From NCBI GenBank assembly GCA_963764165.1, contig CAVXRD010000003.1:288001-352000 (forward strand): 64,000 nucleotides of DNA, in the 5' to 3' direction. The DNA comes from an uncultured Verrucomicrobiae bacterium. Lineage in GTDB: Bacteria > Verrucomicrobiota > Verrucomicrobiia > Limisphaerales > Palsa-1400. The position numbers were made by a program, and so were the translations under genes. Below the pieces are notes generated by a model. It was not told where the DNA came from and searched no databases. It was given only the letters and a program-made list of their open reading frames with translations. Shown piece by piece: positions 1-64,000 of this stretch; within the stretch, counting starts at the first letter, position 1; every line of letters begins with the position of its first letter.

Positions 1-2
1 AT

Positions 3-197
3 GGGGCGTTAATGCCAATTGCCCTGCCAAGCCTCGTCATGGGGAAAGACGTCCCGATATACTCAACCATCAACACCGGGAGATTATACAAAATTGGTTA
101 CATTGCCGGGATCAACTTGTGCGGGCTGGTTTTCTTCGGGCCGTTGTTCTACAAGCCAGCGCCGAAAAAGCCGCGGCTTACATCCACCAGCTCGTGA
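3..197 (+). CDS. 3' end of a small membrane protein (partial, runs off the window start)
   Basis: Frame open from base 3 (GALMPIALPSLVMG...YKIGYIAGINLCGLVFFG) with hydrophobic segments; stop at 197. Confidence 0.6.
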   Translation, partial: GALMPIALPSLVMGKDVPIYSTINTGRLYKIGYIAGINLCGLVFFGPLFYKPAPKKPRLTSTSS

Positions 198-930
198 AAA
201 TTTCAATCACGTTTAGCGGTCCGCCGATGTAGTAACCATTTCCAGCCATCGAGAATTGGCGATTTTTTTTGTCGTAGGCAATCAATGTTGGGCGAAGATG
301 ATCGTTGGGATCGTAGGTTGCGAAGTTCCAACCATTCGCGGTTTCGGCAACGTCAAAAAAGCCCACCCCATGGTTGATGGTGATCTTCGGAAAATTCACG
401 ATGTGCGCAATGGGTGCGGCGCCTGCTCCTATTTTTTCGACCAAGCCCGCCGCCGTCCGCTCCTGATGCTCGCGGGAAATTGGAAAGACCATCCGCCAAT
501 GGCTTCGCAAGACGTAGGATTGCCAGGCCCCGCCGCACTCGGACTTCAACATGACTTCGTGCGCCGCGCTGAAGGCGGCCAGGCAATCGTAGCCCGGGAT
601 GACAACGCGTTCCCCTGGTTTGGCGATAACGCGGGGATTGCGCGCCAGGACCTTTCGGGTCAGTTTGCGGTAGGTCTCCGCATCGGCACGCGGCGCCGCC
701 GCATCAAACCGCGCATGATAAAAAAATTTCCGCGCGGCCTTCACGACGACGAAACAGTGGTGCGTATAGGATGGCTTGGGCACGCGCGGCTTGCAGATCA
801 TTTTGCCCGTCTCGGGAGCAAATGTGTAATCCCATACCAGCTCGTTGGAGAAGGCAAACGTGTCGCGCCCGAAAACAAAGCGCTTTTCATTCGATACCGC
901 GGCGGCCGTCGTCAATTCTGTTTCAATCAC
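178..930 (-). CDS. Hypothetical protein (Cys/His/Asp motifs, possibly papain-like fold)
   Basis: 3' part of ORF 178..1488; likely GTG start at 930 (VIETELTT), divergent from the gene at 1030. Motifs HHCFVV, INHG, YDPN. Confidence 0.6.
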   Translation of the reverse strand: MIETELTTAAAVSNEKRFVFGRDTFAFSNELVWDYTFAPETGKMICKPRVPKPSYTHHCFVVVKAARKFFYHARFDAAAPRADAETYRKLTRKVLARNPRVIAKPGERVVIPGYDCLAAFSAAHEVMLKSECGGAWQSYVLRSHWRMVFPISREHQERTAAGLVEKIGAGAAPIAHIVNFPKITINHGVGFFDVAETANGWNFATYDPNDHLRPTLIAYDKKNRQFSMAGNGYYIGGPLNVIEIFTSWWM

Positions 931-1029
931 GGTGCGACGATTACCTACCACACGCCGGTGATTTTGCAATCCGGGCGTTCGCAGCATTTGCCTTGCGCCA
1001 CCCGCGCGCCTCGCGTTAACAAGCTCCGA

Positions 1030-2292
1030 ATGCTTTATGAACGGTGGCGGCAAATGGCGGCAGCGCGCGCGGGCGAACTGGCGCTGCGAGATTGCGGCTC
1101 GGGCCGCCGCTGGACTTTTTCCGAACTGGCGGCGGAAGGTGAGCGGCAACCCGCCATTGAAGAATTCGCGCATCCCCAAGGCAACGGCCCTGAATTCGTA
1201 TTGACGGTTCTCGCCGGGTGGCGGGATCGCAAAATCGTCTGGCCGCTTGAACCCGGCTGCACTCCCGCCGCAATTCCGAAGCCTCCGTCCAATTGCGCGC
1301 ATCTGAAAACAACCTCGGGCACCACCGGCGAACCGCGCATGGCCGCGTTTACCGCGGAACAATTGGCGGCGGACGCGGACAACATCGTAACCACAATGGG
1401 ACTCAAGCCGGAACAACCGAACCTCGGCATCATCTCGCTGGCCCATTCCTACGGATTTTCCAATTTGGTCACGCCGCTTCTGCTGCACGGAATTCCTTTG
1501 ATCCTGGCGCCATCTGTTCTGCCCGAAGTGATACGAAAGGCGGCGGGTTCAGAAAAATGTTTGACGCTCGCGGCTGTTCCCGCGATGTGGCGTTCGTGGC
1601 ATGAAGTCGGCGCGATTCCGACCAGCGTTCGTCTCGCGATTTCGGCCGGAGCGCCATTGCCTCTGGCACTGGAACGGCAGATTTTCGAATCCTCAGGATT
1701 AAAGATTCACAACTTTTACGGCGCGTCGGAGTGCGGCGGAATTGCCTACGATGCGACCGAAATTCCGCGCGAAGACTCGGCTTGCGCCGGATCACCAATG
1801 AACAACGTCCGTCTTTCCCTCAATGATGAGGGCTGCATCCGCGTTCATAGCAACGCTGCGGGCGAAACTTATTGGCCAAATGTGAATCATGCTCTGGGCG
1901 GGGGCAAATTCGACACCTCGGATGTCGCGGAGCTTCGCAATGAATTGGTTTATCTGCGCGGACGCTTGGGCGACCAGATCAACGTGGCTGGCCGCAAGCT
2001 CTGGCCGGAAACAGTCGAGCGGGCCTTGCTAGCGCATCCAGGCGTCCGTGAATGCGTCGTCTTTGGCGCGCCTTCCACGCAAGAGGAGCGAACGGAGACT
2101 GTCATCGCCGTCGTATCAACAACGGCGGCGGAATCGGAGCTGAAGGCTTTTCTTTTGCAGACGCTGCCCCCGTGGCAGGTCCCGCGGGAATGGCGCTTCG
2201 TGCCTTCCCTGGCGGCTGGTTCTCGCGGAAAAATTTCACGGGCCGAATGGCGGCGGCGAATCTTGGAGGAATCCGCCTTTCCTGCCACTTAG
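1030..2292 (+). CDS. AMP-binding acyl-CoA synthetase / class I adenylate-forming enzyme
   Basis: Motifs TSGTTGEPR, HSYG, SAGAPL, FYGASECG, TSD, GRLGDQINVAGRK, GKISR; ATG at 1030. Confidence 0.9.
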   Translation: MLYERWRQMAAARAGELALRDCGSGRRWTFSELAAEGERQPAIEEFAHPQGNGPEFVLTVLAGWRDRKIVWPLEPGCTPAAIPKPPSNCAHLKTTSGTTGEPRMAAFTAEQLAADADNIVTTMGLKPEQPNLGIISLAHSYGFSNLVTPLLLHGIPLILAPSVLPEVIRKAAGSEKCLTLAAVPAMWRSWHEVGAIPTSVRLAISAGAPLPLALERQIFESSGLKIHNFYGASECGGIAYDATEIPREDSACAGSPMNNVRLSLNDEGCIRVHSNAAGETYWPNVNHALGGGKFDTSDVAELRNELVYLRGRLGDQINVAGRKLWPETVERALLAHPGVRECVVFGAPSTQEERTETVIAVVSTTAAESELKAFLLQTLPPWQVPREWRFVPSLAAGSRGKISRAEWRRRILEESAFPAT

Positions 2293-2429
2293 GGAAGCCG
2301 CCAAGGCATTTAAGAAATTAGTCCGTTCTTGATCTCGAAACACTCGCAAGAGCGCAAGAGGGCGGCTCAAGTGAGTTGCGAGCAGTTGCGAATTGCACAG
2401 ACGGGATTACCTTAGCAACGGAGGCATTT

Positions 2430-2663
2430 ATGGATGCATTTTGGTTTATTCCGTTATTGATCATAGTCGCAGTCGGCGTTCGCATGTTTTGCGCCTACAT
2501 CATGCGCCAGCCCCCCGCCACGCCTACTCCGCGCGTGCTTGTTGATACGACAACGGGCGAACCGGCGGTCAGTGGGACCGTCACATCGCAGAATTGGTCT
2601 GACCGTCCGTGCGGCAGTGTTTTGGAGTGGCGGGCGAAGAACGAGAGTTCGATCCAACAGTGA
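2430..2663 (+). CDS. Small single-pass membrane hypothetical protein
   Basis: GGAGG RBS before ATG 2430; N-terminal hydrophobic helix. Confidence 0.6.
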   Translation: MDAFWFIPLLIIVAVGVRMFCAYIMRQPPATPTPRVLVDTTTGEPAVSGTVTSQNWSDRPCGSVLEWRAKNESSIQQ

Positions 2664-2704
2664 ACCGGCTAGCTGAACGGAGAATCTCCGTATAGCCTTG
2701 GCCG

Positions 2705-4237
2705 ATGAAGACAGAGCATAGGAACGCCGCGAAGGAAGCTTATAAAGCGCTGCGCCGAGTTCCGTGGCACGCCTTGTGGGAGCGCGAAGTTCAAGATTTC
2801 AACGCCTCCCCGGCGGATGCGCGCGTCAAACGCGCGGGGATAATCCGCGCGGTGGGTGTGGTGTTTTCCGAATCGGGGCCGCAAGAGGAGAAAGAAACCG
2901 TCCTTCAATGGCTGCGCGGCCTTCTCCATGATCCGTCCGAAAAAATCCGCCGCTACGCAATGGCGGCCATTCCTAAAATTGGCGCGACAGCCGAAGACGA
3001 GAACCGCCTGCTCGCCCAATTCAAAGACTCCACGGAAGAGCGGGAGAAGCGCCATTTGCACAAGGCGCTGGCGAAAATTGGCGGTGCGGCGGCCCTTGAG
3101 CAATCCGCGCTCGGCCCCGCCGAACAGAAAATAAAAGCCAAAATGACGCGGCAAACCGATCCCAGCACCCTTCGTTTTGGAGCGGTTCTGGAACAGTTCG
3201 CCGGGTTGCGCGTTCATTTGCGGGGCCGGCGCGGCTTGGAGCGCTTTGTGGCGGAAGAGGCGCGGGAGCATCGCAAATTTCGCGTGCTGGAAGTTCGGCC
3301 CGGGTGTGTTGTATTAACGCCCGCCGCTGCTTTTTCGATGGCGGATATTTACGCCATGCGCTGCTTTGGCTCGATTGGATTTTCACTGGGAATTGCCGTG
3401 GGGAAGAACGAAGCCGAAACCCTGCCCGGTCTCGCGGCGCTGATGACCTCGCCGTTTGCGTTGCGCTTATGGCGCGCCTTTACGGAGGGCGCGATTCGCT
3501 ATCGCATTGATTTCGCGGGAAAAGGACACCAACGCGCCGCCGTGGCGAAGCTGGCGGAATTGGTTTACGCGCGATGCGCGCAAATTCTTAATGACCCTCA
3601 AAAAGTAACTTGGACGGCGGACATTTACACGGTGCGCCAGGGGCAGCAGTTGGAATTGCGCCCCAACATCACTCCCGACCCGCGCTTCGCGTTCCGCCAA
3701 AAGGACGTGCCCGCCGCTTCGCATCCCCCGCTGGCCGCAAGTCTGGCCAGATTGGCGGGAAGAGCCGAAAAGGATGTCGTTTGGGATCCGTTCTGCGGCT
3801 CCGGGTTGGAATTGATCGAGCGCGCGCTTCTTGGCGGCGTGGAACGAATTATCGGCAGCGACTTAAGCTCCGAAGCGGTCGAGATCGCGCGGAATAATTT
3901 CGCAGCCGCAAAGACAGCGGTTCTCCACTATGAATTCATCCATTCCGATTTCCGCGACGCCGCGCTGGCTGCGCGCCTAAAGGCCGCCGGTGTCACATTA
4001 ATTGTGACCAATCCGCCGATGGGAATGCGCGTGCCGGTCGCTGATTTGCACCGCTTGATTGATGACATTTTCCGCGTTGCCGCCCGGGTCTTAAAGCCAG
4101 GCGGGCGGCTCGTGCTGGTGAACCCATCGAACAAGGCCATACCGCCTTCGTCGTTTAAACTAGAAGTCCGGCAGCCGGTGGATATGGGAGGCTTCGAGTG
4201 CGGAATCGAGAAATACACTCGTCTGGCGGCCCGCTAA
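2705..4237 (+). CDS. HEAT-repeat + class I SAM-dependent (RlmL/Trm14-like) methyltransferase
   Basis: N-terminal HEAT-like helices (LLHDPSEKIRRYAMAAIPKIG); C-terminal WDPFCGSG and TNPPMG motifs. Confidence 0.8.
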   Translation: MKTEHRNAAKEAYKALRRVPWHALWEREVQDFNASPADARVKRAGIIRAVGVVFSESGPQEEKETVLQWLRGLLHDPSEKIRRYAMAAIPKIGATAEDENRLLAQFKDSTEEREKRHLHKALAKIGGAAALEQSALGPAEQKIKAKMTRQTDPSTLRFGAVLEQFAGLRVHLRGRRGLERFVAEEAREHRKFRVLEVRPGCVVLTPAAAFSMADIYAMRCFGSIGFSLGIAVGKNEAETLPGLAALMTSPFALRLWRAFTEGAIRYRIDFAGKGHQRAAVAKLAELVYARCAQILNDPQKVTWTADIYTVRQGQQLELRPNITPDPRFAFRQKDVPAASHPPLAASLARLAGRAEKDVVWDPFCGSGLELIERALLGGVERIIGSDLSSEAVEIARNNFAAAKTAVLHYEFIHSDFRDAALAARLKAAGVTLIVTNPPMGMRVPVADLHRLIDDIFRVAARVLKPGGRLVLVNPSNKAIPPSSFKLEVRQPVDMGGFECGIEKYTRLAAR

Positions 4238-4459
4238 CGATAGTAAAAATAACCGTTCTCGGCGCTGGCCTCAGCCCAAAAGCAGGCGCAAGCTCCGCCG
4301 AAGATCGTAATATCAGCAGTGACAGCAAGGGGTGTCAGCGCGATCTTGGCGGCTTTTCCTTACCCATCGCTTTAATTAGAAACCGTTCTAATGGCCCCGC
4401 AGCCAAATGCAATTGTGTTTTGGAAATGCGGATTTTTTGATTTTTTTTTGCGGTTTTTG

Positions 4460-4489
4460 TTGACAAATTGCCGCGAGTTTTATTAGTTT
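4460..4489 (+). promoter_or_regulatory. Putative sigma70 promoter
   Basis: TTGACA-N18-TAGTTT with a T-rich upstream tract, about 70 bp before ATG 4558. Confidence 0.5.
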
Positions 4490-4557
4490 TGCTTTTTCGG
4501 AGGTGCCAGAAACCCCGGGAATTCAAACTAACTCCTGCGCTGCCAGCAACAAACAAT

Positions 4558-6309
4558 ATGAAAAACACGAAATTCATTGTCTGTGTTCTCTCCGGTATTC
4601 TCCTGTCGGGTTTCAGCGCCCTTGCGCACCCCTACGCGTCCGCCGTCACCAATAGCGGAGGCACGATCCAGTTTATTCTTAACGAACCGGCGACCTCTGT
4701 GACGGTCACGTTTAATAACGGCACAGTGACCAACAGCCTCGGCGCGCTGGCAAAAGGGTCCAACGGGTTTAGCCTGGGGTCTTACACGAATTACGCCATC
4801 ACCGTTTACAAGACGGGCTCCGGCGCCATCAGCCAGATTTCCTCCGACAGCAGCAACTCTCTGCAATTCATTGCCCCGCGCGGGGTGGGGGTGAACGTAA
4901 ATCCACAGCGCCCCACTTTCGGCCGCATCTATGTCTGCAGCGCCTGGCCTGCGGGAGTGCCGCAGGCTGACGGGCACACAATCGCTTCGGCCGGAAATGG
5001 CCGGACGGTGGGCAAAGGCATTTACTTGGTCAATCAGGATGGATCTGACGCCATTGGGCAAGGGACCAACGCGCTTCTCGGCGATATCTGGCTCGGCACG
5101 ACTCCCCGGTATTCGCCTTGGCGCGTGGCTGTGGGCTCGGACGACTCTGTCTATGTGGATGATCTGGCCGGCGAATATACGGCGGGACTTGCCAACACGG
5201 GCCTGTCCTACAGCCCTCCTGGCGGCGGCGTCTGGATGGCATCACCGGATTTTTCCTCCACCACCAACCTTTTCAATACAAACGCAGTGGGCAGCGTATA
5301 CAGCGGAGGCGTGGGTTTTTATGTGACTGGCTCGCTGGCGTCCAGCAATTTGGTGGTTACAGTTTCTGAGTGGGACTTGGTGGGCTCCACTATTGGCGGC
5401 TCATTCTTAACGCCCCCGGCTGTGTGGCAGTACGTTTATGACAGTGTGACCAATCCTATTCCGATTAACAACGCGCCCTTTGGTTTAATGACGGTCGGCC
5501 TTGGCATCAATGGTGTTCTCGGCGATTTGGCCGTCCACCCTCCCACGGGTTATATTTATGCCATGCAAGATCGCACCTCGCCGGCGGGCGATCCGGGCTC
5601 TGGAACGGGCGAAGCTAACAACAACAACGCCTCGCTTTATGTTTATGATTCCACCGGCGCAACCAATCTGTGGGAATCTGGCATCGGTGGAGCAAACGTG
5701 TTCCCTGCCTCCTACGGCATCGCTGTGTCCCCCGATGGCAATTGGTTTGCCGCCGCCGAAGGGTTTGGCGTCACCGTCCTCGCGCACATCACCAACGGCA
5801 TTCCTGACATTTCCACGCTGGTAACGAACAACGAGGACGCCGTCCTCAATACCTCCGCAACCCTGGCCAACGAGCGCCGCGGTTTGGTGTTCGATCTGGC
5901 GGACAATCTGATTACCAGCCTGCCGCAATACAACCTCAGCACCGGCGACGATAATCCCACTCCGTCTGCGCCAGCCGTGGTGCGCGAATATTCACTCGGA
6001 TATACTTCCATTGCCGTCACCAGCAATGACGCGACGGCCACCAACGGGTCGTTCAAGCTCACTCTTTTGCCGCCGCCTCCAACGGTCACCAGCGTGACGG
6101 AATCCGCCGGCACCGTGACGTTGACATGGACCTCTCCACTGAAGGGTGACACCATCGCGTCGTTCGCCGTCCAGAGCACCACTTCGCTAACCGGAGCATT
6201 TGCGAATGTCGCCGCGACCATCACACAGCCAGGGGGCGCAGGAACGGCGTTTCAAGCGACCGTGTCCGCGAGCGGCCCCGCGACGTTCTATCGGATTAAG
6301 CACTTGTAG
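4558..6309 (+). CDS. Secreted beta-rich (propeller-like) protein with C-terminal FYR domain
   Basis: Signal peptide MKNTKF...ALA; propeller-like segments (PRGVGVN, PWRVAVGSDDSVYV, YGIAVSPDG); ends ATFYRIKHL. Confidence 0.8.
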   Translation: MKNTKFIVCVLSGILLSGFSALAHPYASAVTNSGGTIQFILNEPATSVTVTFNNGTVTNSLGALAKGSNGFSLGSYTNYAITVYKTGSGAISQISSDSSNSLQFIAPRGVGVNVNPQRPTFGRIYVCSAWPAGVPQADGHTIASAGNGRTVGKGIYLVNQDGSDAIGQGTNALLGDIWLGTTPRYSPWRVAVGSDDSVYVDDLAGEYTAGLANTGLSYSPPGGGVWMASPDFSSTTNLFNTNAVGSVYSGGVGFYVTGSLASSNLVVTVSEWDLVGSTIGGSFLTPPAVWQYVYDSVTNPIPINNAPFGLMTVGLGINGVLGDLAVHPPTGYIYAMQDRTSPAGDPGSGTGEANNNNASLYVYDSTGATNLWESGIGGANVFPASYGIAVSPDGNWFAAAEGFGVTVLAHITNGIPDISTLVTNNEDAVLNTSATLANERRGLVFDLADNLITSLPQYNLSTGDDNPTPSAPAVVREYSLGYTSIAVTSNDATATNGSFKLTLLPPPPTVTSVTESAGTVTLTWTSPLKGDTIASFAVQSTTSLTGAFANVAATITQPGGAGTAFQATVSASGPATFYRIKHL

Positions 6310-6401
6310 AAAATACCGTGGATATGGGGTTCCGGATTGGCCGGAACCCCATTTAATTCTTTCAATAGCTGATTTAATCCAATACGTTAGCAGTCGTGCT
6401 T

Positions 6402-7271
6402 ATGAAAGCTTCAGTTAGACGCGATGGCGGGCGCGGCGCGAACTTCGTCACAGTCGCTTTTACGCTTATTGAATTGCTGGTGGTCATTGCCATCATCGCC
6501 ATCCTGGCCGCGATGTTGTTGCCCGCCCTTGCGAGGGCAAAGGATCAGGCGATCCAAGCCCAATGCATCTCCAATAAAAAACAACTGGGGCTGGCGTGGA
6601 AACTTTACGCAGACGATTTTCATGATTACATGCTGCCCAACGCGCCGTTGACGTACAGCGCAAGCCTGATAGGCGATGTCTGGTGTCCATGCGCTAATGG
6701 AGGGGAAAACTGGCTGGCCTACCCTGACAACACCAATGTCGTGGCCTACCAGCAATCCCTTCTCGCGCCTTATCTGGTGAATCAACTCGCGCTCTTCAGG
6801 TGTCCCGGCGACAATATAAATTCGGCCAACGGCCAGCGGATTCGATCTATTTCCATGAACAGCCAGATGGGTTGGGTTTACGTGGACGGCAACAACGGCG
6901 CGCCCTCGGCGGCGAATTATGGCGCGCCATTGCAAATCTATATCAAGATCGCTGATTTGAGATGCCCCCCGCCCAGCATGGCCTTCATTTTTGCGGATGA
7001 AACAATGTTCACCATGGACGACGGTTATATGCAAATGTCTGGCACACCGGCGTTTCCGAATGCGCCGGCGCACTATCATTGTGGTGGCGCCGGCTTCTCC
7101 TTTGCTGACGGCCACGCGGAAGCCCACGCTTGGCGAGGGCCGGTGCTTCCGAATTTGCCTTATGCCTACGGCAAGAGTTCAGGAGGAAGCGACAACATCA
7201 CCACGGCCACCGACCCTGACTGGATTTGGCTTTTTCCTCGATCAGGCTGCGTGTCCAATTCACTTCCGTGA
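6402..7271 (+). CDS. Prepilin-type N-terminal cleavage/methylation protein with H-X9-DG C-terminal motif
   Basis: [44 protein letters not shown]. Confidence 0.9.
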
Positions 7272-7464
7272 ACATGATGAAGTTTCGCTTGGCACATTAC
7301 CGAATACAATCGATTCTTGCCCGGCATTGATCAGTAGAACAGTTCAAACCAAGAAAGCCCTGCCGCACAACGGGGTGCGCGTCCATCGCCTTGAGGCGGA
7401 ATAACGAATATAAATCCTTGCCCCTTCGGCGCAGTCCGGTTAAGAAAGTCGCCGCCGAGAATTT

Positions 7465-8961
7465 ATGAAAACTCAGCTCCTGAACTGCATTGCGGCGTTA
7501 TTCAGTCTTCTGGCGATCGATTGTTATGCAACAGTTCGATTCGTCAGCATCAACAGCACCAACCCCGTCGCTCCTTTCACCAATTGGACCACTGCCGCAG
7601 TAAACATTCAGGACGCCATCGACGCCGCTGCTGCAGGGGACATTGTGCTCGTTACAAACGGAATCTACGCATCCGGCGGCGAGAAGATTTACGGGCTGAC
7701 GAACCGAGTTGCACTCGATAAAGCCTTGACCGTCACCAGCGTCAACGGCTGGTCCAATACGATTATTCAAGGAGCTTTTGATCCGGTTTCAACAAACGGT
7801 CCGGCGGCTGTGCGGTGCGCTTGGCTCGCCGACGGCGCCGTCCTCTATGGGTTCACTCTCGAAAATGGGGCCACCCTGAACACGGGCAACGTCTTGGAAT
7901 CGCAGAACGGGGGCGGCGTTTACTGTGAGTCCACCAACGCGCTGGTTTCCAATTGCCTCCTCACAAACAATGCCGCCTGTTCCAACGGAGGCGGCATCTA
8001 TTTCGGCACTTTGAAAAACAGCCTCGTTATCAGCAATTTCGCCACATTCGGCGGCGGCGCTTACAGCGCGGCGCTCTTCAATTGCACCGTGGTAAAGAAT
8101 TTCACTTGGGATACAGACACTTACCCTACCGGCGCTGGCGTCTGGAGCGGCTCCATCCGAAATTGCATTGTCCAGAATAATTCCGAAGCTATTTTTGGCG
8201 GGGGCTACGATGACATCTATATGGGAGGACAGCCTCAATCTTCGTTTACTTATTCGGACGTCGGCCAAGACCTTCTGGAAAATCTGACGGGGGTGGGGAA
8301 TATGGGCGCGGATGCCGATTTTCTCGACCAATTTCGCCTGTTGCCAACGTCACCCTGCCGCGGGACCGGAAGCGCGCTCTACGCGAGCGGCGTCGATTTC
8401 GAAGGCCAGGCATGGAGCAATAATCCGTCCATGGGATGCGACGAAGTGGTCGTCAGCAACCGGGTCGGCCCGCTATCTGTCGCTGTTTACGCCGTGCCGA
8501 ATCCGACCCGGTATGGCGTTCTCGCTTACGAGGGCGTAGTTTTCTTAGGATCAATTACTGGGTTGGTCAGTTCGCTTGAATGGAACTTTGGTGATGGCAC
8601 CATAATTACGAATGCAGACGACTCAGGGTATCATCAATGGACGGCCCCCGGCAGGTACACCGTCACGTTTACCGCCTACAACATCGATAATCCTAATGGA
8701 GTCTCTGCTTCCCTTGACATACAGGTGCTTCCGCTGGCGCCGGTCGAAATAACAAATCCCACAGTATCGAGCAACATGGTGCAGTTCGAATTCATCACGC
8801 AGACGAACGTGAGTTACACCGTCCAATATACCACAAATCTTACGCCGCCGGTCACGTGGGGCACCTTGGAAATTAATTCATTCAGCCAAGGTGGTTTGAC
8901 TCAGTTCCAAGACTTTCAAGCCACAAACGAAGCGCGCTTCTATCGCGTCGTTGTTCATTAG
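7465..8961 (+). CDS. Secreted beta-helix + PKD domain protein with C-terminal FYR domain
   Basis: Signal peptide; IQDAIDAA; GGGVY/GGGIY/GGGAY repeats; PKD WNFGDG...PGRYTVTFTA; ends ARFYRVVVH. Confidence 0.85.
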   Translation: MKTQLLNCIAALFSLLAIDCYATVRFVSINSTNPVAPFTNWTTAAVNIQDAIDAAAAGDIVLVTNGIYASGGEKIYGLTNRVALDKALTVTSVNGWSNTIIQGAFDPVSTNGPAAVRCAWLADGAVLYGFTLENGATLNTGNVLESQNGGGVYCESTNALVSNCLLTNNAACSNGGGIYFGTLKNSLVISNFATFGGGAYSAALFNCTVVKNFTWDTDTYPTGAGVWSGSIRNCIVQNNSEAIFGGGYDDIYMGGQPQSSFTYSDVGQDLLENLTGVGNMGADADFLDQFRLLPTSPCRGTGSALYASGVDFEGQAWSNNPSMGCDEVVVSNRVGPLSVAVYAVPNPTRYGVLAYEGVVFLGSITGLVSSLEWNFGDGTIITNADDSGYHQWTAPGRYTVTFTAYNIDNPNGVSASLDIQVLPLAPVEITNPTVSSNMVQFEFITQTNVSYTVQYTTNLTPPVTWGTLEINSFSQGGLTQFQDFQATNEARFYRVVVH

Positions 8962-8981
8962 CAGACAAGAATCCGTGTCAA

Positions 8982-10376
8982 TTAGACGGTAGGCGCCGGT
9001 GGAGTTGCGGTGCGCTGGAGGAATCTTCCGCGCTTTGAGTCGCCGACAAATTTGCCGTTCCTAGCCGCGATTTCGCCGCGCACGGTCACCACTTCCGGGC
9101 GGCCCTCGATGTCCATGCCTTCGAACGCATTGTAATCGAGATTCATTCGCTGGGTCGCGGCGCTGATTTTGCCGCGATACGATGGATCGTAGACAACAAG
9201 GTCCGCGTCCGCGCCGAGCTGGATGGTGCCTTTGCGCGGAAAGAGGCCGAAGATTTTTGCGGCTGCGGTGCTGGCGGTCTGGACGAATTGATGCAAATCA
9301 AGCCGGCCGCGCTTCACGCCGTGCGTAAAGTACAAATTGATGCGGTCCTCCAGCGACGGAATTCCGTTGGGAATTTTCGTGAAGTCGTTTCGGCCCATCT
9401 GTTTTTGGGTGGCGAAATCAAAGGGCGCGTGATCCGTGGCGAGCGTGGCGATGCTGCCGTTGCGCAGGCCGTTCCAGAGCACATCCTGGTTGCCCTTCTC
9501 GCGCAGCGGCGGCGACATGACAAATTTCGCGCCTTCAAAATTCGGCTTTTCGGCGTCCGTTTTGTCGCAGAGCAAATATTGAATGAGCGTTTCGACCTTC
9601 ACATCGACACCTTGCGCGGCGCCGCGGATGGCTTCGCGCAATGCCTGGTGGCAGCTCAGATGCACGATGTAAACCGGCGCTCCCGTCATGCGCGCAAAGG
9701 TCATCAAGTGATGCACGCCTTCGGCCTCCACGATGGGTGGGCGGCTCCAATAATGGTATTCGGGGCCGGTTTTTCCGCGGGCAATCAGTTGCTTCTGCTT
9801 TTCCAAAATAAGATCCGCGTTTTCGCAATGGGCGGTGGTGATGACTCCCAGTTCGCGCGCGAGGCTCAAGGTTTTGTAAAGCTCCTCATCGGTCACTCCG
9901 AAAGCGCCCTTGTAAGCCAGGAAAATTTTGAAGCTGCTGATGCCGCGTTTGACGATTTCGCGAAAGTCCTGCTCCGCTTCCGCGTCGTAGCGCGTCACGC
10001 CCATGTGAAAGGTGAAATCGCACGCGCTCTGGCCACTGGCTTTTCCGAGCCACAGTTCGAACGCTTCAAGCGGCTTTTCCGAGCGGGCCGGGCAAATCAT
10101 TTCTATGAACGTGGTCGTGCCGCCGATCAATGCGGCCTGGCTGGCGGTCTCATGGGTGTCCTTGGCGCTGGTGCCCATGAACGGCAAATGTATGTGAACG
10201 TGCGGATCGATGAACCCCGGAAAAACATAGCGGCCCGTGGCGTCGATGATTTCCACGCCTGGCGGTGGTTCGATGTTTTTGTCGATGCGAGTGATGGTTT
10301 CGTTCTCGCAATAAATATCGGCGACATACCTTTCACTCGCCGTGACGATTTCACCGCTTTTAATCAGGAGAGCCAT
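8982..10376 (-). CDS. hydA: Dihydropyrimidinase (D-hydantoinase)
   Basis: PGFIDPHVH, SFKIFLAYK, HCEN, VHLS, MSPPLR, ATDHAPF. Confidence 0.93.
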   Translation of the reverse strand: MALLIKSGEIVTASERYVADIYCENETITRIDKNIEPPPGVEIIDATGRYVFPGFIDPHVHIHLPFMGTSAKDTHETASQAALIGGTTTFIEMICPARSEKPLEAFELWLGKASGQSACDFTFHMGVTRYDAEAEQDFREIVKRGISSFKIFLAYKGAFGVTDEELYKTLSLARELGVITTAHCENADLILEKQKQLIARGKTGPEYHYWSRPPIVEAEGVHHLMTFARMTGAPVYIVHLSCHQALREAIRGAAQGVDVKVETLIQYLLCDKTDAEKPNFEGAKFVMSPPLREKGNQDVLWNGLRNGSIATLATDHAPFDFATQKQMGRNDFTKIPNGIPSLEDRINLYFTHGVKRGRLDLHQFVQTASTAAAKIFGLFPRKGTIQLGADADLVVYDPSYRGKISAATQRMNLDYNAFEGMDIEGRPEVVTVRGEIAARNGKFVGDSKRGRFLQRTATPPAPTV

Positions 10377-10443
10377 GACGGCGCCAATAATTTAACTGGC
10401 TGGCCACTCCGTCAAGGAGTATAACGCAGAGCAGCCGTTGCAA

Positions 10444-10541
10444 GGCAGGGACGCCTCGGCGAGGCGTCCGAGGTCACGGCGTTTTTCGATCGCGTCCGGA
10501 CTCGCGAATGTCCCCGGACGCCTCGGCGAGGCGTCCCTGCC
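10444..10541. repeat. REP-like palindrome pair, family A (GGYAGGGACGCCTCGSCGAGGCGTCC)
   Basis: Inverted arms; same family at about 16062-16162, 22460-22561 and 53157-53332. Confidence 0.85.
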
Positions 10542-10572
10542 CTGCGCGCGCGCGAATTTAAGAAATAAAATT

Positions 10573-10989
10573 ATGAACTCGTCCACATCTTTTATTGCCT
10601 CGAAAATCCTCGGCGGGGAGTCTGAACTCGTTCGCCAGCACAGTTTCACCCGCTGGATGTCGCGCGACCTGATGCAGGCCGCCGGCGATTTCTGCCGCAA
10701 CCTCGGCCTGATCCCGATTTACTGCGAATGCTCGCCTGACCATTTGACACGCTACATTTTCTGGCGGCCGCCGCAGGGCACGGGGTTCGATGTCCGCTCG
10801 GGACGCACCAAAGACAAGTTCGAGGAATTGGACAAGGCCAATCGCGAACGCTCGTGGAAGCTTCTTTCGCTGCACATCAACGAAGCGGATGTTTATTCCG
10901 CGGTTTGGATATCTCCCGATCATTACGAAACGGCGAAAGCGTTTTTGCTCGCGCACGGCATCACCACAGCCGAACGCCCCCATGCTTAA
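10573..10989 (+). CDS. Hypothetical protein
   Basis: ATG after an AT-rich leader; protein-like composition. Confidence 0.7.
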   Translation: MNSSTSFIASKILGGESELVRQHSFTRWMSRDLMQAAGDFCRNLGLIPIYCECSPDHLTRYIFWRPPQGTGFDVRSGRTKDKFEELDKANRERSWKLLSLHINEADVYSAVWISPDHYETAKAFLLAHGITTAERPHA

Positions 10990-11001
10990 GGTCAATAAAT
11001 T

Positions 11002-11355
11002 ATGACGGAGAAGAATGAAGGATCTGACGCGCCTGTGATGGTGGTCGTTGCCTACAAACCGCTGGCGGGAAAGGAATCCGCTCTGCTCGATCTGACCAGG
11101 AAGCACGTCCCGGTCTTGCGTTCGCAAGGCCTCGTGACGGACAGGGAGCCTTATGCGATGCGCGCCAAAGACGGCACCGTCATCGAGGTGTTCGAATGGA
11201 AATCTGAAGCCGCCGTCAATTCAGCGCACAACAATCCGGTCGTCCTGGGAATGTGGAAGGAATATGGCGAAGCGTGCATTATTCTCCCATTGAACAAGGT
11301 TGCGGAATGCGGCGACATGTTCGCGGGCTTCGAGCCTGTCGATTTGAGCTTGTAG
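11002..11355 (+). CDS. Hypothetical protein, dimeric alpha+beta barrel (ABM-like)
   Basis: VVAYKPLAGKE...IEVFEWKSEAAVNSAHNNP pattern. Confidence 0.7.
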   Translation: MTEKNEGSDAPVMVVVAYKPLAGKESALLDLTRKHVPVLRSQGLVTDREPYAMRAKDGTVIEVFEWKSEAAVNSAHNNPVVLGMWKEYGEACIILPLNKVAECGDMFAGFEPVDLSL

Positions 11356-11363
11356 CTCAGAGC

Positions 11364-12872
11364 ATGGAGCGCTTCGTTTGCGCGGCCATCGCCGCTGTGT
11401 TGTTGACGTGTTTGGGGTGCGGAGGGCCTGCGCCATCCAACCGCATCATCTTCCCGGATTCGTCCATCCACGGGCGCGCCTCGCAGCTGATCATGGACAC
11501 CGGATCATCTTCCAGCGTCCTTTTCGCCGGGCGCGCCAAGGCGCTGGGGCTGAAATTCGACGACATCACCGAATCCACCGCCATCACAATTGCCGATCAA
11601 ACTTTTAACGCGCCGCTTCCGGTATTTCGATTCGCATGGTATTTTCGCCCGTTCCTTACGTCGCGTGTATTCTCCGCCGACGGGCTTATCGGCTGGCCGG
11701 AAGTGCGGCGCAATATTCTTATGTTTGACGGCCAGAATCGAACCGTGCGCGCTCTCGGCGCCCTGCCGCCGGAAACCGCGCAATGGACGAAATTGCGCGT
11801 CATCCCAAATGATTGGCTCCTGCTCGAAATTCCGCTGGACGATGGAAAGACCGGCACGATGGAGGTCGACACCGGTTCGCCTTTTGGGATCGAAATGGTT
11901 CCCGACGATTGGAAAAAGTGGCGCGCCGCCAACATGCATAGCAGCACATCCTCCCACCTCGGCGGCGTTCTTTCGTTTGGATTTTACCGCGTCCATGCGG
12001 CTTGGGCAGACGAATACAAATTCGGCCCGGTCACCCTGACCAATGTTGCCGTCGAGAACATGCCGGCCAGCCAGGGCGATTTCATTCTGCGCCAGGCGCC
12101 CAAGGCGAAAAAAGTTTGGTCCATCGGATTGTATGCGCTGACCCGGATGGACTTGATTGTTGACGGCAAGAATGGCTGGGCTTACGTCCGTCCAAAACCA
12201 ACCCCTGCCCCGCCCTATCCCGGATTGAAGCGCCCCGGCGATGCGCGGCCATCGGGCGACCTGCCCGCCGCTGCCGCCAACTGGAGCGTGACGCGGGATG
12301 TGCGCGTGAGCGGCGACAATCTGGTATTGCTCTCTGGAAACATCAAATCCGCACGCCGTCAATTCAAGGAGGCGCTGGCCGATTACAATTACGCCATCGA
12401 GTTGAATCCCGAGAATGCGGACGCTTATTCGCGCCGGGGCGTGGTGGAACAAATCGATGGCGATTTCAGAGCCGCCATTTCCGATTACGAAAAAGTGATC
12501 GCGTTGAAACCCGAAGGATCCGATTGGGAGCGGTTGTACCGCTCAACATTGCTGGCCCGGGCGAGCCTGCCGCCGGAGGATTTTTCAAAAAGCCTGGCCG
12601 CCTGCAAAGAAGGCTGGACACGGACGGTTGGGATGTTTCTCAGCGGAAAAATCGATGAAAAAGCGCTGAAAGAAGCCGCAAAAAAAAGCGATGGCGAACC
12701 CGTTGAGGAACAGAAGGGCTTGAGCCTTTTCTACATTGCCATGACGCATCTTTCCAAGGGGGACATTTCGACAGCGGCGGAATTATTGAAAAAATACCGG
12801 GTGATGGCGTCTCACGACGACGACGAATATCAATTTTGCCTGGCCGAGCTGGCGCGGCTGAAGGTAAAATAA
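11364..12872 (+). CDS. Lipoprotein: tandem retropepsin-like aspartyl protease domains + TPR/NlpI-like C-terminus
   Basis: Lipobox-like LLTCLGC; MDTGS and VDTGS; TPR ALADYNYAIELNPENADAY. Confidence 0.8.
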   Translation: MERFVCAAIAAVLLTCLGCGGPAPSNRIIFPDSSIHGRASQLIMDTGSSSSVLFAGRAKALGLKFDDITESTAITIADQTFNAPLPVFRFAWYFRPFLTSRVFSADGLIGWPEVRRNILMFDGQNRTVRALGALPPETAQWTKLRVIPNDWLLLEIPLDDGKTGTMEVDTGSPFGIEMVPDDWKKWRAANMHSSTSSHLGGVLSFGFYRVHAAWADEYKFGPVTLTNVAVENMPASQGDFILRQAPKAKKVWSIGLYALTRMDLIVDGKNGWAYVRPKPTPAPPYPGLKRPGDARPSGDLPAAAANWSVTRDVRVSGDNLVLLSGNIKSARRQFKEALADYNYAIELNPENADAYSRRGVVEQIDGDFRAAISDYEKVIALKPEGSDWERLYRSTLLARASLPPEDFSKSLAACKEGWTRTVGMFLSGKIDEKALKEAAKKSDGEPVEEQKGLSLFYIAMTHLSKGDISTAAELLKKYRVMASHDDDEYQFCLAELARLKVK

Positions 12873-13135
12873 TTCTCAATTTTCCTCGAATCCAGAACCT
12901 TGAAATTAAACAGGAGGAAGACCGAGGGAGCGGAGAGATAGGAAAAAATCAGCGTGAGCAAAAAGCCGTCTTTCTCTGCGCTCTCGGTCTTTCTCCTCTT
13001 CAAATTCTTGTTTTTCACGTCCCGCGCCAGTAACGGGACGCAAGGCAAATTTCTTCGCGTCCTTGTTGTAGGGAGCTTTTCGAGGTTTTGCGCTTGATTC
13101 GTCCGCCAACACATTCAAACTCCATTTCCTAAGCT

Positions 13136-14404
13136 ATGACGTCAACCAAACGTGTTCAGGCCGCATACCAGGCGGCTCGCGACTCTTTCGCGGCACTCGG
13201 TGTCGACACCGAAGCGGCCATGCGCCAGCTTTCCAAAATCCCCATTTCCCTCCACTGCTGGCAAGGAGACGACGTCGGCGGTTTTGAAAACGCGGGCGGC
13301 GAACTTGGAGGCGGCCTGGCCGTCACCGGAAACTATCCGGGCAAAGCCCGCACTTCTGAAGAGCTTCGCGCGGACCTCGAAAAAACATTTTCATTCGTGC
13401 CGGGAAAGCATCGGCTTAATTTGCACGCCTTCTACGGCGAATTCGGCGGCAAACGCGTCGACCGAAATGAAATTGAGGCGGCGCATTTCAAGAATTGGAT
13501 CGCCTGGGCCAAAACGCATGGGCTCGGGCTCGATTTCAATCCAACGTTCTTCTCTCATCCGAAAGCGGCTGACGGATTCACCTTGGCGCATCGCGATAAA
13601 TCCATCCGCAAGTTTTGGATCGAGCACGGGATTGCCTGCCGCCAGATCGGCGCGGCGATGGGCAAAGCGCTCGGCAAAACCTGCGTCACCAACGTCTGGA
13701 TTCCCGACGGATACAAAGACACACCCGTCGACCGCAAAGGCCCGCGCGAACGGCTCGCCGAGTCGCTGGACGAAGTTTTCGCGAAGCCGCTCCCGGCCAA
13801 ATTCAATCTCGACGCCGTCGAGCCAAAATTGTTCGGGCTCGGCTCGGAAAGCTATGTGGTTGGCTCGCACGAATTTTATCTCGGCTACGCCATCACCCGC
13901 AAAAAGCTGCTGTGCCTTGATGCCGGTCATTATCACCCGACCGAAACCATTGCCGACAAAATTTCGTCCGTGCTGGGCTCGGTGCGGGAAATTCTTCTGC
14001 ACGTCAGCCGCGGCGTTCGCTGGGATAGCGACCACGTTGTCATTCTCTCGGACGAATTGGAGGCGATTGCGCAAGAGTTGGTGCGCGGAGATTTCCTGGG
14101 GCGCACGCACATCGGACTCGATTATTTCGACGGCAGCATCAACCGCGTCGCCGCCTGGACGATTGGCACGCGCGCGATGATCAAGGCGCTGCTGCTTGCC
14201 CTGCTCGAACCCATCGATCTTCTGTGCAAGGCGGAAAACGAAGGCGATTACACTTCGCGGCTGGCGTTGCTCGAAGAAACCAAGACCCTGCCCTTCGGCG
14301 CGGTGTGGGACGCCTATTGCGAAAGCCAAAACGCCCCCGTCGGTTCGGCGTGGCTCGCGGAATTGAAGAAATATGAGCAAGACAGTCTGTCAAAACGAAA
14401 ATAA
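13136..14404 (+). CDS. rhaA: L-rhamnose isomerase
   Basis: [42 protein letters not shown]. Confidence 0.97.
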
Positions 14405-14410
14405 AATCAC

Positions 14411-15604
14411 ATGACCCCAAATCCATTCCTCGGTGTTTTCCTTCACTGGATGGGCGGCCTCGCTTCCGGCAGTTTTTACGTCCCGTATAAAGGCGTCAAA
14501 AAATGGTCGTGGGAAACCTACTGGCTGGTGGGCGGATTTTTTTCGTGGATCATCTGCCCGTGGGTTTTGGCGCTGATTGGAACGAAGGACGTCATTGGAG
14601 TTCTGTTGCATCAAACGGCCGGCACCCTGGGATGGACTTATTTTTTCGGCGTTTTGTGGGGCTTCGGCGGGCTGACGTTCGGATTGGCCATGCGTTATTT
14701 GGGGATGTCCCTTGGCATGGGTGTGGCGCTGGGATACTGCGCGGCATTTGGCACTTTATTGCCGCCGATTTTCAAAGTGTTTCTCCCGAACGTGCCGGGC
14801 GAAAGCATTGTTCAAATCGCCAGTTCGACTTCTGGAAAATTCACGCTGGCGGGTGTGGTGGTGTGTTTGCTGGGAATTGCCGTGGCCGCGGCGGCGGGTT
14901 TCACCAAGGAAAAGGAAATGCCGGAAGCCGAAAAGAAAAAAGCAATCGCTGAATTCAATTTCAAGAAGGGCATTTTGGTTGCCACTTTTTCCGGAATCAT
15001 GAGCGCTTGCTTCGCCTTTGCATTGCAGGCCGCCAAACCCATCGGCGATGCCTCAGAGGCTGCGGGCACCGCAAAAATCTGGACGGGCCTGCCTGCCCTC
15101 ATTGTGGTGCTGCTGGGTGGATTCACGACCAATTTCATCTGGTGTGTCATGTTGAATTTCAAGAACAAGACCGGCTATCAATACCTGGCGGGCCACGCCC
15201 GGCCCGAGCATGCCGGGGAAGGTGGCGCGGGCGGCGGCGAGCTCGGCCCCGGCGCCAGCGTTAAGCCCTCTGATATCGCTGACTTGAAAATTCCCATGCT
15301 GGGCAATTATTTTTTCTCGGCCCTGGCAGGAACGACGTGGTATTTCCAATTTTTCTTTTACACAATGGGAGCCACTCAAATGGGCAAGTACGATTTCGCG
15401 TCATGGACCCTCCACATGGCAAGCATCATTATTTTCAGCACGATTTGGGGATGGATTTTTCACGAATGGCGAGGATCCAGCAAGAAAGCCCATCTTCTCA
15501 TCACCGGCGGCATCGCCACGCTGATACTTTCCACGCTGGTCATTGGCTATGGCACACGCTTGAAGGCGCATGAAAGCCCGACGCCGCCGGCAAAATCATC
15601 CTGA
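14411..15604 (+). CDS. rhaT: L-rhamnose/H+ symporter
   Basis: SFYVPYKGVKKWSWETYW, MRYLGMSLG, SWTLHMA; directly after rhaA. Confidence 0.95.
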   Translation: MTPNPFLGVFLHWMGGLASGSFYVPYKGVKKWSWETYWLVGGFFSWIICPWVLALIGTKDVIGVLLHQTAGTLGWTYFFGVLWGFGGLTFGLAMRYLGMSLGMGVALGYCAAFGTLLPPIFKVFLPNVPGESIVQIASSTSGKFTLAGVVVCLLGIAVAAAAGFTKEKEMPEAEKKKAIAEFNFKKGILVATFSGIMSACFAFALQAAKPIGDASEAAGTAKIWTGLPALIVVLLGGFTTNFIWCVMLNFKNKTGYQYLAGHARPEHAGEGGAGGGELGPGASVKPSDIADLKIPMLGNYFFSALAGTTWYFQFFFYTMGATQMGKYDFASWTLHMASIIIFSTIWGWIFHEWRGSSKKAHLLITGGIATLILSTLVIGYGTRLKAHESPTPPAKSS

Positions 15605-15854
15605 CTGGCTGCGGGGCGGATTTAAATCCAGATTGGGACGCGGCCGCGGCAGCCGCCCGCGCCGTCCTTCAATGCATGACAACATCCGCCTTTCAGTAAT
15701 GGTTGACACTACGGCGAAATCCAAAATCCGCCTCGCAGACGGCCATGATCATTCAGGTATTATGCCCACGGATTTAGCGGTGTGAAATGACGCTCGTCGG
15801 ACGCGAGCAACAACCGGACTCCTGCGAGCCGCCGCATCCATAGAAAGTGCAACC

Positions 15855-16058
15855 ATGACTCAATCTGTGCCCATATTGAATTCGATCTGCGGATTCCTCC
15901 TTTTTTACACCATGTTCATTGCCTACCTGTTCCGCGGCGACTTGCGCGGACAACGGAATTGGCGCGGATTGGACTATGTGTGGGTTCCAGCGGGCGGTTT
16001 GGCGGGACTCTGCCTCATTTTGATTTTGTGGCGCAGCGCCGGCCACCCAGCGCATTGA
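15855..16058 (+). CDS. Small two-TM membrane protein
   Basis: 67 aa with two hydrophobic helices. Confidence 0.6.
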   Translation: MTQSVPILNSICGFLLFYTMFIAYLFRGDLRGQRNWRGLDYVWVPAGGLAGLCLILILWRSAGHPAH

Positions 16059-16061
16059 AAG

Positions 16062-16162
16062 GCCGCGACGCCTCGCCGAGGCTTCCGGTTGGCGCGGGAA
16101 AAATGCGCCGGCCGCGCGTGCAGAACGCCTCGCCCCAGACGCATCGGCGAGGCGTCCCTGGC
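16062..16162. repeat. Degenerate REP family A pair
   Basis: GACGCCTCGCCGAGGC...CGGCGAGGCGTCCCTG. Confidence 0.7.
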
Positions 16163-16216
16163 AACAGCGAATGATTGTGTGGCAATTTTCTTCGCGCCGC
16201 ACTAGTGTTCTGCTTC

Positions 16217-17218
16217 ATGACGAAAACGCTTTCTTTAATGTTGTCGGCTGCCGTCGTTTGCGCCAGCCCGCTCACTTCGCGCGCCGGTGGATTTCTTATT
16301 GTCGCCAACAAGGGCGACCGCACCGTCGGCATCATTGATCCGGCTCTCGGGGAGCAAATCGCGACGGTGCCGGAGGATGGGATTACGTGCCACGAATTGG
16401 TGTGCTCACCGGACGGCAAAACAGTTTACGCGCCCATTTACGGAAACGCGGGTGTCGGCTCGCCCGGCACAGACGGCAGCATTATGCGGGTGATTGATGT
16501 GCCGTCGCGAAAAGTCGTCGGCACGGTTGATTTTGGAAAAGGCGTGCGCCCGCACTGCGCCATGCTCGGGCCGAAGAACGGATTGCTCTACGTTTCAACG
16601 GAGCTGGAGAACTCCATCACGATTATTGATCCCAAGACGTTGAAAATCGTCGGCTCCGTCCCGACCGGCAAGGAGCAGTCGCACATGTTCACGATTTCGA
16701 GCGACGGCCATTTGGGCTACACCGCGAACGTCAATTCCGGCACAGTTTCAGTGCTGGACATGGATGCAAAAAAAGTGGTGACGATCATTCCGGTTTGCGA
16801 CGTCACCCAGCGCATTGCCATTTCCAAGGATGACAAATGGGTTTTTACATCCGACCAGAAAACCCCGCGCCTTGCTGTGATTGACACCGCGAAAAACACC
16901 GTTGACCGCTGGATTGACATGCCAGACGTCGGCTACGGCTCGGCCGTCACACCGGACGGCAAATACCTGGTCATTGCGCTGCCGCACAAAAACCGCGTGG
17001 CTGTGATCGATATCGAGAAAAGCAGTGTGTCGCGCACTATCGAAGTTCCTCGCGCCCCGCAGGAAACGCTCGTCCGCCCGGATGGCGGCGAGGTTTATGT
17101 GTCGTGTGACGCGAGCAAGAAGGTTGCTGTTATTGACACGAAACGCTGGATGGTGCGGAAGATGGTTTCCGCCGGCGCCGGCGTGGACGGATTGGCCTGG
17201 GCGCCTTCCGCTCCTTGA
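16217..17218 (+). CDS. Secreted YncE/YVTN-type beta-propeller protein
   Basis: Signal peptide; repeated blades (SPDGKTVY, SSDGHLGYTAN, TPDGKYL, RPDGGEVYV). Confidence 0.88.
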   Translation: MTKTLSLMLSAAVVCASPLTSRAGGFLIVANKGDRTVGIIDPALGEQIATVPEDGITCHELVCSPDGKTVYAPIYGNAGVGSPGTDGSIMRVIDVPSRKVVGTVDFGKGVRPHCAMLGPKNGLLYVSTELENSITIIDPKTLKIVGSVPTGKEQSHMFTISSDGHLGYTANVNSGTVSVLDMDAKKVVTIIPVCDVTQRIAISKDDKWVFTSDQKTPRLAVIDTAKNTVDRWIDMPDVGYGSAVTPDGKYLVIALPHKNRVAVIDIEKSSVSRTIEVPRAPQETLVRPDGGEVYVSCDASKKVAVIDTKRWMVRKMVSAGAGVDGLAWAPSAP

Positions 17219-18753
17219 ATCGTGAGGGCGAAGTCCTGGCTGAGAACTTCGCCAAATTCGTGGTAGTCCTGCACGCAAACGGTGAAGCGATAAACTCCGG
17301 CGCGTGTGGGAACGCCGCTCAATTCTCCCGTGAACGGATCAAGTGACAATCCCGGCGGCAAGCTCCCTTCTGTGACGCCCCAATTGTAAATGGGAATTCC
17401 GCCCGTGGCGGTCAGGCCCTTTTCGTAACGGCGGCCTTGCTGCCCGGCCGGCAAATTCGACTTTGGAAACGTGAAAGAGGCGAACGCGGCATTCGAGCGC
17501 AGTGTGTAACCCACTTCCTGCGCGCACAGGAGATCGAGCTTTGTCATGGTCCAGCGGCAGCGCGGAATTTCCCCGTAGTATTCGTAGCCGAATGCGCCTT
17601 GGCCGCTTTCGGGATCGATCACGCCGGTGAGGTGGTCGTCGGAAATCGAAATGGGAACGGGCTTGCCGTAATATTGCCTGACCGCCGCGCTCGTAAATCC
17701 CTTGTTGGCCAGCGCCCGGCTGAACCCGGGATGGCCCTTGTTGAAAATCAGCGCATGGCCGATTTCGTGGTGGGCAATGGAGTAAAAATCGTTGGTTTGA
17801 TGGCGCAAGTTTTGCGTGGCCAGCCAATCGGCGTCGTTGGTCAGATAGAGCCAATGGAGTTTGTTGTAATTGCCTTCGACACACGCCTCAAACGCGCCCG
17901 AGCGATGAATCGCCAGCGGTATGCCGTGGCTTGCTTGGCTGCGGCCCGCGTAACTGGTTTCGCCGCCGGAACGCAGTTCCCGGTTTGATGTGCCATAGGC
18001 GTAAAGTTGGTAGCCGGTGAAGTTGTTGGTGCTCGTGAAATAATGTCCGCCGTCCCAATTATCATTCCAAATCCAAGTCGATTCCGCGCCGGGCGGCGTC
18101 GCATCCAGGTCCATCCCAGCGAAATAATACGACCAGTCATCCGCGGCCTGTTGCACGATTCCGCGGGCGGCGCGATTGGTGAAAAACCCGGTGGCGTCGA
18201 GGGCAAAATTAACCGCCACGCCAAATTCATTCGCGCGATGCGTATCTTGTTCGAGGACGCGTATGGCAACCGTGTTGGTTTGAGAAATGTTGTTGGCATC
18301 GGTGAACACCACTTTCAATGTGCAAGGTCCCGCGATGGCTGTGTGGGCCGGGAAAATGGACATCTTGATGACGACTGGCTTGTCCGGTTCAGTCACCGGG
18401 CGGAACGCTTTGGGCCCGTCTGCGCCCGGTTGGCACGGATTGTTGAAATAGAGGCGTTCGCCGTTGGCGGAAAGCGTGAATGTGCCGGGCAGCGCAGCGT
18501 CCAATGGCGGGACGAGGCGGAATTTGATGAGCGGGTTGGCCATGTAACCGTCGCGATCAACGAGCGTGATGCCGTGTTCGCTTAACGAGCGGCCGAAAAT
18601 ATCCTGTATTTTGATCTCGGCATGAGCTGCCGAGAAAAATGAAATCCAGCACACTGCGACGAAGAACCAGGACGCCGAGAGCGGCCGGATTTTAGGGTGA
18701 AGATTCCGATTCGTTTGGGAAAAACGATTGTGTGACAAGCGTTGGTTGCGCAC
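17095..18753 (-). CDS. Secreted zincin-like metallopeptidase with C-terminal putative Ig (He_PIG) domain
   Basis: Signal-like N-terminus; HHEIGHAL; GSLPPGLSLDPFTGELSGVPT. Confidence 0.8.
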   Translation of the reverse strand: MRNQRLSHNRFSQTNRNLHPKIRPLSASWFFVAVCWISFFSAAHAEIKIQDIFGRSLSEHGITLVDRDGYMANPLIKFRLVPPLDAALPGTFTLSANGERLYFNNPCQPGADGPKAFRPVTEPDKPVVIKMSIFPAHTAIAGPCTLKVVFTDANNISQTNTVAIRVLEQDTHRANEFGVAVNFALDATGFFTNRAARGIVQQAADDWSYYFAGMDLDATPPGAESTWIWNDNWDGGHYFTSTNNFTGYQLYAYGTSNRELRSGGETSYAGRSQASHGIPLAIHRSGAFEACVEGNYNKLHWLYLTNDADWLATQNLRHQTNDFYSIAHHEIGHALIFNKGHPGFSRALANKGFTSAAVRQYYGKPVPISISDDHLTGVIDPESGQGAFGYEYYGEIPRCRWTMTKLDLLCAQEVGYTLRSNAAFASFTFPKSNLPAGQQGRRYEKGLTATGGIPIYNWGVTEGSLPPGLSLDPFTGELSGVPTRAGVYRFTVCVQDYHEFGEVLSQDFALTIQGAEGAQANPSTPAPAETIFRTIQRFVSITATFLLASHDT

Positions 18754-18803
18754 GGAAGCGCATCATGCCAAAACGAACGTGAAAGAACAAGTGGCAGTTG
18801 TAC

Positions 18804-18921
18804 AAGCTCCGTCAGGAGCGGCACTGGAGGCGATCACTCGTGCGCGGCAGGCGCCGCTCCTGACGGAGCTTGAAAATCCTTTTGTGATCATTTCTACAAC
18901 GGTGCCGCGCCTACGGCGCTT
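18804..18921. repeat. REP-like family B (AAGCTCCGTCAGGAGCGGC / CGCGCCTACGGCGCT)
   Basis: Same arms at 22681-22876, 51572-51878 and (variant) 57401-57566. Confidence 0.85.
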
Positions 18922-19030
18922 CGACGGCAACGCGAGATGAAGAATTTTGGCTCACACTCCGCGAAATTTTCGCAATTTGGAAATCAACTCGTGTCAATTG
19001 GCGGCGGCGGGGTAAGATGAAGTTGAATTT

Positions 19031-20386
19031 ATGAAGGATAGCGCAAATAAAGGACTGACACGGCTGCAGGCTCTTTTCATGGAAACGTTCGGCCTGGGCG
19101 CCGGCGTCTCATGGATTGCCAGTTTGTTGACAGTGATTATTGTGGTGGCCTCCTTTTTCTGGTTTTTCTATTCGGCGCCGCCTCGCACGATCACCATCAC
19201 CGCTGGCCCCACTGGGAGCAGTTTTGAGGTGATGGCGCAGGCTTACGGCAAAGAGTTGCGCAAGAAGGGAATCACGCTGCGCATTCTCGAGTCGGGCGGC
19301 TCAGACGAAAATCTCGCCCGGTTGGAGGACAAATCGGCGAAGGTCGACGTCGGCTTCGTGCAATGCGGCATGACCAACGGGACCGAGGCCAGCAAACTGG
19401 TTTCGCTCGGGACGGTTGTCATTCAGCCGCTGATGATTTTTTACCGAGGCTCCAACACAGTGCAAATTCTCTCACAACTCAAGGGCAGACGCCTGGCCAT
19501 CGGCTCGCCTGGCAGCGGTGTTCGCAAGCTGGCCATGGCGTTGCTGGAGACCAACGGCATTGGCTCCAATTCAGCGGTCTATGTTGATCTGGATGCTGCC
19601 GCGGCAGCGCAGGCGCTGACCAATGGAGAGGTCGACGCGATTTTCCTGATGGGCGACACCGCGTCGCCGCAAACGATGAAAGCGGTGCTGCATAATCCCA
19701 ACGTTCGTCTTTACGATGTTACACAGGCGGACGGCTATGTCCGGAAATTGACGTATTTGAGCAGATTGGACATGCCGCGCGGAGCCATTGATTTCGGCCG
19801 CGATATTCCCGATCACGACGTGCCTTTGGTGGGCCCGGCGGTGGAATTGCTGGCCCGCCCGAGCTTGCACCCGGCGCTTTCGGACTTGCTGCTGGAAGCA
19901 GCTCACACCGTCAATGGCAAGCCGGGAATTTTCCGCCACCCGGGCGAATTTCCAACCAATGTCGAACGTGACATACCGATGAGCGCCTCTGCGGCACGAT
20001 ATTACAAATCCGGCAAAGGATTTTTCTACAGCTTCCTGCCGTTTTGGCTGGCCAGCTTGATCAGCCGCGTGCTGGTCGCGTTCGTGCCGATGCTGGTGGT
20101 TCTCATCCCGGGATTGCGCTTGATCCCGGCGATGCTGCGCTGGCGCATCCGCATCCGCATTTTGCACCGTTACCGCACCCTGCTGGCGCTGGAAAAGGAA
20201 GTGCAATTGAACCACGCCACAGGGCCGAAGGACCAATGGCTGGCGCGGCTCGACCAAATCGAGAATGGTGTCAACAATATGAAAGTCCCGGCCTCCTTCG
20301 CGGATCAATTCTACGGATTGCGCGGCCACATCAGCTTCGTGCGCGATCAAATATTGCAGGCGCGCCAATCGGCCTCTGGCGCGTAA
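19031..20386 (+). CDS. TAXI-family TRAP solute receptor with N- and C-terminal membrane segments
   Basis: ITAGPTGSSF, GGSDENL, LKGRRLAIGSPGSG, GEVDAIF; C-terminal TM. Confidence 0.85.
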   Translation: MKDSANKGLTRLQALFMETFGLGAGVSWIASLLTVIIVVASFFWFFYSAPPRTITITAGPTGSSFEVMAQAYGKELRKKGITLRILESGGSDENLARLEDKSAKVDVGFVQCGMTNGTEASKLVSLGTVVIQPLMIFYRGSNTVQILSQLKGRRLAIGSPGSGVRKLAMALLETNGIGSNSAVYVDLDAAAAAQALTNGEVDAIFLMGDTASPQTMKAVLHNPNVRLYDVTQADGYVRKLTYLSRLDMPRGAIDFGRDIPDHDVPLVGPAVELLARPSLHPALSDLLLEAAHTVNGKPGIFRHPGEFPTNVERDIPMSASAARYYKSGKGFFYSFLPFWLASLISRVLVAFVPMLVVLIPGLRLIPAMLRWRIRIRILHRYRTLLALEKEVQLNHATGPKDQWLARLDQIENGVNNMKVPASFADQFYGLRGHISFVRDQILQARQSASGA

Positions 20387-20396
20387 TGGCACCCGC

Positions 20397-20421
20397 CAGG
20401 GCGAGACTCCGTCGAGCCCTG
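20397..20421. repeat. REP-like family C arm (CAGGGCGAGACTCCGTCGAGCC), between convergent genes
   Basis: Matches 29288-29394 and 32426-32452. Confidence 0.75.
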
Positions 20422-20455
20422 GCTAAATCCGAACCGTGAGAATCCGATCAGGGGG

Positions 20456-22354
20456 CTATTTCGCGCCGCTCTTCAGCGCTTCCAATTCCTCCCAGCGCTT
20501 GTAAAGGCGGGGCAATGTCTCTTTGGCGGTCGCGAGTTCGGCCAGGAGGCCGGTGGTTTGCGTGGCGTGTGTGCGATGAAATTCCGGCGAGGCGAACAAG
20601 CCTTCGATGCGTTCGATTTCCGCTTCAAGCGCAAGAATTTTCGGCTCCATGGATTCCAATTCCCTAGCGTCTTTGAAAGAGAGCTTGCCTTGCTTGACTG
20701 GCTTGGCCGGAGCCGCGGACTGCGAAGTTGCCCCAACAGCATTCGCCTTTGAGGGCGGGCGGGGCGCGGATTTGCTTTGGGTCCGGCGCTGCTTTTTCTC
20801 GAGGTAATAATCGTAATCGCCCGCGCTGTGATGAATGCGCCCATCCCCCTCGAAAGCCAGAATGTCCGTGCAGACGCGATTCAGAAAATACCGGTCATGG
20901 CTCACCACGCAAACGCAGCCAGGAAAGGACTGCAATGCCTCTTCGACCACGCGCAACGTCGGCAAGTCCAAGTCGTTGGTCGGTTCGTCAAGAATAAGAA
21001 AATTGCCGCCGCACTTGAGAATCCGCGCCAGCAGCAAGCGACTGCGTTCGCCGCCGGAAAGATATTTCACCTGCGTCGTGATGCGTTCGTCAGCGAAAAG
21101 GAAACGCTTCAGATAACTGCGCAGGGAGATTTTCGATTCGCCCCACTGCACCCATTCCGTTCCGTCAGCCGCTTCATCCAAAACAGTTCGTTCGTCGTTC
21201 AATTGCAGGCGGGATTGATCGACGTAATTGAATTTCGTCAATTGGCCAATTTTGATCGTCCCCTCCGTCGGCGCAAGCTGGCCGATGATGATCTTGAGCA
21301 GCGTCGTTTTGCCAAGCCCGTTCCGCCCGCAAATGCCTATGCGGTGGCCGTTCTCAAATTCGTAATTGAACCCGCTGAATAAAACGCGTCCGCCCAATTC
21401 CATGCCGAGGTTTGAGATGTCAACAACACGATTGCCCAATTGTGGCGGCGGAGGGATGACCAGCTCCATGTCTTCCTCGATGGGCTTTTGCTCCTGCGCC
21501 GCCGTTTCGTAATAGCGCTCAAAACGATTCTTCTGCTTGCTGCGTTGCGCGCGCGGCCCCTGGCGCACCCAGGCCAGCTCCTTTTTCAGGAACATCTGGC
21601 GCTTGTGCTCAGTGACCGCGTCGGCGGCCTGGCGCTCGGCTTTGGCCAGAAGGTAATCGGTGTAATTGCCGTTGTGGCTGAAGAAAGTTCCGTTGGACAA
21701 TTCCACCATCCGGGTCGCGACTCGATCCAAAAAATAACGGTCATGGGTGACGACCAGAAATGCCCCGTGAAAATTCTCCAGAAAATCCGCCACCCATTCG
21801 ATGGATTCCGGGTCAAGATGGTTGGTGGGTTCGTCAAGAATAAGGAAATCCGGCTGCGAAACAATCGCCCGGGCCAGCGCCACGCGCCGCTGCTCGCCGC
21901 CGGACAGCGATTTGATGTCGCGATCACCCGGCGGGCAATTCAAATGCGCCAGCGCCGTCTCGACGCGCTGGTCGAGCGTCCAGCCTTCCAGGGATTGGAT
22001 GCGATGCTCCAATTCCTCGTGCCGATGCGATTCGGCTGGAAGCGACTCGAATTCCGCGATGAAGGCCAGTGTTTTCGCCGCTCCCTGCCGGACGTTTTCG
22101 CGCACGTTCAGCGCGGGATCGAGCGTGAAGTCCTGCGGAAGATATCCGATGACCAGGTCGCGCCGCCCGGTGACAGTGCCTTCGTCCGGCGATTGCAGTC
22201 CCGCCAGAATCTTGAGGAACGTCGTCTTCCCGCATCCATTGCGCCCGACCAAACCGATGTGGTCGCCTTCCTCGATGCCGAGCGTGGCGGAATCCAGAAT
22301 CGCCCGCTCGTTAAAGCGGACAACCACATTTGTCGCGGCGATGATCGTAGCCAT
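20456..22354 (-). CDS. ABC-F family ATPase (Uup-like)
   Basis: Two NBDs (GRNGCGKTT, GRNGLGKTT; LSGGE; DEPTN), no TM domain, C-terminal coiled coil. Confidence 0.93.
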   Translation of the reverse strand: MATIIAATNVVVRFNERAILDSATLGIEEGDHIGLVGRNGCGKTTFLKILAGLQSPDEGTVTGRRDLVIGYLPQDFTLDPALNVRENVRQGAAKTLAFIAEFESLPAESHRHEELEHRIQSLEGWTLDQRVETALAHLNCPPGDRDIKSLSGGEQRRVALARAIVSQPDFLILDEPTNHLDPESIEWVADFLENFHGAFLVVTHDRYFLDRVATRMVELSNGTFFSHNGNYTDYLLAKAERQAADAVTEHKRQMFLKKELAWVRQGPRAQRSKQKNRFERYYETAAQEQKPIEEDMELVIPPPPQLGNRVVDISNLGMELGGRVLFSGFNYEFENGHRIGICGRNGLGKTTLLKIIIGQLAPTEGTIKIGQLTKFNYVDQSRLQLNDERTVLDEAADGTEWVQWGESKISLRSYLKRFLFADERITTQVKYLSGGERSRLLLARILKCGGNFLILDEPTNDLDLPTLRVVEEALQSFPGCVCVVSHDRYFLNRVCTDILAFEGDGRIHHSAGDYDYYLEKKQRRTQSKSAPRPPSKANAVGATSQSAAPAKPVKQGKLSFKDARELESMEPKILALEAEIERIEGLFASPEFHRTHATQTTGLLAELATAKETLPRLYKRWEELEALKSGAK

Positions 22355-22434
22355 AAAAAATTACATTCTCGTAAACCGAGCCTGTCATTCTGGCAGTGTA
22401 TCTTTGCGGATGCAAGAGGCGCGCTCAATCACGC

Positions 22435-22624
22435 CAGGGCAGACGCATCTAAATTCCGAGGTAGGGACGCCTCGCCGAGGCGTCCGGTTGCGCGCGAAAA
22501 TGCTTTTGGCGTTGTCCGTGAATAATGCCTCACCCGGACGCCTCGGCGAGGCGTCCCTACCATCAACGAGCTGGGCGCTCGTTGATTTTCAATAGATTAC
22601 AAGAATTAAGATGCGTCTGCCCTG
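22435..22624. mobile_element. 190-bp non-autonomous MITE, IS4-like ends, carrying a REP-A pair
   Basis: 22-bp TIRs CAGGGCAGACGCATCTWAATTC (21/22 match); 10-bp direct repeat TCAATCACGC at 22425-22434 and 22625-22634. Confidence 0.85.
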
Positions 22625-22680
22625 TCAATCACGCCCGGAGGCGGACGCAGGATAAATTTTCCATACGTGCCCGCCTCCGA

Positions 22681-22876
22681 AGCGCCGTAGGCGCGGCATC
22701 GTTGTAGGGCCGGCGAGAATGAACATTCAACCTCCGCAGGAGCGGCACCTCGGGAAACGTCAAGCGGTTTAGGAAAGCCGGCGTTCAACATCGCGTCCGC
22801 CGCAGGCGCCGTTCCTACGGAGGTTGGAAACATTTTCGTTGTTCGTTTCTGCAACGATGCCGCGCCTACGGCGCTT
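22681..22876. repeat. REP-like family B composite palindrome
   Basis: AGCGCCGTAGGCGCGGCATCGTTG...CAACGATGCCGCGCCTACGGCGCT. Confidence 0.85.
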
Positions 22877-22896
22877 TGGCGTTGACCAGTCCCGGT

Positions 22897-23079
22897 TCAA
22901 GGCGGCGGCAGGAGGCGTTCCACTTCGATGGCATCGGCCTCGGGATGTTGGCTTCGAATCCCTTCCCGCGCGATATCGCAGGATAACTCATGCAAATCCA
23001 GCGCAATCGCCAGACGCTGCTCGCCCGTCATGCCACGGTAGCGCGCAGTTTGTTCAGCCAATGCTGTTGCCGCGTTCAT
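22897..23079 (-). pseudogene. Small antitoxin-like protein, probably frameshifted at the C-terminus
   Basis: RYRGMTGEQRLAIALDL...AREGIRSQHPEAD..EVERLL then PPP*; one extra base restores LRRRLE. Confidence 0.55.
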
Positions 23080-23119
23080 CGTCCTTCATTAGGTGACAGC
23101 AAATTCGTTTTGCAACAAC

Positions 23120-23488
23120 CTACCTAATGGTAATCCAGCGATTCACCAAATTTCCGTCGGTCGCCACCAGCGCGGCCACAATCGCTTTAGCCAATGCCCC
23201 AATCTGATTTGCCCTGAACCGTTCCAAGTCATAGAACAACACACCGCCGTGCGGGCGGTTGTCCCCTACCCGCAGCGCGATCCAACCTGGGAGGGTGGCG
23301 CGATCTTTGGAAACCAGCGCCCGGCGCTCCTGCCAGCAAGCCTCCAGAATAACGTCGTCTGTGGCATTGATATAGGCGCCGTCCTGCCAGGAGGAAACAT
23401 GCTGAATGTCGACTTGAAGGCAAAGACGCTTCACGGCCTTGGCCACATCCGCCGGCACATGAGCATCCAGCAGCAATCTGGCTCTCAC
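23120..23488 (-). CDS. DUF5615 family PIN-like toxin (VapC45-like)
   Basis: RLLLDAHV, ATDDVIL, RALVSKD; overlaps the upstream gene by 4 bp. Confidence 0.8.
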   Translation of the reverse strand: MRARLLLDAHVPADVAKAVKRLCLQVDIQHVSSWQDGAYINATDDVILEACWQERRALVSKDRATLPGWIALRVGDNRPHGGVLFYDLERFRANQIGALAKAIVAALVATDGNLVNRWITIR

Positions 23489-23898
23489 ACCCGGATGAAT
23501 GAATGATTCGGAACCAATCGCTCCAACTCCTCGGCTGATTGCCGGCCGGCAGCGCGGTCTTCGGCGATCTCGTCTGGAAATGCCTGTGCGTAGGCCAAAG
23601 CGGCCTTCATCAACAGGGCAGGCAGTCTGAGCATCCGGGCAGCCTTGTTAGCATTGCCCTTGCAGTCCTCCAAGGTTTCAACCGCCAGCCATACCGGAAG
23701 ACGCACTCCGCGGATATAGGCCATTCGGCCAACGGGAGTTTGGCGCAATTCGACGCTGGGGTGCTTGCTCGCGCGCACCCCTTGCGTCACAAAGTCAGCT
23801 CCCAGTGTGGCTGCGCTTGTCCCAAAACGCCTGGCCATTTGCTCCAAGTCCAGCTTCACCCCCTCGGGCACTCGCAATGAAATCGGTTTAGTCGCCAT
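23485..23898 (-). CDS. Antitoxin, RHH-like N-terminus + DUF433-like domain
   Basis: KPISLRVPE; GRMAYIRGVRLPVW...AALAYAQAFPDEI. Confidence 0.8.
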   Translation of the reverse strand: MATKPISLRVPEGVKLDLEQMARRFGTSAATLGADFVTQGVRASKHPSVELRQTPVGRMAYIRGVRLPVWLAVETLEDCKGNANKAARMLRLPALLMKAALAYAQAFPDEIAEDRAAGRQSAEELERLVPNHSFIRV

Positions 23899-23987
23899 GC
23901 AATGTGTACTTTGGCATTAGCACCGGTGCGCGTCAACAGCGTCTTCGAAATTTTGAGGGTGGAAAACGAACGAAGGAACGGAGAAAC

Positions 23988-24066
23988 AGCCGCGGCGCGT
24001 TGCGATCAATCGATGCGTCTTCAGATCCAAAGTGCTGCGGCTGGTCTTCGACACTGCCGCGCTCCG
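23988..24066. repeat. REP-like family D (GCTGCGGCTGGTCTTCGACACTGCCGCGCTCCG)
   Basis: Same family at 62581-62683. Confidence 0.75.
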
Positions 24067-24089
24067 CTTAAAATTGGCGACAGCTTCTG

Positions 24090-24374
24090 CTAATAAGAGC
24101 AAGCCAGCTCGATGATCTGGCCGCAACTGCATTCAATCTTGATGCCGGACACCACGTCGCCCTGTTTTTGCATCGTCACCACCGGTGGTTTGAGGCAGGG
24201 ATTGGCGGCTTGGGCGGGCGCAGGCGCCGGAGCCGAGCCTGCTGGAGGCGCGCTGGGCGCCAGTGATTCGAAGTTCGATTCCGCCGCTGGTTTTGGCAGG
24301 ACCTTCAGGTGGAACACCGCTGTATCGCCGGCTGGAGCCGGCCCGGTCACGAGGGGAACAAACGCTTCAGACAT
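24090..24374 (-). CDS. Small Pro-rich protein with C-terminal ECSCG...C motif
   Basis: Last gene of the fliA-motAB operon, 19 bp after motB. Confidence 0.8.
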   Translation of the reverse strand: MSEAFVPLVTGPAPAGDTAVFHLKVLPKPAAESNFESLAPSAPPAGSAPAPAPAQAANPCLKPPVVTMQKQGDVVSGIKIECSCGQIIELACSY

Positions 24375-24393
24375 AATGATTCGTAATTCGCAA

Positions 24394-25122
24394 TCAGCTC
24401 TTCTTGTTCGACTGCATGCTCAGCAAAACCGAAACCCGGCGGTTGACTTCGTTGGTGGCGTCGGTGTCGCGCAGCGGCTTTGTGTCACCGTAGCCGGCCA
24501 CCTTCACCACCTGCGAGCTGCCGACGCCGTGTTCGAGCAATTTCCGCCGCACGGCATTGGCGCGGTCTGTCGAAAGTTCCCAATCGCCGTAATCAGGGCG
24601 CACCGGCGGATTGCCACTCTCGGTGTGCCCTGACAACTCAATGGTAAAGCCGGAATAACGCGCAATTTCCCACGACAGCGTCGAGAACACCCAGTCGCCG
24701 TAAGGCGTAAAGCGTGTGCTTTGCGGCTCGAAAATCGGCTTGTGCGACTTGTCAAATATATTGATCAGCAGCCCTTCGGGCGTCAGGTCCAATTTGACGG
24801 TTTCCTCCGCCCCGTCCTCGGAGGATTGGAGCGAGCGGAGCAAATCCTGGTTGATGCGCCGGAGCATGTTCAACTCGACGGCTGAGGAAGAATCAAAATT
24901 GCCGGAGCTCGACTTGACCGCCTGGATTTCGTCGTTCTTGATCAGGCCGACGGATTCCTTGGTGATGGATGAAAACGGATTGCGAAAAGCGCGCTCGACG
25001 GCGTCCTTGATGCGCTGGTCCTGCGACGTCAGCCATAGCACAATGAAGAGCGCCATCATCGCGGTGGTGAAATCCGCGTAAGCCACCTTCCACGCGCCGC
25101 CGTGATGTTTCTTGGAACTCAT
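24394..25122 (-). CDS. motB: Stator protein MotB
   Basis: HHGGAWKVAYADFTTAMMALF (conserved Asp); OmpA-like PG-binding domain (GHT, WELSTDRA, NRRV). Confidence 0.93.
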   Translation of the reverse strand: MSSKKHHGGAWKVAYADFTTAMMALFIVLWLTSQDQRIKDAVERAFRNPFSSITKESVGLIKNDEIQAVKSSSGNFDSSSAVELNMLRRINQDLLRSLQSSEDGAEETVKLDLTPEGLLINIFDKSHKPIFEPQSTRFTPYGDWVFSTLSWEIARYSGFTIELSGHTESGNPPVRPDYGDWELSTDRANAVRRKLLEHGVGSSQVVKVAGYGDTKPLRDTDATNEVNRRVSVLLSMQSNKKS

Positions 25123-25129
25123 GCTCCGG

Positions 25130-25996
25130 TTATTTTGACGCCTGGGTCAGAGATTTGAGCATCGCTTCCAGGCCTTCCGAACTCGGTTTGACTTCACTGG
25201 TCAGCCCGCGCCGCGCGATTTCAACGGCCATGATCGGAGACATTCCGTTGGCAAAACTCACCACGGACGCCGCAATGCAGCGGATGTAGGCGGCTTCCGC
25301 CACGCCAATAAATTCCATGTTCACGGCGAGCGGATTCATGAAGCCGTAGGAAATAAAGATTCCAAGGAAGGTCCCCACCAGCGCCGCGCCCACTTTTTCG
25401 CCGATCTTTTCAATCGGGCCGGAAATGGACGCCATCGTGATGACGATGCCCAAGACGGCGGCGACGATGCCGAATCCCGGCATGGCGTCGGCGGCCTTGG
25501 TCAGCACGCCGATGGGCTGTTCGTGTTCGCGCTCCATCGCGTCCAATTCGATATCCAGGAGCAGCTTCAAATGGTCGGGCTTGATCTTGCCGTCGATGAT
25601 GGGACGCAAGCCGTTGCAGAGAAATTCCATCGCATGCTTGTTCTTCTGAAAGCCCGGGTATTTCTGGAAAATGGTGCTCGTCTCGGGCGTCATGATGTGT
25701 TCCTCCAGCGCCACCATGCCGCCGCGGCGGCCGAGCATGAACAGTTCGTAAAGCGCGCTGAAAAGTTCGTCGTAGGCTTTCTTGGAATAAGGCGAGCCTT
25801 TGAGCGCTCCGATGGTCTGCTTGAACAGGGCAACCAGAACATGCTTGGGCGACATGAGGACGAGCGCCCCGAGCGCCGCGCCACCGATCATGATCAACTC
25901 CGACAAATGGAGCAGCGCCATGGTATTGCCCCCGGCCAGGATGAATCCCCCGAGAACCGAACCTATGACGATGAGAGCTCCTAGAATGACAATCAT
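25130..25996 (-). CDS. motA: Stator protein MotA
   Basis: RRGGMVALEEHI, ADAMPGFGIVAAVLG, GAALVGTFLGI. Confidence 0.95.
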   Translation of the reverse strand: MIVILGALIVIGSVLGGFILAGGNTMALLHLSELIMIGGAALGALVLMSPKHVLVALFKQTIGALKGSPYSKKAYDELFSALYELFMLGRRGGMVALEEHIMTPETSTIFQKYPGFQKNKHAMEFLCNGLRPIIDGKIKPDHLKLLLDIELDAMEREHEQPIGVLTKAADAMPGFGIVAAVLGIVITMASISGPIEKIGEKVGAALVGTFLGIFISYGFMNPLAVNMEFIGVAEAAYIRCIAASVVSFANGMSPIMAVEIARRGLTSEVKPSSEGLEAMLKSLTQASK

Positions 25997-26002
25997 GAGC
26001 GG

Positions 26003-26833
26003 CTAGAGGGGGTTATTGAAAACCTCCGGGTCTTCTTTTTGCAGCAGCGCCTTGATGGCCAGGATGGCCTGCGAATGGATCTGGCAAATGCGCGATTCCG
26101 TCACGCCAAATGCCTCGGCAATTTCCCGCAGCCGCAAATCCTCAAAGTAATAGAGCGCCAGCACCTTCCGCTGCATTTCCGGCAACTGCTGCAACCGCGT
26201 TTCAATCAGCCTGGCCAATTCGCGCACAGAGGCGTAGTGCTCCGGGTTTTCCTGCGAGCTGTCCGCCACCATATCGTAAATGGACCCGCCATCGCCTTCG
26301 TGCCCTTGCGAGGAATCCAAGCAGACGTAAGTCGTCGGGCGGACTTGCTCCAGCAATTCCTCGTATTCGTCCAGCGGCATCTTCAGGGCTTTGGCCATCT
26401 CGGTGTTGCTGGGAATGGAACCCGAGCGCTGCATCAGTTCCTGCATCGCCTTTTCGACTTTCTTAGCCTTCTCATGGATCGAGCGGGGCACCCAGTCTAA
26501 GCGGCGCAATTCATCAAAAATGGCTCCGCGAATGCGGACACGGGCATATGTTTCAAATGAAGTTCCATTTTCCGGCTTGAACCGGCGCATCGCGTTGAGC
26601 AATCCGACCAATCCCGCGCTGTAGAGATCGTCACTGTTGACGTGGGAAGGCAGCGTCATGGCCAGGCGGCCGACGACAGTCTTGACCAGGGGCAGATATT
26701 CTTCGACGAGGCTGTTTTCCATGACGCTGCCGGGGCCGCTGCGGGAATAGAGCCGCCACAATTCCTGCTGCGTTGCGCGGCGTTGTTCAGGCATGGAGGA
26801 GGGAGTTTCGAGTTCGCAAAGGGTCGCGCTCAT
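26003..26833 (-). CDS. fliA: FliA/WhiG family sigma factor (sigma28)
   Basis: DDLYSAGLVGL, FETYARVRIRGAIFDELRRLDWVPRS, GVTESRICQIHSQA. Confidence 0.92.
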   Translation of the reverse strand: MSATLCELETPSSMPEQRRATQQELWRLYSRSGPGSVMENSLVEEYLPLVKTVVGRLAMTLPSHVNSDDLYSAGLVGLLNAMRRFKPENGTSFETYARVRIRGAIFDELRRLDWVPRSIHEKAKKVEKAMQELMQRSGSIPSNTEMAKALKMPLDEYEELLEQVRPTTYVCLDSSQGHEGDGGSIYDMVADSSQENPEHYASVRELARLIETRLQQLPEMQRKVLALYYFEDLRLREIAEAFGVTESRICQIHSQAILAIKALLQKEDPEVFNNPL

Positions 26834-27090
26834 GTTTTAGAGGTTTTGGGGGCCATGGGAGACGGAGGCGCAGGCGGAGGCGCTGCTTCTTCGGCCTTCT
26901 CCTTTTCGAGCAAAGTCTGTTGCAGATTGGCGCGCCAGGTTCGTCCCCACCATCGCGCCAAAAGCGCGGTGATATAGGCGGCCAGGCATCCATGCCAAAA
27001 GCAGACCGGAATGGAACTCCCCTGCAGGGCGCTGACTCCAGCGCCGAGTGCGAGTCCCAAAATTCCCCCGGCCAGCAACAATGTTTTCAT
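26830..27090 (-). CDS. Small two-TM membrane protein, first gene of the operon
   Basis: Overlaps fliA by 4 bp (ATGA); two hydrophobic helices and a Pro-rich tail. Confidence 0.75.
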   Translation of the reverse strand: MKTLLLAGGILGLALGAGVSALQGSSIPVCFWHGCLAAYITALLARWWGRTWRANLQQTLLEKEKAEEAAPPPAPPSPMAPKTSKT

Positions 27091-27116
27091 GACACTTCAC
27101 AGTCGAGAACACGAAT

Positions 27117-27132
27117 AGCAAGACCATTGCCA
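27117..27132 (-). promoter_or_regulatory. sigma54 (-24/-12) promoter
   Basis: Minus strand reads TGGCAATGGTCTTGCT with exact GG-N10-GC spacing, about 27 bp before the start codon. Confidence 0.8.
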
Positions 27133-27304
27133 TGTTTGGCGAATGACCGTGGCCGGGTGCCTGAAAAGGCCTGATTACGAGGGAAAAACACCAGCGAATG
27201 ATTTCCTCCAGCTTGTCAGGAAAACCCTTGTCGGCACTTTTTTCCCCGCCCGCCAAATCGCGGGGCGGCAATTTATTCCGGCCTCCCGCAGGGCGGGAAC
27301 CATT

Positions 27305-27366
27305 CGCATAATTCCCATTAATCCCATTCTTCCCATGTGAGTTATGGGAATAATGGGAGTTATGCG
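27305..27366. repeat. Hairpin built of TCCCAT/ATGGGA units
   Basis: CGCATAATTCCCATTA...TAATGGGAGTTATGCG. Confidence 0.7.
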
Positions 27367-27438
27367 ACTGGCACAGTGTCGCCCGCAGAGTTTTTCTGTG
27401 CGGTTTCTGAACCGGCGGGCATTAGACTGTGGAACAGC

Positions 27439-29277
27439 ATGAGCGAAGATTCCCAATTGTTGCAGAGTTACGCCGCCACCGGATCGGAAGCGGCGTTCTC
27501 TGAATTGGCGCGGCGCCATGTGGATCTTGTTTATTCCGCCGCGCTTCGATTGCTGAACGGGGATGCGCATCGCGCCCAGGATCTGGCCCAGCAGGTGTTC
27601 TGCGAATTGGCGCGGCGGGCCCCGCAGCTCGCGCGCCATCCGGCCCTCGTCGGCTGGCTTTACACAACCACACGGCAAATGGCGTGCCGGATTATTCGCA
27701 CTGAACAGCGCCGCGCCGCCCGTGAACAAGTGGCCCACACGATGAATGAGATCACCCGCCAAACCGGGACGCCGCCGAATTGGGACCAGCTTGGCTCCGT
27801 GCTGGAAGACGCCATGCACGAATTGGCGGAAGCCGACCGGCTCGCCATCCTCATGCGCTTTTTCAATAATAAAAGCCTGCGGGACACTGGCGCGGAATTG
27901 GGCGTTTCGGAAAACGCCGCCCGCATGAGAATTGACCGGGCGCTTGACAGGCTTCGGCAGAATCTTCAGCGAAAGGGCATTTCATCGACCGGCGTGGCGC
28001 TCGCCACAGCATTGTCCAGCAATGCCGTCCAAACCGCGCCCGCGGCATTCTCCGCGTCAATCGCGGCTGGAGCGCTGGCGGGCGTCGCGTCAAAAGGCGG
28101 AACTTCACTCAGCTTGATAAAACTTATGGCAGCCACAAAACTCAAAATCGGCCTTGCTCTCGTCATCATTGCGGGCGCGGCCGCGATATATCATTCCGAG
28201 CACGCCGCGCGCCTTGCGTCAGATGCGGAAAGCGAAAATCTCCGCCGCCAGCTGGCGCAAATGAAGGCGGACAATGCTGAACTTTCCAGCCGCCTCGCGC
28301 TGTCAATTCACTCGCATTCCAGCCAAAATGCCTTGGCTAATGCGGCTGGCGCAGGAACGCCTCTTGCGAACACGAATACCGCGGCGAGCTTGCGGGCAAG
28401 GCTGATCGAAAGTCCGCCAAAGGTCACCGCCGAGCAACTTGAGCCATACCTAAAATCCCATCATCGCGACGCCACCAGTCTTTTGGCCGCCTATCGCGTC
28501 AGTCACGATCCAGCGTTGCTGCAGGAAGCGATGAAGAACTTCCCCACCGATTCGCAGGTCGATTTCGAGGCATCCATCAACACGAACGCATCCCCCGCCG
28601 AGCGCCGCCAATGGTTGAATGCTCTTGAAACATCCGCGCCTGATAATGCTCTCGCCAATTATTTATCCGCCGCGGCCTACTTCAAATCAGGCCAAAGCGA
28701 CCTCGCGCTTCAAGAAATCGCCACCGCATCTGGCAAGCAAAGTTTCATGGACTACACGACGGATCGGATGGTGAACGACAACGAGGCTTATCTGGATGCG
28801 GGATTTTCCGTTACGGATGCGCGAACACTTTCCGCCGCCCAATTATTGCTGCCGCAACTTTTCGATATCAAAGACCTTGGCCTGAACCTGCTTTCGCTCG
28901 CGCAAACGTATCAGCAATCCGGCGACACCAGCTCCGCACAGCAAGCGTTTCAGATGGCGGCAGCGCTGGGTCAGCGATACTCAACCGCGCAACCTGGCGA
29001 GCCAGAAGTGAGTCAACTCGTCGGAATGTGGATTGAGCATCAAGCCCTTGGCGGGATGGACCCGAACACCGCAGTCGGCGACAACGGCCAGACCGCGCAA
29101 AACCAACTCGACCAGCTAAACCAGGCGCGCGCGACTCTCAAAGATCTGAATGACCAGGCTCAGCCTTACTTTGACACCATGTCCGACACGGATTACATGA
29201 CTTACAAAGACCGCTGGATGGCCTTCGGCGAAGAAGCCGCTTTGAGGTGGGTCATCAATAAATTCGGCCAGCCATGA
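27439..29277 (+). CDS. ECF sigma factor with TM helix and long extracytoplasmic helical extension
   Basis: SEAAFSELARRHVDLVYSAA, LGVSENAARMRIDRAL; TM at KIGLALVIIAGAAAIY. Confidence 0.9.
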   Translation: MSEDSQLLQSYAATGSEAAFSELARRHVDLVYSAALRLLNGDAHRAQDLAQQVFCELARRAPQLARHPALVGWLYTTTRQMACRIIRTEQRRAAREQVAHTMNEITRQTGTPPNWDQLGSVLEDAMHELAEADRLAILMRFFNNKSLRDTGAELGVSENAARMRIDRALDRLRQNLQRKGISSTGVALATALSSNAVQTAPAAFSASIAAGALAGVASKGGTSLSLIKLMAATKLKIGLALVIIAGAAAIYHSEHAARLASDAESENLRRQLAQMKADNAELSSRLALSIHSHSSQNALANAAGAGTPLANTNTAASLRARLIESPPKVTAEQLEPYLKSHHRDATSLLAAYRVSHDPALLQEAMKNFPTDSQVDFEASINTNASPAERRQWLNALETSAPDNALANYLSAAAYFKSGQSDLALQEIATASGKQSFMDYTTDRMVNDNEAYLDAGFSVTDARTLSAAQLLLPQLFDIKDLGLNLLSLAQTYQQSGDTSSAQQAFQMAAALGQRYSTAQPGEPEVSQLVGMWIEHQALGGMDPNTAVGDNGQTAQNQLDQLNQARATLKDLNDQAQPYFDTMSDTDYMTYKDRWMAFGEEAALRWVINKFGQP

Positions 29278-29287
29278 ATCCATCGAC

Positions 29288-29394
29288 GGCAGGGCGAGAC
29301 TCTGTCGAGCCCTGATCAAGTTTTTAATTAATTCGACTAAGGATTCCCTCGATACCCAAAATCCACAATGGTCTCGACAGAGTCTCGCCCTGCC
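29288..29394. repeat. REP-like family C pair between convergent genes
   Basis: GGCAGGGCGAGACTCTGTCGAG...CTCGACAGAGTCTCGCCCTGCC. Confidence 0.85.
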
Positions 29395-29402
29395 AGCCTC
29401 AC

Positions 29403-29708
29403 TTAATCCTCTTTGCGGGTCTTTACCGCGGGCTTTTTCTTGTAGGGGGAATGGAGATTAAAATAAATGCCGCACAGGGGGCGGTCATTTTCGGTCTGGC
29501 TGAGAATGATCGTGACTTGCTTGTCCAGCGCGATGCCGTGGCGGAGATGCGGGCCGCGCGTCAAGTAAGTCTTGATCGCCTTGTCCATTAGCGAAATTAA
29601 AGCCGCCTTGCATTCCTCGGGAGTTTTATCGATGCACACGATGTGCTTATCGTAGGACTTGAGGGCCTCGATGATCTCCGCTTGAAATGTTTCGACGGTT
29701 AAATCCAT
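29403..29708 (-). CDS. Hypothetical protein
   Basis: Starts 3 bp after yggS; ends CGIYFNLHSPY + basic tail. Confidence 0.8.
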   Translation of the reverse strand: MDLTVETFQAEIIEALKSYDKHIVCIDKTPEECKAALISLMDKAIKTYLTRGPHLRHGIALDKQVTIILSQTENDRPLCGIYFNLHSPYKKKPAVKTRKED

Positions 29709-29711
29709 GCA

Positions 29712-30419
29712 TCAAATTTCGCCGGCGGCCGGTTTGAACGCCGTTCTCGCGCCCAAAAGAGCGCTGCCGACCCGTATCATAGTCGCTCCTTCTTCCACCG
29801 CCACTTCAAAATCACCACTCATGCCCATGCTCAATTGCGGCAGCGGCGCGCCGAGGATTTCCTCGCACTGCCCCTTCAACTCCCGCAGCCGGCGGAAGAC
29901 CGGGCGAACTTTCTCCGGATCCTGCGCGTAAGGCGCGACGGTCATCAAGCCGTGCAATTCGATTTTCGGCAGCGCGTTCAACTCACCCAACTCCGCCAGG
30001 ACTTTCTCCGGTGAGTAACCAAATTTGCTTGACTCGCCCGCCACGTTGACTTCAAGAAGGATGCGCATCGTCTTGGCGGATTTCTCGGCCCACTTGTTAA
30101 TTTCCTGGGCAAGGGCAAGGCTGTCGACACTTTGAATCATCTCGAAAAAATGCACGGCGTCGCGGCATTTGTTGGATTGCAGATGGCCGATCATGTGCCA
30201 ATGAAGGCGGTTCGAGCACTGGCCAATTTTCACCTTCGCCTCCTGCACGCGATTTTCCCCAAAAATTGTCAAACCTAATTCCGCGGCGGCGGTGACCGTC
30301 TGGGCCGGGTGGCCTTTCGAAACCGTGACAAGCGTGACAGAAGAAGCATCGCGACCCGACCGGGCGCAGGCGGCGGAAATGCGCTGCCGGACGCTCGTCA
30401 GGTTGGCCGCGATGTCCAT
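29712..30419 (-). CDS. yggS: PLP homeostasis protein, YggS family
   Basis: VSKG, FGENRVQE, WHMIGHLQSNK, LSMGMSGDF, IRVGS. Confidence 0.95.
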   Translation of the reverse strand: MDIAANLTSVRQRISAACARSGRDASSVTLVTVSKGHPAQTVTAAAELGLTIFGENRVQEAKVKIGQCSNRLHWHMIGHLQSNKCRDAVHFFEMIQSVDSLALAQEINKWAEKSAKTMRILLEVNVAGESSKFGYSPEKVLAELGELNALPKIELHGLMTVAPYAQDPEKVRPVFRRLRELKGQCEEILGAPLPQLSMGMSGDFEVAVEEGATMIRVGSALLGARTAFKPAAGEI

Positions 30420-30422
30420 AAA

Positions 30423-31475
30423 TCAGTTCAACCCGGCCGTTTCCGGGAAACCGCGCATGATATTCATGCTCTGCACCGCCTGCCCGCTCGCGCCTTTCGT
30501 GACGTTGTCGATCGCGCTGATCACGATGAGCCTGCCGGTGCGGGAATCGAGCCGCCACGCGATTTCGATGACATTGCTGCCGGTCACATTCTTGGTATCA
30601 GGGAGCGCATTGCCTTCGACGAGACGCACAAAGGGTTCGCTGGCGTAGGCGTCCTGGTAACAGCGAGTAATCTTCTCGCGCAATTCCGCCAGCGCAGCCT
30701 CGCTTTCGATTCGCTTTGCCGGTGTCAAATAAAGAGTCGTGAGAATGCCGCGATTCACCGGGATCAAATGCGGTGTAAACTGAATAATCACTTTCGCGCC
30801 CGCGGCCAAACCAAGTTGCTCCTCAATCTCCGAAAGGTGGCGATGCTTGGGAATTCCGTAGGGGCGAACGCTCTCGTTGCATTCCGGAAAAAGATAATCC
30901 AATTCGACCTTGCGCCCTGCCCCGCTCACCCCGCTCATGGAATCCGCGATGATGTTGTTGCTGTCAATAATACCCGCCTTCAACAACGGAATTACCGGCA
31001 GCAAAATGCTGGTCGGATAACAGCCCGGGGAAGCGATCAGGGAAGCGCTTTTGATGGCGTCCCGATACACCTCCGGCAATCCGTAAACGGAGCGTTCGAG
31101 AAGCTCCGGCGCGGGATGATCGTGACCGTAGAATTCCTTGTAAACCGCCGCGCTGTTGAGCCGAAAATCCGCGCTTAAGTCGATGACTTGGCAGCCTTGG
31201 TCGAGCAAAGGAGTGGCGAATTCCGCCGCGACACCGTGAGGCAAAGCGAGGAAAACGACATCGGCGGATTTGGCCAGCAAATCCGCTTGCGGTTCGCAAA
31301 ACCGAAGGGTTTTGGCCTTTGGATCGTTGCCGAATTTTGGGAAAATGCGGGCCACCGTCTGCCCGGCGTATTGACGCGACGTCACCGCAGCCAGCTCGGC
31401 GTGCGGGTGACGTAAAAGCAGGCGCACCAATTCCTCGCCCGAGTAACCGGACGCGCCCACGATGGCGGCCTTCAT
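30423..31475 (-). CDS. argC: N-acetyl-gamma-glutamyl-phosphate reductase
   Basis: VGASGYSG, DLSADFRL, PGCYPT, SGVSGAGR, DNVTKGASGQAVQ. Confidence 0.97.
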   Translation of the reverse strand: MKAAIVGASGYSGEELVRLLLRHPHAELAAVTSRQYAGQTVARIFPKFGNDPKAKTLRFCEPQADLLAKSADVVFLALPHGVAAEFATPLLDQGCQVIDLSADFRLNSAAVYKEFYGHDHPAPELLERSVYGLPEVYRDAIKSASLIASPGCYPTSILLPVIPLLKAGIIDSNNIIADSMSGVSGAGRKVELDYLFPECNESVRPYGIPKHRHLSEIEEQLGLAAGAKVIIQFTPHLIPVNRGILTTLYLTPAKRIESEAALAELREKITRCYQDAYASEPFVRLVEGNALPDTKNVTGSNVIEIAWRLDSRTGRLIVISAIDNVTKGASGQAVQSMNIMRGFPETAGLN

Positions 31476-31480
31476 GGAAA

Positions 31481-31876
31481 TTACCGCTTGCTGTATTGGA
31501 AGCGTTTGCGTGCGCCCGGCTGGCCGTATTTTTCGCGTTCGCGCATACGCGGATCGCGGGTCAGGAGACCGGCAGTCTTGAGCGTCGGACGCAAAGCGGC
31601 GTCAACCGTCAAAAGCGCGCGGGCGATGCCGTGCCGGACGGCTCCGGCCTGGCCCATGGGCCCACCGCCACCGACATTGATGCGGATATCATACTTCGCG
31701 AGGCTCTCGGTCACGGCCAAAGGCTTGACGGCGAGCGTGCGCAGCGTGTCGGTGGGGAAATAAATCTCAAACGGGCGGCCGTTCACGACGATTTTTCCCG
31801 AACCGGTCGCCAAACGAACGCGGGCAACCGCGGTTTTGCGGCGGCCCGTACCAAGAAATTCTTTTGTCTCAGCCAT
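31481..31876 (-). CDS. rpsI: 30S ribosomal protein S9
   Basis: [12 protein letters not shown]...[10 protein letters not shown]. Confidence 0.99.
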
Positions 31877-31888
31877 ATTATAAAGTGG

Positions 31889-32323
31889 TTATTTAACTGC
31901 CGCGAGCGTGGCGGGCTGTTGCGCCGAATGTGGATGCTTCGCTCCCTTGTAAACTTTCAGCTTGGTCATCAGGACGCGGCCAAGACGGTTCTTCGGAACC
32001 ATTCCGCGCACGGCATGAGTGATGAGCTTCTCGGGATGCTTGGCGCGGACTTGCGCGACGGTGGCGTATTTCTCGCCGCCCTTCCAGCCCGAGTAAGACA
32101 TGAATTCCTTGTCCGTTTCCTTCTTGCCGGTGACCTTGATTTTCTCGGCATTGATCACAACGACGAAATCTCCGGCGTCGAGGTGGTGGGTAAAGACGGG
32201 TTTGTTGCGTCCGCGCAAAATATCGGCAACTTGAACGGCGAGGCGGCCCAAAACAGCACCGTCGGCGTCGACGACATGCCATTTGCGCTGATCCAAATGA
32301 TTTTTCGGCAAATACGTTTTCAT
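31889..32323 (-). CDS. rplM: 50S ribosomal protein L13
   Basis: KWHVVDA, LGRLA, GDFVVVINA, HPHSAQQP. Confidence 0.99.
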   Translation of the reverse strand: MKTYLPKNHLDQRKWHVVDADGAVLGRLAVQVADILRGRNKPVFTHHLDAGDFVVVINAEKIKVTGKKETDKEFMSYSGWKGGEKYATVAQVRAKHPEKLITHAVRGMVPKNRLGRVLMTKLKVYKGAKHPHSAQQPATLAAVK

Positions 32324-32350
32324 CAGTTCCTTCTCATCAAAGGAGCGGTG

Positions 32351-32378
32351 AACCTACCAAACACCCGCCCAATGTCAA
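32351..32378 (-). promoter_or_regulatory. Putative sigma70 promoter of rplM-rpsI
   Basis: TTGACA-N16-TAGGTT with an extended -10 TG. Confidence 0.6.
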
Positions 32379-32567
32379 CAGATAATTACGCAGAATTCTG
32401 CTTCCCCTCAAATTCCCTCCCTAAAGGTAGGCCAAGACTCCGTCGAGCCCTGTAAATAATCAGGCCTACGTCACCCACAGACACCCGCAGAAAACGTCCG
32501 TTTCAAGTTTGCTCTTAATGCACGGGCTGTGATAGGCTCGGTCCTACCGAGCAAAACAGCCGATTTT

Positions 32568-32837
32568 ATGACCACAACCGTCACAGAGAGCAATCAGGTG
32601 AGCATCCCGCCGGAAATCGCCCGCGAATTTGGGATTCATCCGGGAACGGAGTTGGAGTGGGAGAAAACTGGCGACGGAACGATCCTCATCCGGCCGTTGT
32701 CCAGCCGAGGTGAATTGGCCCGCCAGCTCATGGGCGCGGGAAAGCGCTGGCTGAAGCCCGGCGCTGATCCAATCGGCGACCTAATTAAAGATCGTGCGTT
32801 GGACGACAAGCTGGATCAAGCCGACGAACGGCGATGA
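32568..32837 (+). CDS. AbrB/MazE/SpoVT-type antitoxin
   Basis: TTTVTESNQVSIPPEIAREFGIHPGTELEW..GTILIRP. Confidence 0.85.
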   Translation: MTTTVTESNQVSIPPEIAREFGIHPGTELEWEKTGDGTILIRPLSSRGELARQLMGAGKRWLKPGADPIGDLIKDRALDDKLDQADERR

Positions 32838-33281
32838 CTCATTTGCTGGATACATCCGCTCTGGTGAACCGCCGGCTGAGACTCGCATCCCGCGAAGATC
32901 ACCACGCTGACGAACATGATTGGAACGGTGTGGCACATAATCATCCGGCTCTCAAACTCCTCGCCGTAGCCCCAGTAGTAGTCACCAAACACCCAACAGC
33001 GAGAAATACAAAAAAAAGAACTGAGACTAGTCCAGCGAGCCGATGATGTCGTTCGCTCATTTTTAGCCAATGACGTGATAGTGCTCGATAGACGATGGAA
33101 AGCACGATCCAGCCCGACAACATGAAAAAAACTCGGCAACGAATCGGACCCCTCGAATATCATCGGCAATTCCAAGAAACACAGTGTCGAAATTACAAAT
33201 AAAGCTCCAAATCCCACACGACACCAGTCCGCACGCTCGAACCACCCTCAAGTCTCTTTCACCGCTGGTCATGGCAGTCAT
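32816..33281 (-). pseudogene. Probable multi-TM membrane protein split by frameshifts
   Basis: Three overlapping minus-strand ORFs each give hydrophobic segments; T7 and T8 runs lie near the junctions. Confidence 0.4.
32834..32866 (+). pseudogene. 5' stub of a VapC/PIN toxin
   Basis: ATGA-coupled to the antitoxin; MTHLLDTSAL is a typical PIN beta1 motif, and the similarity stops there. Confidence 0.65.
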
Positions 33282-33431
33282 ACTTGGAGTTCGTTTCGAT
33301 AGAGAATTTGCGCCAACAGTCCCCTTGAAGCAAATCGAATTCCGCCGAAATTGCGCCACGCACAGGCGACGATAAATGACGCTCCATTGCGGCTCTGCTT
33401 CTTTGCGCCCTTGCGTTAAAGACCCCCAATT

Positions 33432-34145
33432 CTAACGCGCAACTACATCAATCTCGCTGTAAAAGGTGTTGCCCCAGCGGTCGGTTTCTTCGGTTCTATG
33501 GCAGTCAAATAGAAGATAGCGGTAGCGGCCGACGTCGCCATGCGATGCGGTTATGGAAACGCCGTATTGCCCTCCCGGCGGGCCGCTCTTGGGCCTTGTG
33601 TCCACTTGGGCCAGGTATTTCCAGCCTTGCTCGGTTGGGTCGCCGATGGCCAGGGCGGCGCGGTCGAAATCGCCCGCGGAAGAATCTCGCGCGTAGAGCT
33701 TGTAAAGCTGCGGGCCGCGATCGCTCGTGTGCCAGGAATAGGTGTTGATCTGCGCGATGTCTGTGTCCTTGTTCAAATCCACCAGAAATCGCCCGCCATA
33801 GTTGCCGTCGTTGAAGCAAAAGTTCTCTTCTGGCGAATCCTGACCGTCAGGGACTCGTCCGTCGTTGAGATTTCGGATCTTCCATTGCGGCCCGCTGGTA
33901 ATGAGCGAAAATTGGGCAAACGTGGCGGCATCCGTCGCAGAAGGCTTGGGAACCTGTGTAAAATTGAATGCCGTCGTGGCGCGCTCGTTGGGAATGCGTT
34001 CGGCAACGATCTCCAAATTTCCCATCGGCCTGCTGTAATTCGGGAACCTGGCGCCAATGCTGCGGAGCCACAACCCAAGCGTCAGCAAATTCGTCACAAC
34101 CAACGTTGCGATGATGGCTGTGGCAGGCTTTTGTTTGTACCACAT
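33432..34145 (-). CDS. Membrane-anchored protein with galactose-binding/discoidin-like beta-sandwich
   Basis: N-terminal TM; LNDG, VDL..IAQINTYSWH..RGPQ.YKLY, RYRYLLFD, FYSEIDV. Confidence 0.75.
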   Translation of the reverse strand: MWYKQKPATAIIATLVVTNLLTLGLWLRSIGARFPNYSRPMGNLEIVAERIPNERATTAFNFTQVPKPSATDAATFAQFSLITSGPQWKIRNLNDGRVPDGQDSPEENFCFNDGNYGGRFLVDLNKDTDIAQINTYSWHTSDRGPQLYKLYARDSSAGDFDRAALAIGDPTEQGWKYLAQVDTRPKSGPPGGQYGVSITASHGDVGRYRYLLFDCHRTEETDRWGNTFYSEIDVVAR

Positions 34146-34149
34146 GGCT

Positions 34150-35088
34150 TTACTCTTGAACGATCGTATCGCCGTCCGGCTTGGCCAGCGCCGATGTTCT
34201 TTGCTGCATCCACGTCCAGTCTTTAATGTCGGCGGTGTTATCGGGGTCAATCTGGCGGGCGCCAACAGCCGAACCCTTTGTGCCGGGGCTCATCCAATGA
34301 TGCGATTCGGAATGGCCGTCGGCAAAAGCAAAACCGCAGCCGCCATCGTGGTAAGTGCCCGGATTATCGACCCAACCCGGCCCGCCCGCCCTTGGGCCTT
34401 CCATCTCAAATGCGAACGCCGCGTCGTTTAACCCGCGAACATCCTCGTCCACCAGCACCCAAAGCATGCCAGGCCCCGGCGTGCTGATTTGCGATAATTT
34501 CCCGTACGTGTGCCACGGCGAATCGCGCCGATGATTCTCGCGATTATTGAGCCACGGCCCATTGACCGAAAGCGAGGGCACCCCGGTGTGCGGTCCTCTG
34601 CGGCCCCTGCTATCGTAACCGGGATCAATCGTGCCGACCGCCTGGCTCATCGAAAAAGTCCGCACCGCCGGAATGCTGCGGCCCTTCATGGTTGGATCGG
34701 TTCCCTGATACTTGCCGAGGCGGAGATCGCCGGGGCAATGAAACAATTGAATGTTGCCGGCCAGATAGGTTATGAGCAGCGAAAGCTTCTGGTCTTTAAG
34801 GACATCAGGGTCGAATTCCTGCGGCCCGCCCACCCCGGCCTGGCCCGAACACCAGTTGTAACCCGGCAGAACATTCCCATCGTCCGGATTTGGAGGAAAG
34901 AGATCGTGGAAATCGCTCGTGTACATCGTCATCGCCGCCATCATTTGCTTGCCATTGTTCAGGCAATAAACCCCCTGGGCCTTCCCTTTGCCCTTGGACA
35001 AGACAGGCAGCAATAAACCGGCGAGAATGCCGATTATTGCGATTACGACGAGCATTTCCACCAAAGTGAAGCCACGCCTTTTACCCAT
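34150..35088 (-). CDS. Prepilin-type N-terminal cleavage/methylation protein with H-X9-DG motif
   Basis: RGFTLVEMLVVIAIIGILAGLLLP; HDGGCGFAFADGHSE. Confidence 0.9.
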   Translation of the reverse strand: MGKRRGFTLVEMLVVIAIIGILAGLLLPVLSKGKGKAQGVYCLNNGKQMMAAMTMYTSDFHDLFPPNPDDGNVLPGYNWCSGQAGVGGPQEFDPDVLKDQKLSLLITYLAGNIQLFHCPGDLRLGKYQGTDPTMKGRSIPAVRTFSMSQAVGTIDPGYDSRGRRGPHTGVPSLSVNGPWLNNRENHRRDSPWHTYGKLSQISTPGPGMLWVLVDEDVRGLNDAAFAFEMEGPRAGGPGWVDNPGTYHDGGCGFAFADGHSESHHWMSPGTKGSAVGARQIDPDNTADIKDWTWMQQRTSALAKPDGDTIVQE

Positions 35089-35432
35089 AGTATGTATTAG
35101 ACACCGCTCCCGCCAATTCGTTTTGGAAAAACTTGAAAAAGCGATCGGAAATGACAGGAAATCCGTCCTTTTATCCGGCTCGGGATCGGTCGTGAGGAAT
35201 CTTGGCCGCGTCAAATAATCGATTCAAAACTTTCGGCGACCCCGAATAGGCTAAATGGGCGCGATTCGTGCTCCTGCTAACTTCAACTTGCTGCCTTCTG
35301 CGAAGTCCGGAGGGAGTGCGCGATATTTCGTGGAAGCGGGCTGGCGCATCCAGCCACCAAGGACACCCCGCTTGTTAGAACAGTGAGAAACAGCCGCTTC
35401 ACGGGTTTCATATCTCCATGCCACGTCAATTC

Positions 35433-36309
35433 CTAATTCGCGGCCACAAGCGCAGAGCTCCAATCGTCAATATTTCGCTGCCCTGTCTTGGCGAATGAAT
35501 TTATTGTTTGCGTTTCCCGGTCGAGATAGAAAATCTCACCGTTAGCGGGATCCATAAAATAAACCCTTCCCCCGGTTCGGTCGGGCTGGATTTGTGACGA
35601 GAAATTGCCACCCAGCGGCTTGCGCAAAAATTCCTTACCCGTGGCGGCATCCACCATGACAATTTCAGTGATAGTATGGGCCGCCATCGCAGCGGGCATC
35701 AGTTCTTTGTTTTCGCCCCAAATCAAACTCGGTTTTCCACCGATCTCCCGCACGAAGACTTTGCTTATCGCGTCCGCGCTGGCAAATCTTTTGGCTCCAT
35801 GGGAGTCGTCGCCAGAAGGAAGCGCGGGAACGGGATGCGCCTCCCCCGTCCTCCAGTTTGCTTCGCTATAACCAAAGTGATATTTGTTAGTTCCCTGCTT
35901 TTCGAAACTCTGAAAATATACAGTTGAGTCTTTGGATCGAACAGTCACCGTTTCCGCAACAGATCTCTTCAGTCCCCACGAATGAGCGCCTTCAAGAATT
36001 TTGTCTGTCACGACCACCGATGTTTTCCTGTCAACGACCACCAGGCGGTCTCCCTTCCCGTGTTCGCCATCGACCCGCAAAAGAGCCACCGAATCTTCAT
36101 CCGACCCATACCACACCGGCCCGTCAAGCTTGGCAATTTCCTTGCCGCCATCCACCGTGAATCTCATCAATCGAAAACCTCGGTACTGCATTCGTCTCAG
36201 GCGGAGCGATGACTAATACGCCCGGCGCAGCGTTAGACAGGCTCGCCGCCAAGGACGCTAGCAGTGAAAGGCAGAAAGCGAACCAAAGCGAATTCTTAGA
36301 GTGGCGCAT
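35433..36309 (-). pseudogene. Secreted beta-propeller-like protein with a frameshift after the signal peptide
   Basis: Signal peptide in ORF 36124..36309; body in another frame (35433..36191) preceded by an in-frame TAG. Confidence 0.6.
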
Positions 36310-37263
36310 ACCGCAGGAAGTTTAGATCAAATCCCACGAACTGTCCATGCACGATGCGAGCCTCGCGACTCTAAAACGCATGCCTTGCAACTTTGCGACT
36401 TTGCAGCGCTATCTCGAGAAAGTCTGCATTTTGGGCAAAATTTTGACATAGTTTACAGGATGGGTTCTGGGTCCGATCAGATCGGGCGCAAGCCAAAGTT
36501 CTTTGCGACCTTCGTGTCCTTGTTGTTAAGAGTCTTTTTTTAGATTCCGACAGCGTGGCGCGCATGGTTTTTGCCGAGCCAGCCGGAAACGGCAAGAAAA
36601 TGGAACAGCAAGCACACAAAGGAGCGAAGAGGAAAAGGCGTTAAAGCATGCTATCGGGCCAAGCTCTGCGCTCGATGGCATTCAAAGCGCGATGAAACCA
36701 GATGCCGGGCGGAAAAGACTTTCGCGCAGAGAAGATGAGTGCGCAGAGGAACACCACGACAAATCTCCAACACCGAAAACAGTGAGGAGCCTTTATTGGT
36801 TGCGGCTCTGCCGCGCTGTGCCTTGCGCCCTTTTGTTGAATTCCCCTTAGAAAACAAAGACATTAACGCAAAGGCGCAAAGAATCGGACAATTCCAATAC
36901 GCAGACCAGCCACATTTCGACAGATTTCGATGAGATCCCCCTTTTCATGAAAAAAAATGCGGAAAATCGTGCTAAAAAACCTCTGCTGGGTTTTCTGTTT
37001 TCCTTTGGATGTGCCAGACTGCTTCCATGAATATATATTGCAGTGCTGAGATGATAGGACGGTGGACCGGGATTTTTGGCGGTGCGGTTTCGTTAAGTCG
37101 CAACACGCCAAGCGAGCCGCTGCGGCAGCCGTCGGCTGCGAGAAACTTTGGCGCAGTCGCACCAAATCGCAGCTAGTCGCACCAAATCGCACCACTTTTT
37201 TCTAAAAACGTGCCAATGTTCGAAGCGGCTGATCGACGGACGGATGAACTATACCCAAAATAA

Positions 37264-38805
37264 ATGAAATTCCAGCACTCACCGCAGGATTTTGCGCGCT
37301 GGCAGAAGGCGCAGGAGCTTTTGCTGGGCGGGCAATATGGCCCCGCGCTCGCAGCTTATCGCGATCTGGCCCGCCGCCATTCGGCCACGCCGCAATTGTG
37401 GTTCGAACTCGGGAATGCGGCCGCCGGCGAACTTGACTTCGCGCTCGCCAACCAGGCTTATCAGCGCGTCCGCGAACTCGCGCCGGGCAATTCCTCTTTG
37501 TTGAGTTCGCTCGGGCTTCAATACCAGACGCTGCGCCAATTGGACGATGCGCGCGATTGCTTCGAGAGCGCGGTGAAGGCTGCCCCGGATTCGGTGGACG
37601 CGCTGATTAATCTCGCCGTCTGGTTCGAGAAGGAACGCCGCCTCGACGAGGCTTGGGAATGTGTCCAGCGGTGCCTGGCCAGGCATCCGCGCGACGATCA
37701 AGCTCGATATTTTCGCGCCGTCCTCTTGCATCGCAAGAAACAATACGCCGAGGCGGAGACGGCGCTGCGCAATTTAATCCATGACGGCCCGCAGTATCCG
37801 TATGTCAAATACGCAGCGCCCCATTTGCTGGGCGTGGTGCTCGATCAACTGGGGAACTACGCCGAGGCGATGACCTGGCTGTTGAAAGCGAAGGCCGTCG
37901 TCCACACTATCACCGACATTTCCGCGCTGGAGCGAGCTTATGACGAATCCGACCTCCGGCGCAGGGAGTTGCTCGCGGAATTGACGCCGGAAATGATTCG
38001 GCGATGGCGGCAGGAACCGCCCGCCTCGACGGAGCCATACCGTTTCGCGTTCCTTGGCGGACATCCCCGCAGCGGCACCACCCTGCTCGAACAAATCCTC
38101 GATGCCAACCCCGCCGTGCTCGCGTTCGACGAGCCGCATTCGTTTCATCAAGAGGTGGAAAAGAAAATCCAATTCAAACCCAGGCCAAAACTTTCGATCC
38201 AGCTTGATTCTTTGCCCGCGTCGTACCGGGCCAAATTGCGCGGGCGCTATTTGAAAAGCCTGCTGCGCGAAGCACCCGAGCGCCCGCCGCAAAGCGTGCT
38301 GGTGGACAAAAATCCGTCCCCCACCATGTTGCTCAACGTGTGGCTGCGGGTTTTTCCGGAATTGAAAGTGATCATCGCCCTGCGCGATCCGCGCGATGTC
38401 CTGATTAGCTGTTTTTTCCTGAACATTCTGCTCAACGCGACCAACGCCAATTTCCTGAGCCTCGAACGCACCGCCAAACATTACTCGGACTTGATGGATG
38501 TCTGGCTGCGCATGAGGGAGCTTGGCGGATTCGACTGGATTGAGTCGCGCTATGAAGATGTCGTGGATGACCCGGAAAAAGAAGGGCGAAAAGTGACGGA
38601 ATTTCTGGGACTTGAGTGGCACGAAAACCAAGCCCGCTCGCACGAAACGGCAAGAAGAAAAGTCCTCTACGCGCCAACGTATCACGACGTCACGCAACCC
38701 GTATACCGCCGGGCGGTCGGCCGATGGGAGCATTACGCGGAGGCACTGGCTCCGCTGCAGGCGAGGATGGCGCCATATTGCCGGGCTTTCGGGTATGCGG
38801 TTTAG
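37264..38805 (+). CDS. TPR-repeat sulfotransferase family protein
   Basis: N-terminal TPRs; PAPS motif GHPRSGTTLLEQIL; DKNP, RDPRD, RYEDVV. Confidence 0.92.
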   Translation: MKFQHSPQDFARWQKAQELLLGGQYGPALAAYRDLARRHSATPQLWFELGNAAAGELDFALANQAYQRVRELAPGNSSLLSSLGLQYQTLRQLDDARDCFESAVKAAPDSVDALINLAVWFEKERRLDEAWECVQRCLARHPRDDQARYFRAVLLHRKKQYAEAETALRNLIHDGPQYPYVKYAAPHLLGVVLDQLGNYAEAMTWLLKAKAVVHTITDISALERAYDESDLRRRELLAELTPEMIRRWRQEPPASTEPYRFAFLGGHPRSGTTLLEQILDANPAVLAFDEPHSFHQEVEKKIQFKPRPKLSIQLDSLPASYRAKLRGRYLKSLLREAPERPPQSVLVDKNPSPTMLLNVWLRVFPELKVIIALRDPRDVLISCFFLNILLNATNANFLSLERTAKHYSDLMDVWLRMRELGGFDWIESRYEDVVDDPEKEGRKVTEFLGLEWHENQARSHETARRKVLYAPTYHDVTQPVYRRAVGRWEHYAEALAPLQARMAPYCRAFGYAV

Positions 38806-38957
38806 CGTCTCCCCCTAATGTGGTATGGCTAAGGGCTATAGTGAAGGTATAGTCAGCCTGTTTTTGGCGGACTGATAGCTATGTCACGAGAAACCATTTG
38901 ACCTAAATCCAAATCTAAACCTGGCTCGCCGCGAAAGAACCCACTCCAACCGAAACT

Positions 38958-41900
38958 ATGAAAAGACGATTGATCGCCAAACCGTTCAAACAGACCTTGC
39001 TGGCAGTTCCGGCCGCCGCCCTCATGCTGGGCGCCGCGCACGCGGGCACTTTCGTGGGGCTGAATTTTCAGGATTATTATTATTCCGGCGCGGGAGCGGG
39101 CTACCAGACGACTGGCTTCCCGGTGACCGCCGCGGCCTTCGGCATTCCCGCTGCAAGCTGGACAAGCAGCCTGCCTCTGAGCTGCGGAGCGGGCGGCTAT
39201 GGCATTCCCATCTCGACGAATATCGCGTTTGGTCCCGGCGGCGCTCTCACGGCGAGCGTGTCGGCCCCTGGCGCATGGCAGTCTGGCATCGGAGAAAACA
39301 CCACCGCCTGGGTGGCAGTTGGTGTGCCTCCTGGGAACGACGAAGTTACGTGGGGCATTTTGGACGACGGATCATCATTTTACGGCATAGGCGAATCCGG
39401 CGGATCGCCAAGCGTATCGGTGTCGGGCTTGGCTTCCGTCTTTCCCAACGGATACGTAATCCAAACCATTGCGGCTTACGCGTCCAAGGATGGCGCGCTG
39501 GCCCAGTTCGCCAATGTTGATTTTAGTGACGGCGCCACGACAACGTATTGCACTTATGCCAATTCGTATTTTGTTCAAGGCACGGTGGCGGACGGATACG
39601 GTTACGGAAGCGGCACGGTCGGGCTCAGCGATCCGAGTGGTACATTTACTGCCGACACGATCAACATCGATCCCGAGCCGCAATCATCCCCGGATCATTC
39701 AGTTCTGGCTGGCTTCATCATTACCGATGAACCGGTGATCACTCGCTCCGCGCCGGCGTATTCTTTGGTTGCGTCGGGCAGCCCATTTGTCCTTTCCTCC
39801 ACGGCAATCGGAATTGGCACGCTCAGTTACCAATGGCAGCATGATGGCACGAACATTCCGGGAGCGATTTACGCCAACTATACAAACGCCTCCGCCAGCT
39901 TCGCGGACAAAGGCAGCTATCAAGTAGTCGTTTCAAGTTCCGCTTTTCCGGGGGTCACGGCAACGGGCGACGTCCTGGATATTACCGTTCCAGTCACCCA
40001 TCCGGCGGAGACTTCGACTTGGGACGCAAATACCACGACACCCGGCGCCCAAGATGGTTCCGGAACCTGGACCTACGGCTCCACCAATTGGTGGAACGGA
40101 ACATTCGACGATTACTGGGGCCAGTCGGACTCCGCCATTTTCGGCGTGGGAGGCACTGGATCGTATACGGTGACGCTGGGCGACTACATCTCCGCGGACT
40201 CGATTACGTTTGCCAGCGGCGGATACACCATCACCAACGCCACCAGCGAGACCTTGACGCTCAGCGGCGGCGGCATTGCCGCCACCGGGGCTGCCACCAT
40301 CGCGGTGCCGCTTTCAACAGGCACGAATGCATTGGTCAAGACTGGCACCGGTTACTTGACGCTCTCGGGGGCAGCGACCTTTTCAAGCGCCACCGTTCTT
40401 GCCGGCACACTTGAAGTGGACGCGGTGGGCGCGGACGCCCCTTACGTTGTGACAAATGGCGCGACCTTGAAAATCGGTTACAGCACGAGCGGAGGCTACG
40501 CGAACACGGCGATGCAGCTCTACGGCAGCGGCGTTTCCTCCCCCGCAGGTTTGTACATCGCCGGCGGCAAAGTGTATAACGTCAGCGGCGGAGTCGTCGT
40601 TCAAGGCGCACCGACCACCATTCGCCAATTCGGCAGCGGCCTGGCTGAATTGGGCATTTTCGATATCAATTCAACACCGGGCCTTTCCATTACCGCGCTG
40701 GCTTCAGGATCGGTGATCGATGCCAATGTGGAATTTGTAAGCGACGGCTACGGCATGGTCGTGACGACGGTGCCCGGCACCAACACCGCGACCGGCGATC
40801 TGGTCGTCAACAGCCCGCTGAATATCAAAGCCAACACCGACAACTACGGCCTTTACGAAAAGGGAGCCGGCTCAGTGCGTTTGAACGCGCCGGCCACAGC
40901 CATCAATGCCGGCGTCCACGTCCAGGGTGGGACCTTGATTTGCGGCGCGCCCAATTGCATCGGCACGAACGGAACGCTGGCGGTTGCGGCGGCGGGAACG
41001 GTGAACTTCAACAACATCAGCCAGACGGTTGCCAACGTGGTAAGCACCGGCAGCGCGCAGGCACTATTCGGCACCTTAGTGATGACCATTAACAAAGGCG
41101 GATCCCCCAGCAGCTGCACGCTGACGACCCTCGATTCCAACCCGCTTTTTCTCGGCGGAACATTGCAGGTGACCAACATCGGCGGGCCGCTGGCGATAGG
41201 CGACAAGTTCACTTTGTTCAGCGCGCCGAACAGCGGCTTCGCCGGCTCATTCACCACTCTGAAGCTGCCGACACTTCCTAACGGCCTGGCGTGGCAGGAC
41301 AATACCGGCAATGACGGCAGCATCTTGGTTGTCAAGGGATCAGTCCCGCCGAGCATCACGACAGATCTCCCGGGCGGCACCAACTACGCGTATGCCGGCG
41401 GCAGCATGTTCCTCTCGATCGTGGCCGCGGGCGATCCTGTTCTCACCTACACCTGGAAAAACGCCAACGGAACGGTCGTCAGCACAAACGGGCCATCGGT
41501 GGACTTGGGCCCGCTCACGCTGAGTTCCTCGGGCTTTTATTATTGCGTGGTCAGCAACAACTATGGCGTTGCCAGCAGCCAGACCAATTACATTGATGTC
41601 CTCACTCCCAGCGCCTACGCCGCCGCGGTGGTGGCTGACGGCCCGCAGGATTTTTGGCCGCTTGACGAAACCAATGGCTCGACGGCTTACGACTATGTCA
41701 ATCAAAATAATGGCCAGCTGCAGGGGGGGATCACCCTCGACGTTCCCGGCCCGGTGCCTCCCGCCGACCCAGGTTTCAGCGCAAGCAACACGGCGTATTT
41801 ATTTGACGGTTACGACAGCTACGTTTCTTTCGGAACCGGGCCGTCCCTCAATGGAAGTGGCAACTTCTCCCTGGAAGCGTGGGTTAACACCACCACGACC

Positions 41901-42464
41901 TCCACCGAGGACATCATTGGCCAGCGCGCGCCGGGCGACTATAATGGAGAATACGAACTGCAAGTTCTGGCGAGCGGCGCGGTGTATTTCTACATCTACG
42001 GCGGAAGCGCATACCAGTTTGAGCTCACCACAACGAACCTCGTAAACGACGGCAACTGGCATCATATCGCGGCGGTTCGCAATGGAGGCACGGGTTCTGT
42101 CTACGTGGATGGCGTCCTGTCCGCCACCGCGACTGGTTCCGCTGAGCCATTGGATCCGACGATCTCCGTTTTCCTCGGCGCGGATGAACGCGATGCTATC
42201 CACTATCTGGCTGGCACGCTGGCCGACGTGGCCATTTATGGCTACGCCCTGACGTCGGCTCAGATTTCGCATCATGTGACCGAAGCGGTTGCGCCGCCAC
42301 TCATTCTCTCCGGCAAGTCACTTATCTGGTCTGCTGGCACGCTGGAGAGCACTTCGGTTCTCGGATCGTCCGCCACATGGGCTCCTGTCACTGGCGCCAC
42401 ATCTCCTTATCCGCTGCCGATCAGCGGCACGAACAAGGCGATGTTCTACCGCCTTAAGTACTGA
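38958..42464 (+). CDS. Large secreted protein: Ig-like, autotransporter-associated beta-strand repeats, LamG, C-terminal FYR domain
   Basis: Signal peptide; LSYQWQHDGTNIPGA; LVKTGTGYLTLSG; FWPLDE, NDGNWHHIAAV, VYVDG; ends AMFYRLKY. Confidence 0.9.
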   Translation: MKRRLIAKPFKQTLLAVPAAALMLGAAHAGTFVGLNFQDYYYSGAGAGYQTTGFPVTAAAFGIPAASWTSSLPLSCGAGGYGIPISTNIAFGPGGALTASVSAPGAWQSGIGENTTAWVAVGVPPGNDEVTWGILDDGSSFYGIGESGGSPSVSVSGLASVFPNGYVIQTIAAYASKDGALAQFANVDFSDGATTTYCTYANSYFVQGTVADGYGYGSGTVGLSDPSGTFTADTINIDPEPQSSPDHSVLAGFIITDEPVITRSAPAYSLVASGSPFVLSSTAIGIGTLSYQWQHDGTNIPGAIYANYTNASASFADKGSYQVVVSSSAFPGVTATGDVLDITVPVTHPAETSTWDANTTTPGAQDGSGTWTYGSTNWWNGTFDDYWGQSDSAIFGVGGTGSYTVTLGDYISADSITFASGGYTITNATSETLTLSGGGIAATGAATIAVPLSTGTNALVKTGTGYLTLSGAATFSSATVLAGTLEVDAVGADAPYVVTNGATLKIGYSTSGGYANTAMQLYGSGVSSPAGLYIAGGKVYNVSGGVVVQGAPTTIRQFGSGLAELGIFDINSTPGLSITALASGSVIDANVEFVSDGYGMVVTTVPGTNTATGDLVVNSPLNIKANTDNYGLYEKGAGSVRLNAPATAINAGVHVQGGTLICGAPNCIGTNGTLAVAAAGTVNFNNISQTVANVVSTGSAQALFGTLVMTINKGGSPSSCTLTTLDSNPLFLGGTLQVTNIGGPLAIGDKFTLFSAPNSGFAGSFTTLKLPTLPNGLAWQDNTGNDGSILVVKGSVPPSITTDLPGGTNYAYAGGSMFLSIVAAGDPVLTYTWKNANGTVVSTNGPSVDLGPLTLSSSGFYYCVVSNNYGVASSQTNYIDVLTPSAYAAAVVADGPQDFWPLDETNGSTAYDYVNQNNGQLQGGITLDVPGPVPPADPGFSASNTAYLFDGYDSYVSFGTGPSLNGSGNFSLEAWVNTTTTSTEDIIGQRAPGDYNGEYELQVLASGAVYFYIYGGSAYQFELTTTNLVNDGNWHHIAAVRNGGTGSVYVDGVLSATATGSAEPLDPTISVFLGADERDAIHYLAGTLADVAIYGYALTSAQISHHVTEAVAPPLILSGKSLIWSAGTLESTSVLGSSATWAPVTGATSPYPLPISGTNKAMFYRLKY

Positions 42465-42584
42465 ACACAGCGGGCTCGTTGGCCGGATTGTCCAGCCTGA
42501 CCAAATGCTGACGGTTTAGGCCGTCGCGATGCGCAGCAACTTTAGGGTTGTTGCGCATTTTCCCTTTTCCAAGACGGACTTGTG

Positions 42585-43868
42585 TCAGCCTTTGGCAAGA
42601 TCCGCAAACACGATCATGGATGGATTGCCGACAGGCGCATACTGGCCCGTAAATTTCAGCGCGCCCGACTTGCGATTCACATTAAAAATCGCGACGTTGT
42701 CGTCCCGCTGGTTGCAGGCGCAAAGGAATTTGCCGGAGGGATCGAAATTAAAGCTGCGCGGATAATTCCCCCGCGTCGATTCCTCGGCGATAAACTTCAA
42801 TGCGCCGTCATGGCCCACCGAAAACACACTTATGCAGTCGTGGAGGCGGTTGCCAGCGTAGACAAATTTGCCATCACCTGAAACGAGAATTTCAGAGGCG
42901 AAATTGCTGCCGGCGAAACCGGGAGGCAGAGAGGAAATCGTTTGCCTCTCGGTGAGGCGGCCGGCGGTCGAATTGTAGTCAAACAAAATAATGCTCGACG
43001 CTTCCTCCTGGATGGAATACATCCAGCGGCCGCCGGGGTGGAACGAAAAGTGCCGCGGCCCGTCTCCCGGCGGAAGCGAAATGGCGGCTGGATCGTTCGG
43101 GCTCAGCGCCCCTTCCCGCTCGTTGAACTTCCACACGAAAATTTTATCCAGCCCGAGATCGACGTGCAAAACGAAGCGCCCCGATGGGTCGGCGCTGACC
43201 ATGTGCGCATGGGTATGGTCATGGCCGCTGAAAGCAAAACTTCCCGGTGGCGCGTGCGACGGCCTCGCCGGACCAAGGCTGCCAACGTCCTTCTTGATGT
43301 CGACTGGGCCAGCGAGCTTGCCATCCGCTTGAATGGGAAGGACCGAAATGGAACCACCAAAATAGTTGGCGACAAGAAGAAATTTCCCCGACGGATGGAC
43401 GCTTGCGTAAGTCGGGCCTGCGCCGCCCGAAGGGACGGAATTCAGCAGTTTCAATTGGCCGTCCGCCCGGTCAATGGCGTAGGCATTCACCGTCCCCTCC
43501 TTCGATTCGCCCATGGTGGCGGTTTCATTTGTGGAGTAGAGGCAAGTTCCCGCGGCGTTTAGGACCAGGCAGCTTGGGCTGGAGCCGTTTTCACAAACCC
43601 CGCGCGCCACAAGGGCGCCGGTCGCCCGATTGACCTGAAAAATGTGGATGCCCCTGCCGTTTCCAGGCGGCAAGTCGACTTGGGTTGGCAGCATATTGCG
43701 CAGCGGCGAGCTGAACGTCCCCACATACGCCATCAGCATCTTGCCCCTCGACTCCGCACTCGCCGCCAGCCAGGGAGCGCCAGCCGTCAAAATAGATGCG
43801 GTTCTGATGAACGAGCGGCGGGAAGTCTTTCGCTGAACCAAGTTTGGACGAAATTGCATGCGCAACAA
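42585..43868 (-). CDS. Tat-exported lactonase (6-phosphogluconolactonase-like beta-propeller)
   Basis: SRRSFI twin-arginine motif; VANYFGG, HAH, GDGPRH, GNYPRSF. Confidence 0.9.
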   Translation of the reverse strand: MLRMQFRPNLVQRKTSRRSFIRTASILTAGAPWLAASAESRGKMLMAYVGTFSSPLRNMLPTQVDLPPGNGRGIHIFQVNRATGALVARGVCENGSSPSCLVLNAAGTCLYSTNETATMGESKEGTVNAYAIDRADGQLKLLNSVPSGGAGPTYASVHPSGKFLLVANYFGGSISVLPIQADGKLAGPVDIKKDVGSLGPARPSHAPPGSFAFSGHDHTHAHMVSADPSGRFVLHVDLGLDKIFVWKFNEREGALSPNDPAAISLPPGDGPRHFSFHPGGRWMYSIQEEASSIILFDYNSTAGRLTERQTISSLPPGFAGSNFASEILVSGDGKFVYAGNRLHDCISVFSVGHDGALKFIAEESTRGNYPRSFNFDPSGKFLCACNQRDDNVAIFNVNRKSGALKFTGQYAPVGNPSMIVFADLAKG

Positions 43869-43902
43869 AACACTGAAAGAAACGAGAGATCGAGTCGAAA
43901 AA

Positions 43903-44622
43903 CTAAATCAAATCGTAGCGCTTGACCCGCTTGAGCGTGCGGTAACGCATATACCAATCATTCATCACCAAATGGAAGCTTCGGAAGCTTGTCGTTCCGA
44001 AAGCACGATCACGCTGCGCCTCCAATTGATTGACAAATGCATCGCTGTTCCTCAGCGGCGCACGGAATCGCGCCACCGTCATGTGTGCGGTTTGCAATTT
44101 GTAGCGGCCGTCCATCGTTCCCCCCAATCCACACTCGCGAAGTTTCTGGCGCAAGTTTTCGCGGAGGTCATTCAAAGCGCCATTTTCCGGGAAGCCCTGG
44201 ATCAAGACCGCTGCTCTTGACAGGGTCACGCCGCGAAACTCAACACGGATGGGGGCGCGCGCCTTCAACACCTTGGCGACAACAGCCTCGTAGGCATCCG
44301 ACTTTGCGGCGAAACGCCCGGGTTGCGGCGTGGCGGTAAACATCGGCAGCACGGTGATGTGAAAGTCCGTCGGAGGGTAATAGTATTGGTCCGGCTCCAG
44401 CACGCGCAACCCCTCAATAAGGGTGCAAGCGCGCGCTCGCACATTTGGGGAGGGCCGGGCGATGAGAGTCATTCCGCGCCGATGGTCGGATTCGCGGCCC
44501 GCCAGAACGGCGTCGATTTCTAAATCGCCTGCGAGGATGCGCGCGGCGGAAGACGAGAACATCTCGCCGTAATGCTTGCACAACCAAAGGCGCTCCTCGT
44601 TGATTTCACCTAAAGGTGCCAA
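43903..44622 (-). CDS. 2H phosphoesterase / 2'-5' RNA ligase-like protein (start uncertain)
   Basis: Two HxT motifs, FHITV and AHMTV. Confidence 0.75.
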   Translation of the reverse strand: MAPLGEINEERLWLCKHYGEMFSSSAARILAGDLEIDAVLAGRESDHRRGMTLIARPSPNVRARACTLIEGLRVLEPDQYYYPPTDFHITVLPMFTATPQPGRFAAKSDAYEAVVAKVLKARAPIRVEFRGVTLSRAAVLIQGFPENGALNDLRENLRQKLRECGLGGTMDGRYKLQTAHMTVARFRAPLRNSDAFVNQLEAQRDRAFGTTSFRSFHLVMNDWYMRYRTLKRVKRYDLI

Positions 44623-44633
44623 GGCGAACAAAG

Positions 44634-46985
44634 CTAGCGTTGAGGCGTGAGGTCCGGAACTGGCGGAGCCTGGAAAAAGTTGCCCGTTCGCTTGAAAAAC
44701 TGAAACGCAAGCGCCATGAGCACCACCACAAGCAAAGCGACGAAAATTGCCTGAATGACGGCTGCCTTGCGATCCTCTTTGTGGCGCCGGCGGTGCCGTT
44801 TTCTCCGGCGGTGGCGTGATCCTGTTCTGTGCGTATCCGGCTCCACCGTCGTGGCTGCGGCTTCCTCGCCGTCCGAAACTTCCGGCGCAGCGGATTGGGC
44901 GCCGGCGCTGGTGGCCGGCCCTGGCATGACGCCGCCACCTCGTGCGACCGCCGCGGGTTTGGAAACGCGCGGAACGAATCCGCCGGCGGTGTCCCACGAA
45001 GCTGGAATTTTCGCGAAGTCACTGCGCTGAAACGGACGTGTCTGCCCCGCGGGAATCATCAGCGACCAGGCGGATTGCTGCCGCACTTCACGCACCGCCT
45101 CGCGATACTCGTCGACACCCGCGGGCGGGACAGCGTCCGTCAGCGTCGAAAGGGAGATCGTCATTGTCCAATAACCAGCCAGCGTCTTGCGATAGCGGTT
45201 GAATGAGATCCATGAATTCTCGATCGAGCGCTGCTGAACAATGGCCGGGGGCAGCGCGACGCAATAAACTTCCAGCGAGTGAATCACCTGGCAGGGATAC
45301 GGCAGCCCAAGCGGTGTCTGGCGGACGCCGGAAACCGGCAAGGGCAGCAACCCCGCCACGGCTTCCGCCGTGATCTCAAGCTTGTACCAACTGGCCTGTG
45401 TGCCGTCTTTGAGAAAGTCCTTGATCTCGAATGTTTCGGCCAGGAAGAACTCGTTATGCGCGAGATCGTCGCGATGCTCCATCGTTCCGACCCGCTTCAC
45501 GTCGGGAAACCTATCGACGATTGCCTGCAATCGCTGGCGGGCGATCGCGTCGGGACCCAGTTTCTCGAATTGGCGCCGCAGCTCCTCTGCATGCGTGCCG
45601 CGAGCCATGACGACCACGCCAAAAATCGAAGAGTCTCCCGCGGTATCCAGAAGGATCGATTCCCGCACGTGATAAACATTCGTCGCCTCAGCGGGCTCTG
45701 GAGCGAGCATCAGATCGGCATCCGCGCCGGCCACGGGGAGCCCGACACCGAAATCGCTCAAGACGCGATTGAACGAGCTGCCGCCCTGCCCCTTGGCCGT
45801 GGCGTCAACCCAATGGATTTCCCCTTTTGTTTTGTATTCGACCACCAGGTGGTTGAAAATCGACGGCATCGGAAGGAGCACCGACAGGGATTTGCGAATC
45901 TCTGAGTTCACCAGCACCAATCTTGTCTCCAGCCCCAGCCGCTTCAGCGCAAGCATCAACAATAAGGACAAATCCTTGGTGTCGCCGTATCGCCTGCGCG
46001 CCACCACCTCTGGCTCAACCGGCGGCGTCCCGTCGATCTCGCCGTCGCCCGGAACATACCGGAATTGCTCCTGGATGAATTGGACCGCGCGGCCAATTTG
46101 CTGAGCCGTGCTGCCTTCGGCCGTGGCCAATTCGGGAATGAGTGTTGCAAGATCGGCATCGAACCGATCCAAATTCCATGCTTCCGCGAAGGCGGAACTG
46201 ACCGTCTGCCAATCCGGGCAGTCGGAAACCTGAACCCACGGATATGATATCTGCCAGGCCGGCGCGTATTCCTCGGCATGCGAGCCGAGGAAATTGTCCC
46301 GCGTCCAAATCTGGCAGACTTCGCCATTGGCGCGGGTTTCTTCGGGTTGAAGATAATGAGCCGACGATCTCCATTGAACGCGCCGAGTCTCACTGTAAAC
46401 GACCGAAAAATAGAATTTCCCGAACGGAACGCCTTCAGGAAGTGAAAAGAAATAGCCGAAGTTATCCGACAACAGAACCGGATGATCTTCGATCGAATAG
46501 CTCAGTTCCAGAATGTCACCGGGCCGAACGTCCTCAAGAAGCAGGCTCACGCTCGTCCGCTTGGACGAATCCAGTCCATGGGTGGCGCGCTCAACGCATC
46601 GGATATGATCCATCAAGGTCCGATCCATGGCCGTTCCCGCGCGATGGATCTGAATCGAATGGAAGGTCAGCGATTGAGTCTCCGGGTCGAAGGCAATCTT
46701 GCCTTCTGCCACGCTCTGGACGCCTTGGATGGTGTCCATTCGATTGGCTGTGTGGCAGAAGAGCGCCCGTTTTTCGGCATGGAATTGTTTGGCGCACAAC
46801 AAGTACGTGACATGCCCAGCCTGTTTCGGTTTGAAGTCAGTGCGAAACGAGCATGGCGTGGCCCATTCTGGTTTTGGCCCTATTTGGATGCGTCCTCTGG
46901 CGGCTCCGAGGGTATTGTCCCGCTGCTGCACAACGCTTTCGGCAACCATCGCCAAGTTATTACCGGGAATGGCTTTGCTGTTCAA
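44634..46985 (-). CDS. DUF3857 + transglutaminase-like protein with C-terminal TM
   Basis: DVRPGDILELSY; RRYGDTKD, FNHLVV, WVDAT; basic tract followed by a TM helix. Confidence 0.88.
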   Translation of the reverse strand: MNSKAIPGNNLAMVAESVVQQRDNTLGAARGRIQIGPKPEWATPCSFRTDFKPKQAGHVTYLLCAKQFHAEKRALFCHTANRMDTIQGVQSVAEGKIAFDPETQSLTFHSIQIHRAGTAMDRTLMDHIRCVERATHGLDSSKRTSVSLLLEDVRPGDILELSYSIEDHPVLLSDNFGYFFSLPEGVPFGKFYFSVVYSETRRVQWRSSAHYLQPEETRANGEVCQIWTRDNFLGSHAEEYAPAWQISYPWVQVSDCPDWQTVSSAFAEAWNLDRFDADLATLIPELATAEGSTAQQIGRAVQFIQEQFRYVPGDGEIDGTPPVEPEVVARRRYGDTKDLSLLLMLALKRLGLETRLVLVNSEIRKSLSVLLPMPSIFNHLVVEYKTKGEIHWVDATAKGQGGSSFNRVLSDFGVGLPVAGADADLMLAPEPAEATNVYHVRESILLDTAGDSSIFGVVVMARGTHAEELRRQFEKLGPDAIARQRLQAIVDRFPDVKRVGTMEHRDDLAHNEFFLAETFEIKDFLKDGTQASWYKLEITAEAVAGLLPLPVSGVRQTPLGLPYPCQVIHSLEVYCVALPPAIVQQRSIENSWISFNRYRKTLAGYWTMTISLSTLTDAVPPAGVDEYREAVREVRQQSAWSLMIPAGQTRPFQRSDFAKIPASWDTAGGFVPRVSKPAAVARGGGVMPGPATSAGAQSAAPEVSDGEEAAATTVEPDTHRTGSRHRRRKRHRRRHKEDRKAAVIQAIFVALLVVVLMALAFQFFKRTGNFFQAPPVPDLTPQR

Positions 46986-47090
46986 TTAAAAACGAAACAA
47001 TTCTGTGACGAACGGAATGCGATTGATTCCCGTTAAATGCTCCTGTAAAACCTCCGCCGACCGCTGCCGAATCTGATTTCCACGCCATTT

Positions 47091-48512
47091 ATGAGATTAA
47101 ACCACCGCCAAATTGCCGCCGTTTCCCTGCTCCTCGCCCTCGCCGCGGCCGCACCCGTCGCGGTCGAAGGACAGACCCGCGCGCTGCGGATTGCCACTTA
47201 CAATATTGAAGATGACATCAACGGCGCCGTAAGCCCCCTGCCGGGCTTGATCGCTCCGACGACGAATGTCGCCGCGGTGCAATTGGGCGGTGTTCTAGAA
47301 GGAATCGGCGAGGAGATCGTTGGCAATGATCCTGCCCAACCGGTTGACATCATCGCATTGGAAGAAACAACCAGCAGCAATCTCACGATCGCTCCCATTC
47401 TCAATGGCCTGACCACGTTTTACGGCGCCCCCGGGATGTACGCAACGAGCCCCTATCAAGCCACCGAAAGCGGCGGCGACGTTGCGGACGGCAATGGCCC
47501 GAATGCCATTGTTTACAATACTTACACCGTGCAACTGATCGCTTCCGCGCCCGTTGACCCAAGCGGGGGGACAAGCCAATTGGGATCATCCAGCGGCGAA
47601 TACCGCGAAGTCATGCGGTATGAATTTGCGCCAGCGGGGAACACGCCCGCGCCATCGAACGAATTTTATATTTATGTGAGCCACTACAAATCTGGAACTT
47701 CATCGACCGACGCCAAAGACCGTCAAGAAGAAGCTCAAATCATCCGAAATGACGAAGCCAATAATCTGCCCGCCAGCGCCCGCGTCATTTACGTGGGTGA
47801 TTACAATGTCGATACCAGCGGGGAGGCGGGTTATCAGACCATTCTCGCTGCCGCCGCTCCAAATGGCATCGTGCAGGGCCAGGGCATTGATCCTCTGAAC
47901 ATTGCCGGCTCCACCACCATCAATTGGGAGAGCACCACCACCAGCAAATCTATTTTGCTCATGCTTTCGGAATCCGCCACCGATTTGCGCTATCGCGATG
48001 ACCTTGAAATTGTGACCAGCAATGTTTTTTACGCGGCGCCCGGTGGCTTGTGCCTCGTCACGAACACCTATCACACATTCGGCAATAACGGATCGCTGGC
48101 CTACGGCAGCAGCGTCGCCGCGCAGGGAAACACCGCCTTAACCAATCTGGCGCGAAATGCCCCCATTAGCGCGTCCACGCTTTTCACCGACCTGACAAGC
48201 GCCAGCGATCATCTCCCTGTCGTGGCGGATTACACGGTTCCGGTTTCCGTTCCAGGCTTGGGATTGGGCGGCGGAACGTATTTGGCGCCGGGATATTTCC
48301 AGTTCACTGTCACGAACGCGGATGGCTCAGCCATTTCTCCCGGCGAGGCGTCGAGAATCAGATTTCTTTCCACCACAAATCTTTCAATTCCCCTGGCCAA
48401 TTGGACCCTGCTGCCCAATTCCGCTTTTCTCTCGAACGGAGTGTTGATTGTGACGGACACAAATGCCTCCAGTGCTGCCGACACCTTTTATCGCGCGAAT
48501 CAAAAGCCATGA
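47091..48512 (+). CDS. Secreted endonuclease/exonuclease/phosphatase (EEP) family protein with C-terminal FYR domain
   Basis: LRIATYN, DIIALEE, HYKS, VGDYN, SDHLPVVAD; ends DTFYRANQKP. Confidence 0.88.
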   Translation: MRLNHRQIAAVSLLLALAAAAPVAVEGQTRALRIATYNIEDDINGAVSPLPGLIAPTTNVAAVQLGGVLEGIGEEIVGNDPAQPVDIIALEETTSSNLTIAPILNGLTTFYGAPGMYATSPYQATESGGDVADGNGPNAIVYNTYTVQLIASAPVDPSGGTSQLGSSSGEYREVMRYEFAPAGNTPAPSNEFYIYVSHYKSGTSSTDAKDRQEEAQIIRNDEANNLPASARVIYVGDYNVDTSGEAGYQTILAAAAPNGIVQGQGIDPLNIAGSTTINWESTTTSKSILLMLSESATDLRYRDDLEIVTSNVFYAAPGGLCLVTNTYHTFGNNGSLAYGSSVAAQGNTALTNLARNAPISASTLFTDLTSASDHLPVVADYTVPVSVPGLGLGGGTYLAPGYFQFTVTNADGSAISPGEASRIRFLSTTNLSIPLANWTLLPNSAFLSNGVLIVTDTNASSAADTFYRANQKP

Positions 48513-48780
48513 CCAGTCCGCACGCTGACAGTGACCGTGGCACGCGAATGGGTGTAACATTAATTGCGCAATAGCTCGAAAAACAGGTAACATTGGTTAC
48601 ACTGTTGATAATCAACTAAATACAAGGTAACAAAAAGTAACATTTCTGCCGGGCGGGGAGCCAATTGAGTTTATCTGTCTTCCCACTACGGCGCTGGAGG
48701 CTTGCCGCGAACGTTTTGGGAACGGCAAACAAGATGCGCCGTTGCAGCGTTTAGCCCTTTCCGATAGAAAGCAGAGCACC

Positions 48781-49752
48781 ATGAAGATCAGCCTCTCAAG
48801 ATTTCTCGCTCTTGCAATCTCGTGCCTCATCGGATGCGTCCCGCACGCGGACGCCCGCGACAACGGTCCCGCCGTGGCGGGCTGGCAGAAATACGCGGGC
48901 GATCCGGTTCTCGGCGGCCAATATGGCACTTGCTTCGATGTTTCGGTGCTGAAAGACGGCGGTGTTTATCGCATGTGGGTTTCGTGGCGGCCAAAACAAA
49001 GCGTCGCTTTGGTGGAAAGCAAGGATGGTTTCCATTGGGATGGACCGCCTCAAATTGTTCTGGGGCCACGGAAGGAAGCCGGTTGGGAAAAGGAAATTAA
49101 CCGCCCAGTAGTAATCAAACGCGGGGACGGTTATCATATGTGGTACACTGGCCAATCTGAGGGACATTCACACATCGGCTATGCCACAAGCCACGATGGG
49201 AAGACGTGGAAACGAATGAGCGAAAAACCGGTCCTCTCGCCTGACCAGCCTTGGGAAAAGGTTGCGGTAATGTGCCCGTCCGTTATTTGGGTTGCGGAGG
49301 CCAAGCTGTTTCGGATGTGGTACTCCGGCGGCGAACAATACGAGCCGGACGCCATTGGTTACGCAACCAGTCCGGACGGAATACATTGGGCCAAGAGCAG
49401 CGCCAACCCGGTGTTCAAGTCCGATCCAAAACTGGAGTGGGAGCATTACAAGGTGACCGCTTGCCAGGTTTTGAAAGACGGAGATTGGTATGACATGTTT
49501 TACATTGGATTCCGGGACATCGATCATGCGCAAATTGGCTTGGCGCGCTCCAAAGATGGAATCGCCAATTGGGATCGCCTTCCTGCAAACCCGATTGTGC
49601 GGCCGACGCCGGAGGGATGGGATCATGACGCGTGCTACAAGCCTTACGCGATATTTGACGGCCAGAAGTGGCTGCTTTGGTACAATGGGCGCCACGCCAG
49701 CCTGGAGCAGATTGGCGTCGTGATTCATGACGGCCACGACTTGGGATTTTGA
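48781..49752 (+). CDS. Secreted five-bladed beta-propeller glycoside hydrolase (GH32/43/130-like)
   Basis: Repeated blades MWY.G...IGYATS.DG..W.K...NPV. Confidence 0.85.
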   Translation: MKISLSRFLALAISCLIGCVPHADARDNGPAVAGWQKYAGDPVLGGQYGTCFDVSVLKDGGVYRMWVSWRPKQSVALVESKDGFHWDGPPQIVLGPRKEAGWEKEINRPVVIKRGDGYHMWYTGQSEGHSHIGYATSHDGKTWKRMSEKPVLSPDQPWEKVAVMCPSVIWVAEAKLFRMWYSGGEQYEPDAIGYATSPDGIHWAKSSANPVFKSDPKLEWEHYKVTACQVLKDGDWYDMFYIGFRDIDHAQIGLARSKDGIANWDRLPANPIVRPTPEGWDHDACYKPYAIFDGQKWLLWYNGRHASLEQIGVVIHDGHDLGF

Positions 49753-51419
49753 AGATACTGGGAGGATTGAATCTGGAACGCCCGAACTCAGGAAAAGAGA
49801 CTGCTGGCTTGAGCAAACTCCCTTTAATTTCGCTGATTATTTTGTTCGCGGTCGAGTATTCCGGTCTGGCGCAAACTTCCGCTTCAAATAGTGGCGGAAC
49901 ACTGTCAACTCCGCATAGTCATATTTTGCAGGCGGACTCGTTCAAGCACTTCGTTGATGAGTTTAACCGCGATGACGATGAGCGTTACAAAGGGTTCTTT
50001 CCAAATGCGGTTGCGTGGGATTTTCTAAAAGACAACGTCCCTCTTTTTGATTGCCCAGACAATGACATAGAGAAAATCTACTATTTTCGATGGTGGACCT
50101 ACCGCAAGCATATCAAACAGTCACCGAACGGATTCATTATTACCGAGTTCCTCCCGGATGTGCCGTGGGCCGGAAAGGATAACTCGATCAGTTGCGCGGC
50201 GGGGCATCATTTTTACGAGGGCCGCTGGCTGGCCGACCCGAAGTATCTGGACGATTACTCGGTGTTTTGGCTTCGCAAAGGCGGCGAACCGCGGCGATAC
50301 AGTTTCTGGGCGGCCAACGCACTCTGGGCCCGCTATGAAGTGACTGGCGACAGCCGCTTGATCATCGAACTTCTGCCAGACCTCATTGCCAATTACAGAG
50401 CATGGGAGGCCGGGCACCAAGACACCAACGGCCTCTTCTGGCAAACTGACGATCGCGATGGCATGGAAGTTTCCATCGGCGGGAGTGGGTATCGCCCGAC
50501 GATCAACAGCTATATGTATGGCGATGCGATGGCTATCGCCAAGATCGCCCATTTGGCGGAGCAGGATTCCGTCGCCCGCGATTTCCAGGCAAAGGCCGCA
50601 CGGATAAAGCAATTGGTTCAGACGCAGCTTTGGGATGCAAGCGCTTCGTTTTTCGAAGTCCTACCGCGCCAGCCTGCGGCCCATCTCGTGAACGTCCGCG
50701 AGGAACTCGGCTACACGCCCTGGTACTTTGAACTTCCCGATACGGACAAATCAGGAGCATGGAGCCAACTGATGGACACGAACGGCTTCTACGGCCCCTA
50801 CGGACCAACGACAACCGAGCAACGAAACCCTGGCTTCAGCATCGCTTACCAAGGACATGAATGCCAATGGAATGGGCCAAGCTGGCCCTATTTGACCTGC
50901 ATGACGCTAAGCGGCCTGGCCAACGTGCTCGACGATTATGCTCAAAAAGTCGTGTCGCCAAATGATTACTTTAAGCTCTTTAAAATTTACACCACATCCC
51001 AACACAGAAAGCTCTCCGACGGACGCGTCATTCCGTGGATTGACGAAAATCTCAACCCAACCAACGGCGATTGGATTTCGCGCACGTTGCTTCTTCAGCG
51101 AGGCTCCGAAATTCCCGAACGTGGAAAGGACTATAATCATTCAACCTACTGCGATCTCGTCATGAGCGGTCTGGTTGGGTTGCGCCCACGCGCGGACGAC
51201 CGCATTGAAGTGCGCCCGCTGGGGCCGCCAACGTGGGATTATTTCTGCCTGGACCAAGTCCGCTATCATGGACACTGGCTCACGATTGTGTGGGATAAAA
51301 CTGGCGAGCATTACCATCAAGGACGCGGCTTGCGTGTGTTTGTGGACGGGCTCGAAAAAGGTGCCGTCAATTCGCTGGAACGAATGACTGCGGCTTTGCC
51401 TATTTCTACAACGCGCTGA
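49749..51419 (+). CDS. (alpha/alpha)6 glycoside hydrolase, GH63/MGH1-like
   Basis: YYFRWW, ITEFLP, DRDGME, CQWNGPSWP, DYNHSTY; overlaps the upstream GH by 4 bp. Confidence 0.85.
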   Translation: MKILGGLNLERPNSGKETAGLSKLPLISLIILFAVEYSGLAQTSASNSGGTLSTPHSHILQADSFKHFVDEFNRDDDERYKGFFPNAVAWDFLKDNVPLFDCPDNDIEKIYYFRWWTYRKHIKQSPNGFIITEFLPDVPWAGKDNSISCAAGHHFYEGRWLADPKYLDDYSVFWLRKGGEPRRYSFWAANALWARYEVTGDSRLIIELLPDLIANYRAWEAGHQDTNGLFWQTDDRDGMEVSIGGSGYRPTINSYMYGDAMAIAKIAHLAEQDSVARDFQAKAARIKQLVQTQLWDASASFFEVLPRQPAAHLVNVREELGYTPWYFELPDTDKSGAWSQLMDTNGFYGPYGPTTTEQRNPGFSIAYQGHECQWNGPSWPYLTCMTLSGLANVLDDYAQKVVSPNDYFKLFKIYTTSQHRKLSDGRVIPWIDENLNPTNGDWISRTLLLQRGSEIPERGKDYNHSTYCDLVMSGLVGLRPRADDRIEVRPLGPPTWDYFCLDQVRYHGHWLTIVWDKTGEHYHQGRGLRVFVDGLEKGAVNSLERMTAALPISTTR

Positions 51420-51433
51420 AGTTGCGACGCTCC

Positions 51434-51586
51434 TAATGGCGATTTCCAGTTTTATCCCTTTAAAAAGGACAAAGTCGACCCAAACCGTCCTTCGCAAAAG
51501 GATAATTAAGCAGCTTCTGCAAGCTGAACGCGGGTGGTGGGAGACAGAATTCTTCCCCAGGCGTTGCCGCCAAGCGCCGTAGGCGC
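51434..51586 (+). repeat. 153-bp direct repeat, copy 1
   Basis: Matches 54999-55151 with 4 mismatches by eye. Confidence 0.92.
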
Positions 51587-51878
51587 GAAACCTTTGTAGA
51601 AACGATCAAAATAGGATTTTCAAGCTCCGTCAGGAGCGGCACCTTCCGAGTTTGGTAAACGCCTGCATGGCAGATTTGCATTCACGTCGTATTTACCGTC
51701 TCGGGCCGGCAAAATCCCATCATGTGGGAGCGAATGGCTGGAAAGGTTCTGGGTTGCATGTGAATCCGCGATACTTATGCAAAACAGCCGACGGGTGATC
51801 GCCGCCCGTGCCGCTCCTGACGGAGCTTGGAATGTCTGTCTTGGTCGTTTCTACAAAGGTTCCGCGCCTACGGCGCTT
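51572..51878 (+). mobile_element. Decayed, internally deleted IS200/IS605-like (RAYT-type) tnpA between REP-B arms
   Basis: About 51652-51721 reads LVNACM/QICIHVVFTVSGRQNPI; about 51735-51798 reads EWLERFWVAC/PRYLCKTADG*; the HUH core is missing. Confidence 0.7.
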
Positions 51879-52022
51879 CTGAGGCCGCGAGATTTTTCAA
51901 AGCGCCTGAACTCGCTGGCTCGATGAAAGTCTATTCCCGCGCACCTACAAAACGTAGATACTCCGTCGGGTGAAATAATGCTTAATGAAGAATTCTGTCT
52001 CACGCCCACGAGTGGGATCTCG

Positions 52023-52778
52023 TCATGCTGATGCAGGTCTTGAAGTCTTTCTCTCTTCCGGCTTGGTGAGCCATGAAATTAGCAGGAGAAGCGCGATCGG
52101 CCATGTCACTGTCGCAAAAAGATTTGGCAATAGGATCTGGCCAAGATTTGACCAAAAGGACTGGTAGGGCTGGTAGAACTCGGCGTGTTTTAGGTTGAAT
52201 CCCCATTGAAGAATCCTGAATCCTTCGTTCAACGCCAGCCATCCCCATGCGGCACGGATAAGCCGCGATCGTGATTGAAACCATGATTCCAACACCGAGA
52301 ATTTTGCGCTGGTCCCTCGCAGAAGGAAAAATGCAATAATAAAAATCGGCACGTCTCGCAATGCAAAGCCGCTTACGAGCTGGCCATATGTGTACCAAAA
52401 CCCGAATTGTCGCGGCCAATTCTTCCAAGGATCGTTTATCAGCGTCAGCAACTCCCAGTTGATTATATTGGCGCTATTGCTCCATAAAGCCACGGCAAGC
52501 AAGGCGCCAGCCATCCACAAAACACGCTTTCGCCAGATCAGTGTTGGATTCGCCTTTACAAACTCTTCATCAAGCTTGCTGGGCTGGCCCACCCGGCGGC
52601 GCGCAAGCCAGAATGACTCCTCGTCGTCCAAGCCGAGTCGTTGGAATCCGACGATGGCGTCAATCAGGTGGGCTTCCAGTTCGCGGCGAACCTCTGCAGT
52701 GAGGTTGGCTTGCGCGGCCAACTCCTGGCGCCAGTTTTCAATGGCGGCGTTTAGGTCGTAACGGGTTTGATTTTCCAT
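52023..52778 (-). CDS. Permease-prefix-domain membrane protein
   Basis: YDLNAAIENWR..ELEAHLID...GLDDEESF.LARRRVG, followed by several TMs. Confidence 0.85.
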   Translation of the reverse strand: MENQTRYDLNAAIENWRQELAAQANLTAEVRRELEAHLIDAIVGFQRLGLDDEESFWLARRRVGQPSKLDEEFVKANPTLIWRKRVLWMAGALLAVALWSNSANIINWELLTLINDPWKNWPRQFGFWYTYGQLVSGFALRDVPIFIIAFFLLRGTSAKFSVLESWFQSRSRLIRAAWGWLALNEGFRILQWGFNLKHAEFYQPYQSFWSNLGQILLPNLFATVTWPIALLLLISWLTKPEERKTSRPASA

Positions 52779-53089
52779 AATTTGCTCAATGTGTTGTGAA
52801 CGGCCAGCCACTGCTGGCGCTCGGCTTTGAGTGCTTTGCGTCCGCCCGCGCTGATGAAATAATACTTCCGCTGGCGCCCGGTGTCCGCTTCCTTCCATTC
52901 GGATTCAATGAGGCCGTCATGCTCCAGCCGATGCAAAACGGGATACAGCATGCCATCGCTCCATTCGATGTGGCCGCCGGACAGCTCGCGCACCTTTTGG
53001 ATGATCTCGTAGCCATAACTCTCGCCCTCCGCGAGGATGGAAAGCACCAGCGGTTTCGATGAGGCGGCCACTAAATCTTTCGCAAGCAT
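52751..53089 (-). CDS. PadR family transcriptional regulator
   Basis: ESYGYEIIQKV, GMLYPVLHRLE, RQRKYY. Confidence 0.92.
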   Translation of the reverse strand: MLAKDLVAASSKPLVLSILAEGESYGYEIIQKVRELSGGHIEWSDGMLYPVLHRLEHDGLIESEWKEADTGRQRKYYFISAGGRKALKAERQQWLAVHNTLSKLWKIKPVTT

Positions 53090-53095
53090 GGCACA

Positions 53096-53124
53096 TCTAT
53101 ACATTGCGCTGCCACATATGTCAA
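53096..53124 (-). promoter_or_regulatory. sigma70 promoter placed for a leaderless padR mRNA
   Basis: TTGACA-N17-TATAGA, then 6 nt to the ATG; no SD. Confidence 0.55.
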
Positions 53125-53175
53125 CTGTGAACGCGGGCAGACGCATCTTAATTCGGAGGTAGGGACGCCTCGCCG

Positions 53176-53315
53176 GAGACTGTCTCAAAACTCAAAAACG
53201 GCTTTAAAAAGCACCACAAAAACACCCTCGCCGAAAATAAAAATGCGCCATATCGCAAATGAGAGAATCATAGTATTGACACACTTTGAGGATTTTGTAG
53301 TTTTGAGACAATCTC
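53176..53315. mobile_element. 140-bp AT-rich MITE inserted in a REP-A loop
   Basis: 17-bp TIRs GAGAYTGTCTCAAAACT (16/17 match); 4-bp GCCG duplication at 53172-53175 and 53316-53319. Confidence 0.88.
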
Positions 53316-53411
53316 GCCGAGGCGTCCCTACCAATCAGCGAGCCTGGGGCTCGTGACTGTGGCCGCTTTTGCCATTGTGCCGAAAGCGCGGCCTGATATT
53401 AGTCTGGGGCT

Positions 53412-54815
53412 GTGATCGGCGTCCGATACACCGCTGCATTGATCCTGGCTTTTGGCCTGCTGAGTTTGTGCTCATGCGCCACCCGAAGGTCAATCCCTCC
53501 CGCGATTCCCAGCGAGGCCAGTTTTAATGACGATGCCGGCCATGGGCGTTATCTGCGATTGAAGCTCCATCTTAAAGGGACCAAAGAAGTCGAATTCCTG
53601 GTGGACACCGGCAGCCCGGCGACCATTTTGCCCGCGGAATGGGAATCAAAACTTGGAGAGCGTCTTGGCGTCGCGGTGATGGAAGCATCCCAACGGCTGA
53701 CAACCAACGGTGTGTATGAAGCACCCGATCTCTACTTGGGCGACACTCCAATGCGGACGGGAGCCTTGATTCAGACCGATGCTCGCATGAGCATATTGGG
53801 CACGGACACCTTGAAACACTATTGCATCCAGTTGGACTTTGCCTCCAACAAAATGCGGTTTCTAGATCCTGATAGGTTGAATGCAAACGGCTTGGGAAAC
53901 GCCTTTCCGCTGACCATATTCGGGGATCATGTGAAGGCAGATGCGCGGATTTTGGGTGTGGATAACTGGGTGGTTGATACAGGGACTCCTTTCGATGCTG
54001 TGATGGACGCCGGGGCGTTTGATCGCGCCTCCAGCGATCAGGAAGCCGTGCCCATTGCCATTTCAAAAAACACAATGCCAAGATTCGGCGCTTGCTTTCC
54101 CCGGGCGGTGCTCGGCGGCGATACTTATACCGATCTATTCGTGGCCAAGGCGCCCGTCGGAATTCCGAATATAATCGGTCTTTCGCTGCTGGCTCGAAAT
54201 CTGGTGACGTTTAATTTCCCGAAGCGGGTGATGTATCTTAAACCGGTGGTTGAAGGACCTCTGAATTTGGGCGGTGTTCTTACACTGGAAGCACGAACAC
54301 TTCTGTGGAGCTTGGCGGAAAAGGGACAATTGCCGGGACTCGCAAAAGGCGACCGGGATATTCACTGCGAACAGGAGGGCGAGGATACCGAGACCTATCC
54401 CGCGTCCAGAACTTTCAAGGTTCAAACGGGAAATTGCGTCGACGTTACCGAGAAAATCAAATTTTTCGTGTCCGGCAACATGCGTCCTATCCCAGCCGCT
54501 AATGAGATGGCTGGAAGCGATCCGGCTCCGGGCATCGTGAAGGAATTACGCGTCGAGTTTCGTCTTGGCGGCCGGACACAGGTCGCTGAAGCTGCCGAAG
54601 GCGAAATGCTGACGCTGCCCGAAGGCGCGGAGATCTTGACGGCACTCTATGGCGCAATCCTGGAAACCAACGGTGATGCCATTGGCGAGAATGGCGAAAC
54701 TTTGACGTATCATTATCTTGTTGTTCAGGAATCCAGAGGCCGCCCGTGGAAGTTGCAAAGGGCGTGGCTGACCGGTGCTAAGGGGCGAATTGTAAAGGAA
54801 TATCACTGTTCTTAA
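53412..54815 (+). CDS. Lipoprotein: tandem retropepsin-like aspartyl protease + DUF3395-like domain
   Basis: LSLCSC lipobox-like; VDTGS and VDTGT; ILG/IIG; GSDPAPGIVKELRVEF. Confidence 0.8.
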   Translation: MIGVRYTAALILAFGLLSLCSCATRRSIPPAIPSEASFNDDAGHGRYLRLKLHLKGTKEVEFLVDTGSPATILPAEWESKLGERLGVAVMEASQRLTTNGVYEAPDLYLGDTPMRTGALIQTDARMSILGTDTLKHYCIQLDFASNKMRFLDPDRLNANGLGNAFPLTIFGDHVKADARILGVDNWVVDTGTPFDAVMDAGAFDRASSDQEAVPIAISKNTMPRFGACFPRAVLGGDTYTDLFVAKAPVGIPNIIGLSLLARNLVTFNFPKRVMYLKPVVEGPLNLGGVLTLEARTLLWSLAEKGQLPGLAKGDRDIHCEQEGEDTETYPASRTFKVQTGNCVDVTEKIKFFVSGNMRPIPAANEMAGSDPAPGIVKELRVEFRLGGRTQVAEAAEGEMLTLPEGAEILTALYGAILETNGDAIGENGETLTYHYLVVQESRGRPWKLQRAWLTGAKGRIVKEYHCS

Positions 54816-54998
54816 TATTTCAACACCTTTGCGGGGGGCGCGCATCGCGCGCATTCGATGCACTGGGAATTGCAATGGGATCCATCGGAGGTTGCGGGTC
54901 AGCCGTCGCATGGCTGCTTGGGTACAAACTGCCCCGCAAATCGCATTGTTATTGGATCCCGCATCGATTGCGAGAAAGCCCACCAAAAAAGCTTTTTT

Positions 54999-55151
54999 TA
55001 ATGGCGATTTCTAGTTTTATCCCTTTAAGAAGGACAAAGTCGACCCAAATCGTCCTTCGCAAATGGATAATTAAGCAGCTTCTGCAAGCTGAACGCGGGT
55101 GGTGGGAGACAGAATTCTTCCCCAGGCGTTGCCGCCAAGCGCCGTAGGCGC
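54999..55151 (+). repeat. 153-bp direct repeat, copy 2
   Basis: Offset 3565 bp from copy 1. Confidence 0.92.
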
Positions 55152-55410
55152 TTCGGTGGTCTTGCATTTTCCCGCGCGCCTGGCAATTCTTCCCGCGTCT
55201 GTCCATTTCCGAGATACTCTGACGGGGGAAAAAATGTTAATGAAGAATTTTATCTCGCGCGCGATCCTTCGGACGGAGCGCACTTGACCTTGTCAAATCG
55301 CCGCCGTACCGGCTTACTTTGGGTTGGGGAAACAACTCCAGTTCACATCCAATATTAGGAAGAAAATGCAACGCCAGAAAAGAAATCGGTCCCGAAACCT
55401 CCGTTCAGCA

Positions 55411-57342
55411 ATGAATCCCCGCTCGGTGGCTTGGTGGGCGGTGGCGGCGCTTTGTGTCGCGCTCTTTCCGGCCGAGGCGCGCGCGCAAGCATCCGCCGCC
55501 ATGTTCCCCAGCGATGCGCCCGCGAAATTCCAGCCCAAAACCGACGAATTCGACTACGTGAAGCGCGAGGAAATGATTCCGATGCGTGATGGCGTTAAGT
55601 TGAAGACTTTCATCATCATTCCGAAAGGCGCGGCCCAAGCGCCGATGCTGCTGACCCGCACGCCTTACAATGCCTCGGCGAGGGTATCGCGCTTTAACAG
55701 CACTCATCTCGCCTCGGTCGTGCCTCAAATGGACGATACCGCCGCGGCAGCCGGCTACATCATTGTTTTTCAGGACGTGCGCGGCAAATACGGTTCCGAA
55801 GGCGATTACGTGATGACCCGGCCGATCAAAGGTCCGCTCAATCCGACTGAGGTTGATCACGCGACCGACACTTACGACACGATTGATTGGCTCGTGAAAA
55901 ATGTGCCCGAATCCAACGGGCGCGTGGGGACCATTGGTGGATCTTATGAGGGGTTCACGACGGTTCTGTCCACGGTGCATCCGCACCCGGCGCTTAAGGC
56001 CGCTGTGCCGTTCGCCCCGATGATTGATGGCTGGATGGGTGACGATTGGTTTCATAACGGCGCGTTTCGGCAGAACGGCACTCTCGAATATATTTATGGA
56101 CAGGATACAACCCGCAGCGGCGACAAGGGTTGGTGGACGGGCACGCACGATACTTACGATGAATTCCTGAAAGCCGGTTCGGCGGGCGCGATGGCCGCGT
56201 CCCGCGGGTTGGAGCAAGCCGGCTTTTGGCGCAATCTCTCGGCGCACCCTGCCTACGATTCCTATTGGCAGGAACAGGCTGTCGACAAATGGCTGGTCAA
56301 GGAACCGATAACGGTGCCGACGCTCATCGTGGATGGACTTTTCGATCAAGAGGATATTTACGGCGGCCCCGCGCTCTACAAAGCCCTGGCCGGAAAAGAT
56401 CCGAGCGGGCAGTTTATTCATTTGGTGCTGGGCCCGTGGAACCACGGACAAGGACGGCGCGAAGGCCGGGGAATCGGCCAAATACAATTCGAGGGCGACA
56501 CGGCGACATGGTTCAGGCGCACCGTAATGCAACCGTTCCTGGACTATTACCTTAAGGACGCGCCGATGCCCGACACGCCTCGCGTGCTCGTCTATGAAAC
56601 TGGCGCGGATGTTTGGCACCGCTACGATTCCTGGCCGCGCTCGGCAGCCTCGGGATCGCCAGAGAAAGCCCACGATTTATATCTGCTCCCCGGCGGCGGA
56701 CTTGGGTTCGTAGCACCCGCGGCGTCCACGAACGATTTCGACGAGTATGTTTCTGACCCGTCCAAACCGATTCCCTATCGGGCGCGGCCGATCCAAGATT
56801 TGGAATGGGGCGAATGGCTGGTGGACGATCAACGGTTTGCCGCGTGCCGGCCGGACGTTCTGGTATATGAAACCGAAGCTCTCAAAGAGCCATTGCGCGT
56901 TGCGGGCGAGCCGATCGCGCGCTTTTTTGCCTCCACCAGCGGGACCGATTCCGATTGGGTGGTGAAGATCATCGACGTCTGGCCTGACGAGGTTCCCGAT
57001 CATCCTAAACTTGGCGGTTATCAACAATTGCTGTCGGCGGACATTTTGCGCGGTCGCTACCGGGAAGACCCAGCCAATCCGAAGCCCATCGAATCCGGCA
57101 AGGCGCTGCCGTATCGTCTGCGGCTGCCCAACGTGTGCCACAAGTTTCTGCCCGGCCACAAAATCATGGTGCAGATTCAATCAACGTGGTTCCCGCTGTA
57201 CGACCGCAATCCGCAAACTTACGTGCCGAATATTATGTTCGCCAAGCCTGAGAACTACGCCAAAGCAACACAGCGGATCTGGCACACGCCGGCGAGCCCG
57301 AGCTTGATCGAGTTGCCGGTGATTAGTCTTCAGTCGCAGTAA
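55411..57342 (+). CDS. CocE/NonD family hydrolase (alpha-amino acid ester hydrolase-like)
   Basis: MRDGVKL, RTPY, QDVRG, GGSYEG, GPWNHG, WFPLYDRNPQ. Confidence 0.93.
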   Translation: MNPRSVAWWAVAALCVALFPAEARAQASAAMFPSDAPAKFQPKTDEFDYVKREEMIPMRDGVKLKTFIIIPKGAAQAPMLLTRTPYNASARVSRFNSTHLASVVPQMDDTAAAAGYIIVFQDVRGKYGSEGDYVMTRPIKGPLNPTEVDHATDTYDTIDWLVKNVPESNGRVGTIGGSYEGFTTVLSTVHPHPALKAAVPFAPMIDGWMGDDWFHNGAFRQNGTLEYIYGQDTTRSGDKGWWTGTHDTYDEFLKAGSAGAMAASRGLEQAGFWRNLSAHPAYDSYWQEQAVDKWLVKEPITVPTLIVDGLFDQEDIYGGPALYKALAGKDPSGQFIHLVLGPWNHGQGRREGRGIGQIQFEGDTATWFRRTVMQPFLDYYLKDAPMPDTPRVLVYETGADVWHRYDSWPRSAASGSPEKAHDLYLLPGGGLGFVAPAASTNDFDEYVSDPSKPIPYRARPIQDLEWGEWLVDDQRFAACRPDVLVYETEALKEPLRVAGEPIARFFASTSGTDSDWVVKIIDVWPDEVPDHPKLGGYQQLLSADILRGRYREDPANPKPIESGKALPYRLRLPNVCHKFLPGHKIMVQIQSTWFPLYDRNPQTYVPNIMFAKPENYAKATQRIWHTPASPSLIELPVISLQSQ

Positions 57343-57400
57343 ACGCTGCGCGAGGAGATATCTGATCGTCGCATCTCATTCTTTGCACCTGCTCACATCT

Positions 57401-57566
57401 GTGCCGCCCCTACGGGGCTTAACACCATTAGCGTCGGTTGCTACAAATATATCGCCCCTGACGGGGCTTCGGAGCTGGCGCTAGACGGGCTGCATGAGCG
57501 CCGTAGGCGCGCCATATTTGTAGTAACGCGCCAAAAAAAACTCCTGAGCCCCGCCAGGGGCGACAC
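57401..57566. repeat. REP family B variant cluster
   Basis: GCCCCTACGGGGCT, GCCCCTGACGGGGCT, AGCGCCGTAGGCGC, AGCCCCGCCAGGGGC. Confidence 0.75.
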
Positions 57567-57658
57567 AGCAGCCTTGCCATAAAATGAGATGCGCCCACAT
57601 CTGATCGTCGCAACTTTTCGGATTTGAGCCTGATTTCGATTCCGGGTAAAATTGCCTT

Positions 57659-57868
57659 ATGACAGCGGCAAAAGTTATTGAGAAAATCATGCATCTTCCT
57701 CGTGAAGAGCAATCCCGCGTCCTTGAATTTGCTCTTGAACTCAAGCGCAAGCGCCAGCTTTCGGGAAAGGAATTATCTGCGTTGGCGCACCAGATGGTCG
57801 ACTCGGACGATCCCGCTGAAGTGGAACGAAGGAAATCGGTGATCATGCGCGGCTTTTACGGAGACTAG
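57659..57868 (+). CDS. Small antitoxin-like hypothetical protein
   Basis: MTAAKVIEKIMHLPREEQSRV pattern; no toxin gene follows. Confidence 0.65.
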   Translation: MTAAKVIEKIMHLPREEQSRVLEFALELKRKRQLSGKELSALAHQMVDSDDPAEVERRKSVIMRGFYGD

Positions 57869-57992
57869 CCGTGCTGCGAACACGACGAGAGATTTCCTTA
57901 TTGTATTTAGTGGAGTGGGGATTTTTTCTTGTTCCTCTGCGAACTCATCTTCTCTGCGCGAAAGTTCTTTTCCTTCTGGAAATGGATCGCCG

Positions 57993-58340
57993 CTAGTCAA
58001 GTCGAACGCACGATTCTATCTCGGCAAAAGAAAACGTGACGCCGTCAATGACAAGCGGCAACGCTTTTATCTTTGCTTCTTCGATGAAAAGAAGGTCGTT
58101 CGAAAGTCGAAGTTTGCCCTTGAGCCGAATCCCGTTGCGGAGCCAGACCTCCGCCTCGCATCCAATTGGCAGATTCAATTTCTGGGCTGCCGCTTCCGCC
58201 GCCATTTTGCGAAGATTGACCCATTCGGAATATCCCGCTTCCGCGCTCGCGCCTTGAAAATTGAGCTCGCCTTGAGATTGCACCGCAATGCCTTTGGTCT
58301 TCACGGAGACTAAGAATTCCGGCTGGGCAGGGCAATTCAT
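57993..58340 (-). CDS. Hypothetical protein
   Basis: Intact ORF ending EIESCVRLD; start uncertain. Confidence 0.65.
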   Translation of the reverse strand: MNCPAQPEFLVSVKTKGIAVQSQGELNFQGASAEAGYSEWVNLRKMAAEAAAQKLNLPIGCEAEVWLRNGIRLKGKLRLSNDLLFIEEAKIKALPLVIDGVTFSFAEIESCVRLD

Positions 58341-58451
58341 TTTTAGGTGATTTCATTGCTCTAATAAAATCGCGGCCAGTGTGTCTTATCATACGAACAT
58401 GGTTTCCGTTGAGGAACTTAGTGGCGCGAGCCGGGTTCATGGTGAGGCAGC

Positions 58452-58994
58452 ATGGCGTTGACCCAACCAGAGCAAACCGGCACGGTGACCAAACGCGAGA
58501 CGATTGAGGGGCTATTCGCCGCCTTGGAATCGCCTCTCCTCAACTACGCCCTTCGCCTGGCCGGTGAATTGAGCGCCGCGGAAGACCTCGTTCAAGAAGC
58601 TTTTATGCGGTTGCAAGCACAGTTCAACGAGGTTCGAGAGCCCAAGCCCTGGCTCTATCGGACGGTGCACAACCTCGCGCTCAATCAGCACCGCCGTTCG
58701 CGCAAGATTGTTCCATTGGAGCCGGATAAGCCGGGCGAACCCGAAACTGCCGACCCGCGCGCGCTGCCGGACGAGCAAATCGCCCATTCCGAAAGCCTGG
58801 GCCTGATGCGGTTGACGTTGGAAACTCTCGACGAACGCAGCCGCGAAGTCATCCGCCTCAAATTCAACGAAAACCTCTCCTACAAAGAAATCAGCGAGCG
58901 GATGGGGCTGAAGATTGGCCACGTAGGTTACCTATTGCATCACGCGCTCAAAGCGATGGCCGAGGAATTGGCCAAAAACGGAGTCGTGCCATGA
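58452..58994 (+). CDS. ECF sigma-70 factor
   Basis: AEDLVQEAF, PWLYRTVHN, LSYKEISE. Confidence 0.92.
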   Translation: MALTQPEQTGTVTKRETIEGLFAALESPLLNYALRLAGELSAAEDLVQEAFMRLQAQFNEVREPKPWLYRTVHNLALNQHRRSRKIVPLEPDKPGEPETADPRALPDEQIAHSESLGLMRLTLETLDERSREVIRLKFNENLSYKEISERMGLKIGHVGYLLHHALKAMAEELAKNGVVP

Positions 58995-61900
58995 ACCAAG
59001 AAGATCTCGAATTAAAAATCACGGCGATGCTGCTTGGCGAATTGCCCGAGGCGGAGGCGCAGCTTTTGCGCGAAATCATCACCCGCGATCCCGCCCTGAC
59101 TCAACTGGAGGCCCGGCTCAAACTGGCCATTGGGCTTTTGGGCGAGACGGTCAAGGCCGAAGAAGCGGCAGCCGCGACGCCCTTGCGGATGAGCGAGGCA
59201 AAACGGGAGAAGTTGCTTGCGCAATTCAAAACGGTTCGGCCAAGGGAGTTCGAGAAAAAACCGAAGGCCGGGCATCCGTGGCTGGTGGCGGTGGCGGTTT
59301 TGGCGGCAATGCTGGTGCTGGCTTCCCTCTCGGTTCCAAACTTCACCAAGGCCCGGACGACGTCCGCTCAAAACGCCATCATCAACAATCTCCGTTTGAT
59401 TGACAGCTCGAAACAACAGTGGGCGTTGGAACAAAGAGCTCCGGCCACCGCTGTTCCCTCCGCCTCGGACCTGCAACCATACCTGGGCCGGGGCGCGGCG
59501 GGAGAATTGCCCGGCGGCGTGGAGGGGGAGACCTATTACATCGGCGCCGTGGGACAACTACCGGTGGCTAAGTTAGACGCCGATAAGAAGGACGGAAAGG
59601 TTTTCTCGCTTGAGGACGGCCTCCCAAACGTCGACGCCATAAACAGCAAATCGTCGTACTCCTACTCCAAAAGCTTCTTGGGAAAGTTGAATCTCGTCGT
59701 GCAAAATCCCGCGCCGCAAAATGCCCCCCTTGCCACCTCAATGGCGTTGAACGCGCCGGTTCTGTCGACACCAATTGTGGTAGCGACACCCCCTGCCGAA
59801 GAACCTCCCACATCTGGGCCAGCGTTGGCTAACGGACAAGATCAACCAGACTCAAACGCCAGAGCCAATAAACTCTCGGGTGTTAAGGCGGCCGAATTCG
59901 AAGTTCTCGGTGAAAACGCGCGCCTCAATGCCGCTGGGGAACCGCGACCCGCGAGGGACGCCAAACGCGCGTTGGCGGACAGTCGCCAGAATCAAGGCGG
60001 TGCGGTCTATGACGCCGTTAACGGTGCAACAGTTACCAACGCCCTCAGCTTGCAGGCAGAGCAGCCAGCCATCGCTGCCAAAAGCCCGCCAACCTCCATT
60101 GTTCTCCCCGCGATTGGTGCGGCCAGCGATAGCGATAGAAACCCCGCTCCGATGCTTGGCGGCGGTGCGGGCGGCGGCGGTGGCGGCGGGCGCGGTGGCG
60201 CAATCGCCCCCAATGGGCCTGTCGGCACATTCAATTTCGGTTTCGGGGAAGGACCAGCAGCAGAGCAGAAAAAATCTGACGAACTCGCGGCACAGAATAA
60301 ACCGGCTGCGTCGCCAACGGCATCTCCGGTTCTTGCGAGCCCGCAAGTTTACACAGAGTCCGGCAGGGTGTCCGACACTGCCAATTGGGCAACGAACACG
60401 GCAAACCACTACTATATTCCAAGCGCGGCTCCCTTACCGCCCGCGCAGCTCCCGATAGATCGCCCGGGCAATGGTGCGATTGGCGACTCGCGCTATTATG
60501 TTGACAAAGATACCGGGAAAGTCCTGGCGTATGGCGACATCCCGTCTGCTTCTACGAATACATCGGTCGTGGGTGGTCTTGTTCTGCCGAACAACAACGA
60601 CGGATCGTTGCTGGGTGGGGACCAAAATCTATCCTTGCCCAATGCCGATCGTTACATCGGCAACGCAAATTCCCAGCCAGTGGCGGGTGAGAAATCCAAG
60701 GGTGAAGCTGGTGCGAATTCTTCCGAGGCCGCTCTTGCCAATCTTTCCCACGAACCAAGCGCGGAGGTAATGAAGCGGCTTCCAGAAATTCAACAATCAA
60801 AAAACGATACCGCCACGCGCATTGAAAACGCGAAGTCACTTTACGAGATGGGCAGATACGACGAGGCGCAGCGCATCCTAGACGCTGTTAAAAACGAAGA
60901 CGCTTCTAATCACGCAGCGCCTTACTATTTGGATCTCATCAAGGAAGCCCGCTACCAGGATCAAGCCCGCCATCGCGAAAGCACGGTCAAGTCGCGCATC
61001 GACAACGTCGAAGGGAACTGGACAAAAGCCAACAACCGCCAGAGCCTTCTCATGCCGCAACCTGAAGTTCAGACGGCCACCAGCAACTTCTCCACCTTCT
61101 CACTCAACGTCAGCGACGCCTCTTACAAATTGGCCGACGCCAGCCTGCGCAATGGCGCCTTGCCCGACCCGGGCAGCATTCGCAGCGAGGAATTCGTCAA
61201 TGCGTTTGATTATCGCGACCCGGAACCGGCGCCTGGCGCGCCCATTGGTTTTTCCTGGGAACGCGCGGCGTATCCGTTCGCGTACAATCGCGATCTGCTC
61301 CGCTTCTCCGTCAAGACCGCCGCACAGGGGCGCGCGCCGGGACGGCCGTTGAACATTGTCCTTCTGCTTGACAAGTCCGGCTCGATGGAACGGGCCGACC
61401 GCGTGCAGAGCATTCACGAAGCGTTGCGCGTGCTCGCCTCGGAATTGCAGCCGCAGGATACCTTGAGCGTGATTGTCTTCGCCCGCACCGCGCGGCTTTG
61501 GGTGGATGGAGTCCCCGGCGACAAAGCTGGCGAAGTTGCTGACAAACTCGACAGCCTCACGCCCGAGGGAGGCACAAACCTCGAGGAAGCCATGCGGCTG
61601 GCTTATGCCACGGCTTCGCGCCATTACAATGCGGCTGGCGACAATCGAGTTGTGCTGTTGACAGACGGCGCGGCCAATCTCGGCGAGGTCAAACCGGAAA
61701 CTCTCCAGCAAGGAGCGGAAACCGCGCGCAAACAAGGCATCTCGCTCGATTGCTTCGGAGTGGGCTGGGAAGATTACAACGATACGCTGCTGGAGACGCT
61801 GTCGCGCGCCGGGCATGGCCGCTACGGTTTCATCAACACGCCGGAGGAAGCATCCACCACGTTTGCCAAACAGTTGGCCGGCGCGCTGCGTGTCGCGGCG

Positions 61901-62389
61901 GTGGACGTCAAAGTGCAGGTCGAATTCAATCCGAAGCGTGTCACGGCCTACCGCCAGATCGGCTTCGCCCTGCACCAATTGACCAAGCAGCAATTCCGCG
62001 ACAACACGGTGGCGGCGGCGCAAATCGGTGCGGCGGAATCCGGCACCGCGCTTTACACTGCGGAAATCAATCCGCTGGGCGACGGCCCGATTTGCACGGT
62101 GCGCGTTCGCTTCCACGCGCCCGGTTCCGCGCAAGTCGAGGAACGCTTGTGGGAAGTGCCGTATGAAGGAACGCCCGTCGCGCTCGAGAAATCCAGCGCC
62201 GCCATGAAGCTGGCTGCGACGGCCAGCGCGTTTTCCGAATGGCTGGCGGCAAGCCCCTTCGCCGTTGATGTAACGCCGGACCGCTTGCTTTCCACCCTTA
62301 ACGGCGTGCCGGAAATTTACGGGGCCGATGTCCGTCCGAAAAACCTGGAATGGATGATCCGCCAGGCCAAAAGCATCACACATCAGTAA
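58991..62389 (+). CDS. Anti-sigma-like membrane protein with pilin-like, TPR-like and YfbK/DUF3520 vWA domains
   Basis: ATGA-coupled to the ECF; one TM; FSTFSLNVSDASY, IRSEEFVN, MIDAS DKSGS, LLTDG, QVEFNP. Confidence 0.88.
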   Translation: MNQEDLELKITAMLLGELPEAEAQLLREIITRDPALTQLEARLKLAIGLLGETVKAEEAAAATPLRMSEAKREKLLAQFKTVRPREFEKKPKAGHPWLVAVAVLAAMLVLASLSVPNFTKARTTSAQNAIINNLRLIDSSKQQWALEQRAPATAVPSASDLQPYLGRGAAGELPGGVEGETYYIGAVGQLPVAKLDADKKDGKVFSLEDGLPNVDAINSKSSYSYSKSFLGKLNLVVQNPAPQNAPLATSMALNAPVLSTPIVVATPPAEEPPTSGPALANGQDQPDSNARANKLSGVKAAEFEVLGENARLNAAGEPRPARDAKRALADSRQNQGGAVYDAVNGATVTNALSLQAEQPAIAAKSPPTSIVLPAIGAASDSDRNPAPMLGGGAGGGGGGGRGGAIAPNGPVGTFNFGFGEGPAAEQKKSDELAAQNKPAASPTASPVLASPQVYTESGRVSDTANWATNTANHYYIPSAAPLPPAQLPIDRPGNGAIGDSRYYVDKDTGKVLAYGDIPSASTNTSVVGGLVLPNNNDGSLLGGDQNLSLPNADRYIGNANSQPVAGEKSKGEAGANSSEAALANLSHEPSAEVMKRLPEIQQSKNDTATRIENAKSLYEMGRYDEAQRILDAVKNEDASNHAAPYYLDLIKEARYQDQARHRESTVKSRIDNVEGNWTKANNRQSLLMPQPEVQTATSNFSTFSLNVSDASYKLADASLRNGALPDPGSIRSEEFVNAFDYRDPEPAPGAPIGFSWERAAYPFAYNRDLLRFSVKTAAQGRAPGRPLNIVLLLDKSGSMERADRVQSIHEALRVLASELQPQDTLSVIVFARTARLWVDGVPGDKAGEVADKLDSLTPEGGTNLEEAMRLAYATASRHYNAAGDNRVVLLTDGAANLGEVKPETLQQGAETARKQGISLDCFGVGWEDYNDTLLETLSRAGHGRYGFINTPEEASTTFAKQLAGALRVAAVDVKVQVEFNPKRVTAYRQIGFALHQLTKQQFRDNTVAAAQIGAAESGTALYTAEINPLGDGPICTVRVRFHAPGSAQVEERLWEVPYEGTPVALEKSSAAMKLAATASAFSEWLAASPFAVDVTPDRLLSTLNGVPEIYGADVRPKNLEWMIRQAKSITHQ

Positions 62390-62580
62390 TCAGCCAGTAG
62401 AAACGGAGGATCGAGACAGGATGAACAGGATTTACAGGATGAAAGACAACGGCGACGCAATCACGTGCAGATCGGCATGGGCACCCATTTGCCAATCCCA
62501 AAGGGATTGGGCTTCGGGACTGCTGGGCCGGAGCGCCCGGGGGCGACCAAAGATGGATGCTGCACGCAAGCAACTTTGGG

Positions 62581-62683
62581 CGGAGCGCGGCTGTGTCGAA
62601 GACCAGCCGCAGCAACGTGGAATTGATCGGCGCACTTTGCAATGCGACGCGCTGCGGCTGGTCTTCGACCCAGCCGCGCTCCG
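62581..62683. repeat. REP-like family D pair
   Basis: CGGAGCGCGGCTGTGTCGAAGACCAGCCGCAGC...GCTGCGGCTGGTCTTCGACCCAGCCGCGCTCCG. Confidence 0.85.
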
Positions 62684-62832
62684 CCTGAGGCGTTATTTCG
62701 ACCATTCATCCCTAATCACACCCGGAGCGCGCTCGGCGATGGAAAGCCGTCTCGCTATTCCACCGCTGGGAGCAAAGAACCAGCCTTTCCCGTCTAACTC
62801 TGTTGTCTGCGCGTTTACGGAACAATAATAAT

Positions 62833-64000
62833 ATGAAGACTCCTTCGATCGTCTCAATTGTCATTTTATTGACAGCCTCGATTGCGCCCCTTTTCGCGCA
62901 TGCGGACGAAAAACGACCGGGCCATCCCCTGCCCGCCCGTTTGCCTATATCACTGCGCGATTTCAAACTCACCGGTGATCTTACCAACGACACGGCGGCC
63001 TTCACGCTCACCGCCATCGCCAAGGTGGAGGAGGCGCATGGCGGCACACTGGAAATTCTCTCCGGCAATATCGCGCTGACTTCCTTCACCCAAGACCCAA
63101 AAATGCGCCTGCGCACGGAAGGCGACCGCTACACGCTTGTATTTGACAAGAAAGGCGAATATCCGGTGCGGCTCCAGTTCGATGCGGCGGTGGCGCAAGC
63201 AGGCGGATGGAACGCCGTGGCATTTCACGTCGCGCCCGGCGTCTTGCAGCCCATCGCGTTGCGCGGAATGGCTGCGGATTCGCAATTTCGATTTCCCGGC
63301 GCGGCCCGGCTTGATTGGAAGGACGGCCAATTTGCCAGTGTTCTGCCGGAAGACGGCAGCGTGAATCTTTCCTGGAAGGAGGCGCGGCGTGAGACCGAGG
63401 GCAAATTATTTTTCTCGGCGGAATTGCTGGAGCAAATCAGCGTCAGCCCGGGCTTGCTGCGCCAGGCGGCTTTGTTTCATTTCAAAGTCATGCAGGGCGA
63501 ATTGAATCGCGTCTCGGCGCGGCTGCATGGCGCTGGCGAAATCACCCGCGTGCAGGGAGACCAGGTGCTGTCATGGAATATCGAGGCCATTCCGCAATCC
63601 GCCGATCACCGGCTCGTGATCCAATTGAACCAGGCGCAGCGCGACCAGTTCGCGTTGCAAATCCAGGCCCAGCAGCCGCTCGGCGCGTTTCCGCAAACGG
63701 CGGAAGCCTTGCGGCTCAGTCCGGAGTTGGCCACGGGTTTTTCCGGTTCGGTGCGCGTCGTCAACGAAGGCGCAGTGCGCCTGGAAGTGGCGGCCAGCGG
63801 CGGCATGTCGCAAATTTCGCCGGAGCAATTTCCCGAATCCGACGCCACCCGCGCCGCGTTCCGGCCCGGCGGCAATCAGCGGTTCGCCTACCATTTCGCG
63901 GGCGGCGATTCCGCATTGCGCATCCAAGCCGATCAGATTCTGCCGGAACTTTCCGCCTCCGAACTGCTGAGTTATCACTACGGCGAGAGCGAAATTGATA
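62833..64000 (+). CDS. Large secreted hypothetical protein (partial, absent from the ORF track)
   Basis: ATG 62833, signal peptide MKTPSIVSIVILLTASIAPLFAHA; the frame appears open to the window end. Confidence 0.8.
   Translation, partial: MKTPSIVSIVILLTASIAPLFAHADEKRPGHPLPARLPISLRDFKLTGDLTNDTAAFTLTAIAKVEEAHGGTLEILSGNIALTSFTQDPKMRLRTEGDRYTLVFDKKGEYPVRLQFDAAVAQAGGWNAVAFHVAPGVLQPIALRGMAADSQFRFPGAARLDWKDGQFASVLPEDGSVNLSWKEARRETEGKLFFSAELLEQISVSPGLLRQAALFHFKVMQGELNRVSARLHGAGEITRVQGDQVLSWNIEAIPQSADHRLVIQLNQAQRDQFALQIQAQQPLGAFPQTAEALRLSPELATGFSGSVRVVNEGAVRLEVAASGGMSQISPEQFPESDATRAAFRPGGNQRFAYHFAGGDSALRIQADQILPELSASELLSYHYGESEID

What the first reader, a model, noticed from the sequence alone, without database searches (positions are those of the whole stretch)
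24090..27280. Stand-alone sigma54-driven operon: membrane ORF-fliA-motA-motB-CxC ORF, with no flagellar neighbours
Seen: five tightly coupled genes (4-bp overlap, then gaps of 6, 7 and 19 bp) between a TA module and an ECF gene. There is no fli/flg/flh structural gene or che gene elsewhere in the 64 kb. MotB keeps the ion-binding Asp and a PG-binding domain. MotA keeps the RxxG..LE charged residues that contact FliG in E. coli-type stators. Known: MotAB-like 5:2 motors also drive non-flagellar machines (ExbBD, TolQR, ZorAB, GldLM). Inference: this is either a detached flagellar stator operon or, if the genome lacks a flagellum, a repurposed ion-driven motor or sensor linked to a sigma28. In that case the two-TM ORF and the CxC ORF would be unknown partners (anti-sigma or rotor substitute).
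Basis: partly seen in the sequence, partly recalled or inferred. Interest (0 to 1): 0.78.

Follow-up and report, generated by a model that had tools for sequence, protein, structure and literature searches.

The report
Detached flagellar stator and sigma-28 operon
This five-gene block holds the genome's only flagellar motor-power genes and only flagellar sigma factor, split off from a complete flagellar gene set elsewhere in the same genome, so it is likely an ordinary flagellar operon; its last small gene matched no named family and likely has a flagellar job.

Summary
The five genes, their spacings and the sigma54-type box are real, but the repurposed-motor idea fails. This genome has a complete flagellar gene set on other contigs, and the cassette carries its only motA, motB and fliA. 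The same sigma54 box precedes flgB, flgF and fliW. Sigma28 boxes precede both flagellins and a flgM-like gene. In relatives the block is the tail of the flagellar superoperon (flhA-flhF-2TM-fliA-motA-motB-CxC-flgF); its own promoter likely allowed it to move.

MotA tracks FliG: 115 of 120 MotA-positive genomes in a 221-genome order sample have FliG. The five exceptions are assembly gaps or decaying flagellar systems. The two-TM ORF is FlgV-like by position, topology and profile; Type-1 membership is unproven.

What remains open is the 94-aa CxC protein. It matched no named family or solved fold. At E<=1e-3 it occurs only in FliG-positive genomes (26 of 301), and in other classes it sits in a different flagellar cluster (fliS...flgM). 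It is probably an undescribed flagellar accessory protein. This genus's FliM also lacks the usual CheY-binding peptide. Verdict: ordinary, with a small lead.

The parts
27117..27132 (-). sigma54-type -24/-12 promoter box, 42 bp upstream of the first gene
   Evidence: strict motif in 28 of 30 order-level loci; same box before flgB, flgF and fliW of this genome; rpoN present
26830..27090 (-). FlgV-like two-TM inner-membrane protein, 86 aa (likely basal-body accessory)
   Evidence: two hydrophobic helices 4-22 and 27-45; lies between flhF and fliA in relatives; a family profile ranks six flhG-X-fliA ORFs of another class first after the query among 55,323 ORFs; FlgV described in PMC11607428 sections 8 and 17
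26003..26833 (-). fliA, flagellar sigma28; the only copy in the genome
   Evidence: TIGR02479 255.8 bits against cut-off 189.6; single copy; sigma28 boxes before fliC1, fliC2 and the flgM-like gene
25130..25996 (-). motA, stator A subunit (E. coli-type); the only copy in the genome
   Evidence: TIGR03818 316.2 bits against cut-off 303.8; PF20560 and PF01618; R90/E98/P173/P222; single copy
24394..25122 (-). motB, stator B subunit; the only copy in the genome
   Evidence: PF13677 plug and PF00691 OmpA; best NCBIfam model is flagellar MotB at E 1e-48, below its cut-off; D17 in the TM helix; single copy
24090..24374 (-). 94-aa CxC protein: short N-terminal motif, disordered linker, C-terminal three-strand domain with C82, C84, C92; flagellum-linked, no named family
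   Evidence: conserved in 28 of 30 and 23 of 23 MotA loci; 26 of 301 genomes at E<=1e-3, all FliG-positive; in fliS...flgM clusters of other classes; model; no family or fold match

Best explanation
This is the genome's only stator and sigma28 operon, a block that sits at the tail of the flagellar superoperon in relatives and likely moved away here on its own sigma54 promoter, and it likely powers and regulates an ordinary flagellum encoded elsewhere in the genome. Shown: gene identities, single copy number, the complete flagellar set, the shared promoter boxes, the ancestral gene order and the co-occurrence. Inferred from known flagellar biology: sigma54 with an enhancer-binding protein transcribes flgB..flhF, flgF..flgL, fliW-csrA and this operon. 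MotA5B2 anchors to peptidoglycan through MotB, conducts ions at MotB D17 and turns FliG through MotA R90/E98. FliA is held by the FlgM-like protein until the hook-basal body is complete and then transcribes the two flagellins and flgM. The 2TM protein likely acts like FlgV, a membrane ring at the MS/C-ring junction that aids assembly. The CxC protein is likely a small cytoplasmic flagellar accessory with a Cys-liganded (probably zinc) beta domain on a flexible tether; its partner is not identified.
For: Complete set in G000: flgBC-fliEFGHIJ..flgDE-fliLMNOPQR-flhBA-flhF, flgFGAHIJNKL, two fliC, fliD, fliS, fliW-csrA. Apart from fliC, each is single-copy. No other motA, motB or fliA. FliG keeps the charged torque-helix residues (positions recalled). 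The sigma54 box precedes flgB, flgF, fliW and this operon. A sigma28 pattern occurs 14 times against 3-5 in shuffles, including before fliC1, fliC2 and the flgM-like gene. The intact superoperon order is seen in G023 and G011. flhF lies directly upstream in 13 of 30 order loci and 13 of 23 class loci (the loci reach only about 1.5 kb). Co-occurrence: 30 of 30 MotA-positive relatives have FliG; 33 of 35 in the 301-genome phylum sample, the other two being weak partial hits; 115 of 120 in the 221-genome order sample. The 2TM profile hits 32 of 301 genomes, 31 of them FliG-positive (partly by construction, since some members were in the alignment).
Against: Five order-level genomes have motA without FliG (G350, G398, G449, G455, G476), and a congener of G350 (G539, 82% complete) keeps the whole cassette intact with its basal-body cluster deleted. 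The FlgM candidate scores below both cut-offs (E 0.012 Pfam, 0.023 NCBIfam). MotB is below the curated MotB equivalog cut-off. No flhG was found. FliM lacks the usual CheY-binding peptide. Motility and expression were not shown.
Confidence: 0.93

Rival explanations
1. A repurposed, non-flagellar ion-driven motor or sensor (Zor/Exb/Tol/Gld-like) in which the small ORFs replace the rotor or act as anti-sigma.
For: The cassette is isolated in this genome. Two genomes of one genus (G350, G539) keep motA and motB with fliE-flhA deleted; motA is 89.5% identical between them at saturated synonymous sites.
Against: A full rotor, export gate, rod, hook and filament set needs a stator, and this is the only one. 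In G350 and G539 the deletions have different breakpoints (flgC::flhA and flgB::flhA), so they likely postdate the split and the conservation reflects the flagellated past. G350 is decaying: stops in fliA and flgL, a Gly-to-Arg change in the conserved motA PGFG motif, and a degraded promoter box. G398 and G449 have broken motA inside deleted clusters; G455 and G476 have flhA and flagellin. Seven of the 8 NCBIfam hits of MotA are stator models (the eighth is a weak sorting-domain hit), none Zor/Exb/Tol.
Confidence: 0.02
2. The operon is flagellar, but the CxC or 2TM protein is a second, direct regulator of FliA (anti-sigma or anti-anti-sigma).
For: CxC lies in the fliA operon in one class and beside flgM and fliS in other classes. 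The FlgM candidate is only a weak family match. FlgV is co-conserved with sigma28 (PMC11607428 section 8).
Against: A FlgM-like gene with its own sigma28 box and the usual fliS neighbour exists. CxC has no FlgM similarity and lacks the HxxxCxxC zinc anti-sigma motif (motif recalled). FlgV was localised to the basal body in two organisms (PMC11607428 section 17; PMC10655999 passages). In two of the other-class genomes checked CxC lies between cheY and cheX, which points to the motor instead.
Confidence: 0.04
3. The cassette is a relic or mobile fragment, no longer coupled to a working flagellum in this strain.
For: It sits next to a TA module, and its upstream neighbour differs from that in congeners. 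Decaying flagellar systems exist in the order.
Against: All five frames, the promoter box and about 40 other flagellar ORFs are intact. Pairs of flagellated relatives show dN well below dS for all five genes.
Confidence: 0.01

Closest known systems
Flagellar stator MotAB (E. coli/proteobacterial type, TIGR03818) with FliA/sigma28
   Same: MotA above the curated cut-off with R90/E98; MotB with TM Asp, plug and OmpA domain; cognate FliG and sigma28 promoters at the flagellin genes.
   Different: motAB lies in one sigma54-type operon with fliA, not in a sigma28-dependent motAB-che operon as in E. coli (recalled). The operon is physically detached from the other flagellar clusters. No flhG was found, and FliM lacks the CheY-binding peptide.
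FlgV (Borrelia BB0268 Type-1; Campylobacter/Helicobacter Type-2), PMC11607428 and PMC10655999
   Same: Small two-TM protein with a polar disordered tail, at the flhF/flhG-fliA junction. The paper reports homologues in the PVC clade, Verrucomicrobia included. A conserved TM2 arginine is present in the family.
   Different: [quoted passage not shown] It lies outside the superoperon in this genome. No direct alignment to BB0268 was obtained.
sigma54/sigma28 flagellar cascades (Campylobacterota, Vibrio, Pseudomonas; recalled)
   Same: rpoN present; sigma54 boxes at the basal-body, rod and stator operons; sigma28 boxes at flagellins and flgM; fliW-csrA present.
   Different: The activating enhancer-binding protein was not identified; one NtrC-type gene lies about 7 kb from the flagellins.
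Non-flagellar 5:2 motors (ZorAB, ExbBD, TolQR, GldLM; recalled)
   Same: Shared MotA/TolQ/ExbB proton-channel fold (PF01618).
   Different: It has the MotA_N domain and FliG-contact residues, no long ZorA tail and no Zor/Ton/Tol/Gld neighbours, and it co-occurs with FliG.

Membership tests
Flagellar stator MotAB | MotA passes a curated flagellar MotA model | tested here: met
   TIGR03818 316.2 against 303.8 bits
Flagellar stator MotAB | Rotor-contact Arg/Glu and conserved prolines in MotA; ion-binding Asp, plug and peptidoglycan-binding domain in MotB | tested here: met
   R90, E98, P173, P222; D17; PF13677, PF00691 (E. coli positions recalled)
Flagellar stator MotAB | MotB passes a curated MotB equivalog | tested here: inconclusive
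   best model is flagellar MotB NF006548 at E 1e-48, 165.8 against 277 bits; the models are lineage-specific
Flagellar stator MotAB | A cognate rotor (FliF, FliG, FliM, FliN) is encoded in the genome and has no other stator | tested here: met
Flagellar stator MotAB | 5:2 complex, ion flux and torque on FliG | not testable with these tools
   needs structure and motility assays
FliA / sigma28 | Passes the FliA/WhiG model; sigma28 promoters lie before flagellin genes | tested here: met
   TIGR02479 255.8 against 189.6; TAAAG-N15-CCGATA before fliC1, fliC2 and the flgM-like gene
FliA / sigma28 | A cognate anti-sigma FlgM is present | tested here: inconclusive
   89-aa ORF before fliS, FlgM as the only hit in both libraries but below cut-off (E 0.012, 0.023)
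FlgV superfamily | Two TM helices followed by a polar, disordered tail | tested here: met
   hydropathy 4-22 and 27-45; alignment
FlgV superfamily | Gene between flhF/flhG and fliA in the flagellar superoperon | tested here: met
   met by orthologues and by profile-linked flhG-X-fliA ORFs; in this genome only the fliA side is kept
FlgV Type-1 | Conserved arginine in TM2 | tested here: inconclusive
   position 33 is His here (Arg in 92 of 191); position 46 is Arg (162 of 191); which one matches the paper's Arg could not be seen, as Fig. S6A is an image
FlgV Type-1 | [quoted passage not shown] | tested here: not met
   no Asp/Glu in residues 22-33 and no hydrophobic tail in this protein; therefore filed as FlgV-like, not as Type-1
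FlgV Type-1 | Significant sequence match to BB0268 or spirochete/Bacillota FlgV | not tested
   no such sequence was returned; searches reached Verrucomicrobiota and, by Atlas features, Planctomycetota clusters
FlgV superfamily | Forms a ring at the MS/C-ring junction | not testable with these tools
   needs cryo-ET
ZorAB/ExbBD/TolQR/GldLM | System-specific partners nearby, ZorA tail or ExbD/TolR-type B subunit, independence from flagellar genes | tested here: not met
   288-aa MotA with MotA_N; MotB plug; neighbours fliA and FlgV-like; co-occurs with FliG; the PADLOC library was not scanned
Anti-sigma factor (FlgM or zinc anti-sigma), for the CxC ORF | FlgM domain or HxxxCxxC motif | tested here: not met
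   no family hit; the motif is CxC..C; zinc anti-sigma motif recalled

The most novel reading that the evidence does not exclude
The CxC ORF is an undescribed flagellar accessory protein, kept across at least three classes of Verrucomicrobiota in two different flagellar clusters. Its three-cysteine beta domain would bind metal or sense redox and, through its N-terminal docking peptide, control the motor or the sigma28 checkpoint. In this genus, whose FliM has lost the CheY-binding peptide, it could be the motor's main control input. That the family is a real flagellar factor without a named family is likely (about 0.7); the sensing and control role is the speculative part.
Probability: 0.12. 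Interest if true: 0.5.

Novelty: new member of a known kind. Interest (0 to 1): 0.15.

Why it matters
As a whole it does not change what is known: it is a split flagellar operon. It gives a sketch of the sigma54-to-sigma28 flagellar cascade in a little-studied soil phylum, shows that an internal sigma54 promoter goes with repeated detachment of the stator/fliA block, and extends FlgV-like proteins there. The useful leads are small: a conserved flagellum-linked CxC protein with no named family, and a motor whose FliM lacks the CheY-binding peptide while some relatives carry a second fliG-fliM pair that has it.

Tried and rejected
- FliA-CxC co-fold: no answer, score 0.00 against a mark of 0.32, partner fold uncertain; used neither for nor against. 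MotAB and the 2TM protein were not co-folded.
- CxC fold searches: no Foldseek match at E<=0.001 (top hit a zinc ribbon at E 0.6); best Z 3.2 in the wide search; PDB sequence searches gave only chance hits. These blanks do not show a new fold.
- ESM Atlas on stored homologues: clusters named hypothetical, one Roadblock-labelled Planctomycetota cluster at 0.86 with 12% of members carrying that family; Planctomycetota hypothetical clusters for the 2TM protein.
- Idea that the CxC N-terminal peptide mimics the FliH N-terminus: rejected, as the two do not resemble each other within lineages.
- Direct hhalign of the first 2TM alignment to one Pontiellaceae ORF was weak (probability 2%, E 0.02); only the 191-member profile gave the link.
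- A metagenome scan with one distant CxC protein found no relatives, so the range outside the phylum is untested.
- No RNA holder was listed. No Rfam match in 22000-29500. No sigma70 promoter and no excess of terminators.
- Five FliG-negative genomes hit the CxC profile weakly (E 0.018-0.048); one was checked (G333) and is a non-coding frame without flagellar neighbours; four were not checked.
- The two weak MotA-only phylum hits (G084, G251) and one weak 2TM hit (G326) were not followed up.
- This genome's lipoprotein-like ORF before flgM showed no blastp similarity to those beside CxC in other classes.
- Six paper searches listed nothing on the CxC protein; only titles and abstract starts were seen for all but the FlgV papers.
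Full report
Observation. The five ORFs, their strand, spacings and flanks are as described. FliA passes TIGR02479 and MotA passes TIGR03818. MotB has plug and OmpA domains, with flagellar MotB as the best model though below its cut-off. The two small ORFs match no Pfam or NCBIfam family. The sigma54-type box at 27132-27117 is not beyond chance alone, but the strict motif is present upstream in 28 of 30 order-level loci and a looser one in the other two. Named homologues place the organism in Verrucomicrobiota.

The genome has a flagellum. G000 (97% complete, 5 contigs) has FliG, FlhA and flagellins. Annotation of those regions gave flgBC-fliEFGHIJ-(two ORFs, the second FliK-like by position)-flgDE-fliLMNOPQR-flhBA-flhF at C2:686-704 kb, flgFGAHIJNKL at C2:1472-1480 kb, and two fliC plus fliD at C2:1515-1519 kb. 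A flgM-like gene with fliS and a fliT-like gene lies at C2:189 kb, fliW-csrA on C5, and one che cluster on C1. The window's motA, motB and fliA are the only copies. rpoN is present; flhG was not found. The same sigma54 box lies 30-48 bp before flgB, flgF, fliW and this operon. A sigma28 pattern occurs 14 times against 3-5 in shuffles; four of these precede fliC1, fliC2, the flgM-like gene and the ORF before it, and ten precede other genes.

Ancestral position. In G023 and G011 the block is the tail of the superoperon: flhA-flhF-2TM-fliA-motA-motB-CxC-flgF. flhF lies directly upstream in 13 of 30 order loci and 13 of 23 class loci; the loci reach only about 1.5 kb, so the class count is a lower bound. 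The 2TM, fliA and CxC genes accompany motA in 30, 30 and 28 of 30 order loci and in 19, 22 and 23 of 23 class loci (profiles were built partly from these loci). The whole genus has the block detached, and G000 differs from a congener in its upstream neighbour. That the internal promoter permitted the moves is inference.

Co-occurrence. Relatives: MotA in 30 of 41, FliG in 32 of 41, and every MotA-positive genome has FliG. Phylum sample: FliG in 33 of 301, MotA in 35 of 301; the two extra are weak partial hits that were not followed up. Order sample: FliG in 118 of 221 (two weak hits, G342 and G393, dropped as not FliG, leaving 116), MotA in 120 of 221, 115 shared. These genomes are kin and not independent.

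The exceptions. G455 and G476 have flhA and flagellin, and FliG is likely lost to assembly gaps. G398 and G449 have internally deleted clusters with broken motA. G350 has lost fliE-flhA and carries stops in fliA and flgL, a changed motA motif and a degraded promoter box. The two deletions have different breakpoints, so they are likely independent and recent, and the conservation between the two genomes reflects their flagellated past.

The 2TM ORF. PMC11607428 (sections 8 and 17 read; supplements searched, with the alignment figure not readable) describes FlgV as a two-TM protein at the flhF/flhG-fliA junction, found in the PVC clade and forming a ring in the basal body. PMC10655999 (passages) reports the same for Helicobacter, and the bioRxiv version of the first paper was seen as passages. 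The window's ORF has that topology and slot. A 191-member profile ranked six ORFs lying between flhG and fliA in Pontiellaceae-type loci first after the query among 55,323 ORFs (E 4e-4 to 0.04), ahead of all other ORFs of this genome; a seventh candidate (L082) was not hit. A broader profile hit 32 of 301 genomes, 31 FliG-positive. Two Type-1 marks are missing in this protein and no alignment to BB0268 was obtained, so it is filed as FlgV-like.

The CxC ORF. It has a short conserved N-terminal motif, a variable linker and a C-terminal three-strand domain (pLDDT about 90) with C82, C84, G85 and C92 invariant in 22 order-level sequences. At E<=1e-3 it is found in 26 of 301 genomes, all FliG-positive. 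It was not found in three flagellated genomes of family f56 with this profile. In six genomes of other classes it lies in a different flagellar cluster: after fliS and a fliT-like gene (after cheY in three of them), before cheX or a lipoprotein-like gene and usually a flgM-like gene (several neighbours named by inspection). Two unrelated flagellar contexts make a flagellar role likely. Metal binding and a docking role for the N-terminal peptide are inferences; no partner was identified. Six paper searches listed nothing on it; subscription journals are largely outside that library.

Mechanism. Most likely a standard sigma54-then-sigma28 cascade. This operon is expressed with the basal-body operons. 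MotAB drives FliG. FliA, once freed from FlgM, turns on the flagellins. The FlgV-like protein aids basal-body assembly. The biochemical steps rest on established flagellar biology (recalled), not on tests here. One oddity bears on control: FliM lacks the N-terminal CheY-binding peptide (motif recalled) in all five genomes of the genus. The peptide or a clear variant was seen in 9 of 30 FliM loci, two of them second, orphan fliG-fliM pairs. The motor may therefore not be switched by CheY in the usual way.

Verdict. An ordinary detached flagellar stator/sigma28 operon (0.93), interest 0.15. The residual lead is the unnamed flagellum-linked CxC family. Two look-ups of earlier scan findings gave nothing bearing on it.

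Noticed in passing
L007:11518-12438 (G000:C2:696518-697438): FliM starts directly at the middle domain and lacks the N-terminal CheY-binding peptide; the same holds in all four congeners. The genome's single che cluster (C1:548-558 kb: cheA, cheW, cytoplasmic MCP, cheR, cheB, cheY, cheC, PAS/GAF kinase) may serve another output.
   Followed up: partly
L114:14278-17564 (G018), L115:11535-13679 (G016); also G006, G010, G013, G014, G019, G021, G023: Several relatives carry a second fliM away from the main cluster, often beside a fliG. In G016 and G023 this second FliM has the CheY-binding peptide; in G018 the pair follows a response regulator and an HDOD-like gene. Possibly an exchangeable C-ring module.
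   Followed up: partly
L158 (G350:C5), L159 (G539:C110), L150 (G398), L151 (G449): Flagellar loss caught in progress: independent flgB/flgC-to-flhA deletions in two congeners (in G539 an in-frame FlgB-FlhA fusion) and multiply deleted clusters in two others. Assembly artefacts were not excluded.
   Followed up: partly
G000 sigma28-pattern hits, (e.g. C1:1320134, C2:1765257, C2:182223, C2:1992018): Ten sigma28-like boxes lie before non-flagellar genes, several of them receiver-domain-like signalling proteins and a ClpP-like gene (named by inspection): a possible wider FliA regulon.
   Followed up: no
L137, L139, L140 (G117, G263, G144): Flagellated members of other classes use a distant MotA (25-28% identity) in a flgD/flgE-(FlbD-like)-motA-motB-fliL order, so the E. 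coli-type stator behind fliA is specific to this class.
   Followed up: partly
window 22897-23898: DUF433-like/DUF5615 PIN-type TA module plus an Rv0078B-like ORF just downstream. TA-like genes also follow the cassette in G004, G012 and G022 (by inspection), suggesting an insertion hotspot.
   Followed up: no
L048:5707-6360 (G000:C2:189707-190360): A 217-aa lipoprotein-like ORF with its own sigma28 box sits before the flgM-like gene and has no family match; similar-sized lipoprotein-like ORFs precede flgM in other classes.
   Followed up: partly
window 27337-29277: A 646-aa ECF sigma factor with a long C-terminal extension, transcribed divergently from the operon.
   Followed up: no
G000: flhF is present but no flhG/fleN was found; flhF abuts the 2TM gene directly in the relatives of this class that were checked.
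   Followed up: partly
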